In this document: positions 1-64,000 of the stretch, piece after piece
How positions within the stretch are numbered: the stretch's first letter is position 1
Layout: every line of letters starts with the position of its first letter
NCBI GenBank assembly: GCA_002269645.1
Contig: NIVC01000237.1
Location: 372,001-436,000 of the forward strand
DNA from: Macrostomum lignano
Lineage: Eukaryota
Reading direction: 5' to 3'
DNA: 64,000 nucleotides
Position numbers and translations under genes: made by a program
The notes under the pieces: generated by a model
What the model was told of the DNA's origin: nothing
Seen by the model: the letters and a program-made list of their open reading frames with translations, nothing else
Databases searched by the model: none

Positions 1-87
1 AAACTGCTGGCTTGGGAGCTGCTCAACAAGTGCAAGACATCGGCTTGTCAGAGAAGCCAGGAAGCTTAAAATTTAGTCCATGATTCA

Positions 88-139
88 ATGAGCAGCATCG
101 AGATGACTTCTAATGGAGAGACCGCCATGCGACCCGAAG
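88..139 (+). CDS. Candidate short first coding exon (MSSIEMTSNGETAMRPE), possibly stomatin exon 1
   Basis: ATG at 88, 17 codons + 1 nt, then donor GAAG|GTAAAA at 140, followed by an intron-type (TCTG)n tract. A short phase-1 first exon fits vertebrate STOM structure, but there is no sequence homology to support it. Confidence 0.3.
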
Positions 140-211
140 GTAAAATATCTTCAATACTTGGCCACCTGTCAATAATCTACCGGTATATACTAATTTTGCG
201 TTGTTTAGCTT

Positions 212-920
<709 letters not shown>

Positions 921-924
921 GTTA

Positions 925-3900
925 CTGTCTGTGTGTTTACTTGGACCTTTCGTCGGTTCAGTTGCCGCATTAGCTGGACCTTTCGGTTTAGGTGGACAGC
1001 GTAGGTGGACCACCGAATATTTTTGCTCCAGACAACGTTGAGTGGTTTATAAGGACCACAAAACAGAGCAATGGATGTCAGGAATGAGTGCCGCAAAGCG
1101 CAACATTCATCGGCATTCATGTTCAGAAAAAAATGCATTTCAGTTTACATGGACTTTTTGCGATGTCCACCTAAACCGGGTCTGAAAGGTCCAGCTAAAC
1201 AAAAATTGTCAATGAAAATTTCTGAATTTGTCTGTTGCAGTCTGTTTCAGTCTGTTTCAGTCTGTTGGCAATTTACCTTTTTACAACATCTTTTACGCCA
1301 AAAAAGTAATATATTTAATTTCCGTGATCTTAAATTAGGCACACACGGCTTTGTTGAGCTTTCTTCAAAGCCTTCCCACGGTTTTGTGCCCGAAAAATAT
1401 TCGAATGATGGTTCCTTTATCACGTTAGCTGCTGATAGTAGTTTAAATGGATATTGTATCCTATAGGCCTATCGACTTTCCTTCTTTTAGATTCCTTTTG
1501 ATATTTGATATTTATAAAAGTGTCGAACCACAATAAGAAATAATCCTGGTGGAGAGTTTCGGCCTTGAGAAGAAGGTTCTGCTCTCAGATCCCTGTTTAG
1601 GGGTGGGGAAGCACCAAACCAAGCTCAAAGCGAAGGTCTGATATTTTTTATTTTAGTTTAGCCTGGGTCCCACTAAACACAGTTGCACGCACATCAAATC
1701 GTCTGTTGAGGTCCATGTAAACGAAACTCGAAGCGCACAACACAGTCACACAGACTAGAGCTGCATTGGTAAAGGACTGATTTCGGAGAGGTTGGTAAAA
1801 ATCGGACCACCCTTACTGGGAATGCCAGCCAATAGGAACAGTCCAAGGGACAGACAGTCCGTCGACTAAACGAGTCAGAGAGGGGCAGAGCTATAAAAGT
1901 GAAAACCTTTGGTCTAGCTAAAACAGGCTTACATGGACCACCTAATTTCTCGGATAGACTGAAACATTCAACTGAACTGTCAATAGTCAATACACGAGAA
2001 GACACGAATGTCTCGCAGGAGATATCCCAATAACACAGAGTCCCGGAGAGGTGCAACAGTAACATATGTTACATCAAGTGGACTGGATACCTAAGGTAAG
2101 CATAAAATGAAAAGATTCAATTTAAAAGATTGACTTCCTCGCGTTCTAATTCTCTAGTAAAACCAAGCCTTTGGATTACTACGTAGCTAATAAAACAACA
2201 CACGACTTTTAGATCTAACAATACTTGGGAGCCAGTGAAAAATGTTTTCGACGACGTTTTTGAAAAATTGCATTGAAATTGCAGTAAGTACCAAAACGAA
2301 GTGTTATTTAGGATGAAAAAAATGATTAACTTTAGTAAAGAGCCTCAATAAGAACCTACTCAATCGAAATTTCAGAAATATGTTTTCCTGCCAGACCAAA
2401 AAGCAAAATCTACCAGGTAAGCAAATCGGTGCACATACAACTTAAGCTGGTCCAGCTAACCTACAGACTGTACTGACGCAACTGAGCCAGTCTGTTTAAG
2501 AGCCTTACAGATGGGAGGTGGAATTCAAGTTTAGGAGGTCCAGCTAACCTACAGACTGCACTGATGCAACTGATCCAGTCTGTTTAAGAGCCGCACAAAT
2601 GGGAGGTGGAATTCAAGTTTAGGTGGTCCAGCTAACCTACAGACTGCACTGATGCAACTGATCCAGTCTGTTTAAGAGCCGCACAAATGGGAGGTGGAAT
2701 TCAAGTTTAGGTGGTCCAGCTAACCTACAGACTGCACTGACGCAACTGATCCAGTCTGTTTTAGAGCCTCACCAATAGGAGGTGGAATTCAAGTCCAGGA
2801 GATCCAGCTAACCTACAGACTGTACTGACACCAATATGCCAGTCTGTTTCAAAGTCTCAGTAGAATATCAGTTGTAAACTGTCAATCCTGAATTCTCGTA
2901 TAAATGCCAAATTTGACAGGCCCAGTCTGGAGACGGCAAGTCAGCTTTGATGCAGACGAGTGACGCAAGCAACTCTAGCAAGATATCGACCAAGACTTTA
3001 AAGGCCAAGAGCCATTAAGTCGACTATAGGCTGACACCTCACGTCTGGACACTTCTAAGAAGTCGGCTGAGGCACCTGAGACGCTGGTCAGTCCGGTGGA
3101 CAGACGTGTTGCCTCATCGCAGTTCAGTCATAGGACGAGATTGAATCTACTGTGGTGAGCTTGCTGCAAAAGTGTTCAGATTTGGCTTATCTTATTCTAA
3201 TTGAACTGGTCCAGCTAACCTACAGACTGTACTGACGCCACAGAGCCAGTCTGTTTTAGAGCCTCACAGATGGGGTGGAATTCAAGTTTAGGAGGTCCAG
3301 CTAACCTACAGACTGCACTGACGCAACTGAGCCAGTCTGTTGAAGAGCCTCACAGATGGGAGGTGGAATTCAAGTTTAGGTGGTCCAGCTAACATACAGA
3401 CTGCACTGACACCAATATGCCAGTCTGTTTCAGTCTCAGTAGAATATCAGTTGTAAACTGTCAATCCTGAATTCTCGTATAAATGCCAAATTTGACAGGC
3501 CCAGTCTGGAGACGGCAAGTCAGCTTTGATGCAGACGAGTGACGCAAGCAACTCCAGCAAGATATCGACCAAGACTTTAAGACCAAGAGCCATTAAGTCG
3601 ACTATAGGCTGACACCTCACGTCTGGACACTTCTAAGAAGTCGGCTGAGGCACCTGAGACGCTGGTCAGTCCGGTGGACAGACGTGTTGCCTCATCGCAG
3701 TTCAGTCAAAGGACGAGATTGAATCTACTGTGGTGAGCTTGCTGCAAGAGTGTTCAGATTTGGCTTATCCTATTCTAATTGAACTGGTCCAGCTAACCTA
3801 CAGACTGTACTGACGCAACTGATCCAGTCTGTTTAAGAGCCTCACAGATGGGGTGGAATTCAAGTTTAGGAGGTCCAGCTAACCTACAGACTGCACTGAC

Positions 3901-6805
3901 GCAACTGATCCAGTCTGTTTAAGAGCCTCACAGATAAGAGGTGGAATTCAAGTTTAGGTTGTCCAGCTAACCTACAGACTGCACTGACGCAACTGAGCCA
4001 GTCTGTTGAAGAGCCTCACAGATAAGAGGTGGAATTCAAGTTTAGGTGGTCCAGCTAACCTACAGACTGTACTGACGCAACTGATCCAGTCTGTTTAAGA
4101 GCCTCACAGATGGGGTGGAATTCAAGTTTAGGAGGTCCAGCTAACCTACAGACTGCACTGACGCAACTGATCCAGTCTGTTTAAGAGCCTCACAGATAAG
4201 AGGTGGAATTCAAGTTTAGGTTGTCCAGCTAACCTACAGACTGCACTGACACCAATATGCCAGTCTGTTTCAAAGTCTCAGTAGAATATCAGTTGTAAAC
4301 TGTCAATCCTGAATTCTCATATAAATGCCAAATTTGACAGGCCCAGTCTGGAGACGGCAAGTCAGCTTTGATGCAGACGAGTGACGCAAGCAACTCCAGC
4401 AAGATATCGACCAAGACTTTAAAGGCCAAGAGCCATTAAGTCGACTATAGGCTGACACCTCACGTCTGGACACTTCTAAGAAGTCGGCTGAGGCACCTGA
4501 GACGCTGGTCAGTCCGGTGGACAGACGTGTTGCCTCATCGCAGTTTAGTCAAAGGACGAGATTGAATCTACTGTGGTGAGCTTGCTGCAAGAGTGTTCAG
4601 ATTTGGCTTATCTTATTCTAATTGAACTGGTCCAGCTAACCTACAGACTGTACTGACGCCACAGAGCCAGTCTGTTTTAGAGCCTCACAGATGGGGTGGA
4701 ATTCAAGTCCAGGAGGTCCAGCTAACCTACAGACTGCACTGACGCAACTGATCCAGTCTGTTTAAGAGCCTCACAGATAAGAGGTGGAATTCAAGTTTAG
4801 GTGGTCCAGCTAACCTACAGACTGCACTGACGCAACTGATCCAGTCTGTTTAAGAGCCTCACAGATAAGAGGTGGAATTCAAGTTTAGGAGGTCCAGCTA
4901 ACCTACAGACTGCACTGACGTAACTGAGCCAGTCTGTTTTAGAGCCTCACCAATAGGAGGTGGAATTCAAGTCCAGGAGATCCAGCTAACCTACAGACTG
5001 TACTGACACCAATATGCCAGTCTGTTTCAAAGTCTCAGTAGAATATCAGTTGTAAACTGTCAATCCTGAATTCTCATATAAATGCCAAATTTGACAGGCC
5101 CAGTCTGGAGACGGCAAGTCAGCTTTGATGCAGACGAGTGACGCAAGCAACTCTAGCAAGATATCTACCAAGACTTTAAAGGCCAAGAGCCATTAAGTCG
5201 ACTATAGGCTGACACCTCACGTCTGGACACTTCTAAGAAGTCGGCTGAGGCACCTGAGACGCTGCATGGTCAGTCCGGTGGACAGACGTGTTGCCTCATC
5301 GCAGTTCAGTCATAGGACGAGATTGAATCTACTGTGGTGAGCTTGCTGCAAGAGTGTTCAGATTTGGCTTATCTTATTCTAATTGAACTGGTCCAGCTAA
5401 CCTACAGACTGTACTGACGCCACAGAGCCAGTCTGTTTTAGAGCCTCACAGATGGGGTGGAATTCAAGTTTAGGAGGTCCAGCTAACCTACTGACTGCAC
5501 TGACGCAACTGATCCAGTCTGTTTAAGAGCCTCACAGATAAGAGGTGGAATTCAAGTCCAGGAGGTCCAGCTAACCTACAGACTGTACTGACGCCACAGA
5601 GCCAGTCTGTTTTAGAGCCTCACAGATGGGGTGGAATTCAAGTCCAGGAGGTCCAGCTAACCTACAGACTGCACTGATGCAACTGATCCAGTCTGTTTAA
5701 GAGCCTCACCAATAGGAGGTGGAATTCAAGTTCAGGTGGTCCAGCTAACCTACAGACTGCACTGACGCAACTGAGCCAGTCTGTTTTAGAGCCTCACCAA
5801 TAGGAGGTGGAATTCAAGTACAGGAGGTCCAGCTAACCTACAGACTGCACTGACACCAATATGCCAGTCTGTTTCAGTCTCAGTAGAATATCAGTTGTAA
5901 ACTGTCAATCCTTAATTCTCGTATAAATGCCAAATTTTACAGGCCCAGTCTGGAGACGGCAAGTCAGCTTTGATGCAGACGAGTGACGCAAGCAACTCCG
6001 GCAAAATGAAGACGATTTTTTGTGCTTAACCGCAAAAGTTTGTTTATGATGATATTGACTGCGACAGCTTGTGGCTTTCTGTGAGATGATTCCGCTATCC
6101 GTCGTAACATGTCTTGTCCGTCCGTTAAAACTTTTTTCATTTACAAAAATTGAGTGGAAAGTTGTTCTATTGTAATACGTGAAATTTATTAGGCAAATGT
6201 ATTTATTAATCATATCGTCGTCAATCTACTTGCCTTTTGGCACATATTTGGGACGTTAAGTGTGTTTCTTTAGGTTTATCATTATTCTAGTGAAAAACAA
6301 ATATGACTTTTTGCTATTTAAACTTTTGCTTGGCCGTTAATTTGCACTTGTAACTATTTTTCTCGGTCTAAAAATTAGTTGCATTTGATTCATTTGTTTT
6401 CAATGGGGATGATGGTTCTTGAGTCCGGCGCAAAGTAGAACTGAATGCATTATTTTCACTTTATTACATATTGTGTATTTGGGACTTCTGTCACGTGACT
6501 TTTAGTGTTGTTTCTCGTGCTTAACAGTACTGGGTCGATAATAATCCCAGTACTCTGCTAAATAAATGATGGTCCACCTAAACGGTGTCTTTTTGAAGGT
6601 CCACCTAAAACAGGTCCGGGCTGGTCCAGCTATCCCAGTTGAAAGTGACATGCAGTTTCCACGAGATGGCTAATCTGCAGGCTAAACTGAAAGACAACCC
6701 ACGCTAACTTTTCGTGTAGAGACAAAAGACACCGGTTTTATAAGGAAACTAGGTGGTCCACCTAATGCATTAACAAAACTCTGGTCCCGCTAAACACACA
6801 GACAG
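925..6805. mobile_element. Non-autonomous TIR-bounded DNA element (~5.9 kb) inserted in a (TCTG)n tract
   Basis: Left end 925-947 CTGTCTGTGTGTTTACTTGGACC; right end 6783-6805 reverse-complements to CTGTCTGTGTGTTTAGCGGGACC (20/23 identical). Subterminal GGTCCA(C/G)CTAA-type motifs are inverted at 971-1011 and direct at 6571-6765. (TCTG)n lies on both flanks; TA at 923-924 and 6809-6810. No transposase ORF. Confidence 0.7.
2449..5996 (+). repeat. Higher-order satellite of ~87-bp (S) and ~405-bp (L) monomers sharing a ~45-bp head
   Basis: Units start (G)GTCCAGCTAACCTACAGACTG at about 2449, 2537, 2625, 2713 (S), 2801 (L), 3208, 3294 (S), 3382 (L), 3786-4134 (5 S), 4222 (L), 4629-4891 (4 S), 4979 (L), 5390-5738 (5 S), 5826 (partial L). 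Confidence 0.95.
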
Positions 6806-6810
6806 CGGTA

Positions 6811-6912
<102 letters not shown>

Positions 6913-6938
6913 CAACCCTAGACCCGCCCTCTGTCCAG

Positions 6939-9900
6939 GTGCTCACCAAGGACTCCGTCACTGTCAGCGTGGATTACCGAGTCAACAATGCCACAGTCTC
7001 GGTGGCAAACGTGGAGAACGCGCACCACTCCACCAGGCTGCTGGCCCAAACCACCCTGAGGAACGTGCTGGGCACCAAGAACCTGGCCGAGATTCTGTCC
7101 GAACGGGAGAGCATCAGCAACTCCATGCAGGTGAGCAGCCATGGCTACCACCAGCTCCACTTTGCCTACAAGCCGTAGCAGCCAGGCAGACTCTCCATCT
7201 CTCCCTGACTCTCTCCATCTCTCCCTGACTCTCTCCATTTCTCCCTGACTCTCTCCATCTCTCCCTGATTCTCTCCATCTCTCCCTGACTCTCTCCATCT
7301 CTCCCTGACTCTCTCCATTTCTCCCTGACTCTCTCCATCTCTCCCTGATTCTCTCCATCTCTCCCTGACTCTCTCCATCTCTCCCTGATTCTCTCCATCT
7401 CTCCCTGACTCTCTCCATCCCCTTCGACTCTCTCCATCTCTCCCTGACTCTCTCCATCTCTCCCTGACTCTCTCCATCTCTCCCTGATTCTCTCCATCTC
7501 TCCCTGACTCTCTCCATCCCCTTCGACTCTCTCCATCTCTCCCTGACTCTCTCCATCTCTCCCTGACTCTCTCCATCTCTCCCTGACTCTCTCCATCTCT
7601 CCCTGACTCTCTCCATCCTTCCCTGACTCTCTCCATCTCTCCCTGACTCTCTTCATCTCTCCCTGACTCTCTTCATCTCTCCCTGACTCTCTTCATCTCT
7701 CTCTGACTCTTTGCATCTCTCCCTGACTCTCTCCATCTCTCCCTGATTTCTCTCCTCGATAGTAAGTTCAGTGTTACCGATCGCAACCTCAATCTGATTT
7801 CAGACTGCCCTTGACGAAGCCACCGTGGCCTGGGGTATCAAAGTCGAGCGAGTTGAAATGTAAGTAAACATTTGTTACTACTTACTGTATAAGTAGCGTG
7901 TTGATAAGCAAAAAAACTCAAGTTAAAATCCTGAGCATTATTAATCATTGCAGCAAGGATGTCCGCCTGCCGGTTCAGCTGCAGAGGGCCATGGCTGCCG
8001 AAGCCGAGGCCGACAGGGAGGCCCGCGCCAAGGTTCGGGGAGTGAATGAGTGACAGACTGATGGAGTGAATGAGTGACAGGCTGATGGAATGAAAGATTT
8101 GTGGAGTGACAGATCGATGAGGTAACTTTTTTGCAGAGGGAAAATTGACAGTGTAATGACAGTGTATCTGTGATAGAGTGACAGATTGACGAAGTGATAG
8201 ATTCACGGAGTTACAGATTGATAAAGTTACAGATTGATAAGTGACAGATTGACGGAGTGACAGATTGACGGAATGATAGATTGACGGAGTGACAGATTGA
8301 CGGAGTGACAGATTGACGTAGTGACAGATTGACGTAGTGACAGATTGATGGAGTGACAGATTGACGGAGTGACAGATTGACGGAGTGACAGATTGACGGA
8401 GTGACAGATTGATAAAGTTACAGATTGACGGAGTGACAGATTGATAAAGTTACAGATTGACGGAGTGACAGATTGACGTAGTGACAGATTGATGGAGTGA
8501 CAGATTGATGGAGTGACAGATTGACGGAGTGACAGATTGACGGAGTGACAGATTGACGGAGTGACAGATTGACGGAGTGACAGATTGACGTAGTGACAGA
8601 TTAACGGAGTGACAGATTGACGTAGTGACAGATTGACGTAGTGACAGATTGACGGAGTGACAGATTGATAAAGTTACAGATTGACGTAGTGACAGATTAA
8701 CGGAGTGACAGATTGACGTAGTGACAGATTGACGGAGTGACAGATTGACGGAGTGACAGATTGACGGAGTGACAGATTGATAAAGTTACAGATTGACGTA
8801 GTGACAGATTAACGGAGTGACAGATTGACGTAGTGACAGATTGACGGAGTGACAGATTGACGGAGTGACAGATTGACGGAGTGACAGATTGATAAAGTTA
8901 CAGATTGACGTAGTGACAGATTGACGGAGTGACAGATTGATAAAGTTACAGATTGACGTAGTGACAGATTGACGGAGTGACAGATTGACGTAGTGACAGA
9001 TTGATGGAGTGACAGATTGATAAAGTTACAGATTGACGTAGTGACAGATTGACGTAGTGACAGATTGACGTAGTGACAGATTGACGGAGTGACAGATTGA
9101 CGTAGTGACAGATTGATGGAGTGACAGATTGACGTAGTGACAGATTGATGGAGTGACAGATTGACGTAGTGACAGATTGATGGAGTGACAGATTGACGGA
9201 GTGACAGATTGATAAAGTTACAGATTGACGTAGTGACAGATTAACGGAGTGACAGATTGACGTAGTGACAGATTGACGTAGTGACAGATTGACGTAGTGA
9301 CAGATTGATGGAGTGACAGATTGACGTAGTGACAGATTGACGGAGTGACAGATTGACGGAGTGACAGATTGATGGAGTGACAGATTGACGGAGTGACAGA
9401 TTGATGGAGTGACAGATTGACGTAGTGACAGATTGATGGAGTGACAGATTGATGGAGTGACAGATTGACGGAGTGACAGATTGACGGAGTGACAGATTGA
9501 TAAAGTTACAGATTGACGTAGTGACAGATTGACGGAGTGACAGATTGATGGAGTGACAGATTGACGGAGTGACAGATTGACGGAGTGACAGATTGACGGA
9601 GTGACAGATTGATGGAGTGACAGATTGACGGAGTGACAGATTGATAAAGTTACAGATTGACGTAGTGACAGATTAACGGAGTGACAGATTGACGTAGTGA
9701 CAGATTGACGGAGTGACAGATTGACGGAGTGACAGATTGACGGAGTGACAGATTGATGGAGTGACAGATTGACGGAGTGACAGATTGATGGAGTGACAGA
9801 TTGACGGAGTGACAGATTGACGTAGTGACAGATTGACGGAGTGACAGATTGACGGAGTGACAGATTGACGGAATGACAGACACAGGCGAGCGCTACGCCA

Positions 9901-10132
9901 CCTCGCCCCCCGTCATTCGCAGGTGATAGCGGCCGAGGGTGAGCAGCGCGCCTCGGTGGCACTGAAAGAGGCCAGTGACGTCATCAGCTCGTCGCCAACG
10001 GCCCTGCAGCTGCGCTACCTGCAGACTCTGACGGGCATCTCTGCCGAGAAGAATTCCACTATCATCTTCCCGCTGCCCATCGACCTGATGGCGACCTTCA
10101 TGAACACCGCCAAAGATAAGAAAACTGACTGA
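6939..10132 (+). CDS. Stomatin / band-7 (SPFH) family protein, mec-2/STOM-like; four 3' exons only
   Basis: Exons 6939-7130, 7804-7859, 7954-8032, 9923-10132 with GT-AG sites and consistent phases give VLTKDSVTVSVD-YRVNNATVSVANVENAHHSTRLLAQTTLRNVLGTKNLAEILSERESISNSMQ|TALDEATVAWGIKVERVEI|KDVRLPVQLQRAMAAEAEADREARAK|VIAAEGEQRAS...LQLRYLQTL...KNSTIIFPLP, hallmark stomatin sequence. Confidence 0.95.
7190..7755 (+). repeat. 20-bp intronic minisatellite (CTCTCCATCTCTCCCTGACT)
   Basis: Direct reading, inside stomatin intron 7131-7803. Confidence 0.95.
8160..9880 (+). repeat. 16-bp intronic minisatellite (GTGACAGATTGACGGA and variants)
   Basis: Direct reading, inside stomatin intron 8033-9922. Confidence 0.97.
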
Positions 10133-10425
10133 GCAGTTTTTGAGCAGCTTTGCCCAATGAATTCAAGTTAAAAAGTCGATCTGAACGCATGAACAGCCAC
10201 TTCTGAACATCAGCATGTCCGTCTATCCGCTGTGTTTTTAGTTTGTTTTCTGCTACCCCACGCATAAAACTTTTGTTTTTGGATAGATTTTCGAAACTCG
10301 GTGTTATTCGGCTCGGTATTTTATATTTTTGTCCTTTGAGTCTCGATCGTTGAGATGCGAGGAGTGGCTCTGCAGTATAAGCTTCATTTATCGCTTAAAG
10401 CACTGAATCGGCTACATGTACATGT

Positions 10426-11040
10426 ACCTCTCCACTCTCTCCTCTCCACTCTCCACTCTCCACTTTCTCCTCTCCACTTTCTCCTCTCCACTCTCCACTC
10501 TCCACTCTCCACTCTCTCCTCTCCACTCTCCACTCTCCACTCTCCACTCTCTCCTCTCTCCTCTCCACTCTCCACTCTCCACTCTCCACTCTCTCCTCTC
10601 CACTCTCTCCTCTCCACTCTCTCCTCTCCACTCTCTCCTCTCCACTCTCTCCTCTCCACTTTCTCCTCTCCACTCTCCACTCTCAACTCTCTCCTCTCCA
10701 CTCTCCACTCTCTCCTCTCTACTCTCCACTCTCCACTCTCCACTCTCTCCTCTCCACTCTCCACTCTCTCCTCTCCACTCTCCACTCTCTCCTCTCCACT
10801 CTCCACTCTCTCCTCTCCACTTTCTCCTCTCCACTCTCCACTCTCAACTCTCTCCTCTCCACTCTCCACTCTCTCCTCTCTACTCTCCACTCTCCACTCT
10901 CCACTCTCTCCTCTCCACTCTCCACTCTCTCCTCTCCACTCTCCACTCTCTCCTCTCCACTCTCCACTCTCTACTCTCTCCTTTCCACTCTCCACTCTCC
11001 ACTCTCTCCTCTCCACTCTCCAATCTCCACTCTCCCCTCC
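10426..11040 (+). repeat. Pyrimidine-rich (CTCTCCA / CTCTCCTCTCCA) tandem repeat
   Basis: Direct reading, downstream of the stomatin stop. Confidence 0.95.
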
Positions 11041-11529
11041 CCCTTCTATTCTTTCTACGAAAATAAACGTCGCAAAACGTTTTAAACGCTAACTTCTTGC
11101 ATTGGCCAAAATAGAATTGGTAATGTTTTAAAAAATTCCTAAAATGACAATTATAATTACTATAACTTATTAGATATTATGCAACTAGAAATATTTAAAT
11201 TGTATTAAAACTTATATACTTTGGATTCAATTTCTACTTGTTAAATTTTTTGCAATATTAGCATATGAGCACTCTCATTTTTAAAGACTCATTATTAAGT
11301 TTCATACAAAAGACCATACAAAACCAAACGAGCCATAAATGTGATATTTTCGTGTTTACTACTTAATTTAAAAATTAAACAGTAGTGTGTCAGCATATTT
11401 ATTTGATTTTCAAAATACTGAAATAATTAGTAACAGAAATATTTTTAATAGAAATTATAGTATTAAAGTGTGGCGCCATGTTGTTTCTATTAACGATTTT
11501 TAAAGCGTAAAATAAAGCCGATGAATTAT

Positions 11530-11722
11530 CAATTAATTAACCAATCAACCAATCAACCAACCAATCAATCAATCAATCAACCAATCAATCAACCAATCAA
11601 CCAATCAACCAATCAACCAATCAATCAATCAACCAATCAACCAATCAATCAATCAACCAATCAACCAATCAATCAATCAACCAATCAACTAATCAATCAA
11701 TAAACCAATCAATCAATAAACT

Positions 11723-11755
<33 letters not shown>

Positions 11756-11837
11756 CCAATCAATCAACTATCAATCAATCAATCAATCAATCAACTATCA
11801 ATCAATCAATCAATCAATCAACTATCAATCAATCAAT

Positions 11838-11884
<47 letters not shown>

Positions 11885-12004
11885 CTATCAATCAATCAAT
11901 CAACCAATCAATCAATAAACTATCAATCAATCAATCAATCAATCAACCAATCAACCAATCAACCAATCAACTAATCAATCAATAAACCAATCAATCAATA
12001 AACT

Positions 12005-12037
<33 letters not shown>

Positions 12038-12096
12038 CCAATCAATCAACTATCAATCAATCAATCAATCAATCAACTATCAATCAATCAATCAAT

Positions 12097-12143
<47 letters not shown>

Positions 12144-12210
12144 CTATCAATCAATCAATCAACTATCAATCAATCAACTATCAATCAATCAACCAATCAA
12201 TCAATCAACT

Positions 12211-12248
<38 letters not shown>

Positions 12249-12295
12249 TAATCAATCAACCAATCAACAAACCAATCAACCAACCAATCAATTGA
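11530..12295 (+). repeat. (AATC)n / ATCAACCA microsatellite
   Basis: Direct reading. Confidence 0.95.
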
Positions 12296-12466
12296 CTGAT
12301 ATAGGATAACCAATCCTATATCAGTCAATCAGCTAATCAATTGAGGTTCAAATTAATTAATCAGTCAAACAAGTAGACTTCATCTGCCAGGTATTCACTG
12401 AGAGAATTAATTGCCTGATAAGCAAGAACAGAAATCTTGAACTATTGGATACAAAAATCAATCCAC

Positions 12467-12628
12467 CATCAGCCAGCCAATCAATCAGCTGTTAATTACG
12501 CTCTCCATCAGCCAGCCAATCAATCAGCTGTTAATTACGCTCTCCATCAGCCAGCCAATCAATCAGCTGTTAATTACGCTCTCCATCAGCCAGCCAATCA
12601 ATCAGCTGTTAATTACGCTCTCCATCAG
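12467..12628 (+). repeat. 39-bp tandem repeat (~4 copies) overlapping the lipase stop codon and 3' UTR
   Basis: CATCAGCCAGCCAATCAATCAGCTGTTAATTACGCTCTC starts at 12467, 12506, 12545, 12584. Confidence 0.93.
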
Positions 12629-15600
12629 CAGTCGGCCCATTATTTTTTCGTCGCTCTCCTTCTTGGGCTTGCATTGCGAGCTGCCCCACCACTTGCTCAC
12701 CTTGATGCCGTAGTAATTCAGGTGCGAGTCGATGCAGGAGGCCATCTTGGTGAGGCACGGCAGGAACACCTTCGGCGAGTCCGCGCACTTGCGGTCTTCG
12801 TTCTTCGGCTTGCCTTGGCAAATTCGAAATCCGCTTGGAGAGTTCGGCTTCATGCCCGACGGGTAGAACACCTCCGTGCCGTGATGGTACGGACCCGACT
12901 TCTGGTCCGGCTGGCACCGCTCCAGGGGGCCCCGGCACAGCGGCAGGTGCACCACCGGGTCCTGTGGGGAAACAGTTGAGCTGAGCTGCCAATAACTGCA
13001 GTCACCCCTCACTCTACTGATCTCTCCCTGACTCTCCACGTCTCTCCGTGGGTCTATTTCTTGATTATTAAAATTCCTGCTGACTCTGACTTTTGACTTC
13101 CATCGTCTCCCTCTGACCCTTCGTGGACTCCTAATCCCTCATCCCTCAGCCCTCATCCCTCATCCCTCAGCCCTCATCCCTCAGCCCTCATCCCTCATCC
13201 CTCATCCCTCAGCCCTCATCCCTCAGCCCTCATCCCTCATCCCTCATCCCTCATCCCTCAGCCCTCATCCCTCAGCCCTCATCCCTCATCCCTCATCCCT
13301 CATCCATCAGCCCTCAGCCCTCAGCCGTCAGCTCTCATCCCTCATCCCTCATCCCTCATCCCTCAGCCCTCATCCCTCATCCCTCAGCCCTCATCCCTCA
13401 TCCCTCAGCCCTCATCCCTCAGCCCTCATCCCTCATCCCTCATCCCTCATCCCTCAGCCCTCATCCCTCAGCCCTCATCCCTCATCCCTCATCCATCATC
13501 CCTCATCCCTCAGCCCTCATCCTTCAGCCCTCATCCCTCATCCCTCATCCCTCAGCCCTCATCCCTCATCCCTCAGCCCTCATCCCTCATCCCTCATCCC
13601 TCATCCCTCAGCCCTCATCCCTCATCCCTCATCCCTCAGCCCTCATCCCTCATCCCTCAGCCCTCAGCCCTCATCCCTCATCCCTCATCCCTCAGCCCTC
13701 ATCCCTCATCCCTCAGCCCTCATCCCTCATCCCTCAGCCCTCATCCCTCATCCCTCAGCCCTCATCCCTCATCCCTCAGCCCTCATCCCTCAGCCCTCAT
13801 CCCTCAGCCCTCATCCCTCATCCCTCATCCCTCAGCCCTCATCCCTCAGCCCTCATCCCTCATCCCTCATCCCTCAGCCCTCACTCACCCGCCCGTTGAC
13901 CACCCGCCAGCTGCTGCCGCCGGCCATCAGTTTGTCGAACGCCGCCGAAAACGTCGCGTCGCCCACCCGGGGCTCCCCAAAGGTGAACAGCTGAGGCCGC
14001 AGCCCCTTGGCCGCCAGCTGGACTGCCGTCAGGGCCGCCATCGCCCCGCCAAGCGAGTGGCCCGTCACCAGAATCGCGTCTCTCGGATTCGCCGAACGAA
14101 TTTGGGCAAACGCCGGCTCCAGTTTAGACCAGACCGCCCGCTGAGCCATGCTGAAGTACGCCTGCACCCGGCCTCCGACAGGGGACGGCACCGGCGGCGT
14201 TTTGAGCACGCTGAGCAGCTCGACAATCAGCTGCCCGTCCTGGTTGGTGCCGCGGAAGACGATCTGGAGAAGGACGGTGGGGGATGCCAGTACAAGACAT
14301 GTTTTAGCCAGTACAAGACCCACAAACAGACTGGTACAAGACTCACACACAGACCAGTACAAGACCCAAACACAAAGCAGTACAAGACCCACACAAAGAC
14401 CAGTACAAGACCCACACAAAGACCAGTACAAGACCCACACATAAACCAGTACAAGACTCACACACAGACCAGTACAAGACTCACACACAGACCAGTACAA
14501 GACCCACACAAAGACCAGTACAAGACTCACACAAAGACCAGTACAATACTCACACATAAACCAGTACAAGACTCACACACAGACCAGTACAAGACTCACA
14601 CACAGACCAGTACAATACTCACACAAAGACCAGTACAAGACTCACACAAAGACCAGTACAAGACCCACACATAAACCAGTACAAGACTCACACACAGACC
14701 AGTACAAGACTCACAAACAGACCGGTACAAGACTCACACACAAACCAGTACAAGACTCACACACAGACCAGTACAAGACCCACACATAAACCAGTACAAG
14801 ACTCACACACAGACCAGTACAAGACTCACACACAGACCAGTACAAGACCCAAACACAAAGCAGTACAAGACCCACACAAAGACCAGTACAAGACCCACAC
14901 ACAGACCAGTACAAGACCCAAACACAGACCAGTACAAGACCCACACAAAGACCAGTACAAGACTCACACAAAGACCAGTACAAGACTCACACAAAGACCA
15001 GTACAAGACCCACACATAAACCAGTACAAGACTCACACACAGACCAGTACAAGACTCACACACAGACCAGTACAAGACTCACATATAAACCAGTACAAGA
15101 CTCACACACAGACCAGTACAAGACTCACACACAGACCAGTACAAGACTCACACACAGACCAGTACAATACTCACACACAGACCAGTACAAGACTCACACA
15201 CAGACCAGTACAAGACTCACACACAGACCAGTACAATACTCACACAAAGATCAGTACAAGACTCACACACAGACCAGTACAATACTCACACAAAGATCAG
15301 TACAAGCCTCATACTCAGACCAGTACAAGATTCATACTCAGACTAGTACAAGACCAACACACACAGTACAAGACCATACACACGCCAGTACAAGACCAAC
15401 ACACACAGTACAGGAACAACACACACACTACAGGATCAACACACACAAGTACAGGACCAACACACACCAGTACAAGACCCACACCAGTACAAGGCAGTAA
15501 AGAACAGTAAAGGTCATCTTTCTCCAGCATCCGCCGCTCCGAATACCATGGTGATGCGTTTTCTCGGCAGCCGGGCCACAAAGCCGGACCAGGTGCCGCC

Positions 15601-15924
15601 GATGGTTTTCCAGTAGGCCGGCACGGAGACCTGGCGCACGTTGCTCATTGGTCCGTAGGTGCCCGCTAGGCCGCTGTTTTGGTAGCAGCTGCCCACAGCT
15701 CCTGAGGCGTAGGCGGCAGCCGAGGCCACCAAGGACAGGTAGCTGAGCTGAGGGCTGAACCGGCTTGCCTGCCAAGAGTCGTCGGCCTGGCCGTCCTTGA
15801 CGAACGACGATGCCGTTAGGTCGTACATGTAGAGCGGATCAACGCTGCCGGCTTGATGCACCAGCAGGCTGCAGTTGAGCAGCAGCAGAGAGGTGATGAG
15901 GCCTGGCAGTCTTAGCGGAGCCAT
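12602..15924 (-). CDS. Secreted class-3 (fungal-type) triacylglycerol lipase, ~370 aa, 3 exons
   Basis: Exons 15924-15547, 14263-13889, 12961-12602, all phase 0, GT-AG. Hydrophobic signal peptide, IVFRGT, nucleophile elbow VTGHSLGGAMA, FTFGEPRVGD, RVVNGRDPVVHLP (Asp), YHHGTEVFYP and DSHLNYYG (His). TATAAAA ~85 nt upstream of the ATG. Confidence 0.92.
13135..13882 (+). repeat. 7-bp intronic repeat (CCCTCAT/CCCTCAG)
   Basis: Direct reading, lipase intron 2; begins immediately after the GTGAGT donor on the minus strand. Confidence 0.96.
14288..15495 (+). repeat. 23-bp intronic minisatellite (ACCAGTACAAGACTCACACACAG)
   Basis: Direct reading, lipase intron 1. Confidence 0.96.
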
Positions 15925-17583
15925 CAGCAGTCGCGTGCGGTTTTCGAAGTTGGCCTGTGGATGAGCTGTGAAGCCAGCGATGAATTTAACGTTGTCTCTC
16001 TCGGTTTTTATAAGGCTGCATCATCCTTATCGAGGCCAGGCATGCAGTCGTGTGTATCTTGACTGCGATGTTATTTTTAGTTGCGAGCGAGTTTGCTATA
16101 ATTGTGTTTCAGTGAAGAAGGTTGCGGAGATCAGATAAGCGAAGTTGATAGATGCGCGATATTCGTGACTGACGTGCATGCAGGACAGAAGTTGCTGCCA
16201 AAACAGCTCGTAAACAGAGCTGGATATTCCTGTTGTACACGTGACTGGGTAATTCACGATAGCGACTAAAAATATTGACATAAAGATTCTTTTTATACAC
16301 AGAAGTAGATGCGTGTAACACGATACATGCAGTTTACCAGTATCACGCTCATGTACTGCTGCTTTACAGAAGCGCGTAATTTTTTTATACTACTGATGCA
16401 AATCCATTTTGAGATGCTAAACCGTATAGCCCTTAATTGGTTCTCTTAAAAATGAGCTGGAGTCATAATAAAATGAGCTTTATTTGTTTGCCGCGTATCG
16501 CTAGCATTCAGAATTCGCTCTATTAGAGAGCACATAGCCTTGAATTAAGGAGGTTCGTCATAGACGAGTACGTTCGGTCGAGAAATATCCGTGCTGCTCG
16601 AAAAACCGAAAGTATGTTCCATACCGGCCTCCAGCGATCATTTCTAAGAAAATAGAATATGTACAGCGCATCAGCGTTCTAATACTTCAGTTGTCCAAAG
16701 CTACATGTGTATAGCTGTATTAACCAACTCAGATTAATTGTTTTTCATCAGTTCATCAACACACAAGATCTCTATACTGTACCTTTGGATATATATTATT
16801 GTAATTAAGGTACATGTAAAATTTGCAAAAATTCTTTAATCACCCCAGCCTAGATTTTAAAGCAAGCTTTGTAATGGTCTCGAGTCCTTGAATAGAATGA
16901 AGCCGTCATGTGCGTTTCGCATACACTTTGGGCTGCTGTACATTTCTGTGAAAACATACATGAGGCTCTTCATATTGCTTGTTCTGGTTCTAGAACCAGA
17001 ACCAATTTGTAAAGTATAACTTTTTGTCTCCTTAACTAGAGGGATATACTTGCTATAAACTCTTAATTATTGAATGAAAATTGCCAAGAAGAAAGTGAGT
17101 GAAAAATTGTGCAAAGTGAGGCTGTTAAGGCAGTCAAATATTAACACAGTTAAATAGTTATACTGCTGTTTTTCTTGGAAGATCCGAACCGATTCTGGTT
17201 CGGGAATTGATAATGTGAAGATCAGGCTTCATGAATTGCACGGCAGAGTTTTGAGTATTCAAAATTTATATGCGCATGCATTTAATTCGCTAGTATATGC
17301 ATGTGTATGTTGAAATTTATTTTTTTGATGTGGGTGCAATTAATGCTGAAAAGATTTTTTAGTACATATCATTCGTAGTTAGGTGTCAGTCAAGGACCGA
17401 CGCCTGTAACGAATTGAACAGAGAAAACTGAAGATAACGGCTTGATGTGAGAATAAAAAAGCCTGGTTTTTGTAAAAATGAAAAAATTGCTATAAGTTTA
17501 TTTTTCCCAGTCGCGGTGTTCTATACTTTGCATAACATTAACTCGTTATTTTAAGAGTGTGGTATTTTTGGTGGTTTTAACAA

Positions 17584-17597
17584 TTTGCCATGGCAAC
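17584..17597. promoter_or_regulatory. RFX X-box-like motif upstream of the SPATA6-like gene
   Basis: TTTGCCATGGCAAC, 13/14 match to the palindromic X-box GTTGCCATGGCAAC, ~900 nt upstream of the ATG at 18499. Confidence 0.5.
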
Positions 17598-18498
17598 AAG
17601 CCGTAAATGTTTTGGCGCATATTTAACTACTAAATCTGCTCTCTTAAATTATTATTATCGTCAATGAAAATATTGCAGATAGATAGATCATTAGTCTAAA
17701 CTGGTCTGAATGCAGAAAAAATGACAACGTGAATTACTTATGCATTTATGTTAGAGTATTTTCGAGAATCGAGACCAATGACTTGTCATAGCCTCTTGTA
17801 TACTAAGTATAGGAGACATTATTATATTATTGAATATTATATAGATCGGAATTACTGACAAAATGAAATTAACATATTATTGCCTTACTTTAATTGTAAT
17901 ATCTGTATATACCTAATATGACATTTAAGTAGAAGTGTGTTATTAAACTAAATTAATAAATCTAGTGTATATTAGGTAGTTAAAGAAAAATATTCTGAAA
18001 CGGAATTAAAATAACTAAAATGTGCTAAAATAAGGGACTAAAAGAAGGCTTAACAATCATTTTTAAAAGACTAAAGCTTTCAATTTTAGATTGCATTAGA
18101 CATTAAATAACTACAGGGAAGGGAACAGCTTTCTTTTTTTTCTGTAGCATTGCAAGACTTTTTTTTCTTACTAATTTTGAAATTTTATGAATATAAATCT
18201 AACATTGTTTACCATCGACTATCAAATAAAGGCAGATAAATATCTTTTTGTTTTTTATTGCTATCAACCAAATGCAAAAAATAATTCTAGAAAAATTATG
18301 TCCTCTCTCCTTTATGTACTTTCATGTAGTAATTTTCAAGATTGAATTTTTTTTCATTGGATGATAAAATCAATTATTAATATTAAATTAGTCGACAAGG
18401 CATTAAATCATAAAGTTAAGCTTTGATTTACAAATAGATTCTAAATTGATAGCAGCTTAACAAAATTGATTTGGTTCATGCAGCCAGTGCAGTGCAGG

Positions 18499-20287
18499 AT
18501 GGCTCCAAAAGGATTTCGGTGCACGGCAGAAATAACGATAGAGCTGGTTGTGTCCCCCGGTACTTGGCTGCCTCATAGGGACGACGTCTACCTCACAATT
18601 GACTTCTTAAATCAGGTTGGGAGTCAGCTGTTTTGTTTAAAAACTCGTTTCTGTTATAGGCAATATCGTGAAAGTATCTGTCCTACTGAAATGACATATC
18701 TCTTTACATACAAATATTATCGGGTTTGTTGATAAGGAGTGTGACATCAATGTTTTGACATTCGAATGAATATTCTTAAATTCTCATAGAGATACTGGCA
18801 TCTTCGTTTATGACACCCTGACATCATCAAAGACCATGAAATCTTCATAGAGACCATGACATCTTCATAGAGACCATGACATCTTCATTGAGATCCTGAC
18901 ATCCTCATAGAGACCATGAAATTTTCATAGAGATCATGACATCTTCATTGAGATCCTGACAGCCTCATAGAGACCATGAAATTTTCATAGAGATCATGAC
19001 ATCTTCATTGAGATCCTGAAATCCTCATAGAGATCCCAAAATCTCAAAGAGATCCTGACATTCTGATGCATGCAGAGATCTTGACACTCTTCAAAGTTTG
19101 ACCTCTTCGCAAGGAGACTGACATCCCTGAAAAAAACCCTGACATCCTTCTGAACCGACTGACCACCCGCACTGAAGCTGGAACTCAACCAATGAGCTCC
19201 CAAATTCCCTCCGCAGGTCAAGCGCTCCCGCCTAGTAGCGCCCGTCTTCCCACTTCGAGTCCACGAGCGGTTCCGCTTCGAGAAGAACTTCTGGCCAGCC
19301 TCCGACCCGCGCGACGTTGTGGACCGGCTGGAGGAGCTGCCCATCGCCATCGAGCTCCGTCAGGCCACCGACGCCTTCCGCGGCAGCCGCTTGCTCGCCT
19401 ACTTCGACTCGGACGGACGCGAGTTTCTGTTCCCCAGCGCCCCCACCTCCAAGCCCGCCTGCCACACCGGGCGGGAGGCCCTGATGGCCCGCACAGTCGA
19501 TTTCTCCGGCGTCAGCCCGAAGCTGGAGTTCTGCACTTACACCGTGGTTGAGGAGCTGCGCACCAGCTACTCTGGCAGCGTTGGCGATGACTTCGGCGGG
19601 GAGGTGACACGGCCGCGCCGCTCTGCCGCCGCCGCCATCGACAGCGTCGACCTTCGAGCACGTCGTCATGGCAAACGGCCGCCGTCGATGTCGAAGGTCG
19701 ACGACTCAGCGACCGCAGCAGCCGGCGAGGACCGCCGGGCCGGCTACCGCACCGACGACCGGCCGCCGTTCGTGGTGCGCCACGTGGCCGACGGGCTGAC
19801 TGGCAGGAAGCCAGTGCTGCACAACATTCGCACCCGGTTGCGGCCGCCGCGTCAGCTGATGGACCCGGAGGAGGAGGCGCTGGGCGAGGCCGCCTGGGGC
19901 TACCGGGGAGGCCGCAGCGGAGGAGGTGGCGGCGGCGGCGGCAGCGCGGACAGTTCTCCGACGCATCGGCGCCGAGCTGACTACGACTACGAGGACTACG
20001 GTCGACGCGGATCTCGGCGACGCCGGGCGTCGGCGTCGCGGCTTCGACGGAGCGACTCCAGCGGTGAGCTGTGGTACTACGAGCGGCCGTACGCGCCGTT
20101 CGCGCACGAGTACCCGGAGTGGGGCGAGGCCGAGTGCCTGGCGCCAGGCTCGGGCAGCTCCCTGATGGACTCGCGCTACAACCCGGTGCTGGCCAGCAGC
20201 CTGCGGCACCGGACCGCCGATCGATACGGCGAGGCGCCGGCTTACCGGTCGAGGCGGCCGCCGCTGAGAGACTCGCAGGTGTACTAA
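18499..20287 (+). CDS. SPATA6-family protein, ~395 aa, 2 exons
   Basis: Exons 18499-18615 and 19217-20287 (phase 0). MAPKGFRCTAEITIELVVSPGTWLPHRDDVYLTIDFLNQ|VKRSRLVAPVFPLRVHERFRFEKNF...DPRDVVDRLE...REFLFP...REALMART...GVSPKLEFCTYTVVEE and a later RPPFVVRH match the SPATA6 N-terminal domain as I remember it. A further 3' exon via CAG|GTGTAC cannot be excluded. Confidence 0.85.
18815..19090 (+). repeat. Degenerate ~20-bp intronic repeat (ACATCTTCATAGAGACCATG)
   Basis: Direct reading, SPATA6-like intron. Confidence 0.85.
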
Positions 20288-20389
20288 TTTCTCGCAGGCT
20301 GTGATAGTCGGGCAGTGGAGTTAATATGAATGATGTTTTGCCTATCAGATTGAGGTGGGTTTTCTTACGAGTCAGGTTTGAGTGGGGTG

Positions 20390-20680
20390 GGTGTAGTTGG
20401 CCCAAGCCAATCGGATCCGACTGGGGTGAGGTGGGTGTAGCAGGCTCCAGCCACTCGGATCGGACTGGAGTGAGGTGGGTGTAGCAGGCCCCAGCCAATT
20501 GGCTCGGACTGGAGTGAAGTGGGTGTAGCAGGCTCCAGCCAATTGGCTCGGACTGGAGTGAGGTGGGTGTAGCAGGCCCCAGCCAATTGGATCGGACTGG
20601 AGTGAGGTGGGTGTAGCAGGCCCCAGCCAATCGGATCGGACTGGAGTGAAGTGGGTGTAGCAGGCTCCAGCCAATTGGAC
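20390..20680 (+). repeat. 44-bp tandem repeat (GGACTGGAGTGAGGTGGGTGTAGCAGGCCCCAGCCAATTGGCTC)
   Basis: Period 44 (20462, 20506...). Confidence 0.93.
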
Positions 20681-21369
20681 TGGAATCAGGGTCCGATTAT
20701 GCATATAAATGATAAAATTTTTATGAAATTACGTTATATCTACATGTAATCCTTTCTTTCCTTTTGCTTTGTTAATATTTACTTAATTATTTCTGCCTTT
20801 TGCAAAGATTAAAGCGGCACAAACAAGCTTATTTTGCTGCAGCACCAATTACTAACGCCTTTTTTCTTTTTCCTGACTTTCTGTGCTCTCGCTATTCAAC
20901 TCTTTTAGTAATACAGCCTGTGCATCATCTACTATGAGTAGCCAATCAGGGTTGTTGGAGACGAGTTTGGAATAGCGAATTATTCATAGTAATTATTGCG
21001 TCCATTTACTTGTATCTGTTAAGCTGTTTGAATTATTTATATTATTTCTCGATGGCTTGTCTAAACTCTGATATTTTGAAACATTTTTACCGCTATTGTA
21101 AAATGCGTTTAATCATGATCTCTTTAATATGACTTATAAATTTACATTAACCACGAATTTTCAAATATAGCGAGTTGGATTATTATACAATGTCTTGTTT
21201 GCTGTTTCCTCTGTGAACATAAATTTATGCTGATACATTTCTGTTGTACATTACACAATAGCAGTTCGGCTCCTCATTTACCTCGGGCTGTGGGGGGTTC
21301 TGAAATAAAGGATAATATCACATAGAATCATGCGATATTATTGGAATTATTGATATTATTAGAATCATA

Positions 21370-21980
21370 GAGTCATGTCTCAGAGCTAATTATCATGTCA
21401 CAGAGTCTAGAATCATGTCTCTGAGCTAATTATCATGTCACAGAGTCTAGAATCATGTCTCAGAGCTAATTATCATGTCACAGAGTCTAGAGTCATGTAT
21501 CAGAGCTAATTATCATGTCACAGAGTCTAGAATCATGTCTCAGAGCTAATTATCATGTCACAGAGTCTAGAGTCATGTATCAGAGCTAATTATCATGTCA
21601 CAGAGTCTAGAATCATGTCTCAGAGCTAATTATCATGTCACAGAGTCTAGAATCATGTCTCACAGCTAATTATCATGTCACAGAGTCTAGAGTAATGTCT
21701 CACAGCTAATTATCATGTCACAGAGTCTAGAGTCATGTATCAGAGCTAATTATTATGTCACAGAGTCCATGATAATATCTCACGACTAATTATCTTGTCA
21801 CAGAGTACAGGATAATGTCTCACAGCTAATTATCATGTCACAGAGTCCATGATAATATCTCACAACTAATTATCATGTCACAGAGTACAGGATAATATCT
21901 CACAACTAATTATCATGTCACAGAGTCCATGATAATATCTCACAGCCAATTATAATGTCCCAGAGTCCAAGGTAATGTCT
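21370..21980 (+). repeat. 40-bp tandem repeat (CAGAGCTAATTATCATGTCACAGAGTCTAGAATCATGTCT)
   Basis: Period 40 (21381, 21421, 21461...). Confidence 0.95.
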
Positions 21981-22593
21981 CAGAGATAAATATATCAGAA
22001 CTGAGTGTGTTTATTCAGCTGTCAATAAAATCTCAGATTAAATTCAGTCAGGCTAGACTTTAAATAGCAAAAAACTGTACTACACGTAAAATATTTTGTT
22101 CCATTACTGTAGTATTTTGCACCTGACACTCTACGGGTAGATAGCGCGGTGCTGGCAATAACCTGCATACATGTGTTGAGCAATAAGACAGTGCAAAAGC
22201 GCCAATTGATTTATTCAACTCTGCCCATGTAGGGACAAAAGGTGCCCCCCCCAACTGTTAATGTTTGCACAAAGCTGAGGAAGCGAAGCCCAAGTGTAAT
22301 AAGTTTCCTACATGGAAATGGCATGGGACTGCATGCAGAGGTGCAGCAAAGTCTGCTTTAGAATGCGAGTAAAGTATTTCTTGCCTTCATGGACAAAGTG
22401 TTGTGTATCTTGAGTGTGCGGGCCTCATTAGCGCGAGTGAGCAAATCGTTAATTCTGTATAAATTAACTGCATTGGCACGGGCGCAAGCTGCGACTGTCT
22501 GCTATAAGCGATTGCGCAGCTTTCTAAGGCTCTAAGCGGATATATTTACAACTTGAAGCTTAAGCAGAACAGAGATAAAAAGTGACATTCGAC

Positions 22594-24456
22594 ATGGATG
22601 GTGGATGCAGGATTAGAGAGTTGACAGCTTACGTTTGCCTCTTATCTATGGGTAAGTGCGACCGCTTCAATGATGTACTGATAGAGTAGCTTATGCCAGG
22701 AGAATGTGGAAAACCCCCATCCGTTGCAGTAGCAGCAACTGCCATAGCCTATAGGCAAACATTGACTAAGGTTTTACTTGTACCATAGATATTTCTGCTC
22801 CCCATGCATCCATTTTACCATAGACTATTTTTGTTTTCTATACATAAACTTCTGAAAGCTGACCATTTGCTATTATCGGGGCGGTTAATAGAGTTTTGGC
22901 CATAGACAGTTCGTCGTATCAACTATTGAATTTTTAGCCAAGTTAATATATAGCATTGTGCAGCCCATTTTGGACTTACACGTACTGAATTTAATCCAAG
23001 ATAGGTTTGCCAAAGTAATGGCGCTTTTGTCTATGGTAGCAAGGACCAAAATTGGACCAAATTAAATGCTGCTGCTGAGCCAGCCTTGCTTTGACATAGA
23101 CAAAAGTGGCATTACTTCGGCAAACCTATCTTAGACTAAACTCTATGCGTGTAAGCCCAAACGGACTGGAAAAAAACTATGGTTAAGTCGTACCAAGTTG
23201 AGAATTGCCATTTGACAGCAGTGGATTTGGTCTTGCCCATAGACATTGACATAGACGGAAACTAAATGTACTCTTACTTACTGATCTCGACTCAAAACTG
23301 CAGCAGCCAGAGCAGCTCAGACCCAGCAGCTCAGCTGCTACAGCTGCAGCTCATCCAAAGACCTGTCAATCTGCCTGTCAACCGTGATCCTGTGCAGATC
23401 GGCTTCCCACTGCTGCTTCAAAGCCGAGACCCCGGACCCGAGAGGAATCCCGGGCGCCAAGGTTTACTCCATGGCAAGTGCTGGGCATTTTGCCAAAGTC
23501 TTACATACATTTGTGTAATTCGCTAGTAGTGCAATTTCACTGGCGCTTAGTGAGATTTTAGTGGAATCTGATGGCATTCAATTGAGAATCTGATGAGATT
23601 CCAGTGAGAATCTGATGAGACTCAAGTGAGAATCTGATAGCATTCAAGTGAGAATCTGATGGCATTCAAGTGAGAATCTGATGGCATTCAAGTGAGAATC
23701 TGATGGCATTCAATTGAGAATCTGATGAGATTCCAGTGAGAATCTGATGAGACTCAAGTGAGAATCTGATGGCATTCAAGTGAGAATCTGATGGCATTCA
23801 AGTGAGAATCTGATGGCATTCAAGTGAGAATGTGATGGGACTCACGGACTCAAGTGAGAATCTGATGGGACTCAAGTGAGAATCTGACGGCATTCAAGTG
23901 AGAATGTGATGGGACTCACGGACTCAAGTGAGAATCTGATGGGACTCAAGTGAGAATCTGATGGCATTCAATTGAGAATCTGATGAGATTCCAGTGAGAA
24001 TCTGATGAGACTCAAGTGAGAATCTGATGGCATTCAAGTGAGAATCTGATGAGACTCACGGACTCAAGTGAGAATCTGATGGGACTCAAGTGAGAATCTG
24101 ATGGGACTCAAGTGAGAATCTGATGAGATTTTAGTGAGAATCTGACGGGACTCAAGTGAGACTCTAATGGCATTTAAATGAAAATCTGACGAGACTCAAG
24201 TGAGAATCATTTAAATAACTAAATAAAACATCATCAATTCGCCCCTCAGGGCTGCATGGACGCCCGGCAATGCCGCCAGCAGCCGCAGTCCTCAGCCAAG
24301 GACCTGTGCAGCAGACGGGGCCAGACCTGCTACAGCTGCTGCAGCGACCGCGGTTTGTGCAACGGCGCAACTTGGCAAAACGCTACTGCCCTGCTAATGA
24401 CTCTGCCCAGTCTGACACTGGCTTTGCTACGTGTTTATGTCAACGAATATTATTAA
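22594..24456 (+). CDS. Ly6/uPAR (three-finger, LYPD6/quiver-like) protein with signal peptide and GPI-type tail, ~144 aa, 3 exons
   Basis: Exons 22594-22651, 23304-23473, 24250-24456: MDGGCRIRELTAYVCLLSMA|ARAAQTQQLSCYSC...SIC...ILC...HCCFK...VYSM|GCMDARQC...DLC...QTCYSCCSDRGLCN followed by a hydrophobic C-terminus. The CC-x5-CN end is diagnostic of an LU domain. Intron 2 needs a GC donor (ATG|GCAAGT). Exon 2 is in a frame absent from the ORF track. Confidence 0.85.
23560..24205 (+). repeat. 22-bp intronic minisatellite (AAGTGAGAATCTGATGGCATTC)
   Basis: Direct reading, intron 2 of the LU-domain gene. Confidence 0.94.
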
Positions 24457-25307
24457 CATAATATTGAGACGGTTCTCGGAACCCCAGGCTCGATTCCGCG
24501 AATCAATTGGGGATTCGACTTCAACAAGTCCAAAACTCCCAGTCGGAATTCTCCAGCTTGTGAAAGCGGTCACACGGGAGGGACAGAGTGTGTACATGCC
24601 AGACGATAGTTCTTCGTGTTCACGTTGTCGTTGTCGTGTCATGTCACGTTTTCATGTTGTCGTGTTGTCGTGTTGTCATGTTGTTATATTGTTGTTGTCA
24701 TGTCGTGTACTCGTGTTGTCATATTGTCATGTTGTAGTTTTGTCATATTGTCGTTGTCGTGTTGTCTTATTGTCATGTGATGTGTCACGTTGTCGGAAAT
24801 TGTTGCAGTCACTGAGATCAATGTGACTTAAAACTCAGTTGACTAAAAGCCCTGCTATCTCCCTACTGGAACACTACAATATTAAATTTTAGTCCTTTGT
24901 TAATAGTTTTGTACAAAAATAACAATTGATTATAAATAAATGACATCGGGCATGACACTGACAACTTGCTACAGGCAGGTCCGCTGACACCCGAAAAGGG
25001 CATAACTACCCAAACAAAGAAACGGACAGTGATCAGAATAAAAGACAATTTCTCTTTGGCAATTTCTGCATCAAAGGAGGTACTGAACAAGCAGCATCTT
25101 AAAGGTTTATTTTTACCGAGTTTACGCAACCAACAAGGCATTGTGTAGTAGCAAGTTACATATAAATGCCTTCAATTCTGTCTGCATAATTATGAATTAT
25201 AAAAATATTAGAATACAGAAAAACGCTAGAAAACTGGTTCAATAGCTTTGATGGGACTACAAGTTATTTAAGCAGGCGTGGTGCACATACGAGTTCATCA
25301 ATTCGTT

Positions 25308-25698
25308 AGTTCACAAGTTCACCAGTTCACAAGTTCACCAGCTCACAAGTTCACCAGTTCACAAGTTCACTAGTTCACCAGTTCACAAGTTCACCAGTTC
25401 ACAAGTTCACCAGTTCACCAGTTCACAAGTTCACCAGTTCACAAGTTCACCAGCTCACAAGTTCACAAGTTCACCAGTTCACAAGTTCACCAGTTCACAA
25501 GTTCACCAGTTCACAAGTTCACCAGTTCACAAGTTCACCAGTTCACAAGTTCACCAGTTCACAAGTTCACCAGTTCACAAGTTCACCAGTTCACAAGTTC
25601 ACCAGTTCACAAGTTCACCAGTTCACAAGTTCACCAGTTCACAAGTTCACCATTTTACAAGTTCACAAGTTCACCAGTTCACCAGTTCCCAAGTTCAC
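25308..25698 (+). repeat. 16-bp tandem repeat (AGTTCACAAGTTCACC)
   Basis: Direct reading; starts right after the stop codon of the PAC-like gene (its 3' UTR). Confidence 0.95.
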
Positions 25699-25700
25699 AC

Positions 25701-27816
25701 TCAGACGTACATCCCAGAGTCGCCGCCGGCGCTCACCGGCTGCCTGTGAAAGCGAATCCCGTTGAGGCTGCGCTCCAGGCTGAAGGCGAGGCCCAGCCGG
25801 TCGGCCAGACAGGCCTGGAAGGCGGCCACGGAGGGCGAGTCAACGCTGGCCACCTTGGCTCGGTGGCGGACGCAGGCCAGCAGGGTGAAGGGCAGCCGGT
25901 CCACCAGGGCGAACTGGACAAAGCAGCACAGGAAGGCGTCCCGGACTGGACGAGCGGTAAGGTCCAGGCTGGGCAGGCCGGGGTCCAGTTTGTCAGCGGC
26001 TCCGTTGAAGGCGGTCTCGGTGAGTCGAGCGGCTCCCCCGTCTGCCCTGTCGTCAATATCGTCCAGCAACTCAATTGGATTACCAGCTGCGTCCGGCAGG
26101 TGCAGACAGCTGAGTAGGTGGACTCGGCTAACTTTGAACTGTTCGAATAGTTGGAAAACTCGCTGCATCACCAAGTGCACTCGGCTCGGAGGGACGTGCG
26201 AGTTCACCAGGATGAGAGAGTACTGCTCGTATTTCAGGTTCAGCACCTGGGCAAAATGGGGGTGTTGGGAAATGTGCTTTGATCTTAGCTCGAATGTGTA
26301 TCTCGATTACTTTTTCTGAGCCCGCAACCCTTGATTGTCACTCACTAAGAGTTTCTCTTTAACACTCTGATCGTCACTCTTCATTACTCTGATCGTCACT
26401 CTTCATTACTCTGATCGTCACTCTTCATTACTCTGATCGTCACTCTTCATTACTCTGATTGTCACTCTTCATTACTCTGATTGTCACTCTTCATTACTCT
26501 GATCGTCACTCTTCATTACTCTGATCGTCACTCTTCATTACTCTGATTGTCACTCTTCATTACTCTGATCGTCACTCTTCATTACTCTGATCGTCACTCT
26601 TCATTACTCTGATCGTCACTCTTCATTACTCTGATCGTCACTCTTCATTACTCTGATCGTCACTCTTCATTACTCTGATCGTCACTCTTCATTACTCTGA
26701 TCGTCACTCTTCATTACTCTGATTGTCACTCTTCATTACTCTGATTGTCGCTCTTCATTACTCTGATTGTCGCTCTTCATTACTCTGATTTTCACTCTTC
26801 ATTACTCTGATTTTCACTATTCACTCTGATTTTCACTATTCACTCTGATCGTCACTCTTCATTACTCTGATTTTCACTCTTCATTATTCTGATTGTTACT
26901 CTTCATTATTCTGATTGTTACTCTTCATTATTCTGATTGTTACTCTTCATTATTCTGATTGTTACTCTTCATTACTCTGATTTTCACTCTTCATTATTCT
27001 GATTGTTACTCTTCATTATTCTGATTTTCACTCTTCATTATTCTGACTGTCACACTTCATTACCCTGATTGTCACTCTTCACCCTGATCGTCACTCTTCA
27101 TTACTCTGATCGTCACTCTTCATTACTCTGATTGTCACTCTTCATTACTCTGACTGTCGCTCTTCATTACTCTGATTGTCGCTCTTCATTACTCTGATTT
27201 TCACTCTTCATTACTCTGATTTTCACTATTCACTCTGATCGTCACTCTTCATTATTCTGATTGTTACTCTTCATTACTCTGATTTTCACTCTTCATTATT
27301 CTGATTGTTACTCTTCATTATTCTGATTGTTACTCTTCATTATTCTGATTGTTACTCTTCATTATTCTGATTGTTACTCTTCATTACTCTGATTTTCACT
27401 CTTCATTATTCTGATTGTTACTCTTCATTATTCTGATTTTCACTCTTCATTATTCTGACTGTCACACTTCATTACCCTGATTGTCACTCTTCACCCTGAT
27501 TGTCACTCTTCACTCTGATTGTCACCCTCCCCGTCTATTTACCAACCTGCAGTGGCTTGAGCTCTCCCTCCATTGGCGGAGTGCCGTCCCACCGTTCGCA
27601 GGCGGGCAGCAACAGCTGCTGCTGGGCTCCGTCATCTATGCCGCAGGGCAGCCCAGGCACATCCAGGTCCCAGAATTCAACCCTGGCCTCGATGCCTAGC
27701 AAAGCCCGGAGGCTGCTAGCGTTCAAATCGCAGTAGCCGACTAAACAGGCGCGGTTTAGGTACAGCTGGTCCTCCGCCATGCGGCTGAAGACTGCTGTGC
27801 GACTGCTGCTGCTCAT
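25701..27816 (-). CDS. Proteasome assembly chaperone PAC1/PSMG1-like protein with C-terminal HbYX motif, ~271 aa, 2 exons
   Basis: Exons 27816-27547 (alternative start 27780) and 26246-25701, phase 0, GT-AG. LPSLDLTARPVRDAFLCCFVQFALVDRLPFTLLAC...VAAFQACL aligns by eye to PSMG1 (PPLEQPNIVHDLPAAVLSYCQVWKIPAILYLC...VEAFKPIL), and the protein ends in SGMYV* (hydrophobic-Tyr-X). The gene model is solid; the family call is from memory. Confidence 0.6.
26360..27525 (+). repeat. 22-bp intronic minisatellite (TCACTCTTCATTACTCTGATCG)
   Basis: Direct reading; fills the PAC-like intron. Confidence 0.96.
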
Positions 27817-27899
27817 GACTGCCACTTCTCTAGCTGGATTTGCACTGCATGAAAAGCAAGCATGTACAAGCAATAGTGCTTGCGGTTATTAACTGCTTG

Positions 27900-28600
27900 G
27901 GGATGTTGACAGCCTGATTGGGGATATTGACAGCCTGATTGGGGATGTTGATAGCCTGATTGGGAATGTTGACAGCCTGATTGGGGATGTTGATAGCCTG
28001 ATTGGGGATGTTGACAGCCTGATTGGGGATATTGACAGCCTGATTGGGGATGTTGACAGCCTGATTGGGGATGTTGATAGCCTGATTGGAGATGTTGATA
28101 GCCTGATTGGGGATGTTGATAGCCTGATTGGGGATGTTGATAGCCTGATTGGAGATGTTGATAGCCTGATTGGGGATGTTGATAGCCTGATTGGGGATGT
28201 TGACAGCCTGATTGGGGATGTTGACAGCCTGATTGGGGATGTTGATAGCCTGATTGGGGATGTTGATAGCCTGATTGGGGATGTTGACAGCCTGATTGGG
28301 GATGTTGACAGCCTGATTGGGGATGTTGATAGCCTGATTGGGGATGTTGATAGCCTGATTGGGGATGTTGATAGCCTGATTGGGGATGTTGACAGTCTGA
28401 TTGGGGATATTGATAGCCTGATTGGGATATTGATAGCCTGATTGGGATATTGATAGCCTGATTGGGATATTGATAGCCTGATTGGGGATATTGATAGCCT
28501 GATTGGGGATATTGATAGCCTGATTGGGGATATTGATAGCCTGATTGGGGATATTGATAGCCTGATTGGGATATTGATAGCCTGATTGGGGATGTTGAAC
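27900..28600 (+). repeat. 21-bp tandem repeat (GATGTTGATAGCCTGATTGGG)
   Basis: Direct reading; explains ORF 27889..28608. Confidence 0.96.
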
Positions 28601-28904
28601 TCAGGCAAAACAGCTAAATTCAGCTAAAAAAGACATTATTTCACTTGAAATGTTTGAGTGTTTGAAACGAAAGAATTTCATGCATTATATTAAATATGAA
28701 ATTACGTGTATATACGAGTGTTGCAAGCGCTATCAAACACACACATTGACAACAGCTGGTCAAGATAAGTGGGCGAGTTGATAAGACAACGACAATAGAG
28801 ATGCGGCATAGATAAACATAAAACTTGATTCAAACATGACAATAGTAAAATGACTAATTATAGCACATGCTACAAAAAACTACATGTACAAAAGTATATC
28901 TAAT

Positions 28905-29325
28905 TGCCACTCTCATCACTCCAATGGCCACTCTCATCACTCTAATGGTCACTCCTATATCACTCCAATGGCCACTCCCATCACTGTCACTCCCATCACT
29001 CTAACTGCCACTCTCATCACTCTAATGGCCACTCCCATCACTGTCACTCCATCATTCTAACTGCCACTCTCATCACTCTAAAGGTCACTCCCATCACTCT
29101 AATGGCCACTCTCATCACTCTAATGGTCACTCCCATCACTCTAATGGCCACTCTCATCACTCTGTCACTCCCATTACTAACTGCCACTCTCATCACTCCA
29201 ATGGTCACTCCTATCACTCTAATGGTCACTCCTATCACTCTAATGGTCACTCCCATCACTCTAATGGTCACTCCCATCACTCTGTCACTCCCATTACTCT
29301 AACTGCCACTCTCATCACTCTAATG
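28905..29325 (+). repeat. 21-bp tandem repeat (CACTCTCATCACTCTAATGGC)
   Basis: Direct reading. Confidence 0.93.
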
Positions 29326-29387
29326 AAATTGCCACTAAAAATCTAATTGTCAATACCAAACTCGCCAATTGCGAGCTCAAACCCAGG

Positions 29388-31283
29388 CTACTCATCCACA
29401 TGCCACCCGTTAGCCTCATCCAGAATCCGTTTGCCCCATTTCGGCTTGAGCAGCAGCAGCTGACGCAGCGAGAATTCTTTGCCAGCCAAGGCGTCGCGAG
29501 TTCGCGCCGCTTTGTAGGCTCTGCGAATCGAAGCCAGTACAGCCGGAGGCAGCGGCCTCTCTAGCTGCAGGCAGAGCCGACAGCGGCTTTGATCCGCTGG
29601 TGTCGGCATAGAGAAGCCGAGCGACTCGCGGGCCCGTTGGAAATCTTCAGTATAAAATCTGATCAGCAGACTGGCGTGCCTGGCGCAGTAGGCGACGATC
29701 TCAGGCAGCGGGTGCGGCAGTATCAGGCAGCGGTTTGGCCCGACGCTCAGGCGGATGCAGTCAGCGAACAGCTGCACCGACACCTCAGCGCCTGCAGCTG
29801 GCGAGATGGCCGATCCGGCCAGGCGGATGGCGACCACACTAATGGGCTGGCACAGCGTTTCGGAGGCCACAGAGGCCGCTCTGACGGCGGCGGCGGCAGT
29901 TGAACTGGCGTTGCTGGGGTCGCCAGGCGGGCTGTCGGAGCCGGGGCTGCTAGACATAGAAGCGGAGTCCTCAGCCAGGTCCTCGTCGCCGCTCTCGTCG
30001 CCGCTCTCATTCAAAAAGTCGATGTCAACTGCCGCCTCCGGGTCTTCATCGCTGTCAGCGAGACCGGGCTGCTGCGGCTCCTCTGCCTCGTCGCTGTCCT
30101 CGCTGTCCCGACGCTGTACGCTGGAGCTGATTCGCTCCGAGGCGCTGCGGCTCGCCTGGCGGGCGCTCGACCGGACGGACGGCGTGCAAACTGGCGCCGG
30201 CGCCGCTAAACTGCGACGCCCGACACTACGCCTGCCGCCGCGCCCGAGACCCCGACCGCCGCCGCGCCCAAAGCCAGGCGCAATGATGGCAGGCGGGGCC
30301 TTGGTGTCCTCAGTGGCCTCTTCATTGACCGGAGCAGCAGTTGAGGCCGGTTCCAGCGGCTCCGCTTTGACTGCACAGCTGGCCGGCTCCGTTTTCACTC
30401 GCCGGGCTGGCGGCTCCGCAGCTGATGGCGCTGCCGTGGTGAGGTCAACTTGGCACCGTTTTCGATCGCCGCTTGCACGGCCAGCCGCAGGCGGAGGCTC
30501 GCTAGCGTCGGTCTCGACATTCGGCGGTGTCGGAGGCTTCTGAGCGGGCTGCTGCTGAGGCGGCTGCTGAGCAGAGGCGCCAGCCGCATCTTGGCCGCCG
30601 AAACGCAGGTGCAGCTGCATTGTGCCCTGTGATAAAATGCGGAGCGAGTGACAGCGAGACAACTCGCTGGATTTTGGTGGCTAAGAGATTCCAAATCCTG
30701 CATTTATAACCATCAAGTTCATTAGTTTAAAAAATAATTGATTACACCTGGCCCCCATTGGGCCAGATGTGCAACCGACAGCTCAGCTTCAGCTATAACG
30801 ACTGTTTAGTCCAAGGACTGGGGGGGGGGGTCGACAAACACACCATAAATTCCCCAAGCTAAAGCTGGCACCCATTTTACAGCTGAGTGAACTGAAGCAA
30901 TGCAGAGTTCAGTGTCTTGCTCAAGAACACAAACTGTTCCAGTGGAATCGGACGCACTAACCACTAGGCTAAAACACTGTAAAGACAGTCTCCTACTGCA
31001 AAGACTCAATCAAGTAACCTTCATATGAATCCTATCTATGTATTACCAAAATGCCAAAACAGCCATACCCAATTGCATTCATTACCTGACCATTGTGAGC
31101 AGCCTGGCAGTGCTTCTGCACAATAAAAACTTTGTTTGTGAAGAGGCTGCAGATGCTGCACACAAATATTTGCGAGTTCGGTCCACTAGGCTGGCAGCAG
31201 CTGACACTGTGCGTCAGAAAAGCAGCAAGGTCTGTGTATGGCTCATCGCAAGCCTTACAAATAAGGTCTGCTATAGCAGGCAT
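29388..31283 (-). CDS. Zinc-finger (C2HC + C2H2) protein with an acidic linker and a C-terminal PH-like domain of SENP6/7 type, ~478 aa, 2 coding exons
   Basis: Exons 31283-31086 (MPAIADLICKACDEPYTDLAAFLTHSVSC...CSICSLFTNKVFIVQKHCQAAHNGQ) and 30626-29388, joined in phase 0 (CAG|GTAATG; TCACAG|GGC). GC-rich long open frame; the C-terminal domain call is by recalled similarity only. Confidence 0.7.
30747..30978 (-). mobile_element. tRNA-derived SINE with an internal deletion, in the zinc-finger gene intron
   Basis: The minus strand reads TAGCCTAGTGGTTAGTGCGTCC (Pol III A-box-like), then TGTGTTCTTGAGCAAGACACTGAACTC...CAGCTGTAAAATGGGGTGCC, a central motif typical of widespread invertebrate and fish tRNA SINEs. 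No intact B-box. Confidence 0.6.
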
Positions 31284-33974
31284 TATTGACTTCAAGATCT
31301 GCAAAAATCATTCATTTTATACTTTATTCATTTTGATTGTTAACTAAAAGCAATCTACATTAAAATGCATGAAAAATATAATTAAAGAATAGTATGAATC
31401 ACAGATCCATAAGCATGTTAAAAAATTGTAGAAGAATGCTTACTATAAAAAGTTTGGCCTGATCTATACAAGTAAAAACTTTATTAAGAAAGTATCCTTA
31501 TTTCTATATGCAGTTGTTGGTGAAAATGGTAATTAATTAATTAAATCAGTTTGAATAAAATCAAATTCAAATCCAAAAAAGTCTAGCTTTTTTAGAAATC
31601 CAAATGTTTCAAACTTGGAAATTTTATTTTCCAAATTTCCAAAAGTGCCTCTGAATATAAAATATCAAAAACCAAAACAAAATTATGCAAACATAAAATA
31701 CAACTTTTGAAAAAAGAAAGTAAATTAAAAACTGAGAATGCAAAATTTAATGTTATATTGTTCATTTTTACAATTGTCTGTTTTTGCAGTAACATATTTT
31801 TAAAAAGTGTTATTAAGTAAAGTTACTTAACTTTGGGACCTTTGTTGAAGTATAATCATCACTTTATTTCTTTCAAAATGCAAATGCAACTGACTTTACG
31901 TGCACTATATGTACATAGTTAAGTTATCAAATTGCAGAAACATAATGCCAGTTAGTATTAGTAATTGGAATTAGTTAGATTAGGCGTATAAGAATTGAGT
32001 TTAATCTTGTTAGTAAATTAATGTAAAGCACTAATACAATTACTAATTAGATGATGAGGCATTTTTGTCACTGAAAGGTGTCATAGTTACTCCCGCAGTT
32101 TACCTTTAACTTTTTGTCTATATTTGGAAACACATTTGGATATTTGGATTTGAAATTGGATTTTTTTGTACATTTGGATTCAGTTTTGGAAACTTATAAA
32201 AATCTATATTTGGTCCATCACTATATTATTTGAAGTAGAATTAAACATTTTGCTACTGCCAGATTGTCAACAATCTAAAAAAGTTTGATTTGTACTGAAA
32301 TTTAAGGTCTTGCATATTATTATTGCATTTGCATAGAAAATTTAAATTTTGCACATTGCACAAAATTTGTGCAGCTATGGCAGCACCAGAAACATTACTC
32401 AAAAGTAGCATGTTTAAGACTTTATATTTAGTGATTGAACATGATTTAAGTTGTAAAGCTTTATAGAATTTTAGACCTGTTATATTTGGTAGAATCAGTG
32501 TTAAGATCCTTGTTAAGTTTAAAAAAAATTTACAACCATTACACAAGGATTCAAGAATCTTAGAAACTTAGGCCGCCTAGTATAGTAGGCCTAGCAAGCA
32601 AACTATCAACTCAAGTAGTATCCACTAAAAAATTAGATGTAGACCTAATTTAATTAAAGCATCATTCTAAACCTATAAAACTTATAAAAATGGACACTTT
32701 CAAAATATATATATCCTATTCCACTTAAACTAATAGAGTTACTTAAAAATTGTTTTATAAGAGATAATATAAGTATACAATTATAAAAAATATATTATTA
32801 TTAATATTTTATTCATATGAATCATATGCAGGTTTTTTATTTGAATTTTTTGTCTAGGCCTACAAAAAACCACAGCTAAATAACTTTTTTAGAATAATTT
32901 TTTTGACTGTTATTAAATAACACACAATGAAGAATGTTACAGGCTATTGGCTTAGGCCCTTTTCTGACATTTTATCTCTTAAAATTTGATTTAGAATCTA
33001 TGACTAGCTAGGGCCTAGGCTATACTATATATTCAAATACAAAATTGTGTACACTTCTAACTTCTATACGACGATAATTATGCACAAGATGAAACTTTAA
33101 CTAGCTAAAAACTTCAGTGAGATTTTAAATGATACATTCTTAGTAAATGATAAATGATAAATATTAAATCTTATTCGACTGACCCAGTTAAATTAAAGAC
33201 GTACATGTTAATTAGTAGTAGTAGTAGTAAGTTTGGCTCAGGCAGGAAGCCTGTTTGGCCAGTATACGTCAATGTATTTAAGAAAAATTCAAGAATAGAA
33301 GGAAACCTTGATCAAGTTTTGCAAATAGTATAGTTTTTGAAAGAGCGCTAATTTTTTCTACGAAACTTTGAACGAGCTTTAACGACTAACGAAGCAAAAA
33401 ACAGGTATTGTATGAATGATGAGGACGCATCTTAAAACCGCACATTTTGCTTCGATGCCCTTTTTCCCTACTGTCAGTAGGCTAGCTTAGGATTTTCTCT
33501 CTATTCTCTCATTTAGGCTGAGTTCTATACTAATTTATGATATTACTATCAATTATGTTAGATACCCAATGTACTTCCCTTAGGATTCTAATTTTGGGTT
33601 GTTTGAAGGTCAGGCTGTCTGGGTCTGAGGCGGATTGACCTCTAACAGTCTAGACAGGCGACACTAAGTGTGGGAGGGATGTTTTTAATCTCATTCTGAC
33701 CCCCTGATTTGTGACTTTTTCCCTCTTTTTAGTGATATATGGCGCGGTCTAGCTGTCACTTTTGGCTCCAGCCTGTCTGGGTCAAAGAGGTCTTTCCAGC
33801 TTCCTCCCCACTCGCTCTGTTACCTTCTCCTTTGATTTATGGGCGTTTTGCAGTCACTTTTGGCGCCAAGATGTCTAGACAAGTGACTTTTATTATTGCT
33901 TTGCACATGATTTATGACCGCACCTGTCAACTTCTCTGGGGTCTGAAGGCCACCTGGTGAGGTGGGTTTTGGGG

Positions 33975-34125
33975 TCTAGAGCTCAGCCAATCAGAGACGC
34001 CTGACTGCCCCCGGCTCGTCCAATCAGAAAATTCGGCGCCGATTTTAACAAAGGCCCTCAGCCAATAGGAAAATTCGGCGCTCGTTATAACAAATCGGCC
34101 GCGTAAGATCTATAATAATTAAGGC
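33975..34125 (+). promoter_or_regulatory. CCAAT-box-rich, CpG-rich promoter-like segment
   Basis: AGCCAATCAG (~33985), TCCAATCAG (~34019), AGCCAATAGG (~34060); duplicated CCAAT..GAAAATTCGGCGC..TAACAAA; TATAATA at ~34111. Confidence 0.4.
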
Positions 34126-34884
34126 GGCATGTCGACCCGCGCTCGGAAAACCCGGTCCGGCACCCTTGCTCCTTTCTGCTGGGACCTCCCTTCTTTTTGG
34201 TCCCTGGCAATCTTGGACTTTTCGGGGCGGATCGAGCTCCCTCCAACGCTCGCCCTTCGGCCGAGGTCACTCGTGATCCCCCTTCCCCTCGGCCTGCGCC
34301 CCAAGATCAGCAACAGCAACCGGCAAGTGAAGAGTAACGGCGGCACTCGTCAGTTAGGATCAGCATCAGCATCCCGTCCGAGCGCTTCAGTCTCTGTGGA
34401 ATCCTTGGCTACCGGCAGATAGGTCCTCTGATTGCATGGTTGGGTGAGATCAAGGCTTTCTTGAACTGCTTAACTGGATGCACCCTTTGTCTGACCCCTT
34501 CCTAGGTAGTCTGATAGGATTTGCACTTTTGCTTACTTGCTTTTTGTGTGCCAAACTCGAGGCAGAAGTGTCATTTAATACTAAAAGTAGCCATTAGCTC
34601 TGACTCAATCTAAGGCGTTTAGGATTGCGGATTAAGTGAGAAAGTTAAATCTGGAAGTTAAAGACTTAGCGTTTTCTTTCTTTTTTAATTGAAAGAATTT
34701 AAAGAATTCAATGCAAGAGGATCCGCTGCAGTAAGAGTTATTCGATTTTGTATATACCTAGGCACTTGTTCCCCAGTGTCGAGAAGTGAGAGTTTTTTGA
34801 GCGACTGATCACCACTCAATAAACTTTTCACCATCTAAGCAACTGAGCCTTTATTACATGTACTTTACATGTATTGATATACTT

Positions 34885-35190
34885 CGGCGGTCTGGTGCCC
34901 GACGTTCAAGAGGATCTGCGACGTCGCCGTGGACTTGCCTGGGCTGACTTCCGCTCCGTTAAGCCCTGTGGCCCTGTCCTACAGTCGGATGCCCTGTCTG
35001 ACCGTCAGAGGGTGGCGTTGTTCCAGGCGGTAATTGAGACCGTCCTGTTGTACAACGCCGAGACCTGGACGCTGACGAATTCGCTCGAACAGCAGGTCGA
35101 TGCGGCGCACGCTGGCCTGCTGCGCGCCGCCGTCAAGATTGGCTACGAGCGAGTGACCAATGTGGCACTCTATCGCCGCCCAGGCCCTAA
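34885..35190 (+). mobile_element. RTE-clade non-LTR retrotransposon fragment (end of the reverse transcriptase region)
   Basis: DLRRRRGLAWADFRS...VLQSDALSDRQRVALFQAVIETVLLYNAETWTLT...LLRAA...VTNVALYRR matches the VLLYGAETW-type motif of RTE elements; truncated at both ends. Confidence 0.8.
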
Positions 35191-35654
35191 AACGCGCCCT
35201 GTGACATTGACCTACGCTTGACTGGCTGACAATTTATTTTGTTGTTGACTATATTGATAGCAAGGCACGATGCTGGGATTTGAGATGTGCCGCAAAGGTT
35301 AAACAAATACTTTGCTGAACCAGCGGTTAGATCTAATAATCGCACTCGTAATAACAAAGAGCTGTACAGTAAAGTACATATCGCACTCAAATGCACACAG
35401 TTTGACAGTTATATATTAAAATGAAATGAAAAATTACAAGTTAAGACAATCAATGCCATCATTGTATAATAATAAAAAGTTCACATATTTAACTTCATAA
35501 GAGCATTAAACTGTCAGACACGAACTGGTCAAACCAGTTCGAGCAGTTAGAAAAACCAAAATAAAAAAATGCCTTGAAATTCAAATCAATCCCACAAATT
35601 GATAAGCAAGCAATTACCGTTATTTTTGTCCAGTTGAACACAAAAAACGTTTGT

Positions 35655-37031
35655 TTACTTCAGTTTGCCTGTTTTCTTGCTCTTGCGACCTTTTTTAGCC
35701 GGGGTAGGTCCGTTGACTGACGGGTCCCCTGCGCCCCCGCCGCCGGCGGACGAGCTGGCCTGAGCTGGCGTGGCCGAAGCCAGCTTGTGGCCGAGATCCG
35801 TCACTCCATTGATTGCCTGTGTATTATAGAGGTCAATTAAGGTCAAGTGTATAGACTCTTACAAGAGCAAACTAATCAAGCATTCTGCAGTCTAAACAAA
35901 ATGCACTACTCACAGCTGCGGACGTTACTGACGACTTAGAGAAGAGTCGGTCAGACTCTTTTATCTTGCGGCTGCGCTTGTCGCGTACGTCCTGGCCGGG
36001 CTTCTGACTGGTCAGGTAGCTGGGATGGACGGGTGGAATGGCCGAGACTCCAATCAATACAGAACAGGTTCAACACTGCCCCCCCCCCTATCCAATGCGC
36101 TATAGGCCTATGGCAACGGACATCTGATTCTCTGCAGTGGACACCCGATTCTCTGCAGTGGACACCCGATTCTCTACAGTGGACACCCAATTCTCTGCAG
36201 TGGACACCCAATTCTCTACAGTGGACACCCGATTCTCTACAGTGGACACCCGATTCTCTACAGTGGACACCCGATTCTTTACAGTGGACACCCGATTCTT
36301 TACAGTGGACACCCGATTCTTTACAGTGGACACCCGATACTCTACAGTAAACACTCGATACTATACAGTGGACACACTGATTCTCAACAGTGGAGACCCG
36401 ATACTCTACAGTGGACACACTGATTCTCAACAGTGGAGACCCGATACTCTACAGTGGACACACTGATTCTCAACAGTGGACACCCGATTCTTTACAGTGG
36501 ACACTCGATTCTTTACAGTGGACACTCGATTCTTTACAGTGAACACCCGATTCTCTGCAGTGGACACCCGTTTCTCTACAGTGGACACTCGATTCTTTAC
36601 GGTGGACACTCGATTCTCTGCAGTGGACACCCAATTCTCTACAGTGGACACCCGATTCTCTACAGTGGACACCCAATTCTCTACAGTGGACACCCAATTC
36701 TCTCAAGTGGACACACTGATTCTCTACAGTGGACACCCGATACTCTACAGCGGACACCCGATACTCTGCAGTGGACACACTGATTCTCAACAGTGGACAC
36801 GAATTGCTCTGCAAGCAGAGAGATCTCTTACCGATCCCAGCCCTTTATAATATTCCCATATTGAGCCGTGTCCTCAAGGTAGCTGCCCTCGAATCGATAA
36901 ATCTGCCGCTCCAAGTTGCCAAGAGTCTCGGCCAGTTCCGCTCGCTTCTGCAGCAGCTGGGTCAGCTCTGCCCGGGTGTCCGTGATGGCTGAATTGGCAC
37001 AGCTGGTGTCACCCGCGCCTGTGACTGGCAT
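35655..37031 (-). CDS. MEAF6: Chromatin modification-related protein MEAF6/Eaf6 (NuA4 and MYST HAT complexes), ~155 aa, 3 exons
   Basis: Exons 37031-36832, 36019-35914, 35816-35655 with matched phases: [50 protein letters not shown]|YLT...[21 protein letters not shown]. Confidence 0.95.
36125..36800 (+). repeat. 21-bp intronic minisatellite (CAGTGGACACCCGATTCTCTA)
   Basis: Direct reading, MEAF6 intron 1. Confidence 0.95.
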
Positions 37032-39377
37032 TCTGTCTGGCTGAAATAATGAGGGTCACAATATGCATGCATCAGACCATTGGCACCCTTGATGACAACA
37101 GCTAACCTACAGATATGGATATAGAAAAAATGGTTAAGGTAGAACTTTATTGAAGTCAATATGGTATTGTCAGCCATCAACTATAATACATTAGAATGAG
37201 TGATTCATTTCAAGTGTCCAAATATTAAATCTACTAGGAAGTCAAAATCTTAGGCCTATCTAACCATAGGATGTTGTGGTGGCCAGATTACGTCACTGGC
37301 AAGCACCAGTGCAGCCACACTAGAAATCCCCCAACCTCTGTCTAGCTGAGGTGGGGTGGGTGCACACCAAGCTAGCCAGCTCACTAAGCCAGGTGGGGTT
37401 GGTATCGCCTATCATGCCACACCACCTTTCCTTGTTGCATCTCCCTAGGCCCCTCAATCTTGCACTATTTATAAATATAAATACACACACAAAGCAACAC
37501 AAAATCTTCACTGTATTATATCTATTGAACTAAAAGGCCTTCCACCTAATAGATCATATCAGGCTTACCAATAGATATTTATTATGTCACAAAAGTGATA
37601 CATCTTATAATTGTCAAATTGGAATAACATTTTTTTGTAAAATAGGCCTAACAAATATAAATCTCTAAAAAAATTAATAAGCAATCATGTATAGGCCTAT
37701 CATGTACTATATAAAGACAACTATACATTTTTCATTTGTACACTATTATGCATGCAATCTTAGTTATACTGCACATTAGAAAATTCTAATATAACTATAT
37801 TTTCCAGGGTATCAACTTAAACTATATATTTTTGATAATAGGCCTATATGGCTAATGGCTTTAGCAAGAGTTTGTTTGACTAAAATACTTTTTGTTTTTC
37901 AAAATGGCATAAAATCAAGATATTATCAATTTAGAAAATAGACATTAGGTCTTATTATTATACTGAATATGAAATTCTTTAAATTTAAATAGGCTTTTTG
38001 ATCTATATAATCAGAAAGTATCTTATATATTAAAATTTTCTAATGCATATTAATTCTTTATAGTTCATTGGTATGCATGCTTTTTATACCACTTTTTGTA
38101 TGCCAAATACAATTTTTAAGATTTAAACATGCTAAATATTTTGAAAATAGGTGCAAGTATTTTCCAGTGTCTATATTAAAAGATATGATATTTTGAAAAA
38201 AAACCATTAAAAGGTAATGGGAATGCAACCAAAAAATATAAATATTAGTTCAATATAACAAGGCTATTTTAAAGAATTTAAATACTAGCACTTAAAGTAA
38301 TTGCAAGCTATTGTAAAAGAGTAATAGATACAATACTTATTTTGGTATAATATTAATATTAAATATTAAATGCAGGCTATAACAATAGAAAAAATGCTTC
38401 ATAATCATAGCTGCAACAGAAAATTAAATTTAAAGTTGCATAATTTTGGAATTTTGGAGTACATATGATAGTCACATTTCTAATTTTTGGCATACTTGGC
38501 AAGCACCTAAAATTTAGCCCAAAAAAATCTGGCATACATTAGACACCTTGAACCTTCTAATAAACAATGGATTTTGACTATTGCTAATATCAATTATATG
38601 AAATGAAATGAAGACAATTTCATTCCCATTGCAAAAAATATTTAGTGTAGTCTGTCAGTAGTGTAATACTACTAAACTATTCATTATTAATTTTAATACT
38701 GATTTAATGATTATCAGATTATAGTTTTAATTAAAGAGTAAATTATAAAAAATACAACAATTAAATATCCCAAATCTCTTATAAAGAAGCAAAAAATATT
38801 TAAAAACATACATAGTGTACACTCTATTGATATTATAGTGTATAGAGTATGGTTTTTTGAAGTTTTGGAAATTGTGTCAATGGTCTTGCTTGCCCTTTTT
38901 TACTCTTCTCGTTTACAGCATAACCTAGTCCTAGTCTATAAAAGTGTCCTAATCTAAGTCAGTCGTGTCCGAAGAATATCTAGCACTTGACACTGTTACA
39001 CTGTTACAGCAATGCAATACATCCTGTCATCGTTTCATGCATTGACAATGAACTGTCAATGAATCCTGATTCAGTTCATAGTTGAGACTTGAGAGTCGAT
39101 ATCATTCAAGTTTTGATTAAAATTTCTCAATTTAAAACTTTGCACCCGCACTGGGTCTCCCTAAAAAACGCACCGCACCGTCCCGAACCGCTACACATTA
39201 TAAAATTTTTTGTCAATGCAGTATTTGATTGCAAGGAAAACTATTTGTTGTAAGAGTAATGGAATAAATATCTTTAATTATTATTATAAATATTGTTATT
39301 ATTTTTTATATTCTCGTTTTCATTATTAAATTATATTATTATTAAAACAGAAACAAACTGTAAATTTACAGAACGTC

Positions 39378-39795
<418 letters not shown>

Positions 39796-40589
39796 GTGTG
39801 CCAGCTCTGCCAGCAGACTCAGTGCAGCCGACTCTGCCCTCGGTGCGGCAGTGCTATCATGATGTCATCAGTCGGCGGTGTCGATTCTTCGACATCAATC
39901 ATTTCAAATGCATTCTACCGTTTGCTTCTGCAAAATTAAAAAAATGCACTCCTTTTAAGCTTCTTCTCGACAGAATTGTGACTGCTGTCTCCAACGAAAC
40001 CCATACCAGCTTTATTTTTGAAATTCAGATTTTTTTAAATCAACTCATAAAAAACCGCACAGCGTAACGCAACAGTGCAGCTTTTGCAAATAAAAAAATC
40101 CGGCATCAATTCCCTATTCAGCTTATTTATCCCCTGTTATCCTCCAGCGAAGGGGTCTGGTTGGAATGCGCTGCTTCTATCAAGTCAACGTAGCTGGGAT
40201 CAATATGCTTCAGTTCAAGCTTCGGCTGAGAATGAAAATCGAAGGAACCCGTAAACACCCCCCCTGCAGCAGCCCACCACTCAGCTATCAAATCTCTTTA
40301 ATTTATGAATTTTGACACTTCCGAAAAGCAATAAAAACAAACGGATTACGTTTATAATTGATACTTAATAATTTCTATTTTTAGGTTTTAGGAACTGCTG
40401 AAAGAAAATCGTCATAATTTTGCAACCCTTTTGAAACTGTAAATAATAAAGTAATTCACAATATAGCGGCCTGACTTTTAATCATTTATTTGTTTTAGCA
40501 CAAGCCTGTGAAAATATTGAATTCTAAGATGTGTTGCCTATGTTTACCACATAAAACATGTACAGTAATATCATGGATAGTCTTGCTCG

Positions 40590-41324
40590 TGCTTCCCGCC
40601 GTGGCTGTAAACCTACTCCAGCTCGACTTCAACACCCGACTGCAGTCATTCTTGAGTGTCCTCGACAGCGCCGTGGCGCCCGCTGCTGCTACTGCGCCAG
40701 TGCGGAGTCCCTGCTGACCGGCTGATCGCGGATGACCTCGAGCGGTGGCACACCAGCCAGAAACCCGACTGCCAGCTGCTGCGGCCGCTGCAACTTCTCG
40801 ACAAGCGAACGTCCGCGTTGATCGCCGATTAACGCAGATTTGAAGCGCTGTTTAGACAAGTCGAGGACGTCATCAACAATCAGTCTGTGCTGCTTCAATT
40901 TGACCTTGGCTGATGCTGCCGCTCGTGTTTTCCTTGTTTAACTGGTGCCGAACCGCGAGATCTGGAGAGCTGATCCAGCTAGTGAAGCAAGCCAATGCCA
41001 CCGTTGGCAGCGCAGCCTCCAATCGCTGTCCGAAACTCGCATCGGTGAATAACGATCCAGTTGAAGATCGACAGCCAATCGCCCAATCAGATGGGACTTC
41101 ATCGGCTTGTGTCGTTGTCTCTGAACTACTGTGGTCATTCAGCCAGCCGGACCTCAGCAGCAGCGACAGTCCGCTCTGCCAGCGGTGCTTCACTCAACCT
41201 GAACCGAGTGATCCTGCCATGCGCTCACTTTTGCTTCTACAGCCTCTACCTGACCGCTGAGGTCCGGCGCTGCCCGAAATGCCGAACTGACATTTTGACT
41301 GTCATCAGAGCGGCAAGTTGCTGA
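40590..41324 (+). pseudogene. Disrupted intronless coding sequence with a C-terminal RING finger (C3HC4-like)
   Basis: PLCQRCFTQP (~41171-41200) then a frame change to NRVILPCAHFCFYSLYLTAEVRRCPKCRTDILTVIR*; one Zn-ligand Cys is absent. The upstream coding-like frame (DRLIADDLERWH...LIAD*RRFEALFRQVEDV...FDLG*) has in-frame stops. Confidence 0.7.
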
Positions 41325-41459
41325 CTCCTAGCTAACAGGCAGTTTGGTAATTAGATATATTAATCAAAGTTGTCCTTGTTCGGTCTATGAACCAAGCCTT
41401 TAGTCCTGCTTGCCATGTGACACGGCTCTTATTTCTAAGGCCCAGTAGACAGCATTTCT

Positions 41460-41720
41460 GTTGTTCATGTTTTTGTTTTTATTGTTTTTGTTGTCATTGT
41501 TGTTTTTGTTTTTGTTCTTGTTGTTGTTCTTGTTGTTTTTGTTGTTGTTATTGTTGTTATTGTTGATGTTGTTGTTGTTGTTATTGTTGTCGTTGTTGTT
41601 GTTGTTGTTATTGTTGTTGTTGTTATTGTTGTTGTTGTTTTTGTTGTTGTTGTTTTTGTTGTTCTTGTTCTTGTTGTTGTTATTGTTGTTTTTGTTGTTA
41701 TTGTTGTTGTTGCTGTTTGT
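41460..41720 (+). repeat. (TTG)n trinucleotide repeat, degenerate
   Basis: Direct reading; explains the poly-Leu and poly-Thr ORFs. Confidence 0.95.
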
Positions 41721-42603
41721 AATTGTTCAAAATGTCTATGGTAATTTACGTTAAGACAATGAGATTCAAGCAATGACTGGAAATTGATAATAAAGCAATT
41801 TACCGGGATATCATTTTAGAAAACGAACGAGTCTATGAGCGTAAAATAAGATAGTCTATGGTTGTAATTGGAGGCTTCGCCCCACACCCCCATTCTCCCT
41901 TCCCACTCAGATCTTGATCATAGATAATAAAAACTGTGATCTGTGATCTTGATTGACAAATTGACGTGTACCTCTCAAACTAAAAAAAAGACAAAAAGAC
42001 AGAAGATAAGAAAACTGATAATGCACGTTAGTGCATGCTCCAATCATTTTAATTACGATTTATTAACACGAACAAACCTACGTTACGTTTAAATTACACG
42101 TGTATTCTTAATAAAGAGCAGACTAAGACTTGAGCAACATAATATTAATGCTGCAATGTGCAGGTGAACATTATTCATAATTTTATGATTGCACACCGAA
42201 TTCTCGCCTAAAAAAGCATTACAGCAGAATGAGAAATTCTGCTGTAATTGATTTGCCAATAAGTGCACGCGCCAGTATTTGATTTGCCAATAAAACAGGC
42301 AATTACACAGGTAACACTGTCATGTCATGTCTACTACATGTAAATCAGCTTTGACCTGCAGACACAGGCCAGCAAATTAGAGCATGCTTGAAGACTGGGA
42401 CGAAAAAGTTGATGAAATTGAAAGCTTTAAAATTGTTCCGCAGGTACAAGTACAATATAATACAGTAGCAGCATGTGTCCTGCAGATGAGGATGAGCAAA
42501 GTGCACTACTTTCAGCCTACAAAATGAATATGGCACGCAAAATATTCTTTCCATGTGTTTGCTATACTTGTAATGCACTCAGTTTTAAGATCGAGAGTGG
42601 GAC

Positions 42604-43208
42604 GCAGCGGCACCCACTGAAGGATCAGGAAGGGGGCAGCGGCACCCACTGAAGGATCAGGGGAGGGGGGCAGCGGCACCAACTGAAGGATCACGGAGGG
42701 GACAGCGGCACCCACTGAAGGATCAAGGAGGGGGCAGCGGCACCCACTGAAGGATCAGGGAGGGGACAGCGGCACCCACTGAAGGATCAGGGAGGGGACA
42801 GCGGCACCCACTGAAGGATCAGGGAGGGGACAGCGGCATCCACTGAAGAATCAGGGAGGGGACAGCGGCACCCACTGAAGGATCAGGGAGGGGACAGCGG
42901 CACCCACTGAAGGATCAGGGAGGGGACAGCGGCACCCACTGAAGGATCAGGGAGGGGACAGCGGCACCCACTGAAGGATCAGGGAGGGGACAGCGGCACC
43001 CACTGAAGGATCAGGGAGGGGACAGCGGCACCCACTGAAGGATCAGGGAGGGGACAGCGGCATCCACTGAAGAATCAGGGAGGGGACAGCGGCACCCACT
43101 GAAGGATCAGGGAGGGGACAGCGGCACCCACTGAAGGATCAGGGAGGGGACAGCGGCACCCACTGAAGGATCAGGGAGGGGACAGCGGCACCCACTGAAG
43201 GATCAGGG
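42604..43208 (+). repeat. 32-bp tandem repeat (CAGCGGCACCCACTGAAGGATCAGGGAGGGGA)
   Basis: Period 32 (42781, 42813...), just 3' of the Scratch stop codon. Confidence 0.96.
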
Positions 43209-43276
43209 GGTGCCTGTAGCTACAGGCAGCCTCTTTCACCAAAGCAGCAATAAGCCGAAATCATAGAGTTTGGTCA

Positions 43277-48853
<5,577 letters not shown>

Positions 48854-50659
48854 GTGCAGCTCTGGTGGGAGGGAAATGTGCCGATGGGATATTTGTTAAG
48901 CAATGCGGTTGATGTCTCGAAAGTGGCAAGCCGGTTTTTATAAAAAGGGGATAGATTTCCCGCTAGCGCCGGCGGCGGGGGTTCCGGGAAGTGGGGGACA
49001 CCTTGGGATGGGGAAGGAGGCGATCGGGGCAGCTGGGATTGGCTGCTAGCGAGGCCCCGACAACAAGTGTGCCGTCACTTCGGCCGCGACAGCCCCCCGC
49101 CAGGGCGGCCGAGAGCGGACCAATTATCCCAGGGGTTGGCGGTAAATTTCCCAGCACATCCGGCAGCTGCATATAGGAGATTCGCACAACAAACAGGCAA
49201 GGAAATCTAGAACTAGGGATCTGGAATGCCAGCTCCACCCCAAACCTCTCTAGCGTTACCGATTGAGGCTGAAGCATATCTGTAAAATTCATGGCGTTAT
49301 CAGCGATTTCCAGATAGCTAAGTCTCAACAGAATTTAAAATAAAACTAGAAATTGTGTAAATTTTAGAATTGGCTTTAAAAGTTGCGAATACTGAATTGC
49401 TCAGTATAAAATTAAAAGAGAGAGGTGAGAGGGAGAAATGAAAGCGGAGATGGGAGGGCAGAGAGAGGGGCAGAGAGATGAGAGGGGAGATGAGAGGGGA
49501 GAAATATGAGAGGGTAGAGAGATGAGAGGATAGATAGATGAGAGGGAGAGAGCTTAGAGGGGGTATGAGAGGGGAGATTAGAGGGGAGATGAGAGGGGAG
49601 AGAGATGAGAGGGAGAGATTGGAGGGGAGATGAGAGGGGAGAGAGATGAGAGGTAGATTAGAGGGGAGATGAGAGGGGAGAGAGATGAGAGGGAGAGATT
49701 AGAGGGGAGATGAGAGGAGAGAGGAGATGGAGAGAGAGTCTTCATCATCTTAATTTGATGAAGTTCTGACAACATTTGTAAAAGCCGCCATTGAAAGCCT
49801 ACCTTGGTCTGCACATTGGGTCCGAGGTGCTGCAGTTGGCAATCCAGACTCAGGATCCAGGCCTCCATGAAGCAGCCGATCCACTCCCTCACTCGATTAT
49901 CCCCGCTCTCGACTTCCCGCAGAGTTCGGGAAATTGACCGGGGGGGGGGGATAACAAGCACCCCTTCGAGCCCCGCAACCGTGCCAACAACTGACCCGCT
50001 TGTGTCAAAAAAGACCTGACTCAATATGGCCAGTCTGGCAAGGAAACGAGAGGGTTACAAAAAAGGAATTTCAAGAAGTGACTTTGGCCACGCACCCGCG
50101 GAGGAGAATTTGAAACAAAACAGGTCACAAAACGAGGCAGAGAACTGCATGGAGGCTGGGCTTAATTGCGTCCAACCTTTTTAACCGGGCCGAGTGTGTA
50201 AACAACAGGCGGGGCCTCATCAAGCGACTTGAGTGACCTGCAGCAGCGCGTGTCACTTGGCCGCACTTGATCATGCCGCGGGAGCAACTGCACGGCCGGG
50301 GCTCAGGCCAGAGACATGGGCTGCGAGGGGGGGAGCAGGCAGACTTGGCAACTGACGGTCCAACCATTTAAATGGACCCGCAGCGCCGGACTTGGCTCGT
50401 GTTGCCAGGAGCGAGTGAATTACCGCACACACATAGATGGGAATTGCATTGATGAGCCTAAGAATGTTTCCATTCTGATGCTGATGCCAAAGTGAAGCAG
50501 TTGCTCCTCCCCTGTCTGTCACTTGCGCGCCAGCTACAGGCTAGCATTCAAAACTGGCCCATTTTCAACAAAGAATGCAAAGAGATCGGGGTTGGGGCAC
50601 AGGTGACTTGCAAATATATTTTTACCGGTTGGAAGGCAGCATCCCACTTGAGAATCAGG

Positions 50660-52410
50660 GCTGATAGGATAATTATCCTGTACCTGTGAATGAAGGCTGA
50701 TGGGATAAGTATCCTGTACCTGTGAATGAAGGCTGATGGGATAAGTATCCTGTACCTGTGAATGAAGGCTGATGGGATAAGTATCCTGTACCTGTGAATG
50801 AAGGCTGATGGGATAAGTATCCTGTACCTGTGAATGAAGGCTGATGGGATAAGTATCCTGTACCTGTGAATGAGGGCTGATGGGATATAATCACCTGTGA
50901 ATCGGGGCTGATGGGATATAATCACCTGTGAATCGGGGCTGATGGTATATAATCACCTGTGAATCGGGGCTGATGGGATATAATCACCTGTGAATCGGGG
51001 CTGATGGGATATAATCACCTGTGAATCGGGGCTGATGGGATATAATCACCTGTGAATCGGGGCTGATGGGATATAATCACCTGTGAATCGGGGCTGATGG
51101 GATATAATCACCTGTGAATCGGGGCTGATGGGATATAATCACCTGTGAATCGGGCTGATGGGATATAATCACCTGTGAATCGGGGCTGATGGGATATAAT
51201 CACCTGTGAATCGGGGCTGATGGGATATAATCACCTGTGAATCGGGGCTGATGGGATATAATCACCTGTGAATCGGGCTGATGGGATATAATCACCTGTG
51301 AATCGGGGCTGATGGGATATAATCACCTGTGAATCGGGGCTGATGGGATATAATCACCTGTGAATCGGGGCTGATGGGATATAATCACCTGTGAATGAGG
51401 GCTGATGGGATATAATCACCTGTGAATGAGGGCTGATGGGATATAATCACCTGTGAATCGGGGCTGATGGGATATAATCACCTGTGAATCGGGGCTGATG
51501 GGATATAATCACCTGTGAATGAGGCCTGATGGGATATAATCACCTGTGAATCGGGGCTGATGGGATATAATCACCTGTGAATCGGGGCTGATGGGATATA
51601 ATCACCTGTGAATCGGGGCTGATGGGATATAATCACCTGTGAATCGGGGCTGATGGAATATAATCACCTGTGAATCGGGGCTGATGGTATATAATCACCT
51701 GTGAATCGGGGCTGATGGGATATAATCACCTGTGAATCGGGGCTGATGGGATATAATCACCTGTGAATCGGGGCTGATGGGATATAATCACCTGTGAATC
51801 GGGGCTGATGGGATATAATCACCTGTGAATCGGGGCTGATGGGATATAATCACCTGTGAATCGGGGCTGATGGGATATAATCACCTGTGAATCGGGGCTG
51901 ATGGGATATAATCACCTGTGAATCGGGGCTGATGGGATATAATCACCTGTGAATCGGGGCTGATGGGATATAATCACCTGTGAATCGGGCTGATGGGATA
52001 TAATCACCTGTGAATCGGGGCTGATGGGATATAATCACCTGTGAATCGGGGCTGATGGGATATAATCACCTGTGAATCGGGGCTGATGGGATATAATCAC
52101 CTGTGAATGAGGGCTGATGGGATATAATCACCTGTGAATGAGGGCTGATGGGATATAATCACCTGTGAATCGGGGCTGATGGGATATAATCACCTGTGAA
52201 TCGGGGCTGATGGGATATAATCACCTGTGAATGAGGCCTGATGGGATATAATCACCTGTGAATCGGGGCTGATGGGATATAATCACCTGTGAATGAGGCC
52301 TGATGGGATATAATCACCTGTGAATCGGGGCTGATGGGATATAATCACCTGTGAATGAGGCCTGATGGGATATAATCACCTGTGAATCGGGGCTGATGGG
52401 ATATAATCAC
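50660..52410 (+). repeat. Compound minisatellite: 36-bp units switching to related 31-bp units (CACCTGTGAATCGGGGCTGATGGGATATAAT)
   Basis: Direct reading; the switch occurs at ~50870. Confidence 0.96.
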
Positions 52411-53169
52411 CAGTGAACCATGGATTTGGGGACTTCAGTGAATGTTGCAAATAAAAAAATTAAGGAGTCAGATACTTAAGGCCTGTACAGAAAGAACGAC
52501 TAAGAGGGATTAGAATCCTATTCAGGTGCGATAATTGACGCCACCAAGAACAAGTGGGGGTGAAGTTTCGCACTGTTTAGCTTAAATTTGCTGTGCAGAC
52601 ACAATGCATACACAGAAAGGTGGCTGAAGAAGCGCTGGCTGCAGCAAGTGTCCCAGCTAAGCGACAAGGTTTAAGCTGGGCTGGCTTAAATTTCTGAAAA
52701 CTAGTGTATAGTTATAGTCAACAGAAATTTGAATTGTTTCAAGATTGTGTTCAAAGCCGAATATAAAACAGATTTTTTTCAATTATTGCCACATCTTCGT
52801 TTGGCTAAAAATCTGCAAAACAACCGCGCACCCCAGAAGCAGTTTTGGCAAACCACAGGCAGCAGAAGCATCAAGGTACGCAGGCAGACTCCATATGACT
52901 ACCATCGGGCAGAATGCTAACACCAAGTGCTACAGGCAAAGAAAAACTACATCCACTGCAGGCTTGTCAAGTGGCAACTGCGCAGTCAGGAAGGCAAACA
53001 GCAAAGTTAATGAGAATAACACGCTTCGTCATTATAATACCGCACCGGAGTCTTAACCGCAGGATCTTAATTGAGTGACACAATCTGCGCAGCTAAGACA
53101 GTTTTGCCAGGATCTGGACAGTTTCAGGTTGCAACTGTGACTGTATTGTGAACTTAAATTGGATGCGGA

Positions 53170-54110
53170 CGAGCGAGGCAAGGAGGGGAAGCTGCTGATG
53201 GGATTAGACAAAATAAACTTCGATACATGGGGGAAGAGGTAGGCAATACTGCTTGGGAAGAGAGAGGAAGAGTAACGAGATAGGAGCCGATGAGGAGAGC
53301 AGGAGGCAGAGTAGGAGAGGGAGAGTAAGAGAGGAAGGGCAAAAGAGGGAGAGCAGGAGAGGGAAAGTAGGATAGGGAGAGTAAGAGAGGAGAGTAGGAG
53401 ATGGGAGAGTAGGAAGGAGAGTAGGAAGGAGAGTAGGAGAGGGAGAGTAGGAGATGGCGAGTAGGAAGGAGAGTAGGAGAGGGAGAGTAGGAGGGGGAGA
53501 GTAGTAGAGGGATGGTAGGAGGAGAGTAGGAGAGGGGGGTAGGAAGGGGAGAGTAGTAGAGGGAGGGTAGGAGGAGAGTAGGAGAGGGGGGTAGGAAGGG
53601 GAGAGTAGTAGAGGGAGGGTAGGAGGGGGAGAGTAGGAGAGGGAAAGTAGGATAGGGGGAGTAAGAGAGGAGAGTAGGAGATGGCGAGTAGGAAGGAGAG
53701 TAGTAGAGGGAGAGTAGGAGAGGGAAAGTAGGATAGGGAGAGTAAGAGAGGAGAGTAGGAGATGGGAGAGTAGGAAGGAGAGTAGGAGAGGGAGAGTAGG
53801 AGGGGGAGAGTAGTAGAGGGATGGTAGGAGGAGAGTAGGAGAGGGGGGTAGGAAGGGGAGAGTAGTAGAGGGAGGGAAGGAGGGGGAGAGTAGTAGAGGG
53901 AGCGTAGGAGGAGGAGAGTAGTAGAGGGAGGGTAGGAGAGGGAGAGTAGTAGAGGGAGGGTAGGAGAGGGAGAGTAGGAGAGGGAGGGTAGGAGGGGGAG
54001 AGTAGTAGAGGGAGCGTAGGAGGAGGAGAGTAGTAGAGGGAGGGTAGGAGAGGGAGAGTAGTAGAGGGAGGGTAGGAGAGGGAGAGTAGGAGAGGGAGGG
54101 TAGGAGAGAC
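53170..54110 (+). repeat. Purine-rich low-complexity repeat (GGAGAGTAGGAGAG)
   Basis: Direct reading; explains ORF 53204..54166. Confidence 0.93.
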
Positions 54111-55069
54111 AATCTGTGTTCCACTATGTCAGTAGGCAGGTGCTGCCGCCAAGGCCTCCCAAGCAAGTTAATAAAGTTAAGATACGGTGAAGTGTCAGAC
54201 AGGTGCTGGATCTTGGTAGGCTGGGCTCAATCCAGAAGCAATCCAGAAGAAACCAACTGGCTACAGAAGCAACTGCAACTTCGGCGAACACCTGGATTCA
54301 CTCGGCACAAGCAGAAGTCGCGCGACTTTTTGAACAAAAAATTTTTCGCCATGTGCCTCGCCGGGGGACGGCGGCTTGCGCAACCAGCCGTTTAATTCAG
54401 TTCAGCTGACAGAGGTTCACCAGCCTTTCTCTGCTTCAGCGCGGAAGCAGCAATTGTCGCAGGAGACTTTGTTCCACTCAAATATTGCCAGCCACACGAC
54501 ACGGGACGGGCGCGACGCCCACTTGAAGTCAGCATGTACAAGCTGGAGGATATTTAGCGAACATGAGGGATGCTGATTCTGATGAAGCTGGACACAGCGA
54601 GCGGCATTGACTGACTCGCGCAGATTTATTCCACAAGTGGCTCGCAAGATGCGACGCTTCAAAACTCCGGGCGACAAAGTGGGCCTGTCATGCAGCCTGC
54701 TAAGAGAGACTTGAAATGGACAATTTTTAAAAAACTGTCATCTCGACCTCTTTACAACCGTTTCTAATTGGTCAGAATTAAATTAGCCAAGCCAGGACCG
54801 GCAGTAATTTATAAACTCCCTGCGTTGAACACAAAGGAGAAGAAAGCTCAAGCAGAACAATGGCATCGTTTGTGTATACAGCATTAACACCAGGTTTCAG
54901 TTTATTAATGTACTTTCAGTACGTCAAAGTCATGAATCACGTGAAACAATATGAAAATATAGTTGATGGAGCACGAAATCGGCGAACAAATCAAAAAGAA
55001 TCTTTGCAGTCTGATTCCCTCATTCTCCTGTGTCTAATTTTCCTGATTCTTCTTAGTGAGATTCTCGAA

Positions 55070-55290
55070 TTCCCCTCAGACTGATTCTCTAATTCCCCTC
55101 AGACTGATTCCCAAATTCCCCTCAGACTGATTCTCAAATTCCCCTCAGATTGATTCTCTAATTCCCCTCAGACTGATTCTCTAATTCCCCTCAGACTGAT
55201 TCCCAAATTCCCCTCAGACTGATTCTCTTAATTCCCCTCAGACTGATTCTTGAATTCCCCTCAGACTGATTCTCAAATTCCCCTTTTAGT
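55070..55290 (+). repeat. ~23-bp tandem repeat (AATTCCCCTCAGACTGATTCTCT)
   Basis: Direct reading, 3' of ALKBH1. Confidence 0.9.
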
Positions 55291-55390
55291 CACCCGATCC
55301 CCAATTCCCTTTCTAGTTTATTTCTCTAATAGCAACCTAACCAAAAGCCTGCATTTCGATTCCCAGCCTCCTCGTCCCCCATCAAGCGAG

Positions 55391-58300
55391 TCACTCGGCT
55401 TTCTCAGCCTCCCCCGCAGTCCAGTCCCTCAGGCACTGCCATTGCTGCCCCGGCCGCAGCAGCTGGCGCACATTGATATTAACCCGAGTCAGCCGCAGGT
55501 AGCGCCGCATCAGGCAGCACTGCTCAGTCTGTGAGCAGGCCGCAGCCCCACTTTCGGCATCGCTTCGATCCTCGTCGCAAAAGCAGCAGTAGTCGGGTCC
55601 GGCCGCACGGCCAGAAGTGCCGGTAAACACCCTGACCACAGAGTGGTAAAACTGCCTGGACTGGCCGGTCATCACGATCACGTCTCCGTGTCCGAGCAGC
55701 ACCGGGATTGGCGCCAGAGACTCCGGACAGAGCCGGTCGGGACCGGCCAGCAGGTAAGCGGCGGATAGGCCGACGCTCAGGCTGACCAGGGGAGCCGCCA
55801 TGTAGGGCTCGGCGGTGTCCAGGTGGAAGCACATGCTGTGGCCGGGGTGGTAGTAGTTCACAATGCCCGCCTGGGCTGCGTACCGCCGCCCTGTCCAGGC
55901 ACCTGGGGGATTCGTATAAGCGAGATTGACTACTGAAGAGTAGCAAGGAGAGAATTTGAAGCGAATGGGAGCCGGCAATTCACTGCAAGCCATTTGGGTT
56001 TGGGGCTTAGGTAAGGGTTTAGATTAGGATTTAGGTTAGGGTTTAGGCTGCGGTTTAGGTTAGGGCTAGGTTTAAGTTAGGGTTTAGGTTAGGGTCGGCA
56101 GTCAATAGTGCAGACCCTAAGCGAATTTCTTACGTCTACAACGCGTGCAATACAATTAGTACTTGCTATTTGGGGGGGGGTACTGGCTACATGTATGGGA
56201 TTCTTTCTATCCAGGGATTCTTGCTATCTGCAGGATGCTTGCTATCTGGCTGGATGCTTGCTATCTGGCTGGATGCTTCAACAATATCTGGGGGATGCTT
56301 GCTATCTGCAGATGCTTGCTATCTGCAGATGCTTGCTATCTGGGGTGATGCTTGCTATCTGCAGATGCTTGCTATCTGGGGTGATGCTTGCTATCTGCAG
56401 ATGCTTGCTATCTGGGGAGATGCTTGCTATCTGCAGATGCTTGCTGTCTGGGGTGATGCTTGCTATCTGCAGATGCTTGCTGTCTGGGGTGATGCTTGCT
56501 ATCTGCAGATGCTTGCTATCTGCGGTTGCTTACTTTTGGGGGGGGGGGGTTGCTTGCTATCTGGGGGGATGCTTGCTATCTGCGGTTGCTTACTTTTGGG
56601 GGAGGGGGGGTTGCTTGCTATCTGGGGGATGCTTGCTGTCTTGGGAATATTTTTCAATTAAGAGGGAGCTATATTTTGTTGTCTGTTAATTTTAGAGAAA
56701 AAGTGATTCATAGCAAAACACCTTTGTCCGTAACAATTTTACACGAATCAGGTGATTTTTAGAAGTGAAGAAGGAATTGGTTCTTAAGAAAATGTGCAGT
56801 TTTAATTGTTTTCCATGAACTACTTTTGCTCCTTGCTTATTGGGCGCCCCGAAGGGGGGCGGCACTAGATTGCTAGTTAGCATACTAATACTTAAACAGA
56901 ACTTCAACAGTATCCATGTACACAGATGAGATCCTTGCTCAGGCTCAGAAATGAGTAAGAAGTACAAACAACTCAGAAACCGGACCAGAGTTCGTAGCTC
57001 ATTTCTAGAAACGCATCTATAAGCCCACAGAAATTATTCGCAGGGATTCCAGACTAGGAAAGCAAATTATTTGAAAATCCTAGTGGCTTTTCAAGTACGT
57101 AGTTTATTGGGAATTTACCAATTAAGAATTGACTTGCAGGTAAAGAGTCGTTGCAGGTAAAATAGGAAAGAAGTGACTCAATTATACGATTCTAAAACGA
57201 GATGTCTTTTAGTCTACTTGAGATAGTAGAAAGTTAAGCGCCAATACGACTCTTGGATGATGACTTTTTTGCTACTCTTTTACGATTCTGCAACTCACGT
57301 GATGCGCTCGTGACTCAGCAGTCGCCTCAGAGTCGCTAGAGATTCTCCAGTGAGTTGTTTGCAACTTGACTCTTTAGCGATTCTTGTCAGGGTAACGTAC
57401 TCTCTCAATGGGGTACTTGAAAATCAATTAGGATTTCCCAATTAGAATCCACCCAGAAGTCAATTGGGATTTCCCAATTAGAATCGAACCAGAAATCAAT
57501 TGGGATTTCCCAATTAATTAGAATCCACCCGAAAATCAATTGGGATTTCCCAATTAGAATCCACCCGAAAATCAATTGGGATTTCCCAATTAGAATCCAC
57601 CCAGAAATCAATTGGGATTTCCCAATTAGAATCCACCCAGAAATCAATTGGGATTTCCCAATTAGAATCGAACCAGAAATCAATTGGGATTTCCCAATTA
57701 GAATCGAACCAGAAATCAATTGGGATTTCCCAATTAGAATCGAACCAGAAATCAATTGGGATTTCCCAGTAGAATCGACCCGTAAATCAATTGGGATTTC
57801 CCAGTAGAATCGACCCGAAAATCAATTGGGATTTCTCGATTAGAATCGACCCGAAAATCAATTGGGATTTCCCAATTAGAATCGAACCAGAAATCAATTG
57901 AAATTTCCCAATTAGAATCGACCCGAAAATCAATTGTGATTCCCCAGTAGAATCGACCCAGAAATCAGTTGGGATTTCCCAATAGAGTCGCTCACCAGTG
58001 AGGTCGCAGAGCTGAGCTGCCAGGTCAGCCAGACAGCCGGGAATCTGCGGGGGCTCCCAGCTGGCGTCGGCAGCCGGCGGCACTCTGTATCGCCTCGCCG
58101 TCCAGTTGTACTGCGCACCCAGCGTTGTCCAGCGCAGCTTGTACAACCAGCTGGAGGCGAACAGCCGATCGTCTGGTTCGTCAACAAATTTGATTGCGTC
58201 ATCGAATAGCAGGGCCGGCCTGTCAGGCTCGATGTCCAAGTTGGTCCGGCGCCGCTCGCAGTCCAAGTCGTCGTCGACGGCACCGGCGTCGGCTGGACGA

Positions 58301-58882
58301 CCCCGGCCGGGCCAGCGGCGAACAGCGTCCGCGGCCAGGTGGGTTGGAAGGTCGGCGGCGCCCGGACGGGCCGGCGGCAGAAACGGATTGGGCAGGCAGT
58401 AGAAACCGTTGGGGTACTGCAGCACCTGCGGATGCGGGAGCAGAGGGAGAGCGGCTTTGCTCTCTTCTTTTAGGGGAATATAAGAAACACGACGATTTCC
58501 AAACAGGTTTTGAGATTTCAGTCTACTTTTTGACGAATATTTTCAAGACTGGGAAAGAAAAAATGTTATTCATTATTTTTATAAACTTCTCGGGTTTGTC
58601 GATTTAAAATTTAGCAGGCTTTATTAAAAAATAAATTAAAAAATGCAACGCGCTACTTATAGTAAGTTAAACAACAAAAATCTCTCCAACCTCAATAGAT
58701 TCCTTCAGCGAAGCGTCAGACGACTGCGGCCGCCGCACCTGGAACCTGACGGCCTTGGTGGCGGCCGCCCGTTCTGCGCAGTCCCGAAACTGCGCGTAGT
58801 TCATCGCGCGGTAACGCTTGAAGGCCAACTTCAAAGGGTCGCCACCAGCATCGTTACACTGACCAGCCTCCTCCATCATCAT
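55391..58882 (-). CDS. ALKBH1: AlkB homolog 1 (Fe/2-oxoglutarate nucleic-acid dioxygenase), ~377 aa, 3 exons
   Basis: Exons 58882-58691, 58425-57996, 55902-55391 with matched phases: GDPLKLAFKRYR|VLQYPNGFYCLPNPFLP...KLRWTTLGAQYNWTARRY...|AQAGIVNYY...CFHLD (HxD)...PLVSLSVG..AAYLLAG...GDVIVMTGQSRQFYHSV (His)...RVNINVRQ. Confidence 0.93.
55990..56096 (+). repeat. Degenerate TTAGGG / TTTAGG telomere-like tract
   Basis: TTAGGTAAGGGTTTAGATTAGGATTTAGGTTAGGGTTTAGG...GTTAGGGTTTAGGTTAGGG in ALKBH1 intron 2. Confidence 0.7.
56210..56640 (+). repeat. GATGCTTGCTATCTG-based intronic repeat
   Basis: Direct reading. Confidence 0.9.
57420..57985 (+). repeat. 36-bp intronic minisatellite with a palindromic core AATTGGGATTTCCCAATT
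   Basis: Unit GAAATCAATTGGGATTTCCCAATTAGAATCGAACCA, ~16 copies in ALKBH1 intron 2. Confidence 0.95.
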
Positions 58883-58892
58883 CACGATGATG

Positions 58893-59858
58893 TCAGGCTC
58901 GCCACAGGTGAACCAGCTCTCTGCGGTAGAAGTCTCCCACCGAGTCCTTGTCTTCAATGAGGTCGCGCAGGCCCGCTGCTACAGGCGGGTCGCTGGTTAG
59001 CAACCGGTTGCCAAGGCAACAAGTCAGCGAGTCCAAATCGTTGCTAAGCAACCGCTCCAGAGAATCGAAGCCCAAGCACACTTGTACGGGATTTTCCCAG
59101 ACTGCACCGGTTGTCAACCCAACCACCTGGTTGCTAGGCAAACTTGAAATCAGTCGACGCGCCGGTTCAAACAGCTGGCGCTCGAACTCGCGACCTAGCT
59201 CGGTCAGACGCAGCAGAATCCGATTGCAGGCCAGCAGGCGTTCGAAGAACTCGCGCTCGAGTTCGAGCTCCGTTCGCTCGACCAGCTGGACTTCTTCGGC
59301 AACAGCGGGCTCGGACGGCGAGGCTGCAGCGGCCCGAAGGCGAAGCCAACGGCGATTGACGCGATTGAGTCGGCGACACTCGGCGACGAGCTGGGCGCGG
59401 GACTGGCCGTAGCGCTGGGCGAGACTGCGGAGGGGCTGACGGGCTTCGCGAAAGAAATCCCGGACCGACTGCTGGGGATGGCGGGAGGGGATCTCTGCTG
59501 CCCTGGATGCTGTGTCTGAGATCTATCTACTGCCCTGGATGCTGTGCCTGAGATCTAGCTACTGCCCTGGATGCTGTGTCTGAGATCTATCTACTGCCCT
59601 GGATGCTGTGCCTGAGATCTAGCTACTGCCCTGGATGCTGTGTCTGAGATCTATCTACTGCCCTGGATGCTGTGTCTGAGATCTAGCTGCTGCCCTGGAT
59701 GCTGTGTCTGAGATCTAGCTACTGCCCTGGATGCTTTTCACAGCTTTCAAGTGCTCTAGACGCTCTGATTAGTATCCACCAAAAAAGATTGAATCCAAAG
59801 CCAAAAACCCATGTACAGTACTTACGAACAGTATTACTATGCTACTTATAAGTAGCAT
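58893..59858 (-). CDS. Gene X: unidentified helical / coiled-coil protein (~200 aa), mostly missed by the ORF track
   Basis: Stop-free GC-rich frame 59471-58893 behind the acceptor CCCGCCATCCCCAG: QSVRDFFREARQPLRSLAQRYGQSRAQLVAECRRLNRV...ELELEREFFERLLACNRILLRLTELGREFERQLFEPARRL...GDFYRRELVHLWRA*. It contains no ATG; the best start exon is 59858-59826 (MLLISSIVILF|GTAAGT, phase 0), which is tentative. Confidence 0.7.
59487..59735 (+). repeat. 32-bp intronic repeat (GATCTATCTACTGCCCTGGATGCTGTGTCTGA)
   Basis: Period 32 (59521, 59553...), immediately 5' of the gene X acceptor. Confidence 0.93.
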
Positions 59859-60295
59859 ACAAACGCACTTACATTTCATTATATTTAGCAGGAAATTACA
59901 AAAAAACTAATTAGTCACGCAGCAGTGAGCAACACAACGGTAAGATAATAAGAAAACAAAGGTCAGTTCCGCTATACAAATGCTTGGCTTCAATTTGTGT
60001 ATGCACATTATAGCAATGAGGAACCACATCGACATGTTCGGAGAAACGTCATTTCTAGGAATTTTTAAGGCTGGCATTTCAAACCTTTTGATGAGAACAA
60101 TAAAAAAGCGTTTAATCGGCCTTCAATATTCTTAGCATTCTTATACCATATAGATATTATTATAGATTTTCCTAGAAATGAAAAATATACCACTTGAGTA
60201 CTTTAAGTAGCCATTGCTGGACACAATCAATAACTATAGACAAATAATTGAATCATCATAAACCATTGGGATCAGTGCAACTATATCACCGCAAT

Positions 60296-61242
60296 TCAGT
60301 TTGTAGTCGATGGCGGATACTGATGATGATGGTAGCCCGCGCCGCTGCCGCCCGCCCCACCGCCGCTGGCGCCAGGCGGTCGGTACTGAGGCGCCGCGAA
60401 CGGCGTCATGCCTTTGCCAGCAATGCCGCAGGTGCCGACGCCAACGCGGCCCTTCGGGTTGTCCGGCCCGGGCGTGGCGAAGATGCTCTTGCCGATGCGG
60501 CCCTGGGCATTCGGCGGGCGGGCGAGGTGTGGCTTGAGACTATGGAGAGTCAGGGAAACAGGGAGAGTCAGGGAAACAGGGAGAGTCAGGGAAACAGGGA
60601 GAGTCGAGAAAACAGGGAGAGTCAGGGAAACAGGGAGAGTCAGGGAAACAGGGAGAGTCAGGGAAACAGGGAGAGTCGAGAAAACAGGGAGAGTCAAGGA
60701 CAGAGGGCGACCCGCGACAGTCAGGGTCAGATGGGAGAGTCAGAGGAGAGAGTCAGGGTCAGAGGGGAGAGTCAGAGAAAGGGGGGAGAGTCAGGGACTG
60801 AGGGAGAGTCAGGGACTGAGGGAGAGTCATGGACTGAGGGAGAGTCAGGGACTGAGGGAGAGTCAGGGTCAGAGGGGAGAGTCAAGGATACAGAGGGAGT
60901 CAGGGACAGGGGGGGAGAGTCAAGGACAGAGAGGGAGAGTCATGCAGAGCAGCCGAGCGGAAGCGACAGCGGCCAACTCACCTGTTTCTGAATCTTCTTA
61001 GAGAAGCTCTGCCAGGACTTTTTCTCCCGCTCGACAACGGCCTCCATCTCTTTCTCCCTCTCGGCCCGCTTGGCAACTTTGCGCATCTTGGCCTCCAGCG
61101 CCTTCGTCCGCTCCTCTCGGCGTCGCTTCTTAGCCGCCTGCGCGTTGCTGCCCTGCGCTGTGAGGGAGGCGGCGCCGGACTCGGAGCCGTGCGCGTCCGC
61201 TCCCGACTTGGCTCCGTCTGCGAGCGGCTTCAACAGGCTGAC
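60296..61242 (-). CDS. SMNDC1: SMNDC1 / SPF30 splicing factor, last two exons (Tudor exons lie beyond the window end)
   Basis: Exons 61242-60982 and 60502-60296: VSLLKPLADG...KMRKVAKRAEREKEMEAVVEREKKSWQSFSKKIQKQ|GRIGKSIFATPGPDNPKGRVGVGTCGIAGKGMT matches the SPF30 C-terminal SIFxxP...GxVGVGTCGIA..PMT motif. Confidence 0.92.
60545..60935 (+). repeat. ~18-bp intronic repeat (GGGAGAGTCAGGGAAACA / GGGAGAGTCAGGGACTGA)
   Basis: Direct reading, SMNDC1 last intron. Confidence 0.9.
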
Positions 61243-61269
61243 CTGAGGGTTGGGGAGAGTCAGCAGTCA

Positions 61270-64000
61270 GCAGGTCACTAATTGAGAGTCGACAGTCACT
61301 GCAGGTGGCTAATTGAGGTGCAGTCACTGCAGGTGGCTAATTGAGGCGACAGTCACATCAGGTGACTAATTGAGGTGCAGTCACTGCAGATGGCTAATTG
61401 AGGTGCAGTCACTGCAGGTGGCTAATTGAGGTGACAGTCACATCAGGTGACTAATTGAGGTGACAGTCACATCAGGTGACTAATTGAGGTGACAGTCACA
61501 TCAGGTGGCTAATTGAGGTGACAGTCACATCAGGTGACTAATTGAGGTGACAGTCACATCAGGTGACTAATTGAGGTGACAGTCACATCAGGTGGCTAAT
61601 TGAGGTGACAGTCACATCAGGTGACTAATTGAGGTGACAGTCACATCAGGTGACTAATTGAGGTGACAGTCACATCAGGTGGCTAATTGAGGTGACAGTC
61701 ACATCAGGTGACTAATTGAGGTGACAGTCACATCAGGTGACTAATTGAGGTGACAGTCACATCAGGTGACTAATTGAGGTGACAGTCACATCAGGTGACT
61801 AATTGAGGTGACAGTCACATCAGGTGGCTAATTGAGGTGACAGTCACATCAGGTGACTAATTGAGGTGACAGTCACATCAGGTGACTAATTGAGGTGACA
61901 GTCACATCAGGTGACTAATTGAGGTGACAGTCACATCAGGTGACTAATTGAGGTGACAGTCACATCAGGTGACTAATTGAGGTGACAGTCACATCAGGTG
62001 GCTAATTGAGGTGACAGTCACATCAGGTGGCTAATTGAGGTGACAGTCACATCAGGTGGCTAATTGAGGTGACAGTCACATCAGGTGGCTAATTGAGGTG
62101 ACAGTCACATCAGGTGGCTAATTGAGGTGAAAGTCACATCAGGTGGCTAATTGAGGTGACAGTCACATCAGGTGGCTAATTGAGGTGGCAGTCACTGCAG
62201 GTCACTAATTGAGAGGCGACAGTCACATCAGGTGGCTAATTGAGGTGACAGTCACATCAGGTGGCTAATTGAGGTGGCAGTCACTGCAGGTCACTAATTG
62301 AGAGGCGACAGTCACATCAGGTGGCTAATTGAGGTGCAGTCACTGCAGGTGGCTAATTGAGGTGCAGTCACTGCAGGTGGCTAATTGAGGCGACAGTCAC
62401 ATCAGGTGGCTAATTGAGGTGACAGTCACATCAGGTGGCTAATTGAGGTGCAGTCACTGCAGGTGGCTAATTGAGGCGACAGTCACATCAGGTGGCTAAT
62501 TGAGGTGCAGTCACTGCAGGTGGCTAATTGAGGCGACAGTCACATCAGGTGGCTAATTGAGGTGCAGTCACTGCAGGTGGCTAATTGAGGCGACAGTCAC
62601 ATCAGGTGACTAATTGAGGCGACAGTCACATCAGGTGACTAATTGAGGTGACAGTCACATCAGGTGACTAATTGAGGCGACAGTCACATCAGGTGGCTAA
62701 TTGAGGTGACAGTCACATCAGGTGGCTAATTGAGGTGACAGTCACATCAGGTGGCTAATTGAGGTGCAGTCACTGCAGGTGGCTAATTGAGGCGACAGTC
62801 ACATCAGGTGGCTAATTGAGGTGCAGTCACTGCAGGTGGCTAATTGAGGCGACAGTCACATCAGGTGGCTAATTGAGGTGGCAGTCACTGCAGGTCACTA
62901 ATTGAGAGGCGACAGTCACATCAGGTGGCTAATTGAGGTGCAGTCACTGCAGGTGACTAATTGAGGTGACAGTCACATCAGGTGGCTAATTGAGGTGACA
63001 GTCACATCAGGTGGCTAAATGAGGTGACAGTCACATCAGGTGGCTAATTGAGGTGACAGTCACATCAGGTGGCTAATTGAGGTGAGTCACATCAGGTGGC
63101 TAATTGAGGTGACAGTCACATCAGGTGGCTAATTGAGGTGACAGTCACTGCAGGTGGCTAATTGAGGTGACAGTCACATCAGGTGGCTAATTGAGGTGAC
63201 AGTCACATCAGGTGGCTAATTGAGGTGACAGTCACATCAGGTGGCTAATTGAGGTGACAGTCACATCAGGTGGCTAATTGAGGTGACAGTCACATCAGGT
63301 GGCTAATTGAGGTGACAGTCACATCAGGTGGCTAATTGAGTTAATGGTCACATCAGGTGACCAATAAGGGGCAGAGGTGATGGTCACACCAGGTGACCAA
63401 TAAAGGACAGAGGTGATGGTCACATCAGGTGACCAATAAGGGGCAGAGGTGATGGTCACACCAGGTGACCAATAAAGGACAGAGGTGATGGTCACATCAG
63501 GTGACTAATAAGGGGCAGAGGTGATGGTCACACCAGGTGACCAATAAAGGACAGAGGTGATTATCACACCAGGTGACCAATAAAGAGCAGAGATGATGGT
63601 CACAGCAGGTGACCAATAAAGGACAGAGGTGATTATCACACCAGGTGACCAATAAAGAGCAGAGATGATGGTCACAGCAGGTGACCAATAAAGGACAGAG
63701 GTGATGGTCACATCAGGTGACCAATAAGGGGCAGAGGTGATGGTCACACCAGATGACCAATAAAGGACAGAGGTGATTATCACACCAGGTGACCAATAAA
63801 GAGCAGAGATGATGGTCACACCAGGTGACCAATAAAGGACAGAGGTGATTATCACACCAGGTGATCAATAAAGAGCAGAGATGATGGTCACAGCAGGTGA
63901 CCAATAAAGGACAGAGGTGATTATCACACCAGGTGACCAATAAAGGACAGAGGTGATTATCACACCAGGTGACCAATAAAGAGCAGAGATGATGGTCACA
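61270..64000 (+). repeat. Compound intronic minisatellite: 29-bp units (AGGTGGCTAATTGAGGTGACAGTCACATC) switching at ~63345 to related 36-bp units (AGGTGACCAATAAAGGACAGAGGTGATGGTCACACC)
   Basis: Direct reading, SMNDC1 intron, running to the window end. Confidence 0.96.

What the first reader, a model, noticed from the sequence alone, without database searches (positions are those of the whole stretch)
925..6805. TIR-bounded element whose terminal motif has been amplified into an internal two-monomer satellite
Seen: 23-bp imperfect TIRs (20/23) enclose 5.9 kb inserted between two (TCTG)n tracts. The TIR core GGTCC-N-(C/G)CTAA recurs ~35 times: inverted in the left subterminal copies (971-1011), direct everywhere else (1165, 1188, 1666, 6571, 6598, 6623, 6755), and at the head of all 25 satellite monomers. 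A third, right-TIR-like sequence (GGTCCCACTAAACAC, ~1666) would define a nested ~760-bp MITE. Inference: a foldback-type non-autonomous DNA transposon that targets TCTG microsatellites (its own ends begin CTGTCTG) and carries an array of candidate transposase-binding sites, i.e. a transposon caught turning into a satellite. The superfamily cannot be named from the sequence.
Basis: partly seen in the sequence, partly recalled or inferred. Interest (0 to 1): 0.7.

Follow-up and report, generated by a model that had tools for sequence, protein, structure and literature searches.

The report
Transposon-like insert carrying an internal satellite
A 5.9-kb non-coding insert with inverted ends sits in a TCTG microsatellite next to a stomatin-like exon; 60% of it is a tandem array whose units start with a copy of its own end sequence, a known kind of transposon-to-satellite structure whose mobility could not be tested.

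Summary
Positions 925-947 and 6783-6805 are 20/23 inverted repeats lying where a (TCTG)n tract is interrupted. The inverted homology extends to about 56 nt, with two motif copies per end. GGTCCNSCTAA occurs 27 times exactly (0.23 expected), only inside the element: inverted in the first 130 bp, direct elsewhere. It heads all 25 array units (20 of 86/88 bp, 5 of about 407 bp). The unit head resembles the whole right terminus over about 24 nt.

The element has no detectable coding capacity.

Three points remain untested or weak:
- Mobility: no other copy in the window, in 596 Gbp of prokaryote genomes or in viral contigs. One metagenome locus shares the terminal 23-mer.
- TSD and superfamily: any TSD is hidden in the microsatellite (2, 6 or 10 bp fit).
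- TCTG targeting: it rests on one insertion, and the simple repeat may instead belong to the TIR tips.

"Foldback" fits only the left 280 bp. 41% of the window is tandem arrays, so in-situ amplification is unremarkable here. Verdict: new member of a known kind (Tetris, Xstir, miDNA4, DTC84), moderate-to-low interest.

The parts
212..919 (+). Left (TCTG)n microsatellite, about 181 units with TTTG/CCTG variants. It is either the left half of the target array or an expansion of the simple-repeat tip of the left TIR.
   Evidence: TRF row 212-936, period 4, 92% matches; sequence read.
920..924 (.). 5-nt junction TGTTA between the perfect microsatellite and the 23-nt TIR. Its mirror partner is 6806-6810 (CGGTA). 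The four mismatches between the two are all transitions, so these may be the diverged outermost TIR bases.
   Evidence: Direct reading; alignment.
925..947 (+). Left terminal inverted repeat, CTGTCTGTGTGTTTACTTGGACC. The outer 15 nt are identical to the right end, and the inner part is an inverted, degenerate motif copy.
925..983 (+). Extended left terminal homology (TIR plus second motif block GCATTAGCTGGACC), collinear with the reverse complement of 6750-6805.
   Evidence: Inverted pair I2 956-980 / 6755-6779; gapped alignment with 46 matches.
937..1057 (-). Cluster of five inverted motif copies (937, 970, 988, 1001, 1047), consensus GGTCCASCTAAAC. These are candidate transposase-binding sites of the left arm.
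970..1201 (+). Left-arm hairpin. 970-1001 pairs with 1161-1198, which carries direct motif copies at 1164 and 1188. 1184-1201 (GAAAGGTCCAGCTAAACA) is a right-end-like sequence that would close a roughly 277-bp foldback unit with the left TIR.
   Evidence: Inverted pairs I4, I11 and I15; DNA fold -54.6 kcal/mol, z = -5.7, 0 of 200 shuffles as good.
1230..1267 (+). Short tandem (GTCTGTTGCA)3.8 containing CAGTCTGTT three times. The same 9-mer occurs once in every array unit, at a similar distance downstream of the motif. 1184-1270 is therefore the likely paralogue or progenitor of the array monomer.
   Evidence: TRF. CAGTCTGTT occurs 28 times on the + strand, 25 in the array plus 1238/1248/1258, and only once elsewhere in 64 kb.
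1662..1686 (+). With the left TIR it would delimit a 762-bp unit.
1687..2448 (+). Unique non-coding internal region with scattered degenerate motif copies (1710, 1911, and the 1929/1935 palindromic pair).
   Evidence: six-frame Pfam scan negative.
2449..6007 (+). Two-monomer tandem array: 20 short units (86/88 bp) and 5 long units (404-411 bp, the last truncated), arranged in five higher-order blocks. Every unit starts with GGTCCAGCTAACCTACAGACTG (variant first bases GATCC or TGTCC in four units, one further single-base substitution in each of two others), which resembles the right terminus. Most junctions into a following unit form the near-palindrome TTAGGTGGTCCAGCTAA.
   Evidence: long units 96.0-99.3% identical; head against terminus, 6 of 2000 shuffles; alignment A1.
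6008..6560 (+). Unique AT-rich non-coding internal region between the array and the right arm.
   Evidence: Array end mapped; six-frame Pfam negative; no similarity to the rest of the window.
6571..6765 (+). Right subterminal motif copies (6571, 6598, 6623, and 6749/6755 as the palindrome TAGGTGGTCCACCTAA), in the mirror order of the left-arm copies. A local hairpin pairs 6571-6594 with 6726-6765.
   Evidence: left against reverse-complemented right, z = 4.1; z = -2.8.
6783..6805 (+). Right terminal inverted repeat, GGTCCCGCTAAACACACAGACAG.
6806..6810 (.). 5-nt junction CGGTA. Together with CAGACAG on one side and TGTCTG on the other it forms a small hairpin at the boundary.
   Evidence: 3' terminal hairpin in the fold.
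6811..6912 (+). Right (TGTC)25.5 microsatellite, 100% pure, in the same orientation as the left array. Joining 919 to 6811 gives a continuous array with two extra bases (TG).
   Evidence: empty-site join.
6926..7130 (+). Context: a Band_7/stomatin-like exon 14 bp downstream of the right microsatellite. The element therefore lies in the intron (or upstream region) directly preceding this exon.
   Evidence: Pfam PF01145, E = 6.4e-07; further exons of the same gene located; homologues at 82-86% identity.

Best explanation
The segment about 920/925 to 6805/6810 is a relic or low-copy non-autonomous class II (TIR, cut-and-paste) DNA transposon of unknown superfamily. It lies in non-coding DNA just upstream of a stomatin-like exon and interrupts a (TCTG)n tract.

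Proposed mechanism:
- Its ends are imperfect inverted repeats of about 56 nt, each with two copies of a 11-13-bp motif (GGTCCASCTAAAC). More copies lie subterminally, inverted on the left and direct on the right, some as palindromic pairs (TTAGGTGGWCCASCTAA).
- By analogy with subterminal repeats of other TIR transposons, these would be binding sites for a transposase supplied in trans.
- An internal segment beginning with an end-like 24-mer (the kind seen at 1184-1270 and 1662-1690) was amplified by unequal crossing-over or replication slippage. It first formed 86/88-bp units, then roughly 0.6-0.85-kb higher-order blocks of [2-5 short + 1 long unit].
- The last rounds were recent (long units 96-99% identical) and probably occurred in situ.

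Shown: the sequence architecture, the lack of coding capacity, and the relatedness of monomer heads to the terminus.
Inferred: past mobility, protein binding, the order of events, and in-situ growth.
For: - TIRs lie exactly at the two borders of the interruption of the microsatellite: 20/23, with the outer 15 nt identical and unique in the window.
- Collinear inverted homology extends to about 56 nt. The order of subterminal motif types is mirrored on the two arms (z = 4.1).
- The motif is confined to the element: 27 exact matches against 0.23 expected. 6 of these lie outside the array in 2.3 kb, where about 0.01 is expected.
- No coding capacity.
- Monomer heads resemble the right terminus. 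A second monomer motif, CAGTCTGTT, recurs only at 1238-1258.
- Long units are 96-99.3% identical, against 87% for the TIRs.
- Joining the flanks restores the microsatellite with a 2-base surplus, compatible with a TSD of 2, 6 or 10 bp.
- One independent eukaryote-like metagenome locus carries GGTCCAACTAAACACACAGACAG, which is 22/23 identical to the left end (reverse complement) and 21/23 to the right end. It sits at the edge of a small inverted-repeat structure. The same 23-mer pattern has 0 hits in 596 Gbp of prokaryote genomes.
- Literature precedent exists for every component: Tetris and Galileo (PMC4079207), Xstir and miDNA4 (PMC12628747), DTC84 (PMC3879986).
Against: - Only one copy is visible. 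There is nothing related elsewhere in the 64-kb window, in viral contigs or in prokaryote genomes.
- The five metagenome contigs are one locus, and their match is partly low-complexity sequence.
- No TSD can be demonstrated and no transposase partner is known.
- 98% of the element is in one orientation, so the 'left arm' is only about 130 bp.
- The outer 7 nt of each TIR are the microsatellite motif itself, so the exact ends are uncertain.
- The host genome forms tandem arrays at a very high rate (41% of the window). The array therefore says little about transposon biology.
Confidence: 0.6

Rival explanations
1. Same transposon, but the TCTG tracts are not a target. The family carries (CTGT)n-type simple repeats as the outer tips of its TIRs ('hitchhiking' microsatellites). 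The 725-bp left array is an expansion of the left tip. The right tip shrank to (CAGA)2, and the adjacent (TGTC)25 arose by fold-back or template switching, or is independent.
For: - Both TIRs end in CTGTCTG / CAGACAG, in inverted orientation.
- The left array continues the left tip in the same phase and orientation.
- In the metagenome locus the 125-nt core is flanked by roughly 50-nt inverted degenerate (TGTC/TGTA)n and (CAGA/GA)n arms, 76-78% complementary. An insertion into a microsatellite cannot produce that arrangement.
- CAGACAG-CGGTA-TGTCTG at the right border forms a hairpin.
- TE-borne GTCY-type microsatellites are documented (PMC7492417; Coates et al. 2011, cited in PMC9659126).
Against: - The right array is in the same orientation as the left one and starts 5 nt from the element end, as expected for a split pre-existing array.
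- Joining the flanks gives an almost in-phase array.
- TCTG arrays with unrelated flanks occur elsewhere in the window (39380-39794 and 44926-45482). They therefore exist independently of this element.
Confidence: 0.2
2. Not a mobile element. It is a locally generated structure in a hyper-repetitive intron: a satellite array with degenerate flanking monomers (which explains the motif copies in the arms), plus a small inversion or fold-back duplication at the left edge that mimics a TIR.
For: - There is a single copy in all accessible data.
- No TSD can be shown.
- 41% of the window is tandem arrays.
- Motif orientation is uniform over 98% of the element.
- Only about 130 bp are inverted, and they sit next to a strong local hairpin.
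Against: - The 15-nt perfect and roughly 56-nt collinear inverted homology sits exactly at both junctions with the microsatellite.
- The arms between motif copies are not recognisably degenerate monomers: alignments of the arms against the S and L units give z of 3.6 at most, driven by the motif.
- About 1.8 kb of unique sequence (1270-2448 and 6008-6560) is enclosed.
- A near-identical terminal 23-mer occurs in an unrelated metagenome locus.
Confidence: 0.12
3. A Helentron-derived non-autonomous element (HINE / DINE-1-like, rolling-circle). Such elements typically combine a GTCY-type microsatellite in the left module, central satellite-like tandem repeats, and a right module with a subTIR plus palindrome.
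For: - (TCTG)n equals (GTCT)n, which is a GTCY-type microsatellite, and it lies directly to the left.
- There is a central tandem array with palindromes at unit junctions.
- HINE features are as described in PMC7492417.
Against: - No subTIR or complementary IR lies upstream of the left microsatellite that pairs with the right side. The only match is one AT-rich 9-mer, which is at chance level.
- The significant inverted repeats lie inside the microsatellite, not outside it.
- A second microsatellite lies on the right.
- The flanks are TCTG, not the TT or oligo-T insertion site.
- The segment between microsatellite and array is 1.5 kb, against 10-500 bp in HINEs.
Confidence: 0.05

Closest known systems
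Tetris (foldback-like non-autonomous DNA transposon of Drosophila virilis) and Galileo (P superfamily)
   Same: - Non-coding and TIR-bounded.
- Tandem repeats inside the element share sequence with the outer TIR domain. In Tetris this is a 37-bp stretch at about 80%; here it is a roughly 24-nt end-like head at about 80%.
- Repeats carrying extra transposase-binding sites are reported for Galileo.
- Only a few structurally complete copies and no autonomous partner were found for Tetris (PMC4079207).
   Different: - In Tetris and Galileo the tandem repeats lie within long TIRs on both arms, so the element folds back. Here the array is central, in a single orientation, and inverted homology is only about 56 nt.
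- Tetris repeats also form stand-alone kb-size arrays. That was not testable here.
- Tetris has demonstrable 8-10-bp TSDs.
Tandem-repeat-containing MITEs that seed satellites: Xstir and miDNA4 (Xenopus)
   Same: An internal segment of a TIR element is amplified into an array between intact arms. The model holds that long arrays eventually outlive the decaying ends (PMC12628747).
   Different: - Those families are known from hundreds to thousands of copies, and miDNA4 has an assigned superfamily (Tc1/mariner).
- Here there is one copy of unknown superfamily, and the array has two monomer types in higher-order blocks.
DTC84 / pearl / Cg_HINE (bivalve tandem-repeat elements, Helentron-related) and DINE-1
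   Same: Modular layout: flank, microsatellite (GTCY type), tandem core repeats, flank. A palindrome lies near each monomer junction (PMC3879986; PMC7492417).
   Different: - The defining HINE substructures were tested here and not met: a 5' subTIR plus adjacent IR upstream of the microsatellite, a 3' subTIR plus hairpin, insertion at TT, and no TSD.
- Here the inverted repeats are terminal and lie inside the two microsatellite tracts.
Microsatellite-targeting DNA transposons: MuTAnT (MULE, Medicago), Micron (rice), TAFT (maize)
   Same: The element is flanked on both sides by the same microsatellite. The arms are built from repeated modules with foldback potential. The TSD is obscured by the repetitive flank (PMC4486113).
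   Different: - Those families target (TA)n, and the preference is shown on many copies (218 for MuTAnT) with an autonomous partner.
- Here the tract is (TCTG)n, there is a single insertion, and a rival reading has the simple repeat belonging to the TIR tip.

Membership tests
Non-autonomous class II TIR transposon (generic) | Terminal inverted repeats at the boundaries of the inserted segment | tested here: met
   20/23 TIR, unique in the window, extending to about 56 nt of collinear inverted homology.
Non-autonomous class II TIR transposon (generic) | Target-site duplication of fixed length flanking the TIRs | tested here: inconclusive
   The flanks are a period-4 microsatellite. With ends at 920/6810, a TSD of 2, 6 or 10 bp fits and 3, 4 or 8 bp does not. 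With other end choices, 8 bp or an imperfect TTA/GTA also fit.
Non-autonomous class II TIR transposon (generic) | Multiple dispersed copies sharing the ends, and empty sites | not testable with these tools
   The source genome is not searchable. There are no further copies in the window, in viral contigs or in prokaryote genomes. One metagenome locus shares the terminal 23-mer.
Non-autonomous class II TIR transposon (generic) | No transposase gene of its own; an autonomous partner with the same TIRs exists | tested here: inconclusive
   Absence of coding capacity is shown. The existence of a partner could not be tested.
Foldback elements (FB, Tetris, Galileo-like) | Long TIRs, often made of tandem subrepeats on both arms, forming most of the element | tested here: not met
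   Inverted homology is about 56 nt. The array is central and unidirectional, and motif copies are inverted only in 937-1057. Only the left 280 bp folds strongly, and the right arm folds weakly.
Foldback elements (FB, Tetris, Galileo-like) | TSD of 8-10 bp (Mutator-like or P-like) | tested here: inconclusive
   10 bp (or 8 bp with shifted ends) is compatible but not demonstrable inside the microsatellite.
HINE / Helentron-derived (DINE-1, Cg_HINE, DTC84) | 5' subTIR with adjacent complementary IR upstream of a GTCY-type microsatellite, matched by a 3' subTIR followed by a palindrome | tested here: not met
   No inverted repeat of 10 nt or more links 60-211 to 6000-6960. The only match is one AT-rich 9-mer. 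Criteria are from PMC7492417.
HINE / Helentron-derived (DINE-1, Cg_HINE, DTC84) | Central array of satellite-like tandem repeats | tested here: met
HINE / Helentron-derived (DINE-1, Cg_HINE, DTC84) | Insertion at TT or oligo-T without a TSD | tested here: not met
   The flanks are (TCTG)n on both sides.
Microsatellite-targeting DNA transposons (Micron, MuTAnT, TAFT-like) | The majority of copies are flanked on both sides by the same microsatellite | not testable with these tools
   This one copy is flanked by same-orientation TCTG tracts. The two other TCTG arrays in the window are unoccupied. TCTG arrays make up 2.8% of the window.
TE-derived satellite DNA (Xstir, miDNA4, TIR-220 type) | Monomers derived from the element's own sequence | tested here: met
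   The monomer head matches the right terminus (6 of 2000 shuffles). Motif plus CAGTCTGTT are shared with 1184-1270.
TE-derived satellite DNA (Xstir, miDNA4, TIR-220 type) | The same monomers also occur as stand-alone arrays outside the element | not testable with these tools
   None in the remaining 58 kb of the window. The monomer 22-mer is absent from viral and prokaryote collections.

The most novel reading that the evidence does not exclude
A DNA-transposon family shared by distantly related invertebrates, whose TIR tips are themselves (CTGT)n simple repeats. It would integrate into, or seed, (TCTG)n microsatellites through terminal homology. Its internal arrays would be strings of complete right-end mimics that act as alternative ends or as a transposase sink. 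That would link microsatellite birth, satellite birth and transposition in one element.
Probability: 0.08. Interest if true: 0.6.

Novelty: new member of a known kind. Interest (0 to 1): 0.3.

Why it matters
If genomic copies confirm mobility, this element is a clean, small example of an early TE-to-satellite transition. The monomer still carries a recognisable copy of the transposon terminus, and two monomer types are already organised in higher-order blocks. The link with a TCTG microsatellite could bear on two questions. One is whether some DNA transposons use microsatellites as safe havens. The other is whether they instead generate them from their own tips. Both ideas, and the TE-to-satellite route itself, are already documented in insects, molluscs, frogs and plants. 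The value is therefore that of an additional case in an under-studied invertebrate genome, not of a new principle. It also matters for annotation: the insert lies about 120 bp upstream of a stomatin-like exon.

Tried and rejected
1. Exact look-up of three element ORFs and five host ORFs in the 15-billion-protein collection: none present.
2. Homology search with an ALKBH1-like host ORF to identify the organism: no hits.
3. A 150-aa stomatin-like query assembled from four exons gave 82-86% hits in crustaceans, insects and annelids alike. Only 'protostome invertebrate' can be stated. No orthologous genomic locus long enough to test for an empty site was found.
4. phmmer of the 131-aa ORF spanning the left arm against 1.84 billion representatives: 0 hits.
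5. Collection scans:
   - Monomer 22-mer in viral and prokaryote contigs: 0 hits.
   - Terminal pattern in viral and prokaryote contigs: 0 hits.
   - Terminal pattern in JGI metagenomes: 5 contigs that are one locus.
6. Literature search for the motif, TIR and monomer strings: only unrelated primers.
7. Rfam and tRNA scans of the window: nothing, so there is no SINE or tRNA origin.
8. HINE/Helentron model: tested and rejected.
9. The idea that each short monomer is a right-end/left-end junction (tandem mini-MITEs or a circle junction): the right-end-like head is significant, but the left-end-like part is not (216-462 of 2000 shuffles). Rejected as unsupported.
10. The idea that the sequence before the array (2066-2448) is a diverged tail of the long unit: no (z = -0.6).
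11. The short-monomer dimer has no unusual folding energy (z = 0.18), despite an 8-bp stem in each unit.
12. Shared flanks among the four TCTG arrays of the window, which would make them TE-borne: none seen.
13. A resemblance of the palindromic site to part of the Drosophila P-element 31-bp TIR (...AGGTGGTCCCG...) is recalled from memory only. It is in the opposite orientation relative to the terminus and was not tested. It is a lead, not evidence.

Full report
CONTEXT

The window is eukaryotic and extraordinarily rich in tandem repeats. TRF arrays cover 41.8% of the 64 kb (40.7% outside the element). There are about 45 separate arrays, mostly with periods of 4-44 nt.

The region of interest lies directly upstream of an exon encoding part of a Band_7/stomatin-like protein (6926-7130; Pfam PF01145). 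Further exons of the same gene follow on the + strand.

The assembled 150-aa fragment is 82-86% identical to proteins of crustaceans, insects and annelids alike. I can therefore only say that the source is a protostome invertebrate. Neither this genome nor a close relative is reachable through the protein collections.

OBSERVATION CHECK

TIRs. The 23-nt TIRs (925-947 / 6783-6805, 20/23) are the best inverted pair in the region and the only matches to that pattern in the window. They sit exactly where a (TCTG)n tract is interrupted: (TCTG)181 on the left and a pure (TGTC)25 on the right, in the same orientation.

The inverted homology is longer than reported. A second block (956-980 / 6755-6779) is collinear with the TIR, giving about 56 nt with 46 matches and two motif copies per end. 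The order of subterminal motif variants is also mirrored on the two arms: one AGCTGGACC type followed by two AGGTGGACC types.

Motif. GGTCCNSCTAA occurs 27 times exactly against 0.23 expected, exclusively between 970 and 6793. Six of these lie outside the array. With one mismatch allowed there are 53 hits in the element, about 37 of them primary sites.

Array. It consists of exactly 25 motif-headed units: 20 short (86/88 bp) and 5 long (404-411 bp, the last cut at about 6007). They are arranged [25 protein letters not shown].

WHAT THE TOOLS ADD

1. The element is non-coding. There is no ORF of 60 aa or more across 2065-5905. There is no Pfam signal in the three longest ORFs, nor in six-frame translations of all non-array parts and the long unit. 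There is no relative of the longest ORF among 1.84 billion representative proteins.

2. The monomer head is not just the 11-nt core. It resembles the entire right terminus: TGGTCCCGCTAAACACACAGACAGC against TGGTCCAGCT-AACCTACAGACTGC, with 6 of 2000 shuffles reaching that score.

3. A second monomer signature, CAGTCTGTT, occurs once per unit. Outside the array it occurs only at 1238-1258, about 50 nt downstream of the motif copy at 1188. The array monomer is therefore a paralogue of the inner left-arm segment 1184-1270.

4. Most junctions into a following unit form the near-palindrome TTAGGTGGTCCAGCTAA. The same palindromic double site occurs in the arms, at 6749-6765 and 1929-1945.

5. Long units are 96.0-99.3% identical, while the TIRs are 87% identical. 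The last amplification rounds are therefore young and probably took place in situ.

6. The left arm (970-1201) is a strong hairpin (z = -5.7). The right arm is weaker (z = -2.8). The monomer dimer folds no better than shuffles.

IS IT MOBILE?

This is the weak point. The element has no similarity to the other 58 kb of the window.

- The monomer 22-mer is absent from IMG/VR and from 596 Gbp of prokaryote genomes.
- The terminal 23-mer pattern is absent from viral contigs and prokaryote genomes.
- The terminal pattern hit five JGI metagenome contigs. These are one locus in two or three haplotypes.

At that locus GGTCCAACTAAACACACAGACAG closes a 125-nt core. It is 22/23 identical to the reverse complement of the window's left end. 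The core has a second GGTCCAAC copy and an inverted GTCCCAC. It is flanked by roughly 50-nt inverted, degenerate (TGTC/TGTA)n and (CAGA/GA)n arms.

This is suggestive of a related small inverted-repeat element in another eukaryote. However, it is a single independent observation and is partly low-complexity sequence.

ENDS AND TSD

Joining 919 to 6811 gives a continuous (TCTG)n with a surplus TG. With ends at 920/6810, a TSD of 2, 6 or 10 bp is compatible. Other end choices allow 8 bp, or an imperfect TTA/GTA.

The five bases outside each 23-nt TIR (TGTTA / CGGTA) differ from perfect inverted symmetry only by transitions. They may therefore be diverged terminal bases. The same difficulty in defining TSDs was reported for the TA-microsatellite-targeting MuTAnT elements (PMC4486113). 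No superfamily can be assigned.

TARGETING VERSUS TIP MICROSATELLITES

Three observations favour insertion into a pre-existing array:
- The tracts on both sides are in the same orientation.
- The flanks join almost in phase.
- TCTG arrays with unrelated flanks exist elsewhere in the window.

A preference cannot be inferred from one event, though. TCTG arrays make up 2.8% of the window and tandem arrays 41%.

The rival reading is that the family carries (CTGT)n at its TIR tips. Three observations support it:
- The inverted CTGTCTG/CAGACAG tips.
- The inverted simple-repeat arms at the metagenome locus.
- The hairpin CAGACAG-CGGTA-TGTCTG at the right border.

OTHER MODELS

A Helentron/HINE reading was attractive. 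Those elements combine a GTCY-type microsatellite, central tandem repeats and junction palindromes (PMC7492417; PMC3879986). The defining subTIR/IR upstream of the microsatellite and a matching 3' subTIR are absent, and the flanks are not TT.

A purely local origin (array plus small inversion) cannot be excluded. It is disfavoured by two points: the placement of the perfect 15-nt inverted match at both microsatellite junctions, and the 1.8 kb of enclosed unique sequence.

COMPARISON AND VERDICT

Every component has precedent:
- Tandem repeats derived from TIR sequence, and repeats carrying additional transposase-binding sites (Tetris and Galileo; PMC4079207).
- Internal MITE repeats growing into satellites (Xstir and miDNA4; PMC12628747).
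- Microsatellite-flanked DNA transposons (MuTAnT, Micron, TAFT).

The element fails the structural definition of a classical foldback element, because its array is central and unidirectional. It also fails the definition of a HINE.

I file it as a probable non-autonomous TIR transposon with an internally amplified, end-derived two-monomer array: a new member of a known kind. Confidence in the transposon reading is about 0.6. Confidence in specific TCTG targeting is about 0.3. Interest is about 0.3.

No step had to be referred.

Noticed in passing
window 1-64000: 41.8% of the window lies in tandem arrays. There are about 45 separate micro- and minisatellites, mostly with periods of 4-44 nt, many hundreds of bp to 2 kb long and mostly within introns. 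This is an unusually array-prone genome.
   Followed up: partly
window 6926-7130, ~7800-7860, ~7950-8040, ~9920-10040 (+): Exons of a Band_7/stomatin (MEC-2-like) gene, separated by introns filled with 16-28-bp minisatellites. The first exon reads ...SVDYRV..., lacking four residues (AVVY, from memory of other stomatins) that are usually present. Best database identity is 86%; named hits at 82-84% span crustaceans, insects and annelids.
   Followed up: partly
window 55391-55993 (-) and 57787-58425 (-): Two ORFs look like the C- and N-terminal parts of an ALKBH1-type 2OG-Fe(II) dioxygenase (the first matches PF13532, E = 2e-20). The word-indexed search found no homologue at E <= 1e-5, so the protein is quite divergent.
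   Followed up: partly
window 43655-44701 (-): ORF with Snail/Scratch-like C2H2 zinc fingers and long Q, A and P runs. A 22-bp minisatellite (43773-44047) lies inside the same open frame and is probably intronic read-through.
   Followed up: no
window 13874-14569 (-): Class 3 lipase domain ORF (PF01764, E = 2.7e-25), adjacent to 14/21-bp and 23-bp minisatellites.
   Followed up: no
window 39380-39794 (+) and 44926-45482 (-): Two further long (TCTG)n arrays (104 and 138 units) have flanks unrelated to each other and to the element. TCTG-class arrays total 1.8 kb (2.8%) of the window.
   Followed up: yes
L005 539-783 (same locus in L001-L004): JGI metagenome contigs (Ga0056114, Ga0056129, Ga0056130, Ga0209680, Ga0209787) carry a 125-nt core ending in GGTCCAACTAAACACACAGACAG. 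The core is flanked by roughly 50-nt inverted degenerate (TGTC/TGTA)n and (CAGA/GA)n arms. By eye, the neighbouring sequence looks like an exon of a WD-repeat protein with splice sites, so this is probably host eukaryote DNA. The contigs diverge abruptly upstream of L005 230 and downstream of 2110, which suggests indel or TE polymorphism between haplotypes.
   Followed up: partly
window 920-924 vs 6806-6810: The five bases just outside the 23-nt TIRs are not complementary, but all four mismatches are transitions (G/A, T/C, T/C, A/G). They may be diverged terminal bases of a 28-nt TIR.
   Followed up: partly
window array units, e.g. 3886-3917: Each short and long unit contains an 8-bp inverted repeat, ACAGACTG ... 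CAGTCTGT, with a 17-nt loop (15-17 nt across units). It resembles the outer part of the TIRs (ACAGACAG / CTGTCTGT). The resemblance of the second half to the left end was not statistically significant.
   Followed up: yes
window 1885-2100 and 2410-2425: Inside the element's unique region there is a TATAAAAG box, a short ATG-initiated ORF (2008-2094) and two consensus-like 5' splice sites (AAG|GTAAGC at 2095/2096 and CAG|GTAAGC near 2417). These could be remnants of a former gene or a captured fragment. There is no protein-family match.
   Followed up: no
window 198-211: Immediately upstream of the left microsatellite, GTTGTTTAGCTTTC resembles the left TIR with the GGACC core deleted (GTGTTTAC[TTGGAC]CTTTC). 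This is probably chance.
   Followed up: no

What the first reader, a model, noticed from the sequence alone, without database searches (positions are those of the whole stretch)
58600..60502. Same-strand SMNDC1 - gene X - ALKBH1 cluster with only 10 nt between gene X's stop and the ALKBH1 ATG
Seen (minus strand): ...TGG CGA GCC TGA catcatcgtg ATG ATG ATG GAG. No room exists for a promoter, poly(A) site or acceptor between the two ORFs. A candidate acceptor (TTCTACCGCAG, 58921) lies inside gene X's last codons, 39 nt before the ALKBH1 ATG, and an AATAAA (58625-58620) lies in ALKBH1 intron 1. SMNDC1 ends ~440 nt upstream of gene X's candidate start. Inference: a polycistronic unit whose two products are mutually exclusive: either polyadenylate in ALKBH1 intron 1 (gene X mRNA, with ALKBH1 exon 1 as 3' UTR) or trans-splice inside gene X (ALKBH1 mRNA), reminiscent of C. 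elegans SL1-type operons. Alternatives: a true bicistronic mRNA with reinitiation, or an X-ALKBH1 fusion by frameshift, since the ALKBH1 frame stays open for more than 70 nt upstream. All recognisable members act on RNA.
Basis: partly seen in the sequence, partly recalled or inferred. Interest (0 to 1): 0.72.

Follow-up and report, generated by a model that had tools for sequence, protein, structure and literature searches.

The report
Hidden ORF abutting flatworm ALKBH1 start
In the flatworm Macrostomum lignano, an unannotated ATG-less reading frame that looks protein-coding ends 10 bases before the ALKBH1 start codon, inside an operon that is already annotated; it probably borrows its start codon from the trans-spliced leader and may share one mRNA with ALKBH1.

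Summary
On the minus strand a 192-codon frame ("X", 59471..58896) stops at TGA 58895-58893, and 10 nt later ALKBH1 starts at 58882.

The window is Macrostomum lignano. The published annotation already places SMNDC1 (Mlig034475g1) and ALKBH1 (Mlig034475g2) in one transcriptional unit, so the operon is known. X is not annotated.

X looks coding when compared with a roughly 6%-diverged paralogous locus:
- There are no indels and no stops.
- 16 of 26 substitutions fall at third codon positions.
- dN/dS is 0.31, the same as ALKBH1.
- Its codon usage is the best of the six frames.

X has no detectable homologue. It contains no ATG in any frame for 589 nt. The M. lignano spliced leader ends in ATG, and a C-rich acceptor at 59472|59471 would join that ATG in frame.

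My best reading (about 0.4) is one trans-spliced bicistronic mRNA. X would start at the leader AUG, and ALKBH1 would be reached by leaky scanning through the AUG-free X.

The intronic AATAAA is missing in the paralogues, the proposed acceptor is poor, and ALKBH1 is numbered g2, not g3.

A frameshift fusion is very unlikely. No RNA data could be reached, so the mechanism is inferred, not shown.

The parts
60982..61242 (-). SMNDC1 (SPF30-like) penultimate coding exon. The 5' exons lie beyond the window end, behind long tandem-repeat introns.
   Evidence: Exon mapping of P0018 (BOX15_Mlig034475g1, 268 aa) onto L001 and the window. Translation checked.
60296..60502 (-). SMNDC1 last coding exon, with stop TGA at 60298-60296.
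   Evidence: Pfam SMN_Tudor on the full protein.
59736..60295 (-). AT-rich spacer: the SMNDC1 3' UTR plus intercistronic sequence. It is 91% identical to the paralogue, with 7 gap events. It holds 15 ATGs, poly(A)-like hexamers at 60116 (ATTAAA, not conserved) and 59885 (AATATA), and two conserved GTAAGT donor-like sites at 59872-59867 and 59825-59820.
59498..59735 (-). 32-bp tandem repeat, 7.4 copies (longer in the paralogues). It is typical of introns and outrons in this genome and contains no ATG.
59469..59494 (-). Candidate trans-splice (or cis) acceptor for X: the C-rich tract AGATCCCCTCCCGCCATCCCCAG|CAG|. With the exon starting at 59471 or 59468, the 3'-terminal ATG of the spliced leader is in frame with X.
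   Evidence: Sequence. SL fusion computed. The SL sequence comes from PMC8629364. The old chimeric model P0013 used the same acceptor.
58893..59471 (-). ORF X: 192 sense codons plus TGA (58895-58893). It has no ATG in any frame, is not annotated, and has no detectable homologue. It is predicted to begin with a helical hairpin.
58883..58892 (-). 10-nt spacer CATCATCGTG between the X stop and the ALKBH1 ATG. It is 13 nt in the paralogues, where ATG 1 is GTG.
58919..58931 (-). An exon start at 58920 makes the SL-AUG open a 13-codon uORF that ends in UGA overlapping the ALKBH1 AUG (UGAUG). An exon start at 58918 gives an in-frame 12-residue N-terminal extension of ALKBH1.
   Evidence: The tract has only 7 of 15 pyrimidines and does not match [T/C]TNCAG.
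58691..58882 (-). ALKBH1 exon 1 (64 codons, MMMEEAGQ...ESIE).
58426..58690 (-). ALKBH1 intron 1 (265 nt), with AATAAA at 58625-58620. That hexamer is absent from intron 1 of both paralogues.
57996..58425 (-). ALKBH1 exon 2.
55391..55902 (-). ALKBH1 exon 3, with stop TGA at 55393-55391. It holds the 2OG-Fe(II) oxygenase core.

Best explanation
The window is a Macrostomum lignano operon that is already annotated: SMNDC1 = Mlig034475.g1 and ALKBH1 = Mlig034475.g2.

Between the two genes lies an unannotated, lineage-restricted protein-coding ORF, X, of 192 codons. X has no start codon of its own.

The proposed mechanism has three steps.
1. The polycistronic precursor is trans-spliced at the C-rich acceptor ...CCATCCCCAG|CAG (exon start 59471).
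2. The 35-nt spliced leader ends in AUG. It therefore supplies the initiator codon in frame and gives a 193-aa protein, MQSVRDFF...HLWRA.
3. The same mature mRNA continues through the 10-nt spacer into ALKBH1. The leader AUG sits in a weak context (U at -3, C at +4), and no other AUG exists in any frame for the next 589 nt. Ribosomes that skip the leader AUG would therefore scan straight to the ALKBH1 AUG (G at -3).

One trans-spliced bicistronic mRNA would thus make both proteins by leaky scanning.

- **Shown:** the sequence anatomy, the species and gene identities, the published g1/g2 unit, the coding-type conservation of X, the AUG-free stretch, and the in-frame geometry with the leader.
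- **Inferred:** that trans-splicing happens at 59472|59471, that X is translated, and that X and ALKBH1 sit on one mature mRNA.
For: **Species and operon**
- ALKBH1 is 100% identical to BOX15_Mlig034475g2, and SMNDC1 is BOX15_Mlig034475g1. Paralogue L003 repeats the g1/g2 pairing.
- PMC5730564 says transcriptional units are precursor RNAs. They are cut into genes only at experimentally mapped SL and poly(A) sites.
- Consecutive numbers leave no separate gene for X, which fits X lying inside the g2 mRNA.

**X is coding**
- Against paralogue L002, the 576 nt show 26 substitutions, no indel and no stop. The substitutions fall 4/6/16 across codon positions (binomial P=0.003).
- There are 14 synonymous changes against 7.4 expected (randomisation P=0.005).
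- dN/dS is 0.31 with dS 0.096. Full-length ALKBH1 gives dN/dS 0.317. The flanking spacer shows 9.3% mismatches and 7 gap events.
- The other two sense frames give dN/dS of 1.85 and 1.99.
- Codon-usage log-odds is +0.096 bits per codon, the best of the six frames. It equals the cross-validated true frames of ALKBH1 (+0.09) and SMNDC1 (+0.14).
- GC by codon position is 0.71/0.46/0.69.
- AlphaFold from the single sequence gives a helical hairpin over residues 2-109 with pLDDT of about 80.

**Start codon**
- No ATG exists in any frame from 59811 down to 58883.
- The SL, CGGTCTCTTACTGCGAAGACTCAATTTATTGCATG, ends in ATG.
- Joining it at 59471 gives a 193-aa ORF, and the only AUG before the ALKBH1 AUG is the leader's own.
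- Use of the flatworm leader AUG as an initiator is established for Schistosoma (Cheng et al. 2006, as cited in PMC9851317).
- In L002, the codon just before CAG TCG is a genomic ATG (CCCATGCAG against CCCCAGCAG). It encodes MQSARDFF, colinear with the leader-initiated product predicted for the window.
- In-frame TAG stops 7 codons upstream in L002 and L003 rule out a longer conserved N-terminus.

**AUG desert**
- X has 0 ATG in 589 nt, against 8-11 per kb in the neighbouring coding sequences (Markov-1 P=0.012).
- A codon-aware estimate gives P of about 0.037 for no Met, times 0.07-0.22 for no out-of-frame ATG.

**No 3'-end signal for a separate X mRNA**
- There is no AATAAA or ATTAAA between 59471 and 58691.
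Against: - No transcript, SL-read, 3'-end, ribosome-profiling or peptide data could be reached. The protein collection holds no M. lignano RNA-derived entries for this locus.
- The selection test rests on a single deep comparison, because L002 and L003 are 99.6% identical.
- L003 carries a 1-bp deletion in X. This could be a real disabling mutation or a homopolymer assembly error.
- The antisense frame whose wobble positions coincide with X has an equally low dN/dS (0.29). Direction therefore rests on stops (4 in that frame) and on codon usage (-0.34).
- X has no homologue among 5.8 billion clustered or 1.84 billion representative proteins, and no Pfam family.
- The acceptor CCCCAG does not match the enriched [T/C]TNCAG motif, although only 44% of mapped sites do.
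- Two conserved GTAAGT sites upstream could splice to this acceptor in cis instead.
- The ATG-free stretch is a post hoc observation at about the 1% level.
- The gene-numbering argument is indirect.
Confidence: 0.4

Rival explanations
1. X and ALKBH1 are mutually exclusive products of one precursor. Either the RNA is polyadenylated in ALKBH1 intron 1 (an X mRNA with ALKBH1 exon 1 as its 3' UTR), or the leader is trans-spliced inside the last codons of X at 58921 (a monocistronic ALKBH1 mRNA). This would resemble operons that lack intercistronic DNA.
For: - A CAG acceptor with some upstream pyrimidines lies 38 nt before the ATG. It sits in a 60-nt block that is identical in the paralogues.
- With the leader joined there, its AUG opens a 13-codon uORF that ends in UGAUG on the ALKBH1 start. 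Joined 2 nt later, it is in frame with ALKBH1.
- True internal SL acceptors inside coding regions are documented in flatworms (PMC12582326).
- Mutually exclusive processing in operons without intercistronic DNA is discussed for Ciona and for C. elegans SL1-type operons (PMC1488885).
- AATAAA is present at 58625.
Against: - The AATAAA is absent from intron 1 of both paralogues, which have no AATAAA or ATTAAA there at all.
- The acceptor tract has only 7 of 15 pyrimidines and does not match [T/C]TNCAG.
- The model gives no reason for X to lack out-of-frame ATGs.
- Two SL sites should have produced three numbered genes, but ALKBH1 is g2.
- The conserved 60-nt block is also simply coding sequence of X.
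Confidence: 0.15
2. X is not translated. The GC-rich block 59471..58883 is only a long AUG-free 5' UTR, or an outron, of ALKBH1. The open frame and its substitution pattern are chance or reflect constraint at the RNA level.
For: - X is not annotated in any of three copies.
- It has no homologue and no Pfam family.
- It has no ATG. An AUG-free leader is what a functional long 5' UTR needs.
- L003 has a 1-bp deletion in X.
- Only one independent paralogue comparison exists.
Against: - The frame is open for 209 codons in L001 and 199 in L002, with P of about 0.014 for such a frame.
- The synonymous excess has P=0.005 and the third-position excess P=0.003.
- dN/dS equals that of ALKBH1.
- Codon usage is the best of six frames and matches real genes.
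- There are no indels over 576 nt, while the adjacent spacer has 7 gap events in 537 nt.
Confidence: 0.2
3. X is coding but starts at a genome-encoded ATG in a short upstream exon that is cis-spliced onto the X acceptor. An example is ATG 59858 ... TTC|GTAAGT (donor 59825) joined to 59471, giving MLLISSIVILF-QSVRDFF..., 203 aa. This would come from read-through RNA or from a promoter of its own in the AT-rich spacer. It is the reader's candidate start.
For: - Two GTAAGT sites are conserved in all three copies.
- Eight in-frame ATG/donor/acceptor combinations exist in the window copy.
- Acceptors shared between cis- and trans-splicing are common in flatworms.
- In L002, ALKBH1 is g1 of a unit separate from SMNDC1.
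Against: - In L002, the diverged copy with an intact X, no ATG/donor/acceptor combination stays in frame. An 8-bp indel lies in the mini-exon.
- The mini-exon peptide would not be conserved.
- The upstream exon would add AUGs ahead of ALKBH1.
Confidence: 0.1
4. ALKBH1 is translated from a bicistronic mRNA by termination-reinitiation at the UGA-10 nt-AUG junction, not by leaky scanning.
For: - The stop and start are 10-13 nt apart in all copies.
- A UGGGA pentamer lies 40 nt upstream of the stop, at 58939-58935. This is the core of the calicivirus reinitiation motif (own knowledge).
Against: - The UGGGA is lost in both paralogues, where the sequence is GGTGGAGGAC.
- Reinitiation after a 193-codon ORF is inefficient without a dedicated element (established knowledge).
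- The model does not explain why X lacks out-of-frame AUGs.
Confidence: 0.05
5. X and ALKBH1 are one protein. The frames would be joined by programmed frameshifting, or the separation would be an assembly indel.
For: - The ALKBH1 frame is open 32 codons upstream of its ATG.
- An old database protein (P0013, 709 aa) fuses the SMNDC1 C-terminus, X and ALKBH1.
Against: - The same stop and the same +1 offset occur in three separately assembled copies.
- P0013 needs an impossible 7-nt 'intron' (GTGGGAG). It also carries several other frame jumps inside SMNDC1 and ALKBH1, so it is a chimeric model of the kind described for flatworm operons.
- By my recollection of the human sequence (no alignment was run), the conserved N-terminal ALKBH1 motif, DPLKLAFKRYR here, begins about 14 residues after the ATG.
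Confidence: 0.03

Closest known systems
SL-resolved operons of Macrostomum lignano (Wudarski et al. 2017, PMC5730564; Ustyantsev & Berezikov 2021, PMC8629364)
   Same: - Same species, same strand, and one published transcriptional unit (Mlig034475 g1/g2).
- A single 35-nt leader.
- The repeat-adjusted distance from the SMNDC1 stop to the X acceptor is 824 - 238 = 586 nt, below the 1-kb operon threshold.
- Tandem repeats inflate the spacer, as those authors describe.
   Different: - The published annotation has two cistrons, while the sequence suggests a third.
- The third ORF has no room for its own 3'-end signal or for an outron before ALKBH1. The usual intercistronic distance has its mode at about 100 bp.
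Flatworm ORFs initiated by the spliced-leader AUG ('slORFs'; Cheng et al. 2006 in Schistosoma mansoni; PMC9851317)
   Same: - The leader ends in AUG.
- The ORF lacks an AUG of its own.
- The acceptor puts the leader AUG in frame.
   Different: - Nothing is shown experimentally here.
- This is a free-living macrostomid rather than a schistosome.
- The ORF is followed immediately by a second conserved cistron.
Operons without intercistronic DNA: Ciona (Satou et al. 2006, PMC1488885) and C. elegans SL1-type operons
   Same: - There is essentially no spacer between cistrons.
- Possible competition between upstream 3'-end formation and downstream trans-splicing is discussed in that paper.
   Different: - In those operons the upstream poly(A) site abuts the acceptor AG.
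- Here no poly(A) signal precedes the junction.
- The only candidate acceptor lies inside the upstream coding sequence.
- The AUG-free upstream cistron points to translation of both ORFs from one mRNA rather than to resolution into two.
Cellular bicistronic mRNAs read by leaky scanning (for example MOCS2A/MOCS2B, and Drosophila dicistronic genes such as stoned and Adh/Adhr; own knowledge)
   Same: - Two conserved ORFs would share one mRNA.
- The first AUG is in a weak context.
- No intervening AUGs occur before the second start.
   Different: - Here the first AUG would be donated in trans by the leader.
- The upstream ORF is long (193 codons) and does not overlap the second.
- Nothing has been verified.
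Chimeric gene models from flatworm operons (Calvelo et al., PMC12582326)
   Same: The database protein P0013 (709 aa) fuses SMNDC1, X and ALKBH1. This is exactly the artefact those authors describe for polycistronic precursors.
   Different: The chimera here also captures an ORF that the later, better annotation dropped.

Membership tests
SL-resolved operon (M. lignano definition) | Adjacent genes lie on the same strand and are assembled into one transcriptional unit from RNA-seq. | tested here: met
   SMNDC1 is Mlig034475g1 and ALKBH1 is Mlig034475g2. Paralogue L003 has Mlig032427g1/g2. In L002 the unit is split. The definition is quoted.
SL-resolved operon (M. lignano definition) | The repeat-adjusted intergenic distance is below 1 kb. 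| tested here: met
   From the SMNDC1 stop at 60296 to the X acceptor at 59472 is 824 nt. Subtracting the 238-nt tandem repeat leaves 586 nt.
SL-resolved operon (M. lignano definition) | The downstream gene carries the spliced leader, shown by SL reads at its 5' end. | not testable with these tools
   No RNA-seq or browser tracks were reachable, and the gene identifiers were not found in the held supplements.
Leader-AUG-initiated ORF (slORF) | The species' leader ends in AUG. | tested here: met
   The SL sequence ...TTGCATG is given in PMC8629364.
Leader-AUG-initiated ORF (slORF) | The ORF lacks its own AUG, and a plausible acceptor places the leader AUG in frame. | tested here: met
   X contains 0 ATG. 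Acceptors at 59472|59471 and 59469|59468 give in-frame ORFs of 193 and 192 aa.
Leader-AUG-initiated ORF (slORF) | Trans-splicing at that acceptor and translation from the leader AUG have been observed. | not testable with these tools
   This needs SL reads, ribosome profiling or proteomics.
Leaky-scanning bicistronic mRNA | No AUG occurs in any frame between the first and second start codons. | tested here: met
   In the modelled SL-X-ALKBH1 mRNA, the only AUG before position 625 is the leader's own. The same holds in all three copies, apart from L002's start-position ATG.
Leaky-scanning bicistronic mRNA | The first AUG is in a weak context and the second is adequate. | tested here: met
   By sequence, the leader AUG has U at -3 and C at +4, while the ALKBH1 AUG has G at -3. 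Context rules for flatworms are assumed from the general Kozak rule.
Leaky-scanning bicistronic mRNA | Both ORFs are present on one mature, polyadenylated mRNA. | not testable with these tools
   The only support is indirect: the g1/g2 numbering and the absence of AATAAA or ATTAAA between 59471 and 58691.
Operon lacking intercistronic DNA (Ciona / C. elegans SL1-type) | The upstream gene's poly(A) site directly abuts the downstream trans-splice acceptor. | tested here: not met
   No canonical poly(A) signal lies upstream of the junction. The only AATAAA is 257 nt downstream of the ALKBH1 ATG, in intron 1, and it is absent in the paralogues. The actual 3' ends were not observable.
Calicivirus-type termination-reinitiation (TURBS) | A conserved UGGGA motif lies upstream of the stop/start junction. 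| tested here: not met
   It is present at 58939-58935 in the window only and is changed in L002 and L003.
ALKBH1 (AlkB homologue 1) | A 2OG-Fe(II) oxygenase AlkB-like domain, with ALKBH1 proteins as the closest named relatives. | tested here: met
   Pfam PF13532 at E=6e-23. The best named hits are insect and nematode ALKBH1 at 29-36% identity.
SMNDC1 / SPF30 | An SMN-type Tudor domain. | tested here: met
   PF06003 at E=1e-6 and 29.2 bits, against a cut-off of 22.7. Orthology to SMNDC1 rather than SMN was not separately tested. I recognise the C-terminal GRIGKSIF...GVGTCG motif as SPF30-like from memory.

The most novel reading that the evidence does not exclude
A flatworm makes two unrelated proteins from one trans-spliced mRNA. 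The spliced leader donates the only AUG for a young, lineage-specific 193-aa protein. The conserved nucleic-acid dioxygenase ALKBH1 is translated from the same mRNA, because the whole upstream cistron has been kept free of AUGs. The leader AUG would then act as a built-in switch that sets the X:ALKBH1 ratio.
Probability: 0.3. Interest if true: 0.6.

Novelty: new member of a known kind. Interest (0 to 1): 0.36.

Why it matters
The operon itself is routine. About 15% of M. lignano genes are in operons, and this one is already annotated.

What may be worth keeping:
1. **A probable missing gene.** Standard ORF callers cannot see it, because its start codon is added in trans. This hints that ATG-less, leader-initiated ORFs are systematically missing from macrostomid annotations.
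2. **A compact natural test case.** Every flatworm trans-spliced mRNA carries a 5' AUG. This locus could show whether ribosomes routinely skip that AUG, and whether two cistrons can be served from one mRNA in this way.

M. lignano has working transgenesis, so the locus could be tested directly with dual-frame reporters.

Tried and rejected
- **Homology for X.** The word-indexed search found nothing. Exhaustive HMMER against 1.84 billion representatives gave one spurious hit to a repetitive bacterial adhesin-like protein, E=1.7e-4. Pfam found nothing. Foldseek against the PDB returned only generic antiparallel coiled-coil hairpins with E of 0.2 or worse.
- **An antisense gene instead of X.** The wobble-coincident plus-strand frame has dN/dS 0.29. 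I rejected it because of 4 stops and codon-usage log-odds of -0.34.
- **Upstream ATG exons for X.** They work in the window copy, but not in the paralogue with an intact X.
- **The TURBS-like UGGGA.** It is not conserved.
- **Extra constraint on the 3' third of X**, as might be expected around an internal acceptor. There are 5 substitutions in 192 nt against 21 in 384 nt, Fisher P=0.14, which is not significant.
- **Published identifiers.** Mlig034475, Mlig032427, Mlig027507 and Mlig019470 do not appear in any main text or held supplement.
- **Transcript evidence.** A scan of metagenome contigs for the 5' end of X found nothing.
- **RNA families and SL gene.** Rfam found no RNA family in the window, and there is no SL RNA gene copy in the window.
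- **The bacterial promoter/terminator scan** is irrelevant for this eukaryote.

Full report
**1. What the window is**

The region has GC-rich exons separated by introns packed with tandem repeats.

I built an ALKBH1 model from the minus strand: exons 58882..58691, 58425..57996 and 55902..55391. It translates to 377 aa. That protein is 100% identical over its full length to NCBI PAA87324.1, BOX15_Mlig034475g2 of the flatworm Macrostomum lignano. It carries the AlkB-type 2OG-Fe(II) oxygenase domain.

The genomic record NIVC01000237.1 contains the window sequence exactly.

Upstream on the same strand are the last two exons of an SMN-Tudor protein: 61242..60982 and 60502..60296. This is BOX15_Mlig034475g1.

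M. lignano trans-splices a single 35-nt leader, CGGTCTCTTACTGCGAAGACTCAATTTATTGCATG, onto about 30% of its genes. About 15% of its genes are in operons (PMC8629364).

**2. The observation**

It is correct to the base. The X frame stops at TGA 58895-58893. The 10 nt CATCATCGTG follow, and then ATG at 58882.

Two further assembled copies of the locus, L002 and L003, keep the same stop and the same frame offset. Their spacer is 13 nt because the first of the three ATGs is GTG there.

This rules out an assembly indel and makes a fusion protein very unlikely.

An old database protein of 709 aa (P0013) does fuse the SMNDC1 C-terminus, X and ALKBH1. It does so only through a 7-nt "intron" and several other frame jumps. 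That is the chimeric-model artefact known from flatworm operons (PMC12582326).

**3. The polycistronic unit is already known**

In the published annotation, "transcriptional units" are RNA-seq-assembled precursors. They are cut into numbered genes only where SL reads or poly(A) reads give experimental boundaries (PMC5730564).

| Copy | SMNDC1 | ALKBH1 |
|---|---|---|
| Window (L001) | Mlig034475 g1 | Mlig034475 g2 |
| L003 | Mlig032427 g1 (last-exon fragment) | Mlig032427 g2 |
| L002 | Mlig019470 g1 | Mlig027507 g1 |

Because the numbers are consecutive, X was never delimited as a gene of its own.

**4. Is X a gene?**

X is not annotated. It has no Pfam family and no homologue in two very large protein searches. 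Even so, it behaves like coding sequence.

*Comparison with L002*
- There are 26 substitutions in 576 nt, no indel and no stop.
- The substitutions fall 4/6/16 over codon positions (P=0.003).
- There are 14 synonymous changes against 7.4 expected (P=0.005).
- dN/dS is 0.31 with dS 0.096.

*Yardsticks from the same pair of loci*
- Full-length ALKBH1 has dN/dS 0.317 and dS 0.074.
- The AT-rich spacer next door differs at 9.3% of sites and has 7 gap events.
- The other two sense frames give dN/dS of about 1.9.

*The antisense caveat*
- The antisense frame whose wobble positions coincide with X scores as well (0.29).
- It has four stops, however, and its codon-usage log-odds is -0.34 bits per codon.
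- X scores +0.096. That is the best of the six frames and equal to the cross-validated true frames of the two flanking genes.

*Other indications*
- An open frame of this length has P of about 0.014.
- AlphaFold from the single sequence predicts a confident N-terminal helical hairpin and an unconfident C-terminal third.
- No informative structural neighbour was found.

*Weaknesses*
- L002 and L003 are 99.6% identical, so only one deep comparison exists.
- L003 has a 1-bp deletion in a G run inside X.

I put the probability that X is translated at roughly 0.75.

**5. Where X starts**

X has no ATG. No ATG occurs in any frame on this strand from 59811 to 58883.

A strongly C-rich tract ends in CCCCAG|CAG| at 59472|59471. 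Joining the leader there puts its terminal ATG in frame and gives MQSVRDFF..., 193 aa. The next CAG works too.

The flatworm leader AUG is an established initiator in Schistosoma (Cheng et al. 2006, as cited in PMC9851317).

Two details fit this start:
- In L002 and L003, an in-frame TAG lies seven codons upstream. No longer N-terminus is therefore conserved.
- In L002, the two bases before CAG TCG have changed so that a genomic ATG occupies exactly the codon the leader would supply. The product is MQSARDFF.

Upstream ATG mini-exons ending at two conserved GTAAGT sites can be spliced in frame in the window copy. None stays in frame in L002.

**6. How ALKBH1 is reached**

There is no room for an outron and no poly(A) signal between X and ALKBH1.

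- It needs polyadenylation at the AATAAA in ALKBH1 intron 1. That hexamer is absent from both paralogues.
- It also needs trans-splicing at CGCAG|58920, whose upstream tract is pyrimidine-poor.
- It remains possible. With the leader joined there, the leader AUG opens a 13-codon uORF that ends in UGAUG on the ALKBH1 start. Joined two bases later, it is in frame with ALKBH1.

*What the sequence suggests instead*
- In an SL-X-ALKBH1 mRNA, the only AUG ahead of the ALKBH1 AUG is the leader's own, 589 nt upstream.
- Neighbouring coding sequences carry 8-11 ATG per kb. The absence has P of about 0.01 by a Markov model, and about 0.003-0.008 when split into "no Met" and "no out-of-frame ATG".
- The leader AUG has U at -3 and C at +4.
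- Most flatworm trans-spliced mRNAs use a downstream start, so the leader AUG must often be bypassed. This is an inference from the 28% in-frame figure quoted.

A single bicistronic mRNA read by leaky scanning therefore explains five things together:
- the missing ATG of X;
- the AUG-free stretch;
- the missing 3'-end signal;
- the 10-nt spacer;
- the g1/g2 numbering.

Termination-reinitiation is a weaker alternative. The only TURBS-like UGGGA is not conserved.

**7. Limits**

I could reach no RNA-level data. The identifiers are not in any held paper or supplement. The protein collections hold no RNA-derived M. lignano entries for this locus. A contig scan found nothing.

Every statement about trans-splice sites, 3' ends and translation is therefore an inference.

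**8. Verdict**

- The operon reading is correct but already published.
- The specific either/or mechanism is poorly supported.
- The frameshift fusion is rejected.
- The residual interest is a probable unannotated ORF that depends on the leader AUG and abuts ALKBH1, and the possibility that the two share one mRNA.
- Public browser tracks for this species could settle the question quickly.

Noticed in passing
L002 (NIVC01001350.1), about 595 nt upstream of the ALKBH1 ATG; aligns to window 59474-59473: One paralogue reads CCCATGCAG where the window and L003 read CCCCAGCAG. This creates a genomic ATG exactly at the codon where the spliced-leader ATG would sit, and it removes the first of the two tandem CAG acceptors.
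   Followed up: partly
L003 (NIVC01001719.1); aligns to window about 59335: A 1-bp deletion (GGG to GG) lies inside the X frame of one near-identical paralogue. It is either a disabling mutation in a redundant copy or a homopolymer assembly error.
   Followed up: no
window 59872-59867 and 59825-59820 (minus strand): Two perfect GTAAGT donor-like sites lie 47 nt apart in the AT-rich spacer. Both are conserved in all three copies. They could define a small cis-spliced leader exon that competes with trans-splicing at the X acceptor.
   Followed up: partly
window 56003-56093 (ALKBH1 intron 2): A degenerate TTAGGG/CCCTAA-like array sits inside an intron. It resembles an interstitial telomere repeat.
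   Followed up: no
window 61264-64000, 60544-60942, 57421-57990, 56215-56645: Introns of SMNDC1 and ALKBH1 consist almost entirely of tandem arrays with 18- to 58-bp units. One 29/58-bp array has 72 copies over 2.1 kb. Their lengths differ strongly between paralogues: the ALKBH1 gene is 3.5 kb in the window copy and 2.2 kb in L002.
   Followed up: partly
protein P0013 (MetaClust UPI0007A16994, 709 aa): An older database protein fuses the SMNDC1 C-terminus, X and ALKBH1 through a 7-nt pseudo-intron and several other frame jumps. It is a chimeric model of the operon. It is hidden inside the 90% cluster of ALKBH1, which is why searches with X found nothing.
   Followed up: yes
window 13874-14569 (-), 19319-20287 (+), 43655-44701 (-): Other coding exons in the window include a class-3 lipase (Pfam Lipase_3, E=3e-25), a SPATA6-like protein (E=6e-13) and a C2H2 zinc-finger protein. 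A 424-aa ORF at 29388-30662 (-) has no Pfam match.
   Followed up: partly
window 58939-58935 (minus strand): A UGGGA pentamer, the core of the calicivirus reinitiation motif, lies 40 nt before the X stop. It is present only in the window copy, so it is probably chance.
   Followed up: yes
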